Positions 1 to 64,000 of a stretch of DNA of 64,000 nt are shown here, piece by piece. Numbering within the stretch: the first letter of the stretch is position 1; every line of letters begins with the position of its first letter. The notes beneath the pieces are model-generated. The model saw only the letters and a program-made list of their open reading frames with translations, searched no databases and had not been told where the DNA came from. Position numbers and translations under genes: made by a program. Location of the stretch: NCBI GenBank assembly GCA_951406725.2, contig OX597837.1:36146001-36210000 (forward strand), written 5' to 3'. Origin of the DNA: Octopus vulgaris. Taxonomy: Eukaryota.

Positions 1-2
1 GG

Positions 3-42
<40 letters not shown>

Positions 43-345
43 GAGTGTGTGTGTGTGTGTGTGAGTGTGTGTGAGCACCGCGATACACTTAACGAATTCC
101 TGGTTGGCAAACAACAACAACAACAAAAAATATATATATATACTAAGGTTTCTGCTACCATGCTCTCTGTGAGTAGCCGACATTTCAATTATCTTGCTGC
201 TCAGATTGTAGAAAGTGGTATGTCGAATCTATACACACACACACACACACACATATATATACATACATATACATACATATATAAATATACATACATATAT
301 ATATATGTGTGTATACACACACACATATGTATGTATATGTATATG

Positions 346-386
<41 letters not shown>

Positions 387-517
387 TCACATGGCATCTG
401 TTTATGAGAATATCTGTAAACAAGATGTCAACACCCCCCAACCTTTCTTCACCCGCACCACTCCAACTAACCACTGCATAACGGTGTGTTGACAAACTTT
501 AAACCAAGGTACAAAAT

Positions 518-569
<52 letters not shown>

Positions 570-685
570 TATACTTATATACACATACATACATACATAT
601 ATATGTATATATATATATGTATACACACATATAGATACACATATATCTATATATTTATATAGATATGCATATATATTTATATAAA

Positions 686-765
<80 letters not shown>

Positions 766-898
766 ATATATGCATATATGTAAGAATATGATGTGTATAT
801 AATAATTATATGTATATATGAATGTATTATAAATGTATATATATATCTATATAAATAAATAAATATGTATATACATATGTATACACAGATATATATAC

Positions 899-941
<43 letters not shown>

Positions 942-1900
942 TATATGCAAATATATACATACACGTGTGTTTGTGTGTATGTATGCATACATGTGTGTGT
1001 GTGTCTGTGTTGAATCTAATCACTAAATTCAATCACTATTTCAGATACTTATTCGGCGTATTAGTTTCGCTTTATTTGCTTCTGACAGTTTTGCTAAACC
1101 TTCTTCAACTATGCTAAGAGAGGAAAAATAAACCTCGCACACGCACAAACACTCTCACAGCTCTCTGCATCGCCTATACACACGCGCCTAAACATACAGA
1201 CACACGCACGTATAGATATGTATATATATATATATATGTATATATATGAGTGTTTGTATTTATTATCAGACATAAGGAGGACTAGATCATTAAAAGAATT
1301 TAAAATAGTTAATGCAGGTGGAAGAACAACGTTTGGCAATAGTTAACAGAGAGGCAGATTGATAGATAGTCACGTAAATAAACACATATACATACATGTG
1401 TGCACGTATATAAGTAGATTTATATACATTCATACAAAATGTACGAACATGGAGGAAGCAGACGAACGGAAACGGATAGATAGATAGATGGGAAGATGTG
1501 TAGATGTACGGGTAAATATATTGATAAATCGACAGATTAGCAGATAGATACTTTGCTTACTACATACGCAGACATGTTTAAACTAAATAACTGATTGATT
1601 TATAGCTAGTTAGAATGTAAGTTGTTTGGTATGTATGTAGGAAGGTAGTTACGTACGTAAGTACGTAGGTAGGTATGTAGGTAGGTATGTAGGTAGGTTG
1701 GTAGGTAGGTAGGACAAACAAAGAGACAGACAGACATACAGACAGATAGATAGATACATACATTCATACATACATACATACGTACATACATACATACATA
1801 CATACATACATACATACCTACGTACATACATACATGCATAGGACAAACAGGCAGCGATATAGCGAGGCAGACAGACAGACAGATAAATAGATAGACAAAC

Positions 1901-1978
<78 letters not shown>

Positions 1979-2075
1979 GACAAACAGACAGAAATATAGC
2001 CAGACCGACAGACAGACAGAGAGATAGATACACAGACAGACGGACTGACAGAAAGACAGATAGATAGAAGTTGCC

Positions 2076-2143
<68 letters not shown>

Positions 2144-2443
2144 CCTTTCTACTATAGTATACACACACACACACACATCGTTGTTTTTATGCTAAACTGT
2201 TGTATGTCCAAATTTGGCCAAATGCGGTTTTTTTTCCAATATTTACTTTTGCTTGCAATAGCCAGTTTTTTTGGTCAAACTATCGTATCTCCAGCTGCTT
2301 CAGATGCCAAGATATCAAAAATTGTCAAAGTGTAGTACAATGGTATTGCTATGGAATGGTGAAACTAATCTTTTGTTTTCTGAAAAAGCAACATTTTAGA
2401 CTTACAACACTTTTGCATAATAGCAACAATGTATACAAACACG

Positions 2444-2556
<113 letters not shown>

Positions 2557-2609
2557 CCTTTATATTTTACTTGTTATATTTTACAGTCATTAGACTGCGG
2601 CCATGCTGG

Positions 2610-2745
2610 CTTAGTGGTTAAGAATATTGCACTTTTGATCGTAAAATTGTGGTTTCGATTCCTGAACCGGGTGTTGCATGATGTTCTCAGGCAAAACACT
2701 CCATTTCACGATGCTCTAGTCCACTCGGCTGGCAAAAGGAACGGC
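2610..2745 (+). mobile_element. Diverged tRNA-derived SINE head (family C-like)
   Basis: A-box-like GCTTAGTGGTTAAG and B-box-like GGTTTCGATTCC, followed by a ..caaaacact.catttcac..tgctct core shared with 24047-24280 and 7850-8176. Confidence 0.55.
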
Positions 2746-3068
2746 CCCTCAGCGGGAGGAATATATATGGCACAAAACCCGAAAAAGCGGGTTTACGTGC
2801 CTACAACTTTGATCTCTGATTCCTTTTCCTTCTCACACAGACACACACACACACACACACACACACGCATATTTATTGTATATACTCACATACTCACCGA
2901 ATCAAATGCACACATAAATATAATGAGATAATTTCGTGTTCTGCTGACCCCAAGATCAGAGAGCCATATGTACGCACGCACATGTGCATGTGTGCGTGAT
3001 GAGTGTGCACACGAAGGGGCACGAATGTATTTATGTATGTATGTTTGTATGTAAGTAGATACATGTGC

Positions 3069-3103
<35 letters not shown>

Positions 3104-3145
3104 AATACATATATATACATAAATATATATACGTACACACACATA

Positions 3146-3177
<32 letters not shown>

Positions 3178-3209
3178 CATGTGCATACGTATTTCTACAT
3201 ACTTATATA

Positions 3210-3258
<49 letters not shown>

Positions 3259-3312
3259 ACATACATATATAAATACACACACATATATATACATGAATAT
3301 ATATATACATAT

Positions 3313-3359
<47 letters not shown>

Positions 3360-3853
3360 GTATGCATACATATATACAAACATATTTATGTATGTAAGTA
3401 TATATATATATATACACACATGTATATATACATATATATATGTATATATACATATATACACTTATATGTATACATATATATATATATACATGCATATATA
3501 TATACATATATACATACATATATATATATATATATAATACATACATAACGAGAAAGTGAGAAAGAGAGAGAGAAGGAACGAGCGGGTGTGTGAGTGGGTG
3601 AGTGGGTGAGTAAGTGAGTGAGTGATTGAGTATATGAGGGAGGGAATGAGTGAAGGGAACCCGATAATGTGATATGTTCCACTGACCTCCAAACGACCAA
3701 CATCAAATACAGATGGTGTCATTGGAACTGAAGAGATGGAAACTTTCCAAAATATCTCATCATCAATTCTGACTCTGTTTCATGATCTTTACGTATTTGT
3801 GTGCGCGCGCGTGTGTGTGTGTGTATATATGTATGTGTGTATATGAATTTATG

Positions 3854-3898
<45 letters not shown>

Positions 3899-3904
3899 TG
3901 TATG

Positions 3905-3971
<67 letters not shown>

Positions 3972-3982
3972 GTATGTATATG

Positions 3983-4037
<55 letters not shown>

Positions 4038-4131
4038 ACTTGTGTGTCTGTCTGTCTGTCCGTTTGAGAGTTTGTTAATCTATATTTATTACACGAAGAT
4101 AACCATACATGTCTATGTAAGTGTATATACA

Positions 4132-4168
<37 letters not shown>

Positions 4169-4376
4169 GTGTGTGTGTAAGTTAAGTGTATATATACACT
4201 CAGCATACACATGTACATACACACACGCACGCACAGGCAAACACAGACGCACACACATGTCCATTTCCACATACAACACACACAGACGTATAAATGTCAT
4301 ACATGTGCATACGGACATGTGTATATATTTGTTTATTTATGTGCATACATCTTCATCATCATCATCATCATCATCC

Positions 4377-4461
<85 letters not shown>

Positions 4462-4624
4462 CATATTGGATTTTATGTTATATATATATATATATATAGA
4501 TAGATAGATAGATATACATATATATGTATATATATATATATGTACGTGTGTTTTGGTGTGTGTATATGCCTCTATTTATGTATGTATGTATGTATGTATG
4601 TATGTATGTATGTATATATGTATG

Positions 4625-4658
<34 letters not shown>

Positions 4659-5317
4659 TGTATGTATGTATGTATGTATGTATGTATGTATGTATGTATG
4701 AGGAATCTTGAATTATATATAGATAGATATATATATATATATATGTGTACGTGTGTTCTGGTTGTGTATATGCCTGTATTTATGTATTGTATGTATGTAT
4801 GTATGTATGTATGTATGAGGAGTCTTGAATTATATACATAAACCATCCAGCTATTCTTGGAATATCATAAATAATTTAGTAAAAAAATATCTCACTTCGA
4901 TCGTTTATCAGGTCCTCTCATTAAGAAATATTGATTAGCTGCCCCAAATGTCGTGATAACGCCGTATATAGAAACATTTTGAAGAAGAAAATATCTTACT
5001 ACAGATTAGCTAACTATATAAATAGGAAAACAAGTATTAGTTTGTGTCGGCCACCTTTGAAATTAGCAGGTATGACACCAATAGCGTCAATTTTCTTTAA
5101 TCCCGAAATACTTCGTGCCACAACAGGAATATTAGAGTATCGGGAATAAAGATTATCATCAAAGTCTCTCATTCGACTACGTCATACTTTGCGCAAAGCC
5201 TCCTATTCGCTGATCTAACCAAAGAAAACCGAACTAATACCAACGCCACTATTATAATTGATCTTGCACTTGCTATCATATTAAATACGTCCTAGAATCT
5301 GTTTAGCAAAGGTACAC

Positions 5318-5569
5318 CTTTCTTGTGAAAGGTAGAAGAGTCCAGTTTGCTGGACATTGTTGTAGAGCTGAAAACGAGGCAATTTCTACTCTTCTCCTCT
5401 GGAAGTCATCTACTCGCGATACCAGAGGGCGGACACTCTCCTACCCTGATGTAATCTCCAGGGATACAGGCATCCAGCAACAGGACCTCCGTAATGCTAT
5501 GATGGACCGTGAAGTCTGGCGTAGCATAGTAAGTTCCATTGTCTCTACCACGGTCGAACAATGATGATG
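5318..5569 (+). mobile_element. RTE-clade LINE, 5'-truncated 3' end
   Basis: Translates RRVQFAGHCCRAENEAISTLLLW...YPDVISRDTG...AMMDREVWR*, typical of the RTE ORF C-terminus; (TGA)3 tail; 10-bp TSD AAAGGTACAC at 5308-5317 and 5570-5579. Confidence 0.85.
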
Positions 5570-5924
5570 AAAGGTACACATTGCAAACACCTCCAAAGTA
5601 TGCATCGGTCTTATGTAGAATAGTTTTAAAATTTTGCTATAAAGAAGTCACCCACTCGCTTCGTAATTCTGCAAGACGTATGTGACTTCGCTATCTAGTT
5701 ATATTTGGAAATTGAAATACCCAATCTAAAGTTAAGTTATATCTAGGTAACAAGAGACCTAGCAACCTCTGTACCACAGAGGCTAATATATATCTTTCTT
5801 GCTTTTTTTTTGCACAATGATCTTTCTTAATAGACATTTGGAAAATATAGTTTTGGCTATCATAAAATTTATAAAATCATTTAACGCTACCGTGAGCCCT
5901 ACAACATTTGTACAATGCGGATAA

Positions 5925-6312
5925 TATACCTTAACATCAAATTCAGAATTCATCCCAGGCTGGAATCACGTGCCATACACCCCTACACAAGCTTACAACA
6001 CATAAATTCACTGTATCACAATTCCTTTACTTCAGCAGGTCCTGATCTATTTAACATTATTCCGAAACAAATCAAAGGAGAAAAAGGTCCGAAAATCAAC
6101 GAACGATATCTGGACAAAACTTTTCAAGAGATATCAGATAAGCTACCTATACCTGGATACATCTCAGTCAACAACAATTCCTAACTTGAATGGACCATGA
6201 TATTGCAAAAATCGACTTAAAAATTACTTTACACAGTCCATCGTTCGGTGCTATTAAGTTAGACATGGCCTGGACCTATCTTTGGCCGAAACATATCTAA
6301 GTTATCTAAGTT
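5925..6312 (+). mobile_element. CR1-like LINE 3' fragment
   Basis: HPRL...HNSFTSAGPDLFNIIPKQIK...LDK...ISDKLPIPGY..NNNS resembles the CR1-group ORF2 C-terminus; short tandem tail TATCTAAGT x2. Confidence 0.65.
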
Positions 6313-6381
6313 TATACAAATATTTTAAACTTTTCTCTTCCCCTGAGAGCTAACACTAATATATACAGTTGAATAGGTTTC

Positions 6382-6434
<53 letters not shown>

Positions 6435-6653
6435 CTGTATGATAATATATCATAATAACATTTCTCCTGTTTGAAGCGACAATTTTTAAATACAGACAAA
6501 TGACTGAAAAATGATGAGCTAAACCAAGCCAGAATCGAACCCACAAATCATGGCTAACAGGGCTCCTTGCGCATCCGAGTAAGCCAAACGCTTATCCATC
6601 AATTTCAACCAAATTTAGTTAATATATACTTAAACTGCTTAATACTACTAAAC

Positions 6654-6730
6654 CTTTGTAAGCCTAGTAGTCATTCTATCGGTCTCTTTTGTCGAACCGC
6701 TCTGTTACGAAGGACAAACACAAACGCATA

Positions 6731-6765
<35 letters not shown>

Positions 6766-6904
6766 GACGGGCTTCTTTCCGTCTCCGTCTATCAAATCTA
6801 CTCACAAGGCTTTGGTCGGTCCGAGGCTATAGTTGAAGACACTTGTCCAAGGTGCCACGCAGTGGTACTGAACCCGGAACCATGCGGTTGAAAAGCAAGC
6901 TTCT
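6654..6904 (-). mobile_element. tRNA-SINE family A, partial
   Basis: Reverse complement of the head and body of 60458-60870; internal (TA)n. Confidence 0.85.
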
Positions 6905-6906
6905 AT

Positions 6907-6979
<73 letters not shown>

Positions 6980-7041
6980 CGTACATACATACATACATAC
7001 ATACATACATACATACATACATACATACATACATACATACA

Positions 7042-7074
<33 letters not shown>

Positions 7075-7168
7075 TTTCTTACTCCGTTTCACAATTCAAA
7101 TAATTTAAACGAACTGATAAGGTTGTCTTGTCTTGATTTTGTTTGCCTTTTCTTTAAATTATATACAT

Positions 7169-7327
<159 letters not shown>

Positions 7328-7849
7328 CTTATATATATATCTGTTTGTATGGCGTCTGCGATTTTTTCCGATGCCCCTTTACACTTCTGGAATCCAACAA
7401 AACTTTCACATTTATCTTCAAACGGTCTTTGATATTTTCTTCTGCACTACTTTCTTATCTTCACCCCCCGCCGCCACCGCTTCCACTTCCACTGCTGCCA
7501 ACGCCACACGTTTATTATTGCTTTCGTTGTTGATGCTGCTTGTGATGATGATGATGATCATCATGTCATTAGATCTGGCAACATTCGAACAACGATATCC
7601 TGGCTTGCTTTGCCCCAGGTAAAATGTCAAATCTGTGCAGTCGGCTGGAATGTGGTGGGTCTGGGTGGAATTACTGCTTGTATTTCTGATGCGTTGTGCC
7701 ACGTGAGATTGGATCAAGCAGAAACTTATTATTAAAAGCGCTCCAACCATGACCCTATTTCGTCAGACATTATCTGTACCGGACTTACATTATCTAATAA
7801 TATCCCGTTTGTAACCCTTTCCCTGTCCTATGTATCACATATGATATGG

Positions 7850-8176
7850 TAAGGGGTAAAAGCACTACTCCGGTCATGATTGACCATGGGATTGCACCTA
7901 GAAAGTTACCCTCGGAGGCACAAGTCCGGGCAAGATTATTTATGGAAGACCTGCAGTCACCCATGCATATCAGCCTCCCCTCTCCACACCACCGATGTTA
8001 TCCAAGGGAAAGGCAAAGGGGTCGATACAGCTTGGTACCAGTGATCCCGAAACTCATTTCTGATTGAACAGGAGCAACGTGAAAATCAAGTGTCTTGCTC
8101 AAGAACACAAAACACACCCCGGTCGGGGAATCGAACTCACTACATCACGATTGTAAGCACGTCGCTCTAAGACTGA
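7850..8176 (-). mobile_element. tRNA-derived SINE (family C-like head, different 3' part)
   Basis: Minus strand has B-box GAGTTCGATTCCC followed by tgtgttcttgagcaagacact core. Confidence 0.65.
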
Positions 8177-8218
8177 AATAAATGGAAAAATAAAAACGAA
8201 CGAAATTATCTGACAACC

Positions 8219-8264
<46 letters not shown>

Positions 8265-8290
8265 TTTTTTTTTTTTTTTTTCTCTTTTTA

Positions 8291-8655
8291 TAGCGTGCTT
8301 TCACTTCACTACCGAGCGCAGCTCTGTGTGCCTTGGGTATGTGCTGTGATTTGTTGTGATGCTCTGATGGTTATTGTATGGAAAGTGTTCTGCGTAGGAT
8401 GTGTGCAGTGCCTAGTAGTGCAATTTTCTGGTTGTTATATGTGTTTGTAAGTCCTGGTGTTTTTGTTATGTATTTGTCTGAATATTTTTTTTATCATGCC
8501 TAATGCACCTACTAAGATAGGAATTGTTTCTATTTTCAGGTTCCACATTCTAGTTACCTCTATTTCCAGGTCTTTGTATTTTGAGAGTTTCTCCATTTCT
8601 TTTAGAGACACGTTGTCATCTGCCGGTATTGATACATCAATTAGAAAGCATTTTT
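8291..8655 (-). mobile_element. R4/Dong-like non-LTR retrotransposon 3' end (restriction-like endonuclease domain)
   Basis: Minus translation CFLIDVSIPADDNVSLKEMEKLSKYKDLEIEVTRMW...IPILVGALG...QKIALLGTAHILRRTLSIQ* with one frameshift; (TAA)n on both sides. Confidence 0.85.
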
Positions 8656-8660
8656 TTTTA

Positions 8661-8729
<69 letters not shown>

Positions 8730-9102
8730 GTGTCCCAGTGTAATCTTGCTTACGGGTGGCATTGTATATTGTTTTCGGAACAACCTGATGCCATTTGGAA
8801 AGGTTGGGACTTCGATTGCATGTGTGTGCATCTATTGATTGCATGTGCAATATGCAATGTGCAACTGCAGTATCTTCCACAGAAATCTGACATAATTGAC
8901 ATTTTCAGATGCATCTTTGAGATTAAGGGATTTCATTGTCTTTCTCTCCGATGTTCATTTTCGGATTTCCGATTTCGGATTTTGGTGGCTGTTTCTTTTC
9001 AAAAAGAAAAAAAAAAGGCGTAACCTTCGAACTGTGACGTGATGTAACGATCACCGATTCCCAAAGAAACTATACTTCATGCAAATCATCATCATCATCA
9101 CT

Positions 9103-9155
<53 letters not shown>

Positions 9156-9458
9156 TTTCATTGTCGTCATCGTCTTCACCATCATCATCCTCCTCATCAT
9201 CATCACAATCATCATCATCATCATCACAATCATCATCTTCATCATTTTCGTTGTCGTCATCATCATCATCTTCGTCATCATCGTCGTTATCATTAAGGTG
9301 ACAAGCTAGCAGGATTCTTTAAGAGCATCGGTTAAAAAGTGCTTTGCTGCATTTCTTCCGGTTCTATTCTTCCCAAGTTCAAATCGCACCGAAGTCAAAC
9401 TTGTTTTTCATCCTTTTGGTGCTCGATACACACACACAGACACACACACACACACAGA

Positions 9459-9572
<114 letters not shown>

Positions 9573-9582
9573 CACACACAAA

Positions 9583-9810
9583 GGCGGTGAGCTGGCAGAA
9601 TCGTTAGCACGCCGGGCGAAATGCTTTGCGGTATTTCGTCCGCCGCTGCGTTCTGTGTTCAAATTCCGCCGAGGTCGACTTTGCCTTTCATCCTTTCGGG
9701 GTCGATAAATTAAGTACCAGTTACACACTGGGGTCGTTGTAATCGACTTAATTCGTTTGTCTATCTTTGTTTGTCCCCTCTATGTTTAGCCCCTTGTGGG
9801 TAATAAGAAA
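9583..9810 (+). mobile_element. SINE family B, near full length
   Basis: GGCGGTGAGCTGGCAGAATCGTTAG head, GTTCAAATTCC B-box, central GCCTTTCATCCTTTCGGGGTCGATAAATTAAGTACCAG domain; more than 10 copies in the window; a diverged copy lies at about 9295-9430. Confidence 0.85.
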
Positions 9811-9995
9811 ACATATATATATATATATATACATATAGGAGAGGGATGACCACTATGTGGACAGCCCTTATGCTAGAAGTAGATCCGCTATGGTCTTACC
9901 GCTAAGAAATGTTCTCAAGAAAAATTTACCAAACACCAGAACGTAAGCGAGCCAGACAAATGACAAGTAACAAAAATATAGATTAATCACAAACA

Positions 9996-10210
9996 TGTTT
10001 GTGTGTCTGTGTTTGTCCCCCTAGCATTGCTTGACAACCGATGCTGGTGTGTTTACGTCCCCCGTCACTTAGCAGTTCGGCAAAAGAGACCGATAGAATA
10101 AGTACTGGGCTTACAAAGAATAAGTCCCGGGGTCGATTTGCTCGACTAAAGGCGGTGCTCCAGCATGGCCGCAGTCAAATGACTGAAACAAGTAAAAGAG
10201 AGAGAAAGAG
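9996..10210 (+). mobile_element. SINE family A, 3' half
   Basis: Near identical to 60664-60870 (..gaccgatagaataagtact..ccagcatggccgcagtcaaatgactgaaacaagtaaaagag). Confidence 0.85.
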
Positions 10211-10236
10211 TATGTTTGTGATTAATCTATATTTTG

Positions 10237-10633
10237 TTACTTTTCATTGACAGTCTGGCCCTGGGGAACAACTTCTCGATGTACAATACTGTTGGTGTTC
10301 GGGGGAGGGGATCGATGAGCATGCTCTTGATTGAGCTGTGGCCCTGTCCTGCCTTCTTCGGTCGTGGATATGAAGGGTTCTTCCATTGTGACGATTGTCG
10401 CTTCGTCGCCGTAAGCTTGCCGAAACATGCTCAATGTCTTTGTAGTAGATTTCCTAAGTTTAACGCAAAATTTCCCATCGGTTCTTTGTTCCGACTTCCT
10501 GTCAATGGCAAAAATGGCAGACCACGTGATCACAAAAACACAATTTCACAATTTGCGAAGTAAACACAGCGGTGTCACTCGGAAGAGACTGCCTCATGAA
10601 GGTCAATGCTAACCTGTTTCGATACCACCTCGT
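10237..10633 (-). mobile_element. Mariner transposon, internally deleted 5' part
   Basis: EQRTDGKFCVKLRKSTTKTLSMFRQAYGDEA (mariner N-terminal HTH) fused to IVHREVVPQGQTVN; terminus TA-CGAGG on the minus strand near 10633. Confidence 0.8.
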
Positions 10634-10667
10634 ATATACACGATAATCTTTCACATAGTTTTCGTAT

Positions 10668-11056
10668 GTGGAAGCACTCCGTCGGTTACGACGATGAGGG
10701 GTTCCGGTTGATCCGATCAACCGAACAGCCTGCTCGTGAAATTAACGTGTAAGTGGCTGAGCACTCCACAGACACGTGTACCCTTAACGTAGTTCTCGGG
10801 GATATTCAGCGTGACACAGAGAGTGACAAGGCCGGCCCTTTGAAATACAGGTACAACAGAAACAGGAAGTAAGAGTGAGAGAAAGTTGTGGTGAAAGAGT
10901 ACAGCAGGGTCCACCACCACCCCCTGTCAGAGCCTCGTGGAGCTTTAGGTGTTTTCGCTCAATAAACACTCACAACGCCCGGTCTGGGAATCGAAACCGC
11001 GATCCTACGACCGCGAGTCCGCTGCCCTAACCACTGGGCCATTGCGCCTCCACAAC
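10668..11056 (-). mobile_element. tRNA-SINE family C, full length, nested in an older family A copy
   Basis: Minus head GTGGAGGCGCAATGGCCCAGTGGTTAGG..GGTTTCGATTCCC; second copy at 30694-31070; probable TSD TTTCGTAT at 10660-10667 and 11057-11064. Confidence 0.85.
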
Positions 11057-11400
11057 TTTCGTATAACCTAATCCATTCACAAGGCATTAGTCAGCCGTAC
11101 GTTATGGCGGAAAAAGCATTTGCCCAATGTACCGCACAGTGAGATTGAACCTAAAACGACATGGCCGCAAAAGTAACCGTCTTAACCACACAGCCATTCT
11201 TGCCCCTGTGTTTTTAAATGACTGCAAGATCTTTCGTGCGTCCAAACACCTTCGACAATAAATATTATTAGATTCAACCAAAATATTATTCTTGGAAATG
11301 TTATTTTCTTCCTGTTTTTAAGACAAAAGATTTCTATGGTAGTGTATTGTTTGTAAAAAATGTGAAAGAGTCCGGATGTGGAGGTGACTGCGTATAAATG

Positions 11401-11469
<69 letters not shown>

Positions 11470-11617
11470 TTGTGCGGTATGGCTGCGTATATCTAAGTTA
11501 GGAAAAAAAAAAGAAAAACAAGCGTTCGTTCCCAACCGCCATTCCACCAACACAACGGACGATGCTGTAACATCGCGACGTAAACAACTTCATATATATA
11601 CGTATGTATATATATGC

Positions 11618-11657
<40 letters not shown>

Positions 11658-12001
11658 AGATAGATAGATAGATAGATTGATAGACAGACAGATAAATAGA
11701 TGCGTATGTATATATCTATGTATGTATATATGTATGAATGTAAGAATTTACACGTATTCATATATATGTATACATATATGTATGTGTTCTTATATATTTA
11801 TTTCTATATGTAAAATACACATTTATGCATATATATATATATATATACATCTATTTAGCTGTCTCTATACACGCAAATTCAGAGAAACACACACATATAT
11901 ATACATATGTATGTTTATACACGTATACATATACATACATACACATATATATATATTTATGCATATACATACATACACACATATATATTTATGCATATAT
12001 A

Positions 12002-12073
<72 letters not shown>

Positions 12074-12123
12074 TATATGAACAAAGGAGAGAGAAATGCA
12101 TACATATACATATATATGTGTGT

Positions 12124-12187
<64 letters not shown>

Positions 12188-12628
12188 AATATAGTATGCT
12201 TTACTCTCTTGCTTTCTCACCCTGGTTAGGTGATATGATGGCGGGATATCTAGGGGTGGGCTATGAGAGGTGAGTCGACTCGGCTGTCCGCCATATTTTT
12301 TTGTGTCAAACACGTCACCTTCCCTCCCTCAGCCGTCGTCCGATTGCCAGGAATACGATTCACTTCACACAAACATCGTAAACAACACGCACGCACACAC
12401 ACACACACACACACATACACACACGCATACACACACACATGTACACATATAGAATTTCATACAAGCACTACAAAAACACACACATGCGCATACATATAAA
12501 TACATAAAAACAGATATAGTCAGCCACATATACACATATTTTAAATATGGCTATTATAAGTTGCAGGACAAACAATGATTGTAAGCCGTTACGTATTGAA
12601 CATTATTATGTAGATATAAGTAATATAA

Positions 12629-12685
<57 letters not shown>

Positions 12686-12689
<4 letters not shown>

Positions 12690-13085
12690 TGTGTGGTAAG
12701 TAGCTTGCTTATCAACCACATGGTTCTGGGTTCAGTCCCACTGCGTGGCACCTTGGCCAAGTGTCTTCTACTATAGCCTCGGGCAGACCAAAGCCTTGTG
12801 AGTGGGTTTGATAGATGGAAACTTAAAAAACCCCATCATGTGTGTGTGTGTGTGTATGTGTGTGTGTGTGTGTGTGTGTCCTTTTGTCTGTTTACCGCTC
12901 ACCACTGCTTGACAACCGGTGTTGGTTTGTGTGAGTGTTCTCGTAACTTAGCGACCAAGCAAAAGAGATCAATAAAATAAGTACCGGGCTTAAAACATAT
13001 AAATTGGATCCAATTGATTTAAAGAGAAATCTTTCAAGGCAGTGTTCCAGCATGGCCGCAGTCTAATGACAAAAACAAGTAAAAT
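12686..13085 (+). mobile_element. SINE family A, near full length
   Basis: TGGCTGTGTGGTAAG A-box, GGTTCAGTCCC B-box, internal (TG)n, 3' ccagcatggccgcagtc. Confidence 0.85.
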
Positions 13086-13994
13086 ATATAAGATATTCAT
13101 ACATACACACACACACACACACAGATATATATGTATATTAGGATTATGACTTTTTCACAGCCTAATAACCCTATACTGTAATTACCATGACATAATTTTG
13201 TTTTATTTGAAAAAACATCACCCCCAACTTAAGAAATAGATCACCACTTTTGACCCAAATCATGCAAAATTCTAGGGTTGGGGGTTCATAACGCCTACTC
13301 ATTTTTTTTATCAAACTTGGTGTGCTGACTCAATGCAATAAATACATACATACATACATACATACATACATACATACATACATACATACATACAAACATA
13401 CATACATACATACATACATACATACACACATACACACATACATATATATGCCTATGTATATACCCATATATATATTTAGGTATCTCTGCGCACGCACGCA
13501 CACACACACACATATATGAGGGCGTGTGGCCAAGTGGTTAGAGTGATGCACTCACGTTCGCGAGGTCATGATTTCGATTCCCGCAGCAGTATGTATGTGC
13601 GTAATGCTTATCAAAAGCAGATGATGACGATAAGAGAGAGGGGGAGACAGAGATTGAGAGAGAGAAACAGACAGAGAGATATAGAGTGAGATAGATAGAT
13701 AAGATAGATAGATAGAGAGAGAGAGAGCGAGAGAGAGAGATAATGGATGGCGGAAGTATAATCAAGTAGTTAATTGAACCGAATCTCCGGTATATAGTGA
13801 GTATGTGGTCCACCTTTGACATTATTTACACAAAGGTCCCATTTACTGTAACCTTCCTCCATTACACCTCTATATTTTCTGTGAGTCTGTCTGTCTCTTT
13901 TACTCAACTCTGTATTATCATTTATATATATCTTGGTCTCTCTCTATCTTCGCTCTCTGGTCTTCATGCTTGAGTATGTGTGTGTATAAAGAGT

Positions 13995-15020
13995 GCAAGG
14001 GCTATCTGAGGACATTTCATTTTTAGTTCATTACACCTTCAAATTATTTGATGATTCATTTGTTTTTTTGGGTTTTTTTCAGGTAACCCTTTCAAGATAT
14101 CATGTTATCTCAAAAAATGGAAAGACATTCGGTCATATTTGCTATACATTCAAACCACAGGGATTCAGAAATTAGCAACTTTCTAAATGTTGCAAGTTCA
14201 TTTGTACACAAAGTTCGGTTGGGACAGGAGGCAGGTGATGGTAATGTTTCACCTGTATCAAAGAGAGAAAAAAACCTTCACAACGCTCAGGCATTAAAAG
14301 GACGCCGGAATTTATACAACATGTTCAAAAGATTATCGATGAAAACCCCAGAAGATCAATGAGGTCCATTGCTAAAGAACTTCAGGTGTCAGAGTAGACT
14401 AAGACCTATGTAATGAGGAAAGACCAATTGGCGATCATTCGGTACTAGTAACATAGCTGTCACTTATAAACCCACGTGGGTTTATTTAACATTTCTGAAG
14501 AAAAAAGAACCCCCACCCCACCCCTAACCCTAACCCCACATATATAAAAAAAAACTTACGGAAAGTGACGATCTTCTTGAAATGTAAACAAATACACGTG
14601 ATGTAAACGGGGCTCATATCGAAAGAATGCCGGCCAATTCGTGTCTGCAAAGACACAGGAAAACCATCTCTTCCGTTCAAAATGGTTACTTAACAAATTG
14701 AAAAACCCTCATGAACAAGGCATGATTTGGTTTTTCGCCGACGAAAAAAAACTTTGACCAGGATCAAAAGTTTAACAGAAGAAATGACAGGTGGTCATGT
14801 GCAGATCCTTCTGGAGCACCTAGAGTGATGCACACGGAATTCACAGCAACTCTGATGGTTTTAGGAGTGGTGAGTAACGAAGGCCATGTGATACTTCCCC
14901 ACTTTTTTTCTACAGGGTCTTAGAATTAATGCTGCTGGATACATTGAGGTACTGGAAACTGTTATCAAGCCCTGAATTGATGAAATATACAAAGGAAGGC
15001 CATACGTGTTTCAACAAAAC
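13995..15020 (+). mobile_element. Degenerate Tc1/mariner transposase, maT/DD37D-like
   Basis: Frameshifted translation from ATG 14117: MERHSVIFAI..RTPEFIQHVQKIIDENPRRSMRSIAKELQVSE..WFFADEK(N)FDQDQKFNRRNDRW..MVLGVVSNEGHV..GLRINAAGYIEVLETVIKP..RPYVFQQ; third catalytic D not present. Confidence 0.8.
14430..14631. mobile_element. MITE inserted in the transposase (Merlin-like)
   Basis: GG..CC ends; imperfect TIRs GGCGATCATTCGGTA / GGCATTCTTTCGATA (reverse complement); 8-bp TSD GACCAATT/GGCCAATT; removing it restores ..VMRKDQFVSAKTQENH..; internal CCCTAACCCTAACCC. Confidence 0.7.
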
Positions 15021-15896
15021 CCTAGTTACCCATGAATAGTCGTCAAATTTCTCAAATTTCTTTACCGATATTGTGTCATCTCTTCGCTATGAGACATATG
15101 TGTGTGTGTGTGTATGTGTTTGTGTGTGTATGCAGGTATGTCTATTTACACACACATGCACACGTGCACGCGCGCGCACACACACGCATACATACATGTT
15201 ATAATAATGAAACCAAACCAAATAGTGATACTTTGAATTATTTAATACGTACGTTTCCGGTTTGCGTAGTGTACAGTAGGAAATGCATCCATTACGTAAA
15301 CCTTCTTCAGTTGAAACATTTGAAAATTGACTGTTACAACTTATACAGTCAGTCTAAACAAATCGGTTTAGTTACCACTTTAGACTCTGTTCCACCAATA
15401 TACATGTATGCATCCATGTACGTGTGTGTGTGTGCATATGTGTGTATGTATGTATGCATGTATGTAAGTGTGTGATAAAATCACAGGTTTTAACTGCACT
15501 TGAAGAGAAATAAAAGAAGCGAGAAAAATCTGAGGAGTTTCTTCATTTAGTTAAATATAGAAATTAATCAGTTTGGTCGCTTTTTCTCTCCATGAAGGGA
15601 CTGCTTCTCTGATTTAGCGATTCCATTTAGTTTTCATTATAAGGTTAAATTGGATGCACACACACACACACATACATACACACACACACACACATACACA
15701 CATACACACACACACACATACGCACACACACACATACAGACACGAACACACACCCACATGCATTCATTGATAAGAACATTGTTGTGTGTGTGTACGCCCG
15801 CGCATGTGTGTGTGTGCATATGTGTTTAAACCTGTGTTCGTATATATTTATTATACATATATATATACATATACATGCATATATAAATATACATAT

Positions 15897-16015
<119 letters not shown>

Positions 16016-16115
16016 ATATGTATAAATATATATGTGTACATATATATATATATACACATATAGATTTAAATACATAGATAGATGCATATCTCTGCATCTG
16101 TCTATCTATCTATCG

Positions 16116-16151
<36 letters not shown>

Positions 16152-16166
16152 GTCTATCTATCTATT

Positions 16167-16263
<97 letters not shown>

Positions 16264-16270
16264 CTATCTG

Positions 16271-16357
<87 letters not shown>

Positions 16358-16484
16358 GTCTATCTATCTATCTATCTGTCTGTCTGTCTATCTATCTATT
16401 CTATCTATCTAATCTCTCCCTGTCTGTATGTCTATCTGTATGTCTATCTATCGATTTATCTATTAATCCCTCCTTATATGTATG

Positions 16485-16557
<73 letters not shown>

Positions 16558-16942
16558 ATATATACGTGTGTGTGTGAGTATAAAGATATATATATATATG
16601 TGTGTGTGAAATTACATATGCATATTCCAGATATAATACACCGACAGTGTGTTATCACAGCAGTTTTCAATTATTTGCTCCAGTAAAAATCCAATTTCTT
16701 CTGTTTTCTTTCCATCTGTTCCCCCCGTATCGGTTTCCAGCGTTCACTCATTTTCGATCTGATTAGTTCAATATCAATTTTGATCAAATCTGCTTTTGTA
16801 TAAATACCATTGTCTCCGTTAACGAAACGATAATACATTTTCTTTTCTTTTTTTTCGGGAGGAACGTCTTTTCACACGTCACCGCTTAATAGATTTCTAT
16901 ATTGGAAATATATATTATATACAGATTTATAATGAATTATAT

Positions 16943-17780
16943 AGGGCGCAGGCGTGGCTGTGTGGTAAGAAGTTTTTCTTCCCAGCCAAATAGTTCCGGG
17001 TTACGTTCAGAGTTCAAATTCCGCCGAGGTCGACTTGGCCTTTCATCCTTTCGGGGTCGATAAATTAAGTACCAGTTACGCACTGGGGTCGATGTAATCG
17101 ATTTAATACCTATGTCTGTCCTTGTTTGTCCCCTCTGTGTTTAGCCCCTTGTGGGTAATAAAGAAATAGGTAAGAGGTTTCCTTTCCAACCACATGGTTC
17201 CGGGTTCAGTCCCACTGCGTGGTACCTTGGGCAAGTATCTTCTGCTATAGTGAGTGAATTTGTTTGACGGAAACTGAAAGAAGCCTAGCGTATATATGTG
17301 TATATGTATCCATCTGTGTATCTGTGCTTGCCCCCACCCCATCACCATATAGGGCGCAGGCGTGGCTGTGTGCTAAGAAGTTTTTCTTCCCAACCAAATG
17401 GTCCCGGGTTCAGTCCCACTGCGTGGCACCTTGGGCAAATATCTTCTGCTATAGTGAGTGAATTTGGTTGACGGAAACTGAAAGAAGCCTAGCGTATATA
17501 TGTGTATATGTATCCATCTGTGTGTATGTGTGTTTGTCCCCCCCCCCATCACCGCTTGACAATCGGTGTCGACGTGATTACGTTGATGTGCTTACGGTGC
17601 TCCAGCATGGCCGCAGTCAAATAACTGAAACGAATGAAGGAATATGGCTGCGTTTCTTTCATCATTACGTACTAAGTTCAAATTCCGTCGCGGTGGACTT
17701 TGCCGTTTTCCCTTCAGAGGTCCATCAAATAAGTAATTGAGTTCCCCACCTTTCGAAATTGCTGGCTTTGTACCAAAACA
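16943..17780 (+). mobile_element. Mosaic of locally duplicated SINE A heads and SINE B fragments
   Basis: SINE A starts at about 16943, 17168 and 17350; SINE B body at about 17002-17168 and 17645-17780. Confidence 0.8.
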
Positions 17781-17809
17781 AGAACCACACACATACACAC
17801 ACACACACA

Positions 17810-17847
<38 letters not shown>

Positions 17848-18117
17848 CACGCAGTCACACACACACATGCAAGCAATCACACACAAACATACACACTCAT
17901 GCATGCAATAACACACACACACACACATGCAAGCTAACGCACAATCACCCCGAAATGCACGCAATCACACACACACACACATATGCACGCAATCACACAC
18001 TTACACACACATATGCACGCAATCATATACACACACACACACCCACAAACACACACACATACACACATATATATATAGAGAGAGAGAAAAAGAGAGAGAG
18101 ACATGGGAAAGAGAGAC

Positions 18118-18228
<111 letters not shown>

Positions 18229-18230
18229 TG

Positions 18231-18280
<50 letters not shown>

Positions 18281-18554
18281 CAAATATGTGTGTGTGTGTG
18301 TGTTCGTACGTACGTGTGTATCTAAACCATTAATTGCGACCTAACACTTGTTGCGTATTAACGAGTGGATGTTTTGCGTCTTCCAACGACGTCATTACCG
18401 ATGTGTCGCCATATTTTGAGGCATATTTTCAAACAAACCGTTTTTGCACCGAAAAATCTATTCTCGTATCTTAACAAGGACGCCATGTTGTTACATTTTG
18501 ATGACATGATTTGTCAAAACAGTTCGGGAGCAGAGTTTCTGAATTAGTTTGACG

Positions 18555-19186
18555 TGTGTATGAGTGCGTGTGCGTGTGTGTGTGTGTGTACGTGTGTGTG
18601 TGTTTGTGTGTGTGTGTGCGTGTGTGCGTTTGTGTGTGTGTGTGCGTGTGTGTGCGAGTGTGTATGTCTGTGTGTGCGAGTGTATATGTCTGTGTGTTTA
18701 TGTGTAGGTGTGTGTGTACGTACGTGTGTGTGCGTGTTTGCTTGCTTGTGTACGTGCGTGAGTTCGTGTGTGTGATTGTGTGCGTGTGTGTATGTGTGTG
18801 CGTATGTGTGTGTGTGCGTGCGTGTGAGTGTACGTATGTGTTTGTGTGTGTGTGTATGTGTGTGCGTATGTGTGTGTGGGTGTGCGTGCGTGTGCATGTG
18901 TGCATGTGTGTGTGCGTGTGTGTGCGTGTATGCGTGTATGTGTGTGTATGCTTGTGTGTGTGCGCGTGTGTGTGTATGTGTGTGCGTGTGTGTATTTGTG
19001 TGTGTGCGCGCGTATGTGTTCGTGTGTGCGTGTGTATGTGTGTGTATGCGTGTGTATGTGTGTGAGTGTGTGTACGTGTGTGTACGTGTGTGTGGTGTGC
19101 TTCTGTGTGTGTACAAGTGTGTGTGCGTGTCTGTGTGTGTGTGTGTAAGTGTGTGTGCGTGCGTTCGTGTGTGTGTGTGTGTGTGT
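18555..19186. repeat. Long degenerate (TG)n/(CG) alternating purine-pyrimidine tract
   Basis: About 630 bp of interrupted TG repeats. Confidence 0.95.
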
Positions 19187-19309
19187 GGATATTTGTACGT
19201 TTTGTTTGAATTTTTGAGTTTCCCAAAGCCTGGTGCAAAAACAGTTGCAGCAATTTAAATGAGTGGAGAGACCCTTTATGCGATCCAGTTTCTGTTCATA
19301 TATTAGTTT

Positions 19310-19460
19310 CAGAATTATGGCACAAGGCCAGCAATTTTGGGGGTGGCGTAGGGGCAAGTTGATCACATCGACCGCAGCGCTCAGCTGGTACTTATTCTAT
19401 CGACTCTGAAATAGATGAAAGGCAATGTCGACCTCGGCGGAATTTTAACTCAAAACGTAC
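19310..19460 (-). mobile_element. SINE family B, 3' part
   Basis: ggcacaaggcc..ctggtactta..atgaaaggcaa.gtcgacctcggcggaatt. Confidence 0.8.
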
Positions 19461-19463
19461 GTT

Positions 19464-19722
19464 AAGGTGCTGAAGAGTTCCTGGTTTGGGATGAAAGAAA
19501 AGACAAGAGGATCAGTTAATTATGATTTTATTCAATATATTCCCCTCTCAGATTCATATGCTTACTGCAGCGGTCCTTCAGTTTTTCCTAAGCCCTATAA
19601 AAGGACTTGGAAGGTTGAGCCTCTAACCAGGCCTTTCATAATATCCTTAAAAACAGGCACTTAATACAAAAGGATCTGTTAATTATGGTTTTTTTCAACC
19701 TATTCCCCTCTCAGATTCATAG
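19464..19722 (-). mobile_element. Mariner 3' end fragment with a short partial duplication
   Basis: Minus strand ends ..YES(E/R)GEYIE*, the mariner transposase C-terminus; aggatc.gttaattatg..ttcccctctcagattcata occurs twice (about 19508 and 19670). Confidence 0.6.
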
Positions 19723-19819
19723 CCTGAGACTAAACTACAACAGCAACAAGAATTGTAAAAATGTACCCTTTAGATTAAGATACCCTCACAAATTTATGCC
19801 TCATTTAAAAAAAAATCTA

Positions 19820-20410
19820 CAGGGTGATTCAAAAGTCTCCATACATAGGAAAAATTTATTTTCTTTATAAGAAGCAGTTTATAAGATCCCCTAGATCCTC
19901 TGATCTGACCCCTCTTGATTTTTATCTTTGGGGGAATTTGAAAGGCATGGTGTATCGCGAAAAGACGGCGGCGAGCTGGCAGAATCGTTAGCAAGCCGGG
20001 CGAAATGCTTAGAGGCATTTCGTTCGTCTTTACGCTTTGAGTTCAAATTCTGGCGAGGTTGATTTTGCCTTTCATCCTTTCGAAGTCGATAAAATAAGTA
20101 CCGTTTGAGTACTGGGTGTCGATGTAATTGACTACCAACTCCCTCAAATTTCAGGCCTTGTGCCTTTAGTAGAAAGGAAAAAACAAAAGGGAACTCATTT
20201 GCAGGAACGCATCACCAACATATTTGGACACGTATCACCGGATGTGCAATTACGAGTTTACAATTAGTGGGGTAAACGTATTGCAATGTGTATTCAAAAC
20301 AATGGTAACCATTTAAGAGCCTGTTAAATAAAAAAAAACTGTTCTTATAAACTGTTTCTTATATATAAAAATAAATTGTTCTTATGTATGGCGAATTTTG
20401 AATCACCCTG
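19820..20410 (+). mobile_element. Tc1/mariner deletion derivative with both TIRs, carrying a SINE B
   Basis: TA|CAGGGTGATTCAAAA.. and ..TTTTGAATCACCCTG|TA, TIRs of about 65 bp; internal PRSSDLTPLDFYLWG..LKGMVYREK and ..KRIAMCIQNNGNH; SINE B at 19966-20176. Confidence 0.85.
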
Positions 20411-20796
20411 TACATTATTTTGCAGGTCACATGACCCATGTGGCGGCGTTTAATATAAACGGCGCTTCGTAGATGTCGTGTTGGTTATGACATTTTCCAG
20501 AGACGTACATGTGTTTATCGTTGAACGAGTACGAAACCGAATCCAGTTTAAAATGAAATGAAAAGCAAAAATAATAACAAGCAATAAACGACACAAGTAT
20601 GCGATTACACAAATATTCCATAACTATAAACATTAAACAATGAAAATTTAAACAATCAAAACTGGCGTCCGACATTGCAAAATGCCATCGTTGACACGAC
20701 GCAGTTTAATGGACGTTTAAAAATTTAACAGCAGGAACAGAGCGCTGCAACAAACATGTGACGTCGGGGAAGGAGTTTAATGCTGATTAATATTGA

Positions 20797-21560
20797 TTTC
20801 AAATTTTGGCACGAGGCCCGAAATTTTCGGGGAGGAGGCCAGTCGATTAGATCGACCCCAGTACGCAACTGGTACTTAATTCATCGGTCCCGAAAGAATG
20901 AAAGGCAAAGTCGACCTCGGCGGAATTTGAACTCAAAACGTAAAAACGGATGAAATACCTATTTCTTTATTGCCCACAAGGTGCTAAACACAGAGAGGAC
21001 AAACAAGGACAGACAAACGGATTAAGTCGATTATATCGACCCCAGTGCCTAACTGGTACTTAATTCATCGACCCCGAAAGGACGAAAGGCAAAGTCGACC
21101 TCGGCGGAATTTGAACTCACAACGTAACGGCAGACGAAATATTGCTAAGCATTTCGCCCGGCGTGCTAACTTTTCTGCCAGCTCGCCGCCTTCTCTCTGG
21201 TTAATATTTTTTTCTACTCTAGGCACAAGGTCCGAAATTTTGGGGGAGGGGTGGGGCAGTCGATTAGATCGACCCCAGTATGCATCTGGTACTTAATTTA
21301 TCGACCTCGAAAGGATGAAAAGTAAAGTCGACCTCGACGGAATAATATTTTCTACTCTAGGCACAAGGCCCGAAATTTTAGGGGAGGGAGCCAGTCGATT
21401 ACATCGACCTCAGTGCGTAACTGGTACTTAATTTATCAAACACGAAAGGATGAAAGGCAAAGTCGACCTCGGTGGAATTCCAATTCAGAATGTAAAGACG
21501 GATGAAATGCCGCTCAGCATTTCGTCCGGCGTGCTAACGATTCTGCCAGCTCTCACTGCC
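20797..21560 (-). mobile_element. Cluster of four SINE family B copies or fragments, same orientation
   Basis: Motif tcgaccccagt..ctggtacttaatt.atcg..aaaggcaaagtcgacctcgg recurs near 20850, 21035, 21270 and 21403. Confidence 0.85.
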
Positions 21561-21656
21561 TTTAATAATAATAACGATATACATGTGTATGAGTAGAGAG
21601 AGAGAGACAGAGAGAGAGATAGTTATTTAAACAACCATACAGACAGACAGATACAC

Positions 21657-21715
<59 letters not shown>

Positions 21716-21723
21716 CAGAAAAC

Positions 21724-21783
<60 letters not shown>

Positions 21784-21787
21784 AAAC

Positions 21788-21883
<96 letters not shown>

Positions 21884-22018
21884 CAGAAAACTAGATAGAT
21901 AGATAGATTGATAGAGAAGCAGACAGACAGAAAGAAAGATATATAGATAAATAAACAGACAGATAGACAGAGATAGAGAGATAGACGGATATATAGAGAG
22001 ATAGACAGGTAGATAGAC

Positions 22019-22049
<31 letters not shown>

Positions 22050-22252
22050 TAGATATGTGAGCGTGCATGGAAGAAAGTGAGAGCTGCACCAGGCGGCTAT
22101 CAACTGTTACGTCTCGTTAGAAATTCCCGGATTAACGTTTAATCTGTCTAATGCGGCATTTATTCCATACGATTGACTTTACAATGGCCGGATTATCAAG
22201 GCTTTATCTGTGCATCGGGTGTAAAACTGTATCATCATCATCATCATCATTT

Positions 22253-22300
<48 letters not shown>

Positions 22301-22558
22301 CAGTAATTGTTTTATTGGAGGCGGTGGTGGTGCTGGTGGTAGTGGAGGTGTTTACAGCATCACTATCGTTATTAGTGTTGATGTTACGGTGGTGGTGGTG
22401 GTGGTGGTGGTGACGTAACACTTGTGATGGTGGTGGTGATTACGGGGTTTATTTTGTTAGTGGTGGTCACGGTGTTAGTTGTAGCGACGATGCGCGTGGT
22501 TGTTGTGGGGAAGTGGTTTGTTCTAGTGTTGGTGTCGCAGGTGAAGGAGACGGTCGGT

Positions 22559-22888
22559 GATGGTGGTGGTGGTGATGGTGGTGGTGGTGGTGGTGATAAT
22601 GGTGGTGGTGGTGGTGATGGTGGTGGTGGTGGTGGTGGTGGTGGTGGTGGTGGTGGTGATGGTGGTAATGGTGGTGGTGGTGGTGGTGGTGGTGGTGGTG
22701 GTGGTGGTGATGGTGGTGATGGTGGTGGTGGTGGTGGTGATGGTGATGGTGATGGTGGTGGTGGTGATGAGGGTGATGGTGGTGGTGGTGGTGATGGTGA
22801 TGGTGGTGGTGGTGATGAGGGTGATGGTGGTGGTGGTGGTGGTGATGGTGGTGATGGTGGTGATGGTGGTGATGGTGGTGGTGGTGGC
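22559..22888. repeat. (GGT)n/(GAT) trinucleotide tract
   Basis: Direct reading; source of the poly-G/V/T ORFs. Confidence 0.95.
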
Positions 22889-23171
22889 GGTGTTGGACTC
22901 AGTAGCCATGTTCTTGTTGTTGTTATTGTGGTAATGGTTATGACGGTGGTGGTGATGCTGGTGCTAGTGGTGGTGGTGGTAGTAGTGGTAGTGGTGGCTG
23001 TGGTAGCGATAGCGAATATGGCGTTGGTTTTGTTGGTGATGGTGGTAATGATGCTAGTTCCTAGGGTGGCGGTGGTGTTAGTATTTCTAGAAATGTTATT
23101 ACTTAACTCAAGTTCATTCCAGCCATGCCCAACTAATATATTTTTAAAATAGTGTCTATTACACGAGTTAA

Positions 23172-23360
23172 CGAGCTGGCAGAAACGTTAGCCGGACGAA
23201 ACGCTTAGCGACCTTCTGAGATCGAATTCTGCTGATGTCGACTTTGACTTTCATCCTTTCGGGGTCGATAAATTAAGTACCAGTGAAACGCTGGAGTCGA
23301 TGTAATCGAATAGTCCCCTCCACACAAAATTTCAGACCGTGTGTCTTTTAGTAGAAAGAA
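23172..23360 (+). mobile_element. SINE family B
   Basis: cgagctggcagaaacgttag..ctttcatcctttcggggtcgataaattaagtaccag..agtagaaag. Confidence 0.8.
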
Positions 23361-23365
23361 ATATT

Positions 23366-23604
23366 ACTCTTTTACTCTTGTACTTGTTTCAGTCATTTGA
23401 CTGCGGCCATGCTGGAGCACCGCCTTTAGTCGAGCAAATCGACCCCAGGACTTATTCTTTGTAAGCCTAGTACTTACTCTATCGGGCTCGTTTAGCCGAA
23501 CCGCTAAGTTACGAGGACGTAAACACACCAGCATCGGTTGTCAAGTGATGTTGGGGGGGATACAAACACAGATACACAAACGACACACAAACATATTCAC
23601 ACAC

Positions 23605-23648
<44 letters not shown>

Positions 23649-23812
23649 GACGGGCTTCTTTCAGTTTCCGTCAACCAAATCCACTCACAACGCTTTGGTA
23701 GGCCCGAGGCTATAGAAGAAGACACTTGCCCAAGGTGCCACGCAGTGGGACTGAACCCGGAACCGTGTGGTTGGCAAGCAAGCTACTTACCACACAGCCA
23801 CTCATGTGCCTA
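23366..23812 (-). mobile_element. SINE family A, full length
   Basis: Reverse complement of 60458-60870 including GAGTAAAAGAGT tail; tail-to-tail with the preceding SINE B. Confidence 0.9.
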
Positions 23813-23860
23813 TTCTTAACGAAACATTGTTGTTTTTTGTTGCTGTTGTTATTGTTGTTG

Positions 23861-23893
<33 letters not shown>

Positions 23894-24046
23894 CGACGAC
23901 GATGCGGTTTAGCCCAAGGTGGGAGCCTGATTCAGCTTACCGTATCACCAAAGCACATCCCAGCCAAACATCCCGAACATCCCGAACATCCAGTCACCAT
24001 TTTCCCTATGGTCAAACAAGACAATGAACGTATGTATATTACGCAA

Positions 24047-24280
24047 TAGCCTAATGGTTAGGGTGTTGCACTCACGGTCGTGAGATAGTGGGTTCGATTC
24101 CTGGACCAGGTGGTGCATTGTGTTCTTGAGCAAAACACTTCATCTCACATTGCTCTGCGATCACTTCAACACTTGACATGTGGCACACCTGTTGCACCTG
24201 TGAGTGAATGTGCAGCACCAACATTTGATCATTATAAGCGAATCATTTGTGCAGCTCGTTCGTCAAAGGCTGAACAGTCG
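24047..24280 (+). mobile_element. tRNA-derived SINE (family C-like head)
   Basis: TAGCCTAATGGTTAGG A-box, GGGTTCGATTCC B-box, tgtgttcttgagcaaaacactt core. Confidence 0.7.
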
Positions 24281-24284
24281 TATA

Positions 24285-24857
24285 TCATATATATATATAT
24301 ATATATATACAATACATAAATGTGGAATGGTGTCTGTCTGTCTGTGTGTTTGGTGTTAGTCTAACTCCTCCCACACCGTCCAACTGATCTTAATGATTTT
24401 TGGCACATAGGTGGATCACATGCCCTAAAGTTCAAATGAGGCCGGAATGTTTTGAAAACTCGATAATGCTCAGTTGGCATCGATTTTTGTGAGCTCAATC
24501 GGGCGTTTGAATGGAAATTCCCATAACGATGTCAATTTTCTTGCAGCTTTTGCATTTTTTGTCCGATTTTGATGAAAATCGATGAGTGAGCGAGGATCAT
24601 GACAGTGGGTTAATGACAGTATATGTCTGCACCATTGAACACGTCGTCGGCTGCAAAAAAACCGCTCCGTCGTCTGCTCTGATCATTTTTCCTTCGCCTT
24701 CCACACATCTACACATCCTGGAACAGACTGCCGAACCAGATATAACATCTTAATGGGTAATTATTGGCTCGGGGAACGTAGAAGGTTTCAATACAAGGTC
24801 AGAGGTGGGCTCAACTTCAACACGGAAAGCATGGGCAATGCTGGGTCCATCAACTAG
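24285..24857 (+). mobile_element. Non-autonomous Helitron
   Basis: 5' A|TC start followed by (AT)n and (GTCT)n; 3' hairpin AGCAT-GGGCA-ATGCT about 11 nt before CTAG|T; no TSD or TIR. Confidence 0.7.
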
Positions 24858-25013
24858 TATATATATATATATATATATTTAAATAATGAGGAAGATATAT
24901 TGAATATTAATTTAATTAATATCAATTTAAAACCAGTAGTCTAGCATACAAAAATCTGAAGAATCAGAGAAAATTCTAATACATGTGTATATTTAAATAT
25001 TACCTGTGGAACG

Positions 25014-25090
25014 ATCGTACTGACGAGTCCTACGGACGAGGGATTACGTAAGTGATTCATTCGTTAATTGGCGAAACCTAGGTCTGCGAT
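25014..25090 (+). ncRNA. Type I hammerhead ribozyme motif with intact core
   Basis: ATCGTA-CTGACGA-GTC..GGC-GAAA-CC-TA-GG-TC-TGCGAT: stem I 6 bp (one G.U), all core residues present, palindromic stem III ACCTAGGT, predicted cleavage after GUC at 25084. Confidence 0.7.
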
Positions 25091-25253
25091 TAATTCTTGT
25101 TTTTTATATAATTTTCATCTGTCTTGCCCGCATATTGTTCTGGTGTCCGCTGAATTTTTTTTCTCTAGAGAACATTCTTTTCTTTGTAATTTGATCGCAG
25201 GTGATCTACTTCTAGCATATGGCTGACCACATAGTGGTTTTTTAGCCCTTTAA

Positions 25254-25309
<56 letters not shown>

Positions 25310-25313
25310 ATAG

Positions 25314-25516
25314 ATGCAGGACTGGCAGTGTGGTAAGAAGCTTGATTCCCAATCACATGGTTCCGGGTTCAGTCTCCCTGTGCGGCACCTTGGGCAAGTG
25401 TCTTCTACTATAGCCGAGCAAAGCCCTTGCGGATTTGGTAGACGGAAACTGAAAGAAACCCGTTGTGTGTACAAATATATGTATATGTCTGTGTGTATGT
25501 GTGTGTGTATGTGTGT
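25314..25516 (+). mobile_element. SINE family A, 5' half
   Basis: tggcagtgtggtaagaag..ggttccgggttcagtc..ggcaccttgggcaagtgtcttc. Confidence 0.8.
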
Positions 25517-26334
25517 GTGTGCGTGTGTGTGTGTGTAGTCAAATCAAATAATCGAAAAATAAAATTAGGATTAACAAGCAGCAAGAGGCAATGCAAAGGA
25601 ATGTATTTCTTTGAGGCTCAGTGAAAAAGAGTTCTGAATGTTTCATGCCATAGCTCTCCGTCGGAGAAGAAAAAGGGAATATTTCAAAAGAAGGTGGGGA
25701 AAATCACCAACAGCCCCCTTGTAATATCTACATATATGGATTACTTAATATATATATAAGAATAAAGACAAGCTGGACACATAAAGCCGTCAGGTATACA
25801 CGACTCTGTTGCTTCTGAAGTCACTTGTTTTGCTTAAGAAGTTAAGACTTTAAGAATTTGAACTGACCGAGCACTAACATACCTTGCGTTCTGTTCTTGC
25901 TTTACAATTCCCTCACACAGACACAGACACATACACACACATCTGTATGTATGAATGTATGTATATAATGCGTGTGTATAACAAGAGAGAAAGTGCGACA
26001 GACACACAGGCAGACACACAGACAGAAATAAAATTTATTCCTTTTTAATCGATTTTAGACCGTTTCAATTATTATAACAAATTACCTTTACAGAATTTTT
26101 TCTATTTTACATACACACACACACGAACACACTCACACACACATACACACAGTCACACACACATTTACATACATACACAAACATACGTACAAGCATGAAT
26201 ACATATAAATACATACACGTCAATACACACGTATACATACGTACGTACAAAAACGCAAGCATACATACACACATACCTAGGTATATATATATATATATGT
26301 GTGTATGTATATATATGTATATATATAAATATGC

Positions 26335-26370
<36 letters not shown>

Positions 26371-26638
26371 GTATAAGTATATATATATATATGCATAAAT
26401 ATATATATGTATATATATATATATATATATATAATTAAACACACACACGCGAACACATTCATATGTTCGTATATACATTCACACATGTATACATAAGTAC
26501 ATACATGCACGCATGCATGAATGTGTGTGTGTGTGTGTGTGAATATAAATATATATGTATATGTGTGTGTATATATATATACATATACATATATATATAT
26601 ATATGTATATATACATATTTTTATATATATACATATTT

Positions 26639-26687
<49 letters not shown>

Positions 26688-27262
26688 TAGATAGATAGAT
26701 AGATACATAGATAGATACATACATAGATAGATATATAGATACATACATACATACATACATACATACATACATACATACATACATACATACATACATACAT
26801 ACATGTATAGAAATAGATAGATAGACAGAAAATAAGTCGAAGAAAATCGGTGTATGTGAGGACAAAGAAGAGAAATCAATCAAATCATTTCTTTGAATAA
26901 TTGGAATTATATATGATCGATTATATATGCACATGCATATATATATATATATATACATACATACACGCGTATGTATATATATGTATGCATGCATGTATGT
27001 CTATTATGCATATATATTGTTCAAAGCAGGTGCTTCGAACCGAACGAATAAGAATCTCCACGTGTATTGTGTTGTCTTTGTGTTGTTTCGGAATCCTAAA
27101 ACGTGTGTGTGCGCGCGTGTGTGAGAGAGAGCGAGAGGGAGAGAAAGGGAGAGAGAGAGAGAGAGGGAGAGAGAGAGAGAGAGTGTGTGTGTATGTGTGA
27201 TGTGTGTGTGTGTGAGCGTGATCGATTAATTTTATATAAACATATAGTCACCATTAGATATC

Positions 27263-27440
<178 letters not shown>

Positions 27441-27445
27441 CCAAC

Positions 27446-27527
<82 letters not shown>

Positions 27528-28164
27528 TGAGTGAGTGAGAGACTGAGTGAGAGAGAGAAATCTCAGCCTTCGTTTCCAAGCACGTTTGCTCATTCTCACG
27601 CCATGATAGCTTCCATGCCAATGAGATATCGTGAAAAAGTATGTTCAACAATAATTTTGACATTTGCGTTCAGTCTTGGATGTTTTTCAATCGCAGCATA
27701 AATTGTATGGCTGACAGATTCATCTTAGCCGAACCAATAAAGAATTTCTGCTTTGTGGCTTTTCCTGAATCTTTCTCAGTCAAATATTTTCCCCAAATTT
27801 TGTCAGGCAACACATCAAACTGTGAATATATAGAAGAAGAAGAAAAAAAACAACCGGCAAAAGAAAAGCAGACGATACTTACATACACACACAAATACAC
27901 GCACACACACACACACATTTACACATACACATTTACACACACATATACACACATACACACATATACATATACATATGAGACTCATTCTTTCACCAACATC
28001 AATAATTCAATATGGTGGCTCAACACCAAATATTCCCCCAACGTAACTTCTTAAGGAGGGAGAATAAAGGGAGAAATGAGATTTTTTGATGATCGGTTTC
28101 TTTTAACTTCTGGGTGCTGCTGTTAAACATAATCTCTGCTTTATCGGTTTACCTATATTACCAG

Positions 28165-28247
<83 letters not shown>

Positions 28248-28284
28248 AGAGAGAGAGTATTTGTGTATGCGCGTATATGGATAC

Positions 28285-28345
<61 letters not shown>

Positions 28346-28471
28346 TATATGTATATAAATACATATGTATATATATATATATATATATAGACATATAAAT
28401 ATATATATATGCATATACATATATATATATGTTTGTGTGTGTGTGTGTGCGTGTGTGTAGATACATTCCTG

Positions 28472-28634
<163 letters not shown>

Positions 28635-29009
28635 GATAGATAAATAGATAGATAATTAAGTTTTATATGACAAGCATCTGTGAATCTGAAAAAATCGAAC
28701 ATGGTCATTGATTGATCTCGAACCCTATATGTATCGATTACTGACTGACCACCAATACCGATTACTATACAAAGAACCTTATACTCATTCCCCCACTCTC
28801 CCTCCCTTTTTCTTTTTTCTCCCGTCTCTCCTTCTCTCTCTTTCTACTTATATCTCTCTCTATATCTCTCTTCCCCTCTAGCCTATGTTTATGCTATTTT
28901 TTAACTATAAAATTTTCTTTCCAATAAGTAGACGTTTTTTCCAACTAAGTGGCTACTAAATAGTTTATAACAACATATATAATGTTTCCGCATTCTATAG
29001 TCATACAGG

Positions 29010-29205
29010 TTTTAAATTTTGGCACAGGACCAGAAATATTAAAGGAGGAGTAAGTTGATTATATCGACCCCAGTATTCAACTGGTACTTATTTTATCGAC
29101 CCTGAAGGAATGAATGAACAAGTCGACCTCGGCAGAATTTGAACTCAGAACTACAGACGGATGAAATGCCGCTCAGCATTTTGTCCGGAGTACTAACAAT
29201 TCTAC
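29010..29205 (-). mobile_element. SINE family B, diverged
   Basis: tcgaccccagtattcaactggtacttattttatcgac..gtcgacctcggcagaatttgaactc. Confidence 0.75.
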
Positions 29206-29376
29206 AGTCATATTAACATCAGACCATTGGCGGAATATGTGAGCAACGGCCCAAAATTCTTAGGCGGAATTTTGCGAAAGCTTTTTACGTTCTAAATTAA
29301 AACTTTACCAAGTTTAATTTGCTTCTAATTAATACACTAATTAATCTGTCGAACTTTCGGAATTGATATATGATTG

Positions 29377-29501
29377 ACAGAGTTTCTGTTGAAATAATAG
29401 CCAACACGGATTTTTGTTACGACGTTTCGTATACGAGATGCCTCGGGTCCGAAATGTCGTAATAAAATAAGTGCTGGCTATAATTGCCAAAGAAACTCTG
29501 T
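29377..29501. repeat. Imperfect inverted repeat (arms of about 52 bp)
   Basis: ACAGAGTTTCT..ATAGCCAACAC..TTACGACGTTTCG pairs with CGAAATGTCGTAA..GTGCTGGCTAT..AGAAACTCTGT. Confidence 0.85.
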
Positions 29502-29716
29502 AGAGACAACCTTAACAAGTAATTTAATAGCACTGCTAACACAGTAGAACACGGTATTCACTTATAAAAACGTTTAATTTACTGTATAGTATAATTAAGG
29601 CTGCATAATGAAATACGGTTTCCCTACAGGTCATTAATATTCGATTGACTGTCCTCGTATCTATTAACTCCTTCAGTCACTTTGCCCAATGTACCGGACA
29701 AATTTTCAGCTTCAAG

Positions 29717-29927
29717 GCGGCGAGCTGGCAGAAACGTTAGCACGCCGGGCGATATGCTTAGCGGTATTTCGTCTGTCTTTACGTTCTGAGTTCAAATAAC
29801 GCTGAGGTCGACTTAACTTTTCATCCTTTCGAGGTCAATAAATTAAGTACCAGTTGCGTACTGGAGTAGATCTAATCGACTGGCCCCACTCCTCCAAAAT
29901 TTCGGGCCTTGTGCCTAGAGTAGAAAA
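29717..29927 (+). mobile_element. SINE family B, full length (founder of the adjacent tandem array)
   Basis: ggcggcgagctggcagaaacgttagcacgccggg..gagttcaaat..gtgcctagagtagaaa. Confidence 0.85.
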
Positions 29928-30630
29928 TAATATTTTCCTCGCGTTGGAAGGCCGGCGATCTGGCAGAAACGTTAGCACGCTAGGCGAAATGCTTAGCGAA
30001 ATGCTTAGCGGTCGATAAATTAAGTACCAGTTGCGTACTGGAGTAGATCTAATCGACTGGCCCCACTCCCCCAAAATTTCGGGCCTTGTGCCTAGAGTAG
30101 AAAATAATATTTTCCTCGCGTTGGAAGGCCGGCGATCTGGCAGAAACGTTAGCACGCTAGGCGAAATGCTTAGCGAAATGCTTAGCGGTCGATAAATTAA
30201 GTACCAGTTGCGTACTGGAGTAGATCTAATCGACTGGCCCCACTCCCCCAAAATTTCGGGCCTTGTGCCTAGAGTAGAAAATAATATTTTCCTCGCGTTG
30301 GAAGGCCGGCGATCTGGCAGAAACGTTAGCACGCTAGGCGAAATGCTTAGCGAAATGCTTAGCGGTCGATAAATTAAGTACCAGTTGCGTACTGGAGTAG
30401 ATCTAATCGACTGGCCCCACTCCCCCAAAATTTCGGGCCTTGTGCCTAGAGTAGAAAATAATATTTTCCTCGCGTTGGAAGGCCGGCGATCTGGCAGAAA
30501 CGTTAGCACGCTAGGCGAAATGCTTAGCGAAATGCTTAGCGGTCGATAAATTAAGTACCAGTAGCATAATAGGATAGATCTGATCTACTGGCCTCATACC
30601 CTAAAATTTCGGCAGCATAAAGTAGAAAAG
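29834..30630 (+). repeat. 177-bp tandem repeat derived from SINE B (4 full units plus a partial unit)
   Basis: Units start at 29834, 30011, 30188, 30365 and 30542; near identical. Confidence 0.95.
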
Positions 30631-30693
30631 AAATATGAATTATAAGGAAGTTGAATCACTGTTACCAGTTCATTGGACACCTCTCATCATGGT

Positions 30694-31070
30694 ACTCCGT
30701 CGGTTACGACGACGAGTGTTCCAGCTGATCCAATAAGCGGAACAGCCTGTTCATGAAATTAACGTGCAAGCGGCTGAGCACTCCACAGACACGTGTACCC
30801 TTAACGTAGCTTCCGGGGAGATTCAGCATGACACAAAGTGTGACAAGGCTAGCCCTTTGAAATACAGGTACAACAGAAACAGGAAGAAAGAGTGAGAGAA
30901 AGTTGTGGTGAAAGAATACAGCAGGGTTCGCTACAGTCCCCTGCCAAAGCCTCGTAGACCTTTAGGTATTTTCACTCAATAAACACTCACAACGCCCGAT
31001 ATGGGAATCGAAACCGCGATCCTATGACCGAGTGTCTACTGCACTAACTACTGGGCCATTGCCCCTCCAC
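30694..31070 (-). mobile_element. SINE family C
   Basis: Colinear with 10668-11056. Confidence 0.85.
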
Positions 31071-31295
31071 TGGGCCCCTCTAAAACCCATATATAATCAA
31101 GACCGCGTGATTCTGACTCAGTGTTTGCTCACAAGTCACAGAGGATGGCTGTGTCTTCCCGTAAATCTCACAGATGTAAGTAAATGGATATATATTTTTT
31201 AACCTAGTGCTAGCAAAATTTCTATATATCCACGCCAAAAATGAACATATTGAATATTGAATTCTTTAAGAATTTACTCAATGTGTGTAATTTAT

Positions 31296-31436
31296 TTGTT
31301 TCAGTCATTTCACTGCGGCCATGCTGGAGCACCGCCTTTAGTCGAGCAAATCGACCCCAGGATTTATTCTTTGTAAGCCTAGTACTTATTCTATCGGTCT
31401 CTTTTGCCGAACCGCTAGTTACGGGGACATAAACAC
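31296..31436 (-). mobile_element. SINE family A, 3' part
   Basis: ttgtttcagtcatt..ctgcggccatgctggagcaccgcc..ctatcggtctcttttgccgaaccgcta. Confidence 0.8.
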
Positions 31437-31439
31437 ATA

Positions 31440-31865
31440 AGGTACTAGAGTACAATAAGCCGGACCTAGTGGTGGTGGAGAAGGTGAACCACATGTGCTA
31501 CATAAGTGATGCCGCGTGCCACTTTGACCCGTGAATAGTCAAGAAGGAAGATGAAAAAGCAGACATACAATCCTCTTAATTACGAAATAGTCCGGCTATA
31601 GAAAATAAAGGTAAAAATAGTGCCAATTATATTCGATTCCTTGGGGACAGTATCAGAAGGCATCAAGCGGAATATAAAGGAAATGGGAATAACGTGCCCA
31701 GTAGGGCTGTTACCGAGGGTTTGCCTCCTTGGCACAGCCAGAATAATAAGACAAATAGAAGATCGTTGAAAAGAACACATAGCATAGTACCCATAGGCTG
31801 CATGCAGCAAGCCTGCTGCGCATTAAAGACTCTAAGAGTTAAAAAAAAACCTGAGTTTAAAAGAA
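31440..31865 (+). mobile_element. R4/Dong-like LINE 3' end (RLE domain), degenerate
   Basis: VLEYNKPDLVVVEKVNHMCYISDAACHFDP*IVKKEDEK..VKIVPIIFDSLGTVS..CLLGTARIIRQ; homologous to 35822-35920. Confidence 0.75.
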
Positions 31866-32432
31866 TGATGATGATGATGAGGAGGAGGAGGATGAAGAAG
31901 AGGAGGAGGAGGATGAAGAGGAGGAGGAGGAGGAAGGGGAAGAGGAGGAAGAGGAGGAAGAAGAGGAGGAGGATGAAGGGGAGGAGGAGGATGAAGAAGA
32001 GGAGGAGGAGGATGAAGAAGAGGAGGAGGATGAAGAAGAGGAGGAGGAGGATGAAGAAGAGGAGGAGGATGAAGAAGAGGAGGAGGAGGATGAAGAAGAG
32101 GAGGAGGATGAAGAAGAGGAGGAAGAGGAGGAAGAAGAGGAGGAGGATGAAGGGGAGGAGGATGAAGAAGAGGAGGAGGAGGATGAAGAAGAGGAGGAGG
32201 AGGATGAAGAAGAGGAGGAGGATGGAGAAGAGGAGGAGGAGGATGAAGAAGAGAAGGAGGATGAAGAAGAGGAGGAGGAGGATGAAGAAGAGGAGGAGGA
32301 TGGAGAAGAGGAGGAGGAGGATGAAGAAGAGAAGGAGGATGAAGAAGAGGAGGAGGAGGATGAAGAAGAGGAGGAGGATGAAGAAGAGGAGGATGGAGAG
32401 GCTGAAGAAGAGGAGGAGGAGGAGGAGGAGGA
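31865..32432. repeat. Purine-rich compound (GAG/GAA/GAT)n tract with a 21-24-bp higher-order unit
   Basis: Unit GATGAAGAA(GAG)4-5 repeated about 20 times. Confidence 0.95.
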
Positions 32433-33400
32433 ACTAAGGCACTAGGTTAGTAATATTTTGGGGCCGTTGATCTGTTGATTTGCGTTCAGTCATGAAAATT
32501 ATACCGATCGATTTTTTTTCTCCTTTTGTTTCTACTTTACTTCAATAACTACGACGTTTTGTCTTACCGTTTTGGAACTTGTTCTTCTATTAAGGAAAAT
32601 CTCTCAAGAAACTTCATTTCCAGAAACGAAAAAGAAGAAACAAGTATTAAAGAAAGACATTTCTTTTTTTCAAGCATTCGGTGGAGAGAACTAAACCTCG
32701 TTTGTTTATACGACATACTTACACCTATTCATCACAATAACCTCTTTCTTTGAAATAAAATGTTTCTTTCGATCATAATTTCCTAAATCTAAATTTTTTT
32801 TTTTGCGACTAACACAACACTTCCTCTTGCAAAAATCGCAGGATTTAGTAACAGACATTTTTTACGCAACCATATTTTTAAAAAAAATCCTTTTGTAAAA
32901 CGAACGTATATCTCTCAATCAACGGGACTTTTTTTTTTATCAATATGTGTCTATTTTCTTTCAACTAAGACTACACATCTTACAGAACAAAACTCAGAAT
33001 TTTGCAACAGAAATTTTTACATAACCATTTTGTTTTTGTTTTTTTTTTGTTAGTTCAAGAAAAGAACGATTCCCATTCATTCTACGGTTTTTTTAAAAAT
33101 GAAAGTGTCTCTTTCGACAATTCTTTCAATACGAAATTTCTTTCAACTAATGTATTTTATGGAAAACGTCTCAAAAATCGTTAATGGAAGTTTTCATTAC
33201 ACACATATATATATATATATACATACATAAACACACATACACATACATGTATATACATATATATATTACATACCTGCACATGTATATATATGTATATCAC
33301 ATATGTATATGCATATATATATATATATATAAATATATATATATGATATAAATACATATATATATATATGTATGTATACATATATATACATATATTCATA

Positions 33401-33477
<77 letters not shown>

Positions 33478-33652
33478 CGATGTATGTGTATGTGTGTGTG
33501 TGTGTATACAGATAATGAGGATGATGAGGATGTTGAAAGCGATAAGGAGAACGGAGGTGATGGCAACATTGATGACGATGAAGATGGTATTTGTGATGAT
33601 AATAATATTAATCACAACAACTACAACAAAAATAACAGAAAAAAATTTCACA

Positions 33653-33744
<92 letters not shown>

Positions 33745-33878
33745 TGCATGTATATATATATATGTACGTATGTATATGTAGATTATGTATACATATATAT
33801 ATATATACATGTATTTATATATATATAAACATACATGTATATATATGTATACATAATGTACATATACATATGTACAAA

Positions 33879-33970
<92 letters not shown>

Positions 33971-34337
33971 TATATGTAGCAATATGCATATATATGTATA
34001 TAATTTTTAAAGAAAAAATTTTTCACTTCTAATCGAAATTCTTCAAATGAAATCGAATATAATAGATCGGTAAATATAATTTTCCTTTCATTCAATGCCG
34101 TGTACATGAAACGAATTTTAAAATTTGTTAAGGAGACTTAGATAACCGTTGTTTTAAAGGAACTGTGATTTTTTCTTCCTTTCATTTAATTTCAATCAAA
34201 ATTTTTCAAATATAACATCAGCTCCTATTTACTATCATTCTGTAAATAGGAAATTCTTTCAAACCAATTTAACTTATAAAAGGACAACTGACCATTTTTA
34301 TAGACGATAACTTTTTCCGAAATTATTATTATTATTG

Positions 34338-34417
<80 letters not shown>

Positions 34418-34434
34418 GTTTCTTTAATTATTAC

Positions 34435-35022
<588 letters not shown>

Positions 35023-35026
35023 GTTA

Positions 35027-35063
<37 letters not shown>

Positions 35064-35088
35064 GGTTATTATTATTATTATTATTATC

Positions 35089-35142
<54 letters not shown>

Positions 35143-35215
35143 GATTATTATTATTATTATTATTATTATTATCATTATTATTATTATTATTAATATTATT
35201 ATTATTATTCTTTAC

Positions 35216-35742
35216 TTTTAATCTGCATGTTTGTTACAATCACTTGTCAAGACACACCCAGCGTCCTAAGGCGAGTGAAAGGCAAGATATATTACAGTAT
35301 GACCGAAAGCTTTGGGAGGAAAAGTGGCAGGCGTAGTAACGAAATATCTCCATATACATCACAGACATTTAAACTGATAGGGTTTTTCTAAGGATGTGGG
35401 CAGTATTTGTCAGCACAATCTTTTGGATCTCTGACACATGGTTCTCCAGGGGTGTTGTCTAGCTGTTTCTAACATCTCTTTATTAACATACCTAGGTCAC
35501 CTACAATAACAGGAACAGTTTTTGCTTTAAGATGCCACATCTTTTGTATTTCAATTTCCAGGTTCTTATATTTACTTATTTCGTCAACTTCCTTGACATA
35601 TGTATTTTTATCAGTGAGAACACTTGCATCTATTACTCTACAAGTATTTTCTTCCCTGTCTTTAATAATTATGTCTGGTCGTTTAGCCTGGATCGTTCTG
35701 TCAGTGTTGACTAGAAAATCCCAGATGATAGTGGCATTTTTA
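35216..35742 (-). mobile_element. R4/Dong-like LINE 3' end (RLE domain)
   Basis: TIIWDFLVNTDRTIQAKRPDIIIKDREENTCRVIDASV..SKYKNLEIEIQKMWHLKAKTVPVIVGDLG..QKIVLTNTAHILRKTL; (TAA)n on both sides. Confidence 0.85.
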
Positions 35743-35754
35743 CCTTTAACGACA

Positions 35755-35820
<66 letters not shown>

Positions 35821-35821
35821 G

Positions 35822-36690
35822 ACTATTCGTGGGTCGAAGAGGTATGCAACATCAACTAAATAGCATATGTGGTGCATCTTGTCCACCGCCACCAGGTCCA
35901 GTCTGTTACTCTCTAGCACCTGATGTGTTTGGATTGGGAAATCCCAGAGGATTTTGCTAGTCTCCGACTCCGCCACTCTCTGCGGTTTGTGCTGAAACCA
36001 TATCTTGCCTCTCCCAAGTCCCCACTTTTCGCACAGCTTCCTATACAGCCCTTTCGTTACCTGATCGTCTCGCCACAACTTGTAATGGTTTTGGGGTAAG
36101 TATAGGGCATTCGTTCGGGATATGGGCAACGGTTTCATCTACTCCATTGCAGACACTTGCACATTCCTCAGGTTTACCCTCCAATTCGTGACTAAAGCTT
36201 GGTCTTGCACTCCCAATGTAGTGCTCTCGGTCTCTTTTTCTAATGTTCCTTTCATCAGCCAATGCCACATATTTTTTCCAGCAACTTCTGTTATGGCTGC
36301 ATAGAATTGATTATGTAGTTCCTTCTTGCATAATTCTTCTTCATATCCTTTTTTGCACTTCTTCCTTTGCTTTTCCTTCTTTCTCTGCTCTCAATACTCC
36401 CTCGTTCATAATTGTCACTAGCAAGGTTTCCTTACTTTAGGCTAGGTATCTCATTAAGCTCCCGAGTTCGATACGAACGCAATCTTCCACACTTATCAGT
36501 CCCCTTCCTCCATTTCCTCTCTTCGTGTATAACCGATCAGTGTTTGCACGTGGATGATGGGACCCCATGCATCTTTAGCAGCTTTCTTAACTTCCTGTTC
36601 ATCTCCTTTAGTTCTTTTTCTGGCCACTTCAGGAATCCAGTGCCATACCGAACTACTGCGACTGCGCGCGAATTTATTGCCGTAATCATT
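35822..36690 (-). mobile_element. R4/Dong-like LINE fragment (RT thumb, CCHC knuckle, start of RLE)
   Basis: AINSRAVAVVRYGTGFLKW..ELKEMNRKLRKLLKMHG; C.VCNGVDETVAHIPNEC; KILWDFPIQTHQVLESNRLDLVAVDK..CYLVDVA; (TAA)n on both sides. Confidence 0.85.
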
Positions 36691-36739
36691 ATTATTATTG
36701 TTGTTGTTGATGTTGTTGTTATCATTATCATCATCGTCG

Positions 36740-36812
<73 letters not shown>

Positions 36813-37389
36813 TATTATTATCATCATCATCAGAGCTATCATTATCGTCAGCAGCATCATTATTACTATTATTATTATTATATGTTGTTTAAAGAAAAAA
36901 TTAACATCTAATCAAAATCCTTTTAATAAGGATAAAATATTTTTATAGTTTTACATCTGAAATTTTATTTTCCCAAATCACAAAAGTTATTCCATGAAAT
37001 AAAAATATTTTCATTCAACTTCACCGTCTGTTGAATCAGACTTAATTCATAACACTTAAAATAACCCAACTTAGTTGTTGCTGTTGCAGTTGTTGTTGTT
37101 ACTCTTCTTCTTCTTCTTCTTCTTCTTCTTCTTCTTCTTCTTCTTCTTCTTCTTCTTCTTCTTCTTCTTCTTCTTCTTCTTCTTCTTCTTCTTCTTCTTC
37201 TTCTTCTTCTTCGTCGTCGTCGTCGTCGTTTACTCTTCATTAAATAAACTTAACAACCTAAAATATGTGTCATGGATATACATACATATATGTGTGTGTG
37301 TGTGTTTATGTATACACACACACACACATATATATATATGCGCGCGTGTGTATGCGAGTATATGTGTGTGGTTATGTGTATATGCAAGC

Positions 37390-37439
<50 letters not shown>

Positions 37440-37443
<4 letters not shown>

Positions 37444-38440
37444 AAAAGTAAAAAGTGAAAAAAACTACAGAAGGCTTGTTTTAAAAGGTTAAAAAATATA
37501 TATTTGAGTCAATATGTCTGAAGAATATTATAAATTTTTTTCTTACAATGACATAGTTTAGAAGAAATGGCCGGTTTCGCGTTCAGCTTTTCAAATTTCT
37601 TACATCGTTATGTTTATGTTGAGAAGAGTTCTAGATAAGGGGAGGTAATAAGTGATTTCTTCCGGTGTAAGGGAGACAATCGCTTAAAATTTTTTGTCTT
37701 TCCTTTGGAGTGAATTTCTCTGTATAAGTATGTTGGAATGGTTAAGTCTGGGCTTGTACTTTTCAATGAAGAATGTTTCCTTGTTTAGTCTAATTTGTGT
37801 TGGTGTTCCGATAGCACATTGGTAAAATGGAAAGATTAAAAATTGTGGTAGTAGTTGCTTTGCGCATTTCTCAATGTGCTCACTAAAAGGTATCATTCTG
37901 TATTCTGGGAATGCAATCTGTTGTCGATGCAGTGTGCATCTACGTCTGAGTGATAGTTCCGTGGATCTCACGTAGTCTTGGTGGCAGCCCGAGCATTTTA
38001 TGACATAAATTATGTTTTCAGAGGCACAAGTAAAATTAGATTTGATCTTGATTTCTGTCCCTCTTTGAAGAGGAATTCTGATCCTTCTAGCAGGTTTGGA
38101 CATGTTGCACAGTTCGGTCTACCACATTTTTTTACTTTTGCATCCGTAATTTCAGAAAACAATTTTGCCTTTGTGAGAATCTTTTTAAGTGATTTAGGTT
38201 GTTTGTAGCTTTTAATGATTTGGTGTATGTTTAAAATTTCCTTTAATTTGGGGTCCTTACTAAGTATTGGTAAATTCTGGGTGATGATGGTGAAGGCTTC
38301 TTTGTTTCTGGGGTTGTATGTGGATATGTAAGGTAGTATTTTCGGGGAAGGTGTGTTGTTGTGTTGAACTTTTCTTAAAGTTTCTATGTTGATTTCTGTT
38401 GCACGTCTGATCCCATCCTCTATGAGTTGAGCTGGGTAAT
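37440..38440 (-). mobile_element. Penelope-like element 3' part with GIY-YIG endonuclease
   Basis: LPYISTYNP..CGRPNCATC..FTCASENIIYVIKCSGCHQDYVRSTELSLRRRCTLHRQQI..SEHI..RLNKETFFIEKYKPRLN; ORF at 37684-38103. Confidence 0.85.
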
Positions 38441-39097
38441 GTCTGTGTGTGTCTTTGTGTGTGTGTCTGTGTCTGTGTGTGTGTCTTTGTGCGCGTGTGT
38501 GTGTGCATGTTTCTTGAATCAGAATATATTTCTGGGAGTATATGGCGGTAAGTCATTTCGTTGAAGTCTACAGACAAACTAAAACTATCTCTAAAATATC
38601 CTGTATACACACATACATACATAATTATATATATACGTATATATAAATATATATGTGTGTGTGTGGATATATATATGTGTATCTGTGTGTGTGTATGTAT
38701 GTATGAATGTATATATATATATATATCTGTGTGTGTGTGTCTACATATGTATATATGTATGCACGCATGTAGCTGTGTATGATACGATATTTAGAAATAC
38801 ACACACACACACGCAGTTATACACACACACACACAGATTCACGGATACATATGTATATTATATATGACAGAATGGTAAAAAAATAAAGCAGAGCAAGCAA
38901 CAATTTTTTTTGCGTCTATTTGATACCATTGAGTAAAATAATGACAGATATTTCACCCTTTTATCACACCAAAGATTGAAATAGAAACACATACACATAC
39001 ATACATACATACATGCATACATACATGCATACATACATACATGCATACACACATACATATATATATATAAATATATATTTATATATATATATATATT

Positions 39098-39147
<50 letters not shown>

Positions 39148-39151
<4 letters not shown>

Positions 39152-39242
39152 GATACGTACATATATACTTATAATTCTTATATACGTATACATACATTTA
39201 CGCATACATACATACACATACATACATACATACATACATACA

Positions 39243-39292
<50 letters not shown>

Positions 39293-39373
39293 CACAGATA
39301 TGTACATATATACTTATAATTCTTATATACGTATACGTACATTTACGCATACATACATACATACATACATACA

Positions 39374-39431
<58 letters not shown>

Positions 39432-39489
39432 TACGTACATATATACTTATAATTCTTATATACGTATACGTACATATATACATACATAC

Positions 39490-39536
<47 letters not shown>

Positions 39537-39612
39537 GTACATATATACTTATAATTCTTATATACGTATACATACATTTACGCATACATACATACATACA
39601 TACATACATACA

Positions 39613-39648
<36 letters not shown>

Positions 39649-39734
39649 TACACAGATACGTACATATATACTTATAATTCTTATATACGTATACGTACAT
39701 TTACGCATACATACATAGACATACATATATACAT

Positions 39735-39785
<51 letters not shown>

Positions 39786-39850
39786 GATACGTACATATAT
39801 ACTTATAATTCTTATATACGTATACATACATTTAGGCATACATACATATA
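39148..39850. repeat. Compound minisatellite: conserved core of about 45-55 bp x6 with variable microsatellite spacers
   Basis: Core ATACGTACATATATACTTATAATTCTTATATACGTATAC near 39153, 39298, 39431, 39533, 39656 and 39787. Confidence 0.9.
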
Positions 39851-40357
39851 CATGTATACATACACACACATACAGACCACAGGCGGGCACATGTGGTAAC
39901 ACTAACATTCTGCTCCGACCCCAACCATTCCTTTTTACTGCTGGCTAAAAAAAAAAAAAAAAAAGGAGAAAAATTAATTTTTTTTTTAAAGAAAACTGAA
40001 AATGGTAAAAGAAAGTACATAAAGACATTTTTCACAGACCGGCATTAATGTCTAAATGTTTTCCATTTAACAGGAGACGAAGAATAGAATGGTTGGAAGA
40101 ATAAAAGAGAGATGTGGAGGAGAAGGAGGAGGAAAATGAAGTAGGAGGAGATGGTGAAGGAGAAGAAGAAGAAGAAGAAGAAGAAGAAGAAGAAGAAGAA
40201 GAAGAAGAAGAAGAAGAGGATGAAGAAGAAGAAGGAGAAGGAAATAATAATGATAAGATGATGATGGCTGGAAGAAGAAGAAAATGATGATGATAATGGT
40301 GGTGGTGGTGGTGGTGAAGAAGAAGAAGAAGAAGAAGAAGAAGAAGAAGAAGAAGAA

Positions 40358-40397
<40 letters not shown>

Positions 40398-40476
40398 TTG
40401 GTGGTGGTGGTGATGGTGGTGAGGGTGGTGAAAAAGAAGATGATGAGGATGATGATGATGAGGATGAAGATGATGA

Positions 40477-40510
<34 letters not shown>

Positions 40511-41286
40511 GGTGGTGGTGGTGGTGGTGGTGGTGGTGGTGAGGAAGAAGAAGAAAAGACTTAGAAGAGGTTCAAAAGAAGATAAAGAAGAATAGAAGAG
40601 TGATGACATTGAGGAGGAGGAGGAGGAGGAATTAAGGAAGAGGTGAGGGGAGGAGGATTAAGGAAGAAGAAGAAGTTGAGGAAGAATAAAAAGACGTGGA
40701 AGAAGAACAGCAACAGCAAAAACAACACCAACAACAACCCAAACAACAAAAACAACAACAGCAACAACAAAAGGCCGCAAAACAGTTACAGCAATCACCA
40801 GAACTATGACAACAAGAATAACTGCAAAAACAAAAATAAAGGAAAGAAAAACAACTATAAAATAACTACAATAGCAAGAATATCTACAAAAACAAAAGCA
40901 GTAATAATAATCATCAATATTAAACAACAACAACAACAACAGATATTAACCGAAGACAAACCAAACTAACAACCAAACAAAACCTGATCAAAATCAGAAA
41001 ATACGTTGTACTTGTTTGAGTAGCTTTTAAGGTGTGTTGAAGGTTGATGCGACGTGAGAGAATGGATAGAGATTTGAATGTGGAATAGAAGACGTAATTG
41101 TTGGAAAAAAAAAATGGACGTGAAAAAATGCGAAAATGAGAAGACAAAAAAATTGAATGAGAGCAGCCGACATATTGATGTAACTGCCAGACTCTATAAA
41201 ATATATTTCCCGTCATTCTCTTCTCATTTGTAAATCGTTTTTGTGGCTCCGTTTTTGTGGGTAGGTACTTATATACACACACACAC

Positions 41287-41340
<54 letters not shown>

Positions 41341-41370
41341 AGCATATGTGCGCGCTTGTGTGTGTATGTG

Positions 41371-41476
<106 letters not shown>

Positions 41477-41898
41477 GATAGATAGATAAGATAGATAGAT
41501 AGATAGATAGAAAGATATAGATAGATACATAGATAGATGAATAGATTGATATAGATAGATATACATACGTTTATATACGCATACATAAATAAACATATAT
41601 ATGCATTCATATTCATATATATGTGTGTATGTATATTATATATATATATATATACACGCACATATATGCATATATATATATATATACATATATATATGCA
41701 TGTGTATATATATATATATACATAGATTAACTATATATATATATATATATAGATTAACTATATATATATATATATATGAGTGGAAATAGATACTGAGTGA
41801 TTCTTAGAGAGTTCGATAGGCGATAGATACAGATACAGACATGTTTCACTATATCGTATTCACATATATACATGAAAATCTATCTGTCTATCTATCTA

Positions 41899-41976
<78 letters not shown>

Positions 41977-42598
41977 GCGCACTTTTTCAATATATTTAAG
42001 TGTGTTTGTGTGTATGTACTTATATGTCTGCACCTATATATATGTACATATACATGAATGTACATATGTACGTACATATATATACACATATCTATATGTG
42101 CATATATATATATATATTTATATATATATATATGCATATATATATATATATATATGCATATATATACAAGTACACAATACATATCTCTATATACATGCAT
42201 ATATATATATATATATATATATACAGAGAGAGAGAGAGAGAGAGAGAGTGAGAGTGTGTGGTAAAGATAGTGAGAGAGAGAGAGAGAATGTGAGGCATAA
42301 GTGATGGATATATACATATACGAATATGTTTATGAATATTTAAGAAAAAGGCCATTTAGTCTCACTGTAACATTTTCTCTTCTTTCCAGCTAAATTTTTC
42401 TCTGCGTTTTAATTAACAACAGCAACAAAAACAACACACATACACACACGCACATACACACACACTCATACACACACATATATACGTGTGTGTGGGTGTG
42501 TGAGAGTGTGTCTTACATAACATTATATTTCATAATAACATATATAAATTTTAATTACGACATAGTATATATATATATATTTGTATGTATGCATTATG

Positions 42599-42629
<31 letters not shown>

Positions 42630-42748
42630 TAAAAATAGTTCATATTAGTATATATGCATTATGTATATATATATATATATGTTTGTATGTATGTATATGT
42701 ATATATATATATACATATTAAAAATAGTTCATATTACTATATATGTAT

Positions 42749-42791
<43 letters not shown>

Positions 42792-43322
42792 GTCTGTATA
42801 TATATATATATATGTGTGTATTCCAATTTACAACGTCTCTCATATTATATTTATATTTATGTATGTTGCACAACAATATATTTCATATTATTATATACTT
42901 TTCATTCAGAATCTGTGTTTTATTATTATATATATTCGTTCCTCTCTGAATTTCCCATCACAACGTCTTCCACATCTTTCGCTATTAAGTATTTGATCTT
43001 TTCAATAAAAATTCTTTTAATGCTGCTACTGGTTTCAACAATCCGTCTTTATTTTCTCTTAATTCTTTTCTATGTATATTATATTTGTGAATATCTTTGT
43101 GTGTGTGTGTTTGTGTGTGTGTGTCCATATATGTATATATAAATATGTATATATATATATATATATATATACATATTTATATGCATATATATGTATGTAC
43201 GTGGGTAAAAGTATATAAAAATAAATATATATATATACATATATGTATGTATACATACAATGGCATGTATATAAGTACATATATACATTATATATATTTG
43301 TGTGTATATATGCATATGTATA

Positions 43323-43412
<90 letters not shown>

Positions 43413-43498
43413 CATACTTATACACATATGTGAATCAGCCAAGCTTAGAGGGAGGGAGCGATGGAGGTAGAGACTCAGACACGTATATATAAATATGC

Positions 43499-43546
<48 letters not shown>

Positions 43547-43577
43547 ATATATATGCGTATAAATATATATGTGCATG

Positions 43578-43608
<31 letters not shown>

Positions 43609-43840
43609 ACATGCATATGCTTGTGCATACACATGCAGAATTTCATATATGTAATAACTTTATATATGATATATGTACGCACCATGAACACACATATAAA
43701 TATATATATATGCAGAAATGCACATACACACACTTACAGATATCTGCGGGTGACTGCGAAATGTAGAGTGCATTTCAATAATTCTAAAGGGAATTGAATA
43801 ACGAGAACAAGATAGTGTTACATTCATTATGTCACATTTA

Positions 43841-44497
<657 letters not shown>

Positions 44498-44867
44498 ATG
44501 GATAAAGTGAATTGTTAAATGGAAGGAGAAAAAATAATGCTGAAAATATATTTTTTACGATAATTTACATAATTCTCAGTTTATTATTCTTTATATTTTG
44601 ATATATTAGCTACTAGTGGTGGGACGGAGGGTGGGTGTGGCGGCGGGATGGTGGTGGTGGTGGTGGTGGTGGGGAATTGGCGGGAGGGATTCGAGTGGCA
44701 GAGGTGGAGATGTGTAGCTTGGAGGTGATGGGTTGGCTTGATCTGCCTTAGCTATTATTTGATGTCGTTATGCTAGCCATGGCGAGGTAGTTGTGATAGT
44801 GGTGGAGGAGGTGGTGGTGGTGGAGGTGGTGTTGGTGGTGGGGTGGTAGTAATAATAAAAATGATAA

Positions 44868-44914
<47 letters not shown>

Positions 44915-45109
44915 ATCTCTGTCATTGGCCAAAAGGGCGCAAAGAACAAGAAGAAATTGTTGGTGATGATGACGAAGGCTACGACAAAGATGACGGCGAG
45001 GATGGTGGTGATAATGAGATAATTATAATTGTGACGACGACGATGACGACGATGATGATGATGATGATGATGATGACGATGAAAAAGAAAATCAGAAGGA
45101 GAAGAAGGG

Positions 45110-45166
45110 GATGTAAACACATCGACACCGGTGGAGGGGACGAACACGCAGACACACGTACATATA

Positions 45167-45202
<36 letters not shown>

Positions 45203-45358
45203 CGACGGGCTTCTTTCGGTTTCCGTCTACCAAATCCACTCACAAGGCTTTGGTCAGCCCGATGCTAATGTTGAAGACACTTGCCCAATGTGCTATACAG
45301 TGGGACTGAACCCGGAACCATGTGGTCGGGAAACAAACTTCGTACCACACAGCCACAC
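45110..45358 (-). mobile_element. SINE family A, partial
   Basis: tacgacgggcttctttc..ccactcacaaggctttggtc..ggactgaacccggaaccatgtgg..cacacagccac. Confidence 0.8.
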
Positions 45359-45360
45359 AC

Positions 45361-45625
45361 AGGATCAAACCGGAGACCGGAGTGGACTGCAGAAAGCTAA
45401 AAGAACAATTCTTCTGGTGGTAATTAGCACATTAGGCACAAGACCCAAAATGCAGCTGAAAAGATTTTAAACAGACGGGAATTGGAACCCGCATTGCTGA
45501 TCTGCAGAGAAATACCATCTTATATTCTGCAAGAATCTTAAAAATAAAAAAGATACCTGAGATTTGAGCAGACTTGGCACCACCAAACCTCAAAGTAACA
45601 GCCTTGTTAACTAATACGGCATGCA
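45361..45625 (+). mobile_element. R4/Dong-like LINE extreme 3' end, degenerate
   Basis: TILLVVISTLGTRPK..TGIGTRIADLQRNTILYSARIL.. matches the RLE C-terminus pattern; short AATAATAAT at 45811 beyond an inserted repeat. Confidence 0.55.
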
Positions 45626-45802
45626 ATCATCATCGTTTAACGTCCGCTTTCCGCGCTAGCACGGGTTGGACGGTTTGACCGGGTCTGGGAAGCCAGGGGC
45701 CGCTCCAGGCTCCAGTCTGAATCTGGCAGAGTTTCTACGGCTGGATGCCCTTCCTAACGCCAACCACTCCGTGAGTGGATTGGGTGCTTTTTACGTGCCA
45801 CC
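45626..45802 (-). mobile_element. SINE/RTE-related repeat 3' portion
   Basis: GC-rich; minus strand GGTTGGCGTTAGGAAGGGCATCCAGCCGTAGAAA motif and (GAT)n tail. Confidence 0.55.
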
Positions 45803-46216
45803 TTAGGTTTAATAATAATTTACAAATACTGATAGGGCACAGAAAGTGTGTCTATAGCCAACTGGAGGAGGTGTCCTCCTGGGGCTACAAACTACAGTAG
45901 CATCCACCCTTAGGGGTTAGCCATATTTAAATGGCAAATATATGTCACGTAATGATGATACAGTTCTATATTTAAGAGATGAGGAATTATTTACATTATT
46001 TACATTGTTTATATTTGACGGATATTTGTCCTCATCTTGTTTGTTGTTAACACAACGTTTTGGCTGATATACCCTCACAACAACAACAACACACACACAT
46101 ATACACACATAAATTATTTTTGTTTTGTCTTGTGCTGTCCATAATGTTTTTCTTAATGTAAACCCTTGTGGTCAATAAAGATATCATCATTATTATAATT
46201 GTCGTCATCATCATCA

Positions 46217-46251
<35 letters not shown>

Positions 46252-46344
46252 GTTGTTGTTGTTGTTGTTGTTGTTGTTATTGTTGTTGTTGTTGTTGTTA
46301 TTAAGGCGACGATTTAGTAGAACCATTAACACGATGCAGAAAAT

Positions 46345-46965
46345 GTGCATACCATGAAATTTTCCTATTCCACTACGCCTAATCTAGCGAACTCTATAGC
46401 GTCTATTAACAGTAAGAAACCGAATACTACCAGAAATATAGACTGTACGTTTATCTATTCAGAATATACAGACCGTTCTGAGACTACTTCAAACGCTATA
46501 CGTTTATCTACTGCACAAAACGATGCTGATAATAATTCGATGTCTCCTCAGAGTGACAGCATTAACCCTAACAGAATAAATAAGGCCTCTTATGATTACG
46601 CGCCTAACAGAATGTGCAACAGTAAGGAGCCTAATAAATGCCCTTTAGAATTATCTAATACAGAAGTGTTCGGTCAGAACACCAGTATGTGTCTGTTATT
46701 ATATAGGAGCTACCGCTTCGAAATTCAACATCAGATTACATAATCATGTTCATTCTTTAAGTACAAAGCAAAGAAGACTTCACGACGTTGGACAAGTTCA
46801 TCTGGGGCTTAAAGTGGAAGAATATAAACTACTCTATCTCGTGCTATATTGTTGGTAGTACACTTCTTTACAGAGAGGGTGATGGTAGTTGTAAATTGTG
46901 TTCGGTGGAGGCTCTGGAAATTCTCAAGTGTCAGTCTAACTTAATAGGCATAAGAAGTTATTAAT
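46345..46965 (+). mobile_element. Penelope-like element fragment (linker plus GIY-YIG)
   Basis: TMKFSYSTTPNLANSIASINSKK..CNSKEPNKCPL..YIGATASKFNIRLHNHVHS..TTLDKFIWGLKWKNINYSIS..CKLCSVEALEIL (frameshifted). Confidence 0.8.
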
Positions 46966-47221
46966 CCGCTGTTCACAATTATTTAATAAAACATTCCTTA
47001 AATCATCACATAATGATCCTACTTAATTAAGTAGGACTAAATAAGATTAATGCCTGCGTTCTTTTCTTAAGGAATCTTCTACCCCTACTTCAATTATCTC
47101 TTATGTAACATACCAAGTAGATAGTTCTTAACTAATTATTAATCTAATCTATTCCGCTTGGTTTAATTTGATTCCATATAACTGAAGTAAACCTAATATC
47201 CCTTTATTGGACAATAGAGGT

Positions 47222-47456
47222 CTTTTTATCTTTTACTGATTTCACTCAGATTGCGGCCATGCTTGGGCACCGCCTTCAAGAACTTTTTTTCCGAACAGCT
47301 ATGTTACGGAGGGCGTAAACACGCCAGCAACGGTTGTCAAGCGGTGGGGGAGCGGCAAACATAGACACAAAGACACACACACATATAGATAGATAGATAG
47401 ATACATACATACATACATACATACATACATACATACATACATACATACAGACATAA

Positions 47457-47517
<61 letters not shown>

Positions 47518-47637
47518 AAAACAGCCAGCCAGACAGGCAGGTGGGTAGGTAGGTAGGTAGGTAGGTAGGTAGGTAGGTAGGTTGACAGCCAACCAGACAG
47601 AAAGACCCAGACAGACACACACACAGACAGATGGATG

Positions 47638-47715
<78 letters not shown>

Positions 47716-47873
47716 CTTCTTTCAGTTTCCGTCTAACAAATCCACTCACAAGGCTTTGGTCAGCTTCAGACAATAGTAAGAAGACTCTTGCTCAAGGTGT
47801 CACGCAGCGGGATTGAACCCAGAACCGTATGGTTGGGAATCAAGCTTCTTACCACACAGTTACGCCTTCGCCT
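47222..47873 (-). mobile_element. SINE family A, full length with an expanded internal microsatellite
   Basis: 3' part 47222-47372 and head 47716-47873 flank about 340 bp of GATA/CATA/GGTA repeats. Confidence 0.8.
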
Positions 47874-48589
47874 AGTGATGGGAATTTAATAATTTTCAAA
47901 CACATCACATCCCCAGTCGAAACCCAACTCCATACTTTTCTATTTCTAATTACTTTCAAATATTTTCTCTTTTAAATTACCCTAACCATTTTATTGATTA
48001 GATCAGTTTAAATATACTAGTAATTCCCTTTTTCTCTGAATTCACAGTACTGGCATAATTTTTATTATTTCTGACATCTTGATCTCTATGGACTCTGATT
48101 TTGGAAAGAGTTTCCCAAATCAAGGAAATTAATTTGATAGGTCAGATGCGTACAAACCCCATTAACTGTATTTATCTGGAAGAGGAATCTTTGATGTTTA
48201 TAACTCTGATATCATGCAAGACCTGTTTCCACCACAGTATGTTTGTTGGAAACTAAGAATCTAGTACAATGACGATAAGGTCTGACAAAAGTGGTTAAGG
48301 GCTAACTATGGTATCAATTGATTGATTGATTAATTAAATAATTGATTGCTTAATTTTGCATACAAACCAATGTATAACGATTAATTAGTTCCTCTAACCA
48401 TCCAAAACAATCGTAACTTTAAATAAAGTTATGTAATAACATTGTCCTTTTTTTAAAAACCCGATTGATCTTTTATTCTGTGATAAATGCACCAACCAAC
48501 TGATTCGTGATTATCCTCAAATTCGCAGTTTGTATCGATCGTTCTGTGGATACAAACTCTTCAGATTTGTACCTTCTCCGCTTCACAAT

Positions 48590-48850
48590 TGTGATCGTCA
48601 ATGTTTTCGCATAGAGTGCGATGGATTACTTCCATCATTAATTTCTAACTGGTGGAGCGTAAGCGCACGCAAAGTGGACGCCAAAGGCCTTTCAATGATG
48701 CACTCGAAGCCTCACTGAAGAGATTTTACACCAAACTCGACACCTGGGAAGACTGCCCATCATGGCGAAGCTGCACCAACAGAGTTCCCATCTCCTACGT
48801 ACAGAAAAGAATTGCGGAGGTACAAGCAAAATGCGAACAGAGACAGATCT
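48590..48850 (+). mobile_element. RTE/BovB-like LINE 3' fragment
   Basis: ERKRTQSGRQRPFNDALEASLKRF..DTWE..SWRS..KRIAEVQAKCEQRQ resembles the RTE ORF C-terminus. Confidence 0.6.
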
Positions 48851-48891
48851 TTGCCTTCAGTTCCAGCAGACAGGCAGTGTTCGACCTATAT

Positions 48892-48939
<48 letters not shown>

Positions 48940-48984
48940 TTACACATACACACACACACACACATTCACACACACATATATATA

Positions 48985-49140
48985 TGGCTGTGTGGTAAGA
49001 CGCTTGCTTCTCAACTGCATGGTTCCGGGTTCAGTCCTACTTCATGGCACCTTCGGCAAGTGTCTTCTACTATATCCTGGAGCCGACCAGAGACATTGAG
49101 TAAATTTGGTAGATAGAAACTGAAATAAGCCCCGCATATA
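48985..49140 (+). mobile_element. SINE family A, 5' half
   Basis: tggctgtgtggtaag..ggttccgggttcagtcc..caagtgtcttctactata. Confidence 0.8.
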
Positions 49141-49152
49141 CATACACACACA

Positions 49153-49238
<86 letters not shown>

Positions 49239-49535
49239 TACATACATACATATATATACTCATTAAATATATATATATATATCTATATATATATGTATAA
49301 AGGGCAAAAGAAAAAAATTCCTATGCCAAATATGCCTTTAAAGTTCATAAGTTTCACTTTAAAAGGGTATTTATTAATATGCTGGCCACTGATACGAGTT
49401 TGAGAAAATTTTATCCTATATTAGAGGGAGGGAGGGAGGAAGGGGGCAGGTAGGTAGGTAGGTAGAAAAAAGATAGATAGATAGATAGAAAGATAGATAG
49501 AAAGATATATATATATGCATGTGTATGTATGTGTT

Positions 49536-49583
<48 letters not shown>

Positions 49584-49615
49584 TATACATATATGTGTAT
49601 ATGTATATTTATATA

Positions 49616-49668
<53 letters not shown>

Positions 49669-50069
49669 GTCTGTTCACTAATCCAATTCCTCGTGAAAAT
49701 AATAAATCTCATTATCACTTCAATTCGAAAACGACAACAATTAACGCAAATATTCATTAAAAAATACTTTTTTTTTTTTTCACGTTTAAAAATCTTTTTT
49801 TTTTGACTTTTCATTTTTGTTTTTACTTTATTTACAATTTTCTTCTCTTATTTATTTTTTACCCATTAATTACAACAAACTGTTTCAAAAATTGTGTTTA
49901 TTTTGACATTTGCGTATTTAAAAATTGTTTTGTTTTTTGAAATGTGTTTGAAATTAGATTTTGTTTATATTTTTTTTGTTTGTTGTTTTAGTTTTGTTGC
50001 TAGGTTTGTGTTTATTGATTTATCGAATTATGCAGACGAATTCAATTTCGGCGTGTTGTATGTGTAAGC

Positions 50070-50136
<67 letters not shown>

Positions 50137-50223
50137 CATATACACACACACACCCATATATATGTATGTATGTATGATTACGTGTATATATGAGTATACA
50201 TATATGCATACATTTACAGATAT

Positions 50224-50256
<33 letters not shown>

Positions 50257-50444
50257 GAATATATACATATATAAGCATAGATACATGCATACATACACAG
50301 AAATATATGCATAGGTGTGTATATGTACGTGCGTATATAAGTATGTGTATACATTTATGTATATATATACATATATATATATATGCATATATAAATATAA
50401 TTATAAATATGTATATATATACATACTTATATATACATATATAC

Positions 50445-50498
<54 letters not shown>

Positions 50499-50559
50499 AT
50501 ATGTATGTATGTATATATACTTCTATATGTAAATTTTGCTCTTTATGGCAAAGACTGCT

Positions 50560-50800
50560 CCGATGGTAACATGTAAGTTAGCATGTATACATTGAGATTC
50601 TAAAGCAACATCTTACCACTTCACTCTCCAAGTACATCTGGAGTATAACGGATGATAATATTAACAATTACAAGGTCGATTGCTCGATTGAATACGATAC
50701 AAGTGATCGATATTTAATGAGGCCAAAGACTGTGATCAAAACTGCGGCAGAAACTATGATAATCTTTTGATGTCTGTAAATTTGAACAAAATCAGAAGCG
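50560..50800 (+). mobile_element. Penelope-like GIY-YIG fragment, highly decayed
   Basis: TTSLSKYIWSITDDNINNYKVDCSI parallels TTLDKFIWGLKWKNINYSIS near 46782. Confidence 0.5.
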
Positions 50801-51044
50801 GTGTATTCTTCCAGAGACATGCTTCGATGTATCTATCCATAAATGCATGTCTATATATATATATATATGTGTTTTTATGTCCGTACGCATGCATTAAATG
50901 GAAAGAATCAATGAACAAACGAACAACAGAATGTTGGTAGAAGCAGTGTTGTACTTACGTTGCAGATATAATGCACCAGCTTTAAGGTGATCGGAGACAT
51001 AGATCTTACCTGGTGCGCATACATGTATATATATATATATATCG

Positions 51045-51164
<120 letters not shown>

Positions 51165-52229
51165 GTAGTTAATCCAAACATGAAAACACAAAGGGAAAAC
51201 ACAACAACGCGAGGACGTGGAACAAATAAAGTATTATTGGACGCTCAGGAAAGGAGGGAAGAAGGAGGGTTTAACGTTTCCAGCGGAGCTCTTAATCGGA
51301 AACATAGGAGAAGGAAAGATCCAGAGAAGGGAAGACAGAGGGAAAAAAATCGCCAACGGTACACATACGGTCACATTTTGAATGTATATATATGTACATA
51401 TGTTTATATATATACATACATTTACACATAGACACACAAACATATGTTTGTATGAGCGTGCGTGCATGTGTGTGGATCTATATATATTAAGGAAGAAATA
51501 TATATACAGAGCGAGATATATGGAGACCGTGAAACATTCAGACAGAATTAAAAGATAAGTATATGGAAAAGAATGTAGAGGAAAACTGTGGTGGTGTGGG
51601 GTGGAGATTAGGAAGGAGAAAGATACAAAGCGGTGGCGGTGGTGATGGTGGTGGTGGTGGTGGCGGTGGTGGCGGCGGTAGAGGTGATCGTTGTGATGCT
51701 GGTGGTGGTGGTGGCGTGGTGGTGGCGGTGGTGGCGGCGATGGTGGCGGTAGAGGTGATGGTGGTGATAGTGGTGGTAGCGTTGGTGGTGATAATGCTGA
51801 TGGTGTTGGCGGTGGTGGTGGCGTGGTGGTGGCGGTGGTAGCGTGGTGGTGGCGGTGGTGGCGTGGTGGTGGTGGTGGTGGTGGTGGTGGTGGTGGTGGT
51901 GGCGGTGGTGGCGTGGTGGTGGTGGTGATGGTGGTGGCGTGGTGGTGGTGGTGGTGGCGTGGTGGTGGCGGTGGTGCGTGGTGGTGGCGGTGGTGGCGGT
52001 GGTGGCGGTGGTGGCGTGGTGGTGGTGGTGATGGTGGTGGTGTGGTGGCGGTGAGGGAAAAATACTGTATGTATTGACCTTAATCAATAAATGATATTGT
52101 GATTGATTGAAAGTGACAGAGATCAATGTTAGAGAGATGAACAGTTCTGGCACAATTGTTACATTCTAGAAGAAAGAAGGAAGAAAATAAAAACAACAAA
52201 AAGACTTCATAAAAAGAGGTCGATCTAAT

Positions 52230-52285
<56 letters not shown>

Positions 52286-53049
52286 GATCGTCGTCATTTT
52301 CTTCTTCTTCTTCTGTTTCTTCATCATCATCGTCATCGCCATCGTCGTCATCATCATCATCACCACTACTACCACCAACATCATCATCGTCGTCATCATC
52401 ATCGTCATCATCATCATCATCATCACCTTTTTCCTTCTCCTCCTCCTTCTTCTTTATCATCATCGTCATCACCACCACCAACATCATCATCATCGTCATC
52501 ATCATCATCATTACCTTTTTTTCCTTCTCCTCCTTCTTCTTTATCATCATCGTCATCACCACCACCAACATCATCATCGTCATCATCATTATCGTCATCA
52601 TCCTCATCACCACCACCAACATCATCATCATCGCCATCATCATCATCATCACTTTTTTTCCTTCTCCTCCTCCTTCTTCTTTATCATCATCGTCATCACC
52701 ACCACCAACATCATCATCGTCATCATCATTATCGTCGTCATCCTCATCACCACCACCACCATCATCATCATCAACAGCATGTCATTAATCATGGCCACTC
52801 TCACCACTCGGTAATACCTTTCGTTATCCTTATTATCCCCATCATCATCCACCCCATCCCCACCCCACCACCATCAGCTCTAACTTCACGGTTTTTACCA
52901 TTGTCAGCATCACGATCGTCGGAAGAGTGACGTCCATCACATTGAAGAAAAAGATTCTGTAATCATCATCATCGTCATCATCATCATCATCATCACCACC
53001 ACCACCACCACCACCAACGCTAACATCATTGTCGAGATCACAATCACCG

Positions 53050-53085
<36 letters not shown>

Positions 53086-54015
53086 CCTGCACTGTCGCCA
53101 CTGTTGCCATCATCATTATCATCATCATCGACATCATCATCATAGTCGACATCGGCATCATCATCACCACCACCCCACCGCCGCCATCATCATCATCTTC
53201 ACCACCACCACCGCCGCCCGCCATCATCATCACCAACACCGCCGCCGCCCGCCATCATCATCACCACCACCCCACCGCCACCATCATCATCATCACCACC
53301 ACCAGCGCCGCCCGCCATCATCATCACCACCACCCCACCGCCGCCATCATCATCACCACCACCCCACCGCCGCCATCATCATCATCATCACCACCACCAC
53401 CGCCGCCCGCCATCATCATCACCACGACCCCACCGCCACCATCATCATCATCACCACCACCACCGCCGCCCGCCATCATCATCACCAACACCGCCGCCGC
53501 CCGCCATCATCATCACCACCACCCCACCGCCGCCATCAACATCATCATCACCACCACCACCGCCGTCCACCATCATCATCTCCACCACCGCCACCCGCTA
53601 TCATCATCATCATCATCACCACCACCACCACCACCTCCGACGCCATCATCATCATCATCATTACCACCACCGCCGTCGACGCCATCATCATCATCATCAC
53701 CATTACCACCGCCGCCCGCCATCATCATCATCATCACCACCACCGCCGCCGACGCCATCATCATCATCATCACCACCACCGCCGCCGACGCCATCATCAT
53801 CATCATCATCACCACCACCGCCGCCCACCATCATCATCATCATCATCACCATCATCATCACCACCACCACCGCCGTCCGCCATTATCATCATCATCATCA
53901 TCATCACCACTACCACCGCCGTCCGCCATCATCATCGTCACCACCACCACCGCCGTCCGCTATCATCATCACCACCACCACCACCGCCGCCGCTTGCCAT
54001 CATCATCATCATCAT
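52230..54015. repeat. Compound (CAT)/(CAC)/(CGC) tracts with higher-order duplications
   Basis: ttttccttctcctcc..ttctttatcatcatcgtcatcaccaccaccaacatc x3 (about 52426, 52514 and 52655); ccgccgcccgccatcatcatcacc units at 53160-53990. Confidence 0.9.
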
Positions 54016-54315
54016 CTACAACTGCAAATACATCCTATAAGTTCAGTCCAGGACAATTACGTCAGATAACAACCAACGCCGCTGGTTTCCCTTTTTCGCC
54101 ATTTTTATTTCTCCATTTTCTTTTATATTTTCATTTTCTTTTCCTTAATTTTTTCCTTTTTTGCGACTGGAGGCAGACGGGGATGTCATTGAAGGGGGTG
54201 GGGGCCATTGGATCGCTTATTCGTCTCTTGTTTTTTTACCATTTGTTTTTGTTACTTTTGTTGTTTTCTCTTTTATTCAAAAAATCCAAGGAAGAAATTT
54301 CTTTTTGTTTTTTAT

Positions 54316-54525
54316 TTTCTTGTTTCAAATATTTGACTGCGACCAGGCTGGAGCACCACTCTGAAGAATTCTAGTCGAATAATTCTATCCCTGGGCTTAT
54401 TTCTTTTTATGCTATCGGTCTATTTTGCCGAATCACTAAATTACGGGGATGTAAACGCACAAACACCAGTTGTCAGGCGATGGGGTGGGGACAAACACTA
54501 ACGCAAAGGCACAAATAATACACAT
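54316..54525 (-). mobile_element. SINE family A, 3' part, diverged
   Basis: ttgtttca..tttgactgcg..gctggagcacc..ctatcggtct.ttttgccgaa. Confidence 0.7.
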
Positions 54526-54618
54526 ATATAGTTCAAATTTACAGGAAAACAAAACACAAAGACAGGTGTATAAACAACAAACAGGTGTATAAGTTTAATG
54601 CTCAGGAAGATGAGAAAG

Positions 54619-54657
54619 TCTTTTACATTTCGAGCCTACGCTCTTCAACAGAAAAGA
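54619..54657 (-). ncRNA. Minimal hammerhead-like motif (variant core)
   Basis: Minus strand: TCTTTT-CTGTTGA-A-GAGC-GTAG-GCTC-GAAA-TG-TA-AAAGA; A6 replaced by U. Confidence 0.45.
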
Positions 54658-54710
54658 ACACGAGAAAATAATCGGAAAGAGAATAAAAGATCTTTTGAAG
54701 TTAGCGGTCA

Positions 54711-54770
<60 letters not shown>

Positions 54771-55399
54771 TATAATAAGTGTAGGTGGTATACGAGTGGG
54801 TATATATTTATATATTTAACTGCTGCAATTCCAACCACCACCACCACCACCAAAGTCACTACTACTACGACCAACAATCACTGCTACTACTGCTATTTCG
54901 GCCACTGGTCATTTTCCAAACTTTAGTCAACACACAAGACAGCTATTATGCCCCCCCACCCCACAAAAAAAAGCCACCACGTGTAAGAGAGCGGATAAGA
55001 CTAGATGACCGTGGTTTCTGGGTTTTCACACGTCATCTGTACTATATGCCTGCTAGAGATGGCAGTCGTTCATCCCTACTCACAATATACAAACAGAGAA
55101 GCGGCAGACAGTTATTGATCTCGTAACGAACAAAATGGCAGGCTCCAAAATCTCTAAACAAGATATAAGTTGTAACGATACTAGACAATAACGTTTTTTG
55201 CAACTACAACATGGCTGTTCTGTAAAGAATTGTGTTACTACATTTTAACCTCAGGAAAACCTCTTTGCCAGTTGGTAAACGACACACAGCCTGTGTCTGA
55301 TATATTGTGAGTAAGGGAACGAAGCATTTCTCTCCAGCTTGACAAGACCAGTAGAGCATGGTTTCTGGGTTTTCCCCTTCATCGATACTGGACACCTAC

Positions 55400-55622
55400 C
55401 TCTTTTACTCTCTCTTTTACTCTTTTACTTGTTTCAGTCATTTGACTGCGGCCATGCTGGAGCACCGCCTTTAACCGAGCAACTCGACCCCGGGACTTAT
55501 TCTTTTGTAAGCCCAGTACTTATTCTATCGGTCTCTTTTGCCGAACCGCTAAGTAACAGGGATATAAACACACCAGCATCGGTTGTCAAGCAATGCTAGG
55601 AGGACAAACACAGACACACAAA

Positions 55623-55696
<74 letters not shown>

Positions 55697-55857
55697 TACG
55701 ACGGGCTTCAGTTTCCGTCTACCAAATCCACTCACAAGGCATTGGTCGGCCCGAGGCTATAGTAGAAGACACTTGCCCAAGGTGCCACGCAGTGGGACTG
55801 AACCCGGAACCATGTGGTTGGTAAACAAGCTACTTACCACACAGCCACTCCTGCGCC
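55400..55857 (-). mobile_element. SINE family A, full length
   Basis: Close reverse complement of 60458-60870; GAGTAAAAGA tail repeats. Confidence 0.9.
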
Positions 55858-56029
55858 TGCTAGAGATAGCAATCAATCGCTCCTACTCACAATATATAAA
55901 AAGTGGCAGTAACGTTTTTTTGCCACTATAACATGACTGTTCTATAAAGGACCATGTTACTACATTTTAACCCCAGTAGACCATGTTTTATAGATCAGCC
56001 ATTTTATAGTGGCAAAAAAACGCTACTAT

Positions 56030-56038
56030 ATATGTGTT

Positions 56039-56069
<31 letters not shown>

Positions 56070-56250
56070 ATGTGTGTATGTGTGTGTGTCTTTGCGTCTG
56101 TGTTTGTCCCCCCGATGTTAGTGTGTTTATGCCTCCGTTACTTAGGGGTTCAGCAAAAGAGACTACTAGAATAAGTACTAGGCTTCGACTAAAACGCTTT
56201 AGGGCGGTGATCCAGCATGGCCGCAGTCAAATGACTTAAACGTGTAAAGG
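56030..56250 (+). mobile_element. SINE family A, 3' half, diverged
   Basis: tgtttgtccccc..tagaataagtactaggctt..ccagcatggccgcagtcaaatgact. Confidence 0.75.
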
Positions 56251-57007
56251 AATAGATATAGCTCTCTCTCTTTCCCTCTCTCTCTCTCTCCCACACCCTC
56301 TCTCACTCCCACACCCTTTCTCTCCCACACCCTCTCTCTCCCATACCCTCTCTCCCATACCTCCCCCCTCTCCCTCCCCCTCTCTCTTCTCCCTCTCATC
56401 GTCCGATTACTCTCTCAGCGTTGGTATTTCTCCCTGCCCTGTCGTATACGTTTTATGTCACGTTTATATTCCAATGTCGGCCCTGGATATTTTTTGGTTG
56501 GTATTGTTGGGGGTTAACTCCCGCCATAAACATCGAACCCATGCGGGGCGGACTTAGAGGGACGGAGGTGGAAGTGACTGGCGAATTGGTTGCGAAGCAG
56601 ATGATGCGATCTTTGTGGAGTTCGAAGAATGAGCTTCCTTTGGCCAATGCAATAATGGTTATTGGTGTATTTGACCGAGAATGGCTGAAGAGAATGGGAC
56701 GACGACGACGACGACGGCGAAGAAGCAGAAGCAGAAGAAGAAGAGGAAGAAGATGATGATGATGATGAAGATGATGATGATGATGATGATGATAATGGTG
56801 ATGATGATGATGATGATGAAGAAGATGATGATGATGATGATGATGATGATGAAGAAGAAGACGATGATGATGATGATGGTGGTGGTGGTGGTGGTGATGA
56901 TGAGGATGATAATGAAGAAGAGGATGATGATGATAATGAAGAAGAGGATGATGATGATGATGATGATGGTGGTGGTGCTGGTGATGATGATGATGATGAT
57001 GAAGAAG

Positions 57008-57038
<31 letters not shown>

Positions 57039-57075
57039 AGAAGAAGATAATGATGATGAAGAAGAAGAAAAAGAA

Positions 57076-57116
<41 letters not shown>

Positions 57117-57136
57117 CGGCGGCGTCGACGACGATA

Positions 57137-57170
<34 letters not shown>

Positions 57171-57618
57171 CAGTCATCATCATGATGACAATGATGATGA
57201 TTATGATGATGAAGATAGAGACTACCATTATGATGATGATGATGATGATGATGATGCTATCCATCATTGCACACCCACGCAACTGACCACCCCCATCCCC
57301 CGACACCTCCCTATATAAATATCCTCTTTTATTTCACTTCACTTTTTTGTTCTTCTCAAATCCTAGAAAATTTGGACAATCAAATTAAATGGAGCCTAAT
57401 TTCCGCTGTCTTTCTTTTCATCTTGTTGTTGTTGTTGCGGTGGAGAGGTTGTGATGGTGATGGTGATGGTGGTGGTGGTGGTCGTGGTGGTGGTGGTGGT
57501 GGTAGTGATAAATATGTTACGGTTGTAGTAATTGTTGTTGTTGCTGTTGTTGGTGGATGTGGTGGCGATGATGATGGCGGTGGTGGCGGTAGTGGTGATG
57601 AGGATGATGTTGATGATA

Positions 57619-57649
<31 letters not shown>

Positions 57650-57749
57650 CGATGATGATCATGGTGATGATAATGGTTGTGGTGGGGGTGATAGTAGTTG
57701 TATTGATGTATATGTTGATGGCAGATGTGAGAAACTTATTGCAACAGCT

Positions 57750-57817
<68 letters not shown>

Positions 57818-58914
57818 TGTTGTTGTTACTGTTGCTGCTGCTATTGTTGTTATAGTGGTGATGGCGGCGTCGGCGGTGGTGGTGGTGGTTGTGGTGGTGG
57901 TGGTGGTGGTGGTGGTGGTAGTGGTGGTGGTGGTGGTGGTGGTGGTGGTGGTGGTGGTGGTTATGACAACAGCAACGTTGGTGGTGGTGATGTTGGTACT
58001 GGTGTTGTCAGTTGGTACTGGTGATAGTGTTGCTGCTGCTGTTGTTGTTGTTACTGTTGTTCTTGTTCTTGTTGTTTTTGATAATGATTACGAAGATTGT
58101 TATACGCTACAAGGACATCTGATGAAGTGGTAACAAAGTTTGGGCGTTTACATAAAAACTAGATGAGGATAAATAAAGCCGGAACGAGACTCTTAAAAAA
58201 ACATATTTTGTACAAGTATTTGAAAGATACTGTCCTCCTGACACAGAAGGAGCTCCAGCTAGAGCCATTCAAAGTTCCCCAGAAATCGAACATCCCCCTG
58301 AACACCAAGGCTGAGTACCTTTTCCTAATTTTTGTTCTACGATCTGTGGGCATGTTTACAGTAATACGATCCACACTTACTATGTTAGCCATTGATATGC
58401 ACTTTTTGACAAATCCAGTGAAGAAAACCAGGCCCTATCACCCTCACTTTCTTTTTGCAGGTGCAGTTTAAAAACGAAATGAGCTCCAGCTGGGGTCATT
58501 CAAGCTACCCCACAGATCCAACATTACCCTAAACACCAAAGTTTTCGTACTTTCTGTTCTATGATTTATGTGTGCATGCTTAGAATAGTGCGATCCACAC
58601 TTATTATTTTAACCGGCGAGGACTTGACCGGAGTGGAAAACGTCTGTACTTAATCTTTCAGCCTTGTCTACCACACAAACTCTTTTGAGATAGCTACTAA
58701 ACAGGGGGAAAAGTGCTTAACCGATTAACAGAGGGAAGTTCGACAAACTTTACAACGGATTTGGATCTGCTGGCCTATAGAGAAGCGGTTACCAATCGTT
58801 TTGTGCATCACGGACTCCTTTCACGCAAGACAATTTTCCCGCGGGCCTTCGGATTACCAACATAACAAAACACAATGAAGTACATTATATATTATTTAAT
58901 TATTCCATATAGTG

Positions 58915-59046
58915 GGAGTAGTCTCTTCGCCGGTCTGCAGTTGTTTGTGAAGAGTGCCTCTCAGAGCTGGTTCGGCCGGCTGCGAGATCCTCCCAGGAAT
59001 TGGTGTTGATGCCAAGTGCCTTCATGCCCCTCCTGCACACGTCACG
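58915..59046 (-). mobile_element. RTE/BovB-like LINE fragment
   Basis: Minus translation RDVCRRGMKALGINTNSWEDLAAGRTS..(fs)TLHKQLQTGEE. Confidence 0.7.
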
Positions 59047-59054
59047 TTATTATT

Positions 59055-59102
<48 letters not shown>

Positions 59103-59581
59103 GTCATCATCATCATCATCATCGTCATCGTCATCATCGTCATCATCATCATCATCGTCATCATCATCATCGTCATCGTCATCATCGTCATCATCATCAT
59201 CGTCATCGTCATCATCGTCATCGTCATCGTCATCATCGTCATCGTCATCATCATCATCGTCATCATCGTCATCATCATCATCGTCATCATCATCATCATC
59301 ATCATCATCATCGTCATCATCACCATCATCATCATCGTCATCATCGTCATCATCATCATCGTCATCATCGTCATCATCATCATCATTCATCATCATCATC
59401 GTCATCATCGTCATCATCATCATCGTCATCATCATCGTCATCATCATCGTCATCATCATCATCGTCATCATCGTCATCGTCATCATCATCATCATCGTCA
59501 TCATCGTCATCGTCATCATCGTCATCGTCATCATCATCGTCATCGTCATCATCATCATCATCATCATCGTCATCATCATCG

Positions 59582-59628
<47 letters not shown>

Positions 59629-59842
59629 GTCATCATCATCGTCATCATCATCATCGTCATCATCATCATCGTCGTCACCATCATCGTCATCGTCATCATC
59701 ATCATCGTCATCATCATCATCATCATCATCGTCGTCATCATCATCGTCATCATCATCATCACCATCACCATCATCATCATCATCGTCATCATCATCGTCA
59801 TCGTCATCATCATCATCATCATCATCATCGTCATCGTCATCG

Positions 59843-59880
<38 letters not shown>

Positions 59881-59911
59881 GTCGTCATCATCATCATCAT
59901 CATCGTCGTCG

Positions 59912-59970
<59 letters not shown>

Positions 59971-59995
59971 GTCGTCGTCACCATCATCGTCATCG

Positions 59996-60045
<50 letters not shown>

Positions 60046-60094
60046 GTCATCGTCATCATCGTCATCGTCATCATCATCATCATCATCATCATCG

Positions 60095-60141
<47 letters not shown>

Positions 60142-60175
60142 GTCGTCATCATCGTCATCGTCATCATCATCATCG

Positions 60176-60223
<48 letters not shown>

Positions 60224-60234
60224 CCATCATCATC
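59055..60234. repeat. (CAT)n/(CGT) trinucleotide array of about 1.2 kb
   Basis: Direct reading; a one-base phase shift near 59386. Confidence 0.97.
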
Positions 60235-60457
60235 ACAGTATTTCTGTCGTTGAATAGAAGGGTGACATCATATAGTTTGTCATTTATTAGATTTTAGTTG
60301 ATTTTTGTTTTTAAAAATGTAATTGATATGGGTGAGGAAATCATTTCTTTTTTAAGTGATCGCTTCCAAGACATTTTCTGGAACCTTCTTGGATATTTCT
60401 TCGATACAAAGAGACGGAAAATAAAAACCAAGATTGGTCTCCTACAGATTTGTTTTT

Positions 60458-60870
60458 AGGCGCAGGAGTGGCTGTGTGGTAAGTAGCTTGCTAACCAACC
60501 ACATGGTTCCGGGTTCAGTCCCACTGCGTGGCACCTTGGGCAAGTGTCTTCTGCTATAGCCCCGGGCCGACCAAAGCCTTGTGAGTGGATTTGGTAGACG
60601 GAAACTGAAAGAAGAAACTGAAAGAAGCCCGTCGTATATATGTATATATATGTGTGTGCGTGTATGTTTGTGTGTCTGTGTTTGTCCCCCTAGCATTGCT
60701 TGACAACCGATGCTGGTGTGTTTACGTCCCCGTCACTTAGCGGTTCGGCAAAAGAGACCGATAGAATAAGTACTGGGCTTACAAAAAGAATACGTCCCGG
60801 GGTCGATTTGCTCGATTAAAGGCGCGGTGCTCCAGCATGGCCGCAGTCAAATGACTGAAACAAGTAAAGA
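60458..60870 (+). mobile_element. tRNA-SINE family A, full-length reference copy
   Basis: GGCGCAGGAGTGGCTGTGTGGTAAG (A-box)..GGTTCAGTCCC (B-box-like)..short (TA)(TG) core..AAACAAGTAAAGA tail. Confidence 0.9.
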
Positions 60871-61176
60871 GGCATTAAATTTTGTGTTTTGTTTAAGCCT
60901 GAAACAAAATAACAAAATGGCTTCCGGTTGGCGGAGGGTTAACGCCTACAAAATATTCAGTTGAAATAACAACAACGACAATATAGAAAAGAAACAAGAA
61001 AAAAACATGAGATACAAATTAATCACAGAGTAAAATGGAAACGCTTTACGAAGAATAAAAATATAATTTATTGGCAGAAAAAGAAAACAGATTGAATTAG
61101 TCTTCAGTAACAAAATAACTAGCGATAACTACACATATGTACAAACGCAAACATTTCTTTGTCGCTCGGCAATAAT

Positions 61177-61196
61177 TCTCTCTCTCTTTCTCTCTC

Positions 61197-61245
<49 letters not shown>

Positions 61246-61363
61246 ATTTCTCTTTCTCTCGCTCTTTCTCTCTCACCCTCTCTCTCTTTCTCTCTCTCTC
61301 TCTTTTCTCTCTTTCTCTCTCTCTTCTCTCTCTCTCTTTCTCTCTCTCTCTTCTCTCTCTCTT

Positions 61364-61402
<39 letters not shown>

Positions 61403-61451
61403 TTCTCCCCCTCTCTCTCTCTTTCTCTCTCTCCCTCTCTCTCTTTCTCTG

Positions 61452-61483
<32 letters not shown>

Positions 61484-61511
61484 TCTTTCTCCCCCTCCCC
61501 CTCTCTCTCTC
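61177..61511. repeat. Polypyrimidine (CT)n tract
   Basis: About 335 bp almost exclusively C/T. Confidence 0.95.
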
Positions 61512-61867
61512 TAATCACACCCGCGCTCGCACACAGTTCGTCAAACGAAAGAATGGATGAAGAGTTCGATCTGAGAACAGAGGGGACTTACCAGATTCCC
61601 TTCTTTCGTTTTTGCAATATCCGGCGGATCTTAGAATCTTTGCGAGCTATTCCCAGAGATGGGTAGGAGACGTTTTGGCGCAGCCGTTCTGACGCCACCT
61701 ATTTGGCGTCACTGATTCGACGCCGATATTTGGCATCAAAGGTCTCAACAATGTTTTCCTCGTTCTCTCCTTCTCCCTCTCCCCTTTCTCCCTCTCTAAA
61801 GTGCGAAAGATTGTTTTAATTTGTACGTCACACAAACTGAGTAGGGGATTACCACCCGAGTAAATAA

Positions 61868-62360
<493 letters not shown>

Positions 62361-62670
62361 AAATATAAACATTCGCGTCCACCGCCCCAACTTTTAAAGA
62401 TAGCTTCTACTTATAACCATACATGAATGGACCTGTCCGCTAACAACGTTACTTCGTTCAACGTTTGGATAAATCAGACATCTGCACTGAAGTTGGCTAC
62501 AGCCAATCCAACTGGACATTCTAGTCATCGACAAATACATGCCAACATCGATATCCTTCTTCAAGCGATGAGTTTCAAGTTTAAAAGATTTCTCTTAATT
62601 AAATCTGCACTCATGTATTACCGTATTTGTGGTCGAGGTATCTATGAACCAACGTATCGATCTGTTTTGG

Positions 62671-62718
<48 letters not shown>

Positions 62719-63117
62719 ATATATATATATATATATATATATCTATATATCTATCTATCTATCTATTGCCTATCTATCTCTCTATCTATCCAGATACACG
62801 ATCCCTATTGATCGTTTTTTTTTCCTCTTCCCCCTTTTTCTTCTTTTTTTCATTTCTCTTTTGTTTGTTCCTTTTCCTTTTTTTCTTTTTTTCTTTTTTG
62901 TTCTTTTTTTCCCTTTTACGATCCCTTTTGATCGAAAACCTACGCCACCTTTTTTTTTTTATTTCTTTTGTCTTTTGTTTTTTGTTTTTTTCATCCCCCA
63001 AAAGAAAAGCTCTACCTTGTAACTTGTCCCATCTGTGTGCAGCCCTGTGTGGCCAATAAAGAAACTTATCTTTCTCTATATATATTTATTTGTCTATCAA
63101 TCTATCCATCTATTTGC

Positions 63118-63208
<91 letters not shown>

Positions 63209-63264
63209 CCATGTATCACGTCCTCGCGTTGTTGTTTTCATGTATTTGTTCTCATTTTGTTTTA

Positions 63265-63312
63265 GTCTCCGATGAAGGGAGATATAAAATGTCCCGGACA
63301 CAGCTGTAAGAC
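63265..63312 (+). ncRNA. Decayed type I hammerhead-like motif
   Basis: GTCT-CCGATGA-AGGGA..TCCCG-GACA-CAGCTG-TA-AGAC: stems I and II and palindromic stem III retained; two core substitutions. Confidence 0.45.
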
Positions 63313-63369
63313 CTTCTTTTTATAATTGTTCTGAAATCTTTCACAGCCTTGGATTTTTATCTCATTCTG

Positions 63370-63449
<80 letters not shown>

Positions 63450-64000
63450 GTCCTGTCTGTCTATCTAACTATCCGTCTGTTTGCCTGGCTGGCTGGCAAG
63501 CTGTTTATCTATCTGCCTACCTGCCTGTCCGTCTATCGTTCTACCTATCATACAAACACATATTCACACATGTTTGTATATACATGTGTATATAAATATT
63601 ATATATATATATATATGCATGCACACACATATGAATGAATATACATATAAATACAGACACACATATCTATATGTATATAGAAAAAATATATATACTGTAT
63701 GTATGCATGTATCTATGTAACTCTCTGTCTCTACGTATATGTGTGTGTGCGTGCGTATGTGTGTTTACATATAGATACATATACATATATCCACACATAT
63801 ATACATGTACACTCACACATACATATATACACATATATACATATATAAACATAAGCATATATATAAATATATATATGTATAAATACATATATATGTATAC
63901 ATATATGCATATATATATATGTGTATATATATATAGATATATATACATACATATATATATACATATATCTATAATACACACACGCACACACGCACATATA

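Follow-up and report, generated by a model that had tools for sequence, protein, structure and literature searches.

Non-LTR retrozymes of animals, described for coral, mussel, and axolotl in the sections consulted of PMC7229834 and bioRxiv 10.64898/2026.07.22.740005, consist of tandem units, non-coding and low in GC, that each carry one type I hammerhead ribozyme. They occur as monomers, dimers, and long arrays, and alongside Penelope elements. In axolotl, the ribozymes HHR_Amex1/2 comprise subgroups with a weak palindromic or a more stable helix III. Of nine predicted frog retrozyme dimers, eight failed to cleave in vitro (bioRxiv 10.64898/2026.07.22.740005, in part). Hammerheads are also present in the terminal repeats (pLTRs) of Penelope elements, whose described features include truncation, inverted copies of the 5′ part, tails, and insertion into microsatellites (PMC8557442, in part). 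In the giant squid genome, 235 hammerhead matches have been counted and, in the part of PMC6962438 consulted, are left undescribed. A repeat family of Octopus vulgaris resembles animal retrozymes in coding content, GC content, unit organization, range of copy forms, co-occurrence with Penelope elements, and subgroups of helix III. We describe it here from one of its copies. That copy lies in the window, a stretch of 64,000 nt, and was compared with a microsatellite-rich genome of 2.8 Gb in 227 contigs.

An earlier note, made from the letters of the window, had placed a core-intact type I hammerhead at 25014–25090, and every feature was found there when re-read (table 1). Core residues C3-U4-G5-A6-N7-G8-A9, G12-A13-A14, A15.1-U16.1, and H17 are complete. 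When the Rfam scan proposed in that note was run, RF00163 (Hammerhead_1) aligned exactly to this interval over the full model with all core residues, but the score of 27.6 bits (E = 3.4e-4) is under the cut-off of 34 bits, and at gathering thresholds Rfam has no matches across the window. The bare core pattern is not significantly enriched in the window (five matches vs. 2.4 expected) and the folding z-score of the motif alone is an uninformative −0.48; the case for a hammerhead therefore rests on its copies. Genome-wide, the same architecture of intact core and long stem II has 68 exact matches (54 + 14) and none in reversed controls, so the motif is not a product of chance. The interval is a genuine hammerhead-ribozyme motif with a predicted cut site.

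Table 1. Features of the hammerhead copy and its flanks, in window coordinates
Feature	Position	Strand	Basis or remark
(TA)n left end, likely insertion target	24858..24878 (about)		Direct reading; TA at family loci
Inverted piece, unit positions 1-123	24877..24997 (121 bp)	-	94% identity to natural unit
Forward 5′-truncated piece, unit positions 305-558	24997..25252 (256 bp)	+	Holds ribozyme; 94.6% identity to natural unit
Type I hammerhead motif	25014..25090	+	Direct reading, Rfam full-model match, copy comparison; predicted cut 25084/25085
Stem I ATCGTA/TGCGAT	25014-19 / 25085-90	+	Direct reading; 6 bp, one G-U
CTGACGA core half	25020-26	+	Direct reading
Enlarged stem II	25027..25072	+	3-bp base 25027-29/25070-72, then internal loop
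Stem II base GTC/GGC	25027-29 / 25070-72	+	Direct reading; 40 nt enclosed
Alternative hairpin GTCC-TAC-GGAC	25027..25037	+	Present, GAGG next; not conserved
Stem II inner helix	25035-39 / 25061-65	+	Paired across 101 copies with double changes
Stem II apical helix	25041-47 / 25052-58	+	GTAA loop 25048-51; paired across 101 copies
GAAA core half	25073-76	+	Direct reading
Palindromic stem III ACCTAGGT	25076-83	+	Direct reading; subgroup variant
Predicted cut	3′ of C25084, after GTC	+	Direct reading
(TA)n right end	25254..25300		After family's preferred 3′ end (…CCCTTTAAATA)

The motif had been assigned to an element of ∼380 bp bracketed by (TA)n. The TA flanks stand, but the 380 bp combine two segments from a longer unit. 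Many loci match the 378-bp stretch, in two oppositely oriented parts that meet at 24997, and the inverted piece of the stretch is the part of the unit that comes after 25252 in intact tandem units. From reading of flanks, the unit is ∼535–558 bp (about 550 bp), tandem, and non-coding, with a GC content of 33%, below the 45–50% limit that defines retrozymes. On contig C2, 18.7 copies form an array of period 550, whose 5′ portion is inverted and which is bordered by (TA)n on either side. Its longest stop-free frame is 108 aa, 11 of its units are 88–99.8% identical, and there are 14 exact core-pattern matches at the locus. With tandem units a few hundred bp long that each have a type I hammerhead, the family fits the definition of non-LTR retrozymes at the level of sequence; the copy in the window stands alone. 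As far as these sources were consulted, PMC7229834 gives a unit length of 150–450 bp, which is exceeded here, and bioRxiv 10.64898/2026.07.22.740005 gives 51–972 bp, a range that includes this unit. Unlike in the animal retrozymes described there, most copies in the octopus are truncated and inverted fragments. The window copy is such a fragment, a truncated and partly inverted piece of a ∼550-bp non-coding repeat family. Elsewhere in the window, positions 9849–9994 (minus strand) are a 71%-identical, (TA)n-ended 3′ fragment of the same retrozyme family without a ribozyme, likely from another subfamily, and positions 29833–30612 hold a 177-bp tandem repeat with 4.4 copies and 97% matches.

The family has at least several hundred genomic copies; all counts are lower bounds. 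A 20-mer from the 3′ end has 304 exact matches (0 for the control). A second subfamily (B), ∼77–82% identical and of the same layout, is represented by 28 exact matches to an 18-mer. By eye, a stretch of ∼30 nt located 3′ of the ribozyme (25155–25190; …CTCTAGAGAACATTCTTTTCTTTGTAG…) is nearly the same in both subfamilies and is possibly an RT-recognition or structural element. Sixty loci were chosen solely by the 3′ 20-mer among the first 100 matches listed, leaving out array units, neighboring matches, loci already examined, and the last few on the list. Their median span is 288 bp, 14 include the whole ribozyme, and 34 have both orientations. TA repeats are at one or both ends of 56 loci and at both ends of 31, a raw count without a background control. 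The 3′ end, judged by eye, is within ∼12 nt of the equivalent of 25252 in 23 of 30 loci and ∼120 nt further in seven. Because ends lie in (TA)n, target-site duplications are unreadable. Downstream of the predicted cut, copies end after ∼170 or ∼290 nt, and many extend across the cut, which points to a circular or uncut multimeric template.

Loci of the family carry the insertion signature of Penelope elements, namely 5′ truncation, an inverted 5′ copy, a 3′ tail, and a microsatellite target. Copies that are 5′-truncated, often inverted, and TA-flanked in the manner of Penelope insertions fit a non-LTR retrozyme. Likeness to Penelope pLTR hammerheads, as described in the parts consulted of PMC4209133 and PMC8557442, covers 5′ truncation, the inverted upstream copy, the 3′ tail, the (TA)n bias, and a hammerhead within ∼170 nt of the 3′ end. 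The octopus family differs in having no ORF, a tail of ∼120 nt versus 30–40 nt, and a full 6-bp helix I versus the minimal form. The same loci bear on whether a satellite-like repeat could have spread at the DNA level with a fossil hammerhead aboard. The 18.7-unit array and the identity among its units are in keeping with such a repeat, but fixed 3′ ends, variable 5′ truncation, and inversions point to reverse transcription, and core and pairing are kept across subfamilies about 20% apart. We give the satellite explanation hardly any credence.

A potential source of the enzyme is an abundant Penelope family with at least 150 copies at ≥89% protein identity and (TA)n insertion. Its open frames exceed 800 aa and include an RT (Pfam RVT_1, E = 4.6e-7), a CxxC linker, and a sub-threshold match to GIY-YIG. 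The linker is read as Neptune-type, a label based on the description in PMC8557442 (in part) and not on a tree. Two of its loci, L207:1665–4217 (plus strand) and L208:2399–4858 (minus strand), hold open RT-endonuclease frames of 850 aa and 819 aa, respectively, preceded upstream by a frame of >320 aa. In their 3′ region GAAACCGGT is present and, by eye, there is no intact CTGANGA nearby. The window itself has a fragment of the GIY-YIG end of this Penelope at 37687–38118 (minus strand), by eye the same as in L126, L207, and L208. Comparisons of 30 loci by BLAST, and of 19 of them or their relatives by model, found no sequence common to the unit and the abundant Penelope, with the sole exception of one locus that holds a separate copy of the family. 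This Penelope is thus a candidate partner by target and co-occurrence only. A Pfam search of four flanking fragments returned nothing.

Copies could instead be pLTR fragments of an autonomous Penelope that was not found, rather than members of a separate non-autonomous family. Truncation, inversion, the tail of ∼120 nt, and a preference for TA are features known from Penelope elements (PMC8557442, in part), and frog retrozymes are reported to resemble pLTRs (bioRxiv 10.64898/2026.07.22.740005, in part). However, the defining RT and GIY-YIG ORF between pLTRs is absent from the family. Copies that extend further 5′ do not reach an ORF but continue through the same non-coding spacer of ∼300 bp to the next unit, no linked long ORF is present in the 169 loci scanned, and the abundant Penelope lacks similarity to the unit save at the one locus with a separate family copy. 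An origin as pLTR fragments is unlikely.

We consider it highly probable that the window holds a truncated, partly inverted copy, likely no longer active, of a tandemly repeated non-coding family (∼550 bp) whose type I hammerhead is conserved, and that this family is likely a non-LTR retrozyme mobilized by Penelope-like elements. The unit, its array, the layout of copies, core conservation, and covariation are observed; cleavage, circularization, and the source of the enzyme are what we infer. Tandem transcripts would be cut once per unit after GUC into monomers of ∼535–558 nt, with ligation then turning these into circles. Nicking of (TA)n would be the work of a Penelope RT/GIY-YIG protein, with priming at a TTTAAAT-like site that lies downstream of the cut by ∼170 nt (or ∼290 nt). 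Arrays would result when a circular or uncut multimeric template is copied beyond the cut site, and early termination with strand inversion would produce copies like that in the window.

Conservation across copies supports a functional hammerhead in the lineages that gave rise to them. The alignment has 101 of 133 ribozyme-region matches, with partial matches and all but three array units dropped. In 82 of the 101 copies, the core is intact. Paired cells amount to 91.9% overall and 91–92% in each of five named helices, compared with 26–39% in slid controls; these counts use a structure that we named from the same sequences. Double changes are found at nine of 23 pairs, a number reached in eight of 500 shuffles, and compensatory changes occur in stems I, II, and III (e.g., C-G/U-A at 10.2–11.2 and G-C/A-U in both stem I and the inner helix of stem II). 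Unguided RNAalifold recovers just a 4-bp apical helix. Alleles common to at least three copies are in none of 10 non-CpG core columns versus 70 of 196 other columns (Fisher P = 0.017; 72 of 101 rows kept). By subfamily, neither comparison is significant (A, 0 of 10 versus 46 of 196; B, 0 of 11 versus 40 of 191; P of 0.12–0.36), and P values are optimistic because copies are related. Private mutations accumulate in the core at the background rate (0.8% vs. 1.2% in subfamily A and 2.1% vs. 2.3% in B). The lack of shared core alleles, together with private changes at background, suggests selection in source lineages and decay after insertion. Tolerant sites vary, in that N7 is C, A, or T and H17 is G in just one of 101 copies. 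With stems that covary and no shared change in the core, the view that this is a hammerhead of the Penelope or retrozyme kind is borne out.

The feature that sets the family apart is stem II. In all 101 copies, G10.1 and C11.1 are separated by a span of 38–50 nt, which departs from the canonical short helix II and loop 2 and from the ∼4 bp and short loop of animal retrozymes in the descriptions consulted. There is precedent for an enlarged loop 2 in PLE-X1_sMoe (∼35-nt loop 2) and PLE-X1_sTam, which are listed as deviating (PMC8557442 File S2, in part); these are from lycophyte plants and their sequences are unrelated to the octopus family. Variable hammerhead stems have been reported, and in the part of PMC3088659 consulted we noticed no stem II of such length. 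The ∼40 nt enclosed by the base of stem II in the window copy had been taken for a loop; they instead form a conserved, base-paired, interrupted hairpin. From its base, stem II proceeds through an internal loop and an inner helix to an apical helix. The U after helix I is kept in 98 of 101 copies, and TAAT is kept before the 3′ strand of helix II; these residues may take part in a tertiary contact between loop 1 and loop 2. The long stem II is a family trait, an inherited and structurally constrained hairpin on a normal base of 3–5 bp, and not a switch. A search for a short-stem-II ancestor with the same flanks was unproductive, as the canonical pattern has three matches that all belong to one unrelated family. 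GGACGA might nevertheless derive from an ancestral GGAC-GAAA.

The earlier note had proposed a two-state stem II, in which the catalytic stem II would face competition from the GTCC-TAC-GGAC hairpin, with cleavage regulated as a result. In the window copy, the fold with this hairpin (−20.2 kcal/mol) is 0.3 kcal/mol above the minimum (−20.5 kcal/mol) and 5 below the catalytic fold (−15.1 kcal/mol), and 39 of 101 copies, chiefly those of subfamily B and the nearest A copies, could form a 3-bp version (GTC…GAC). The full hairpin, however, is present in just 10 of 101 copies, including one of 13 in the stem-III group of the window copy. Its predicted population averages 3%, exceeds 0.5 in two of 101 copies, and is 7% in the window copy. 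Covariation favors the distal partner: of 46 copies with C at position 10.2, 43 have G at the distal partner and one has G at the alternative partner. Furthermore, GGAC is accounted for by the inner helix of stem II, and GTCC and TGGC of the window copy are each found in one of 13 members of its stem-III group. A folding switch is very unlikely. In these folding predictions, the alternative hairpin appears to mark a weakened copy and not a regulated one.

Stem III differs among copies. Across 101 copies, the forms include ACC-GCC-GGT (17, the commonest), ACCGGT (14), ACCTAGGT (11), and ATCGGT (11), and perfect palindromes total 29. The palindromic stem III that the earlier note emphasized is real for the subgroup of the window copy, where it would favor cleavage as a dimer, but it does not define the family; among the 68 exact pattern matches it is in 10. 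The octamer of the window copy has a self-duplex of −11.4 kcal/mol and forms no hairpin alone, so a partner ribozyme would be needed, as is reported for dimeric hammerheads with such a stem III (parts of PMC4209133 and PMC7229834). There is no neighboring ribozyme nearby. The catalytic fold of the window copy is predicted to be 5.4 kcal/mol above the minimum, and the probability of the G10.1–C11.1 pair is 0.05, in comparison to >0.5 in 48 of 101 copies. The copy had been regarded as potentially active; solitary and predicted to fold poorly, it is probably dead, an ordinary decayed insertion. Likewise, under the rule of two consecutive intact ribozymes (bioRxiv 10.64898/2026.07.22.740005, in part), it is not an active element. 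Alternatively, a host transcript might have co-opted the window copy as an active ribozyme. It does have an intact core, a 6-bp stem I, and 94% identity to relatives. But besides being solitary, with a stem III that forms no hairpin alone and a weakly predicted closing pair of stem II, it carries a change found in one of 67 subfamily-A copies, private mutations accumulate neutrally in copies, and no host exon was recognized by eye among the open frames of the window. Co-option is extremely improbable.

Contigs were available from four runs of three studies, which we presume to be RNA, though none is recorded as such, and they cover 24–30 of 30 bins of the unit. In one of the four runs (X6), a contig of 584 nt (553 + 31) with a depth of 80 wraps from the end of the unit to its start. 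This is a weak hint of a circle or a tandem transcript, and DNA is also possible. The letters at its junction match the subgroup of locus L176 and not the window copy. In the copy at L176:1460–2110 (minus strand), which represents this subgroup, the base of stem II is 5 bp long and its inner helix is ACAA/TTGT. The L176 subgroup is a good candidate for a live lineage. Three array units treated as circles have fold z-scores of −2.1 to −4.4 (15 shuffles each). We also considered, and rejected, a splice switch in which GTAAGT at 25048 would be the donor site for a Penelope-like intron that spans the ribozyme. GTAAGT is kept in just 66 of 101 copies, is lost in whole subgroups, and is explained by an arm of the hairpin; contigs of the four presumed-RNA runs have no splice joint at that place. 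A 150-nt skip in run X6 that resembled splicing is accounted for by ∼148 unplaced letters.

Hammerheads of other families in this genome were compared as well. Across the genome, six matches exceed the Rfam cut-off and none is from this family (73 candidates scored). A second repeat family of unrelated sequence (L171, L172, L175, and L210–L239; e.g., L172:1501–1608, plus strand) has a type I hammerhead, TA/ATT flanks, and inverted 5′ parts. Its stem II (GACCCA…TGGGTC) spans 73–80 nt and looks branched, three of its copies are above the Rfam cut-off, and the full core pattern is in 14 of 30 loci. The few canonical hammerheads with a short stem II (L170, L078, L079, L173, and L174) belong to other families. 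We also considered a link to the half cores of Naiad elements (HHR_half_core; PMC8557442, in part), which are similar in having core halves 35–50 nt apart and in targeting TA, including in cephalopod Naiads. The link was rejected: in Naiad_Ovul, GAAA precedes CTGATGA, the reverse order by eye, and five motifs of the octopus family are absent from the parts of the PMC8557442 supplement examined. Separately, Naiad_Ovul and the preceding entry (PMC8557442 File S5, in part) have 3′ ends with GTC-GAAA upstream of CTGATGA, each beside complementary arms. By eye, this arrangement may represent a rearranged hammerhead instead of a half core.

Families such as this one are missed because the enlarged stem II falls under the Rfam cut-off and outside descriptors with 7–17-nt spacers, the kind given in the PMC8557442 methods (in part). 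Tentatively, and with more doubt than confidence, we raise the possibility that stem II, long and interrupted, serves as a functional module, such as an arm that binds protein or limits the rate and that would keep multimers or circles intact for reverse transcription. At least two of the TA-targeting repeat families in this genome (38–50 nt and 73–80 nt) may have gained such a module independently, which would point to a class of large-stem-II animal hammerheads missed by short-spacer descriptors and, in the first family, by the Rfam cut-off.

In the full-text literature we found no report of a cephalopod retrozyme or of this family; subscription journals, Repbase, and preprint supplements may hold one. 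The element is of a known kind and its ribozyme has a modestly new architecture, the long stem II. It adds a retrozyme family from a cephalopod. The Penelope insertion signature on dispersed copies supports the proposed, still indirect, link between retrozymes and Penelope enzymes. Stem III subgroups, with a palindrome or a 3-nt loop on one backbone, constitute a natural test of monomer versus dimer cleavage.
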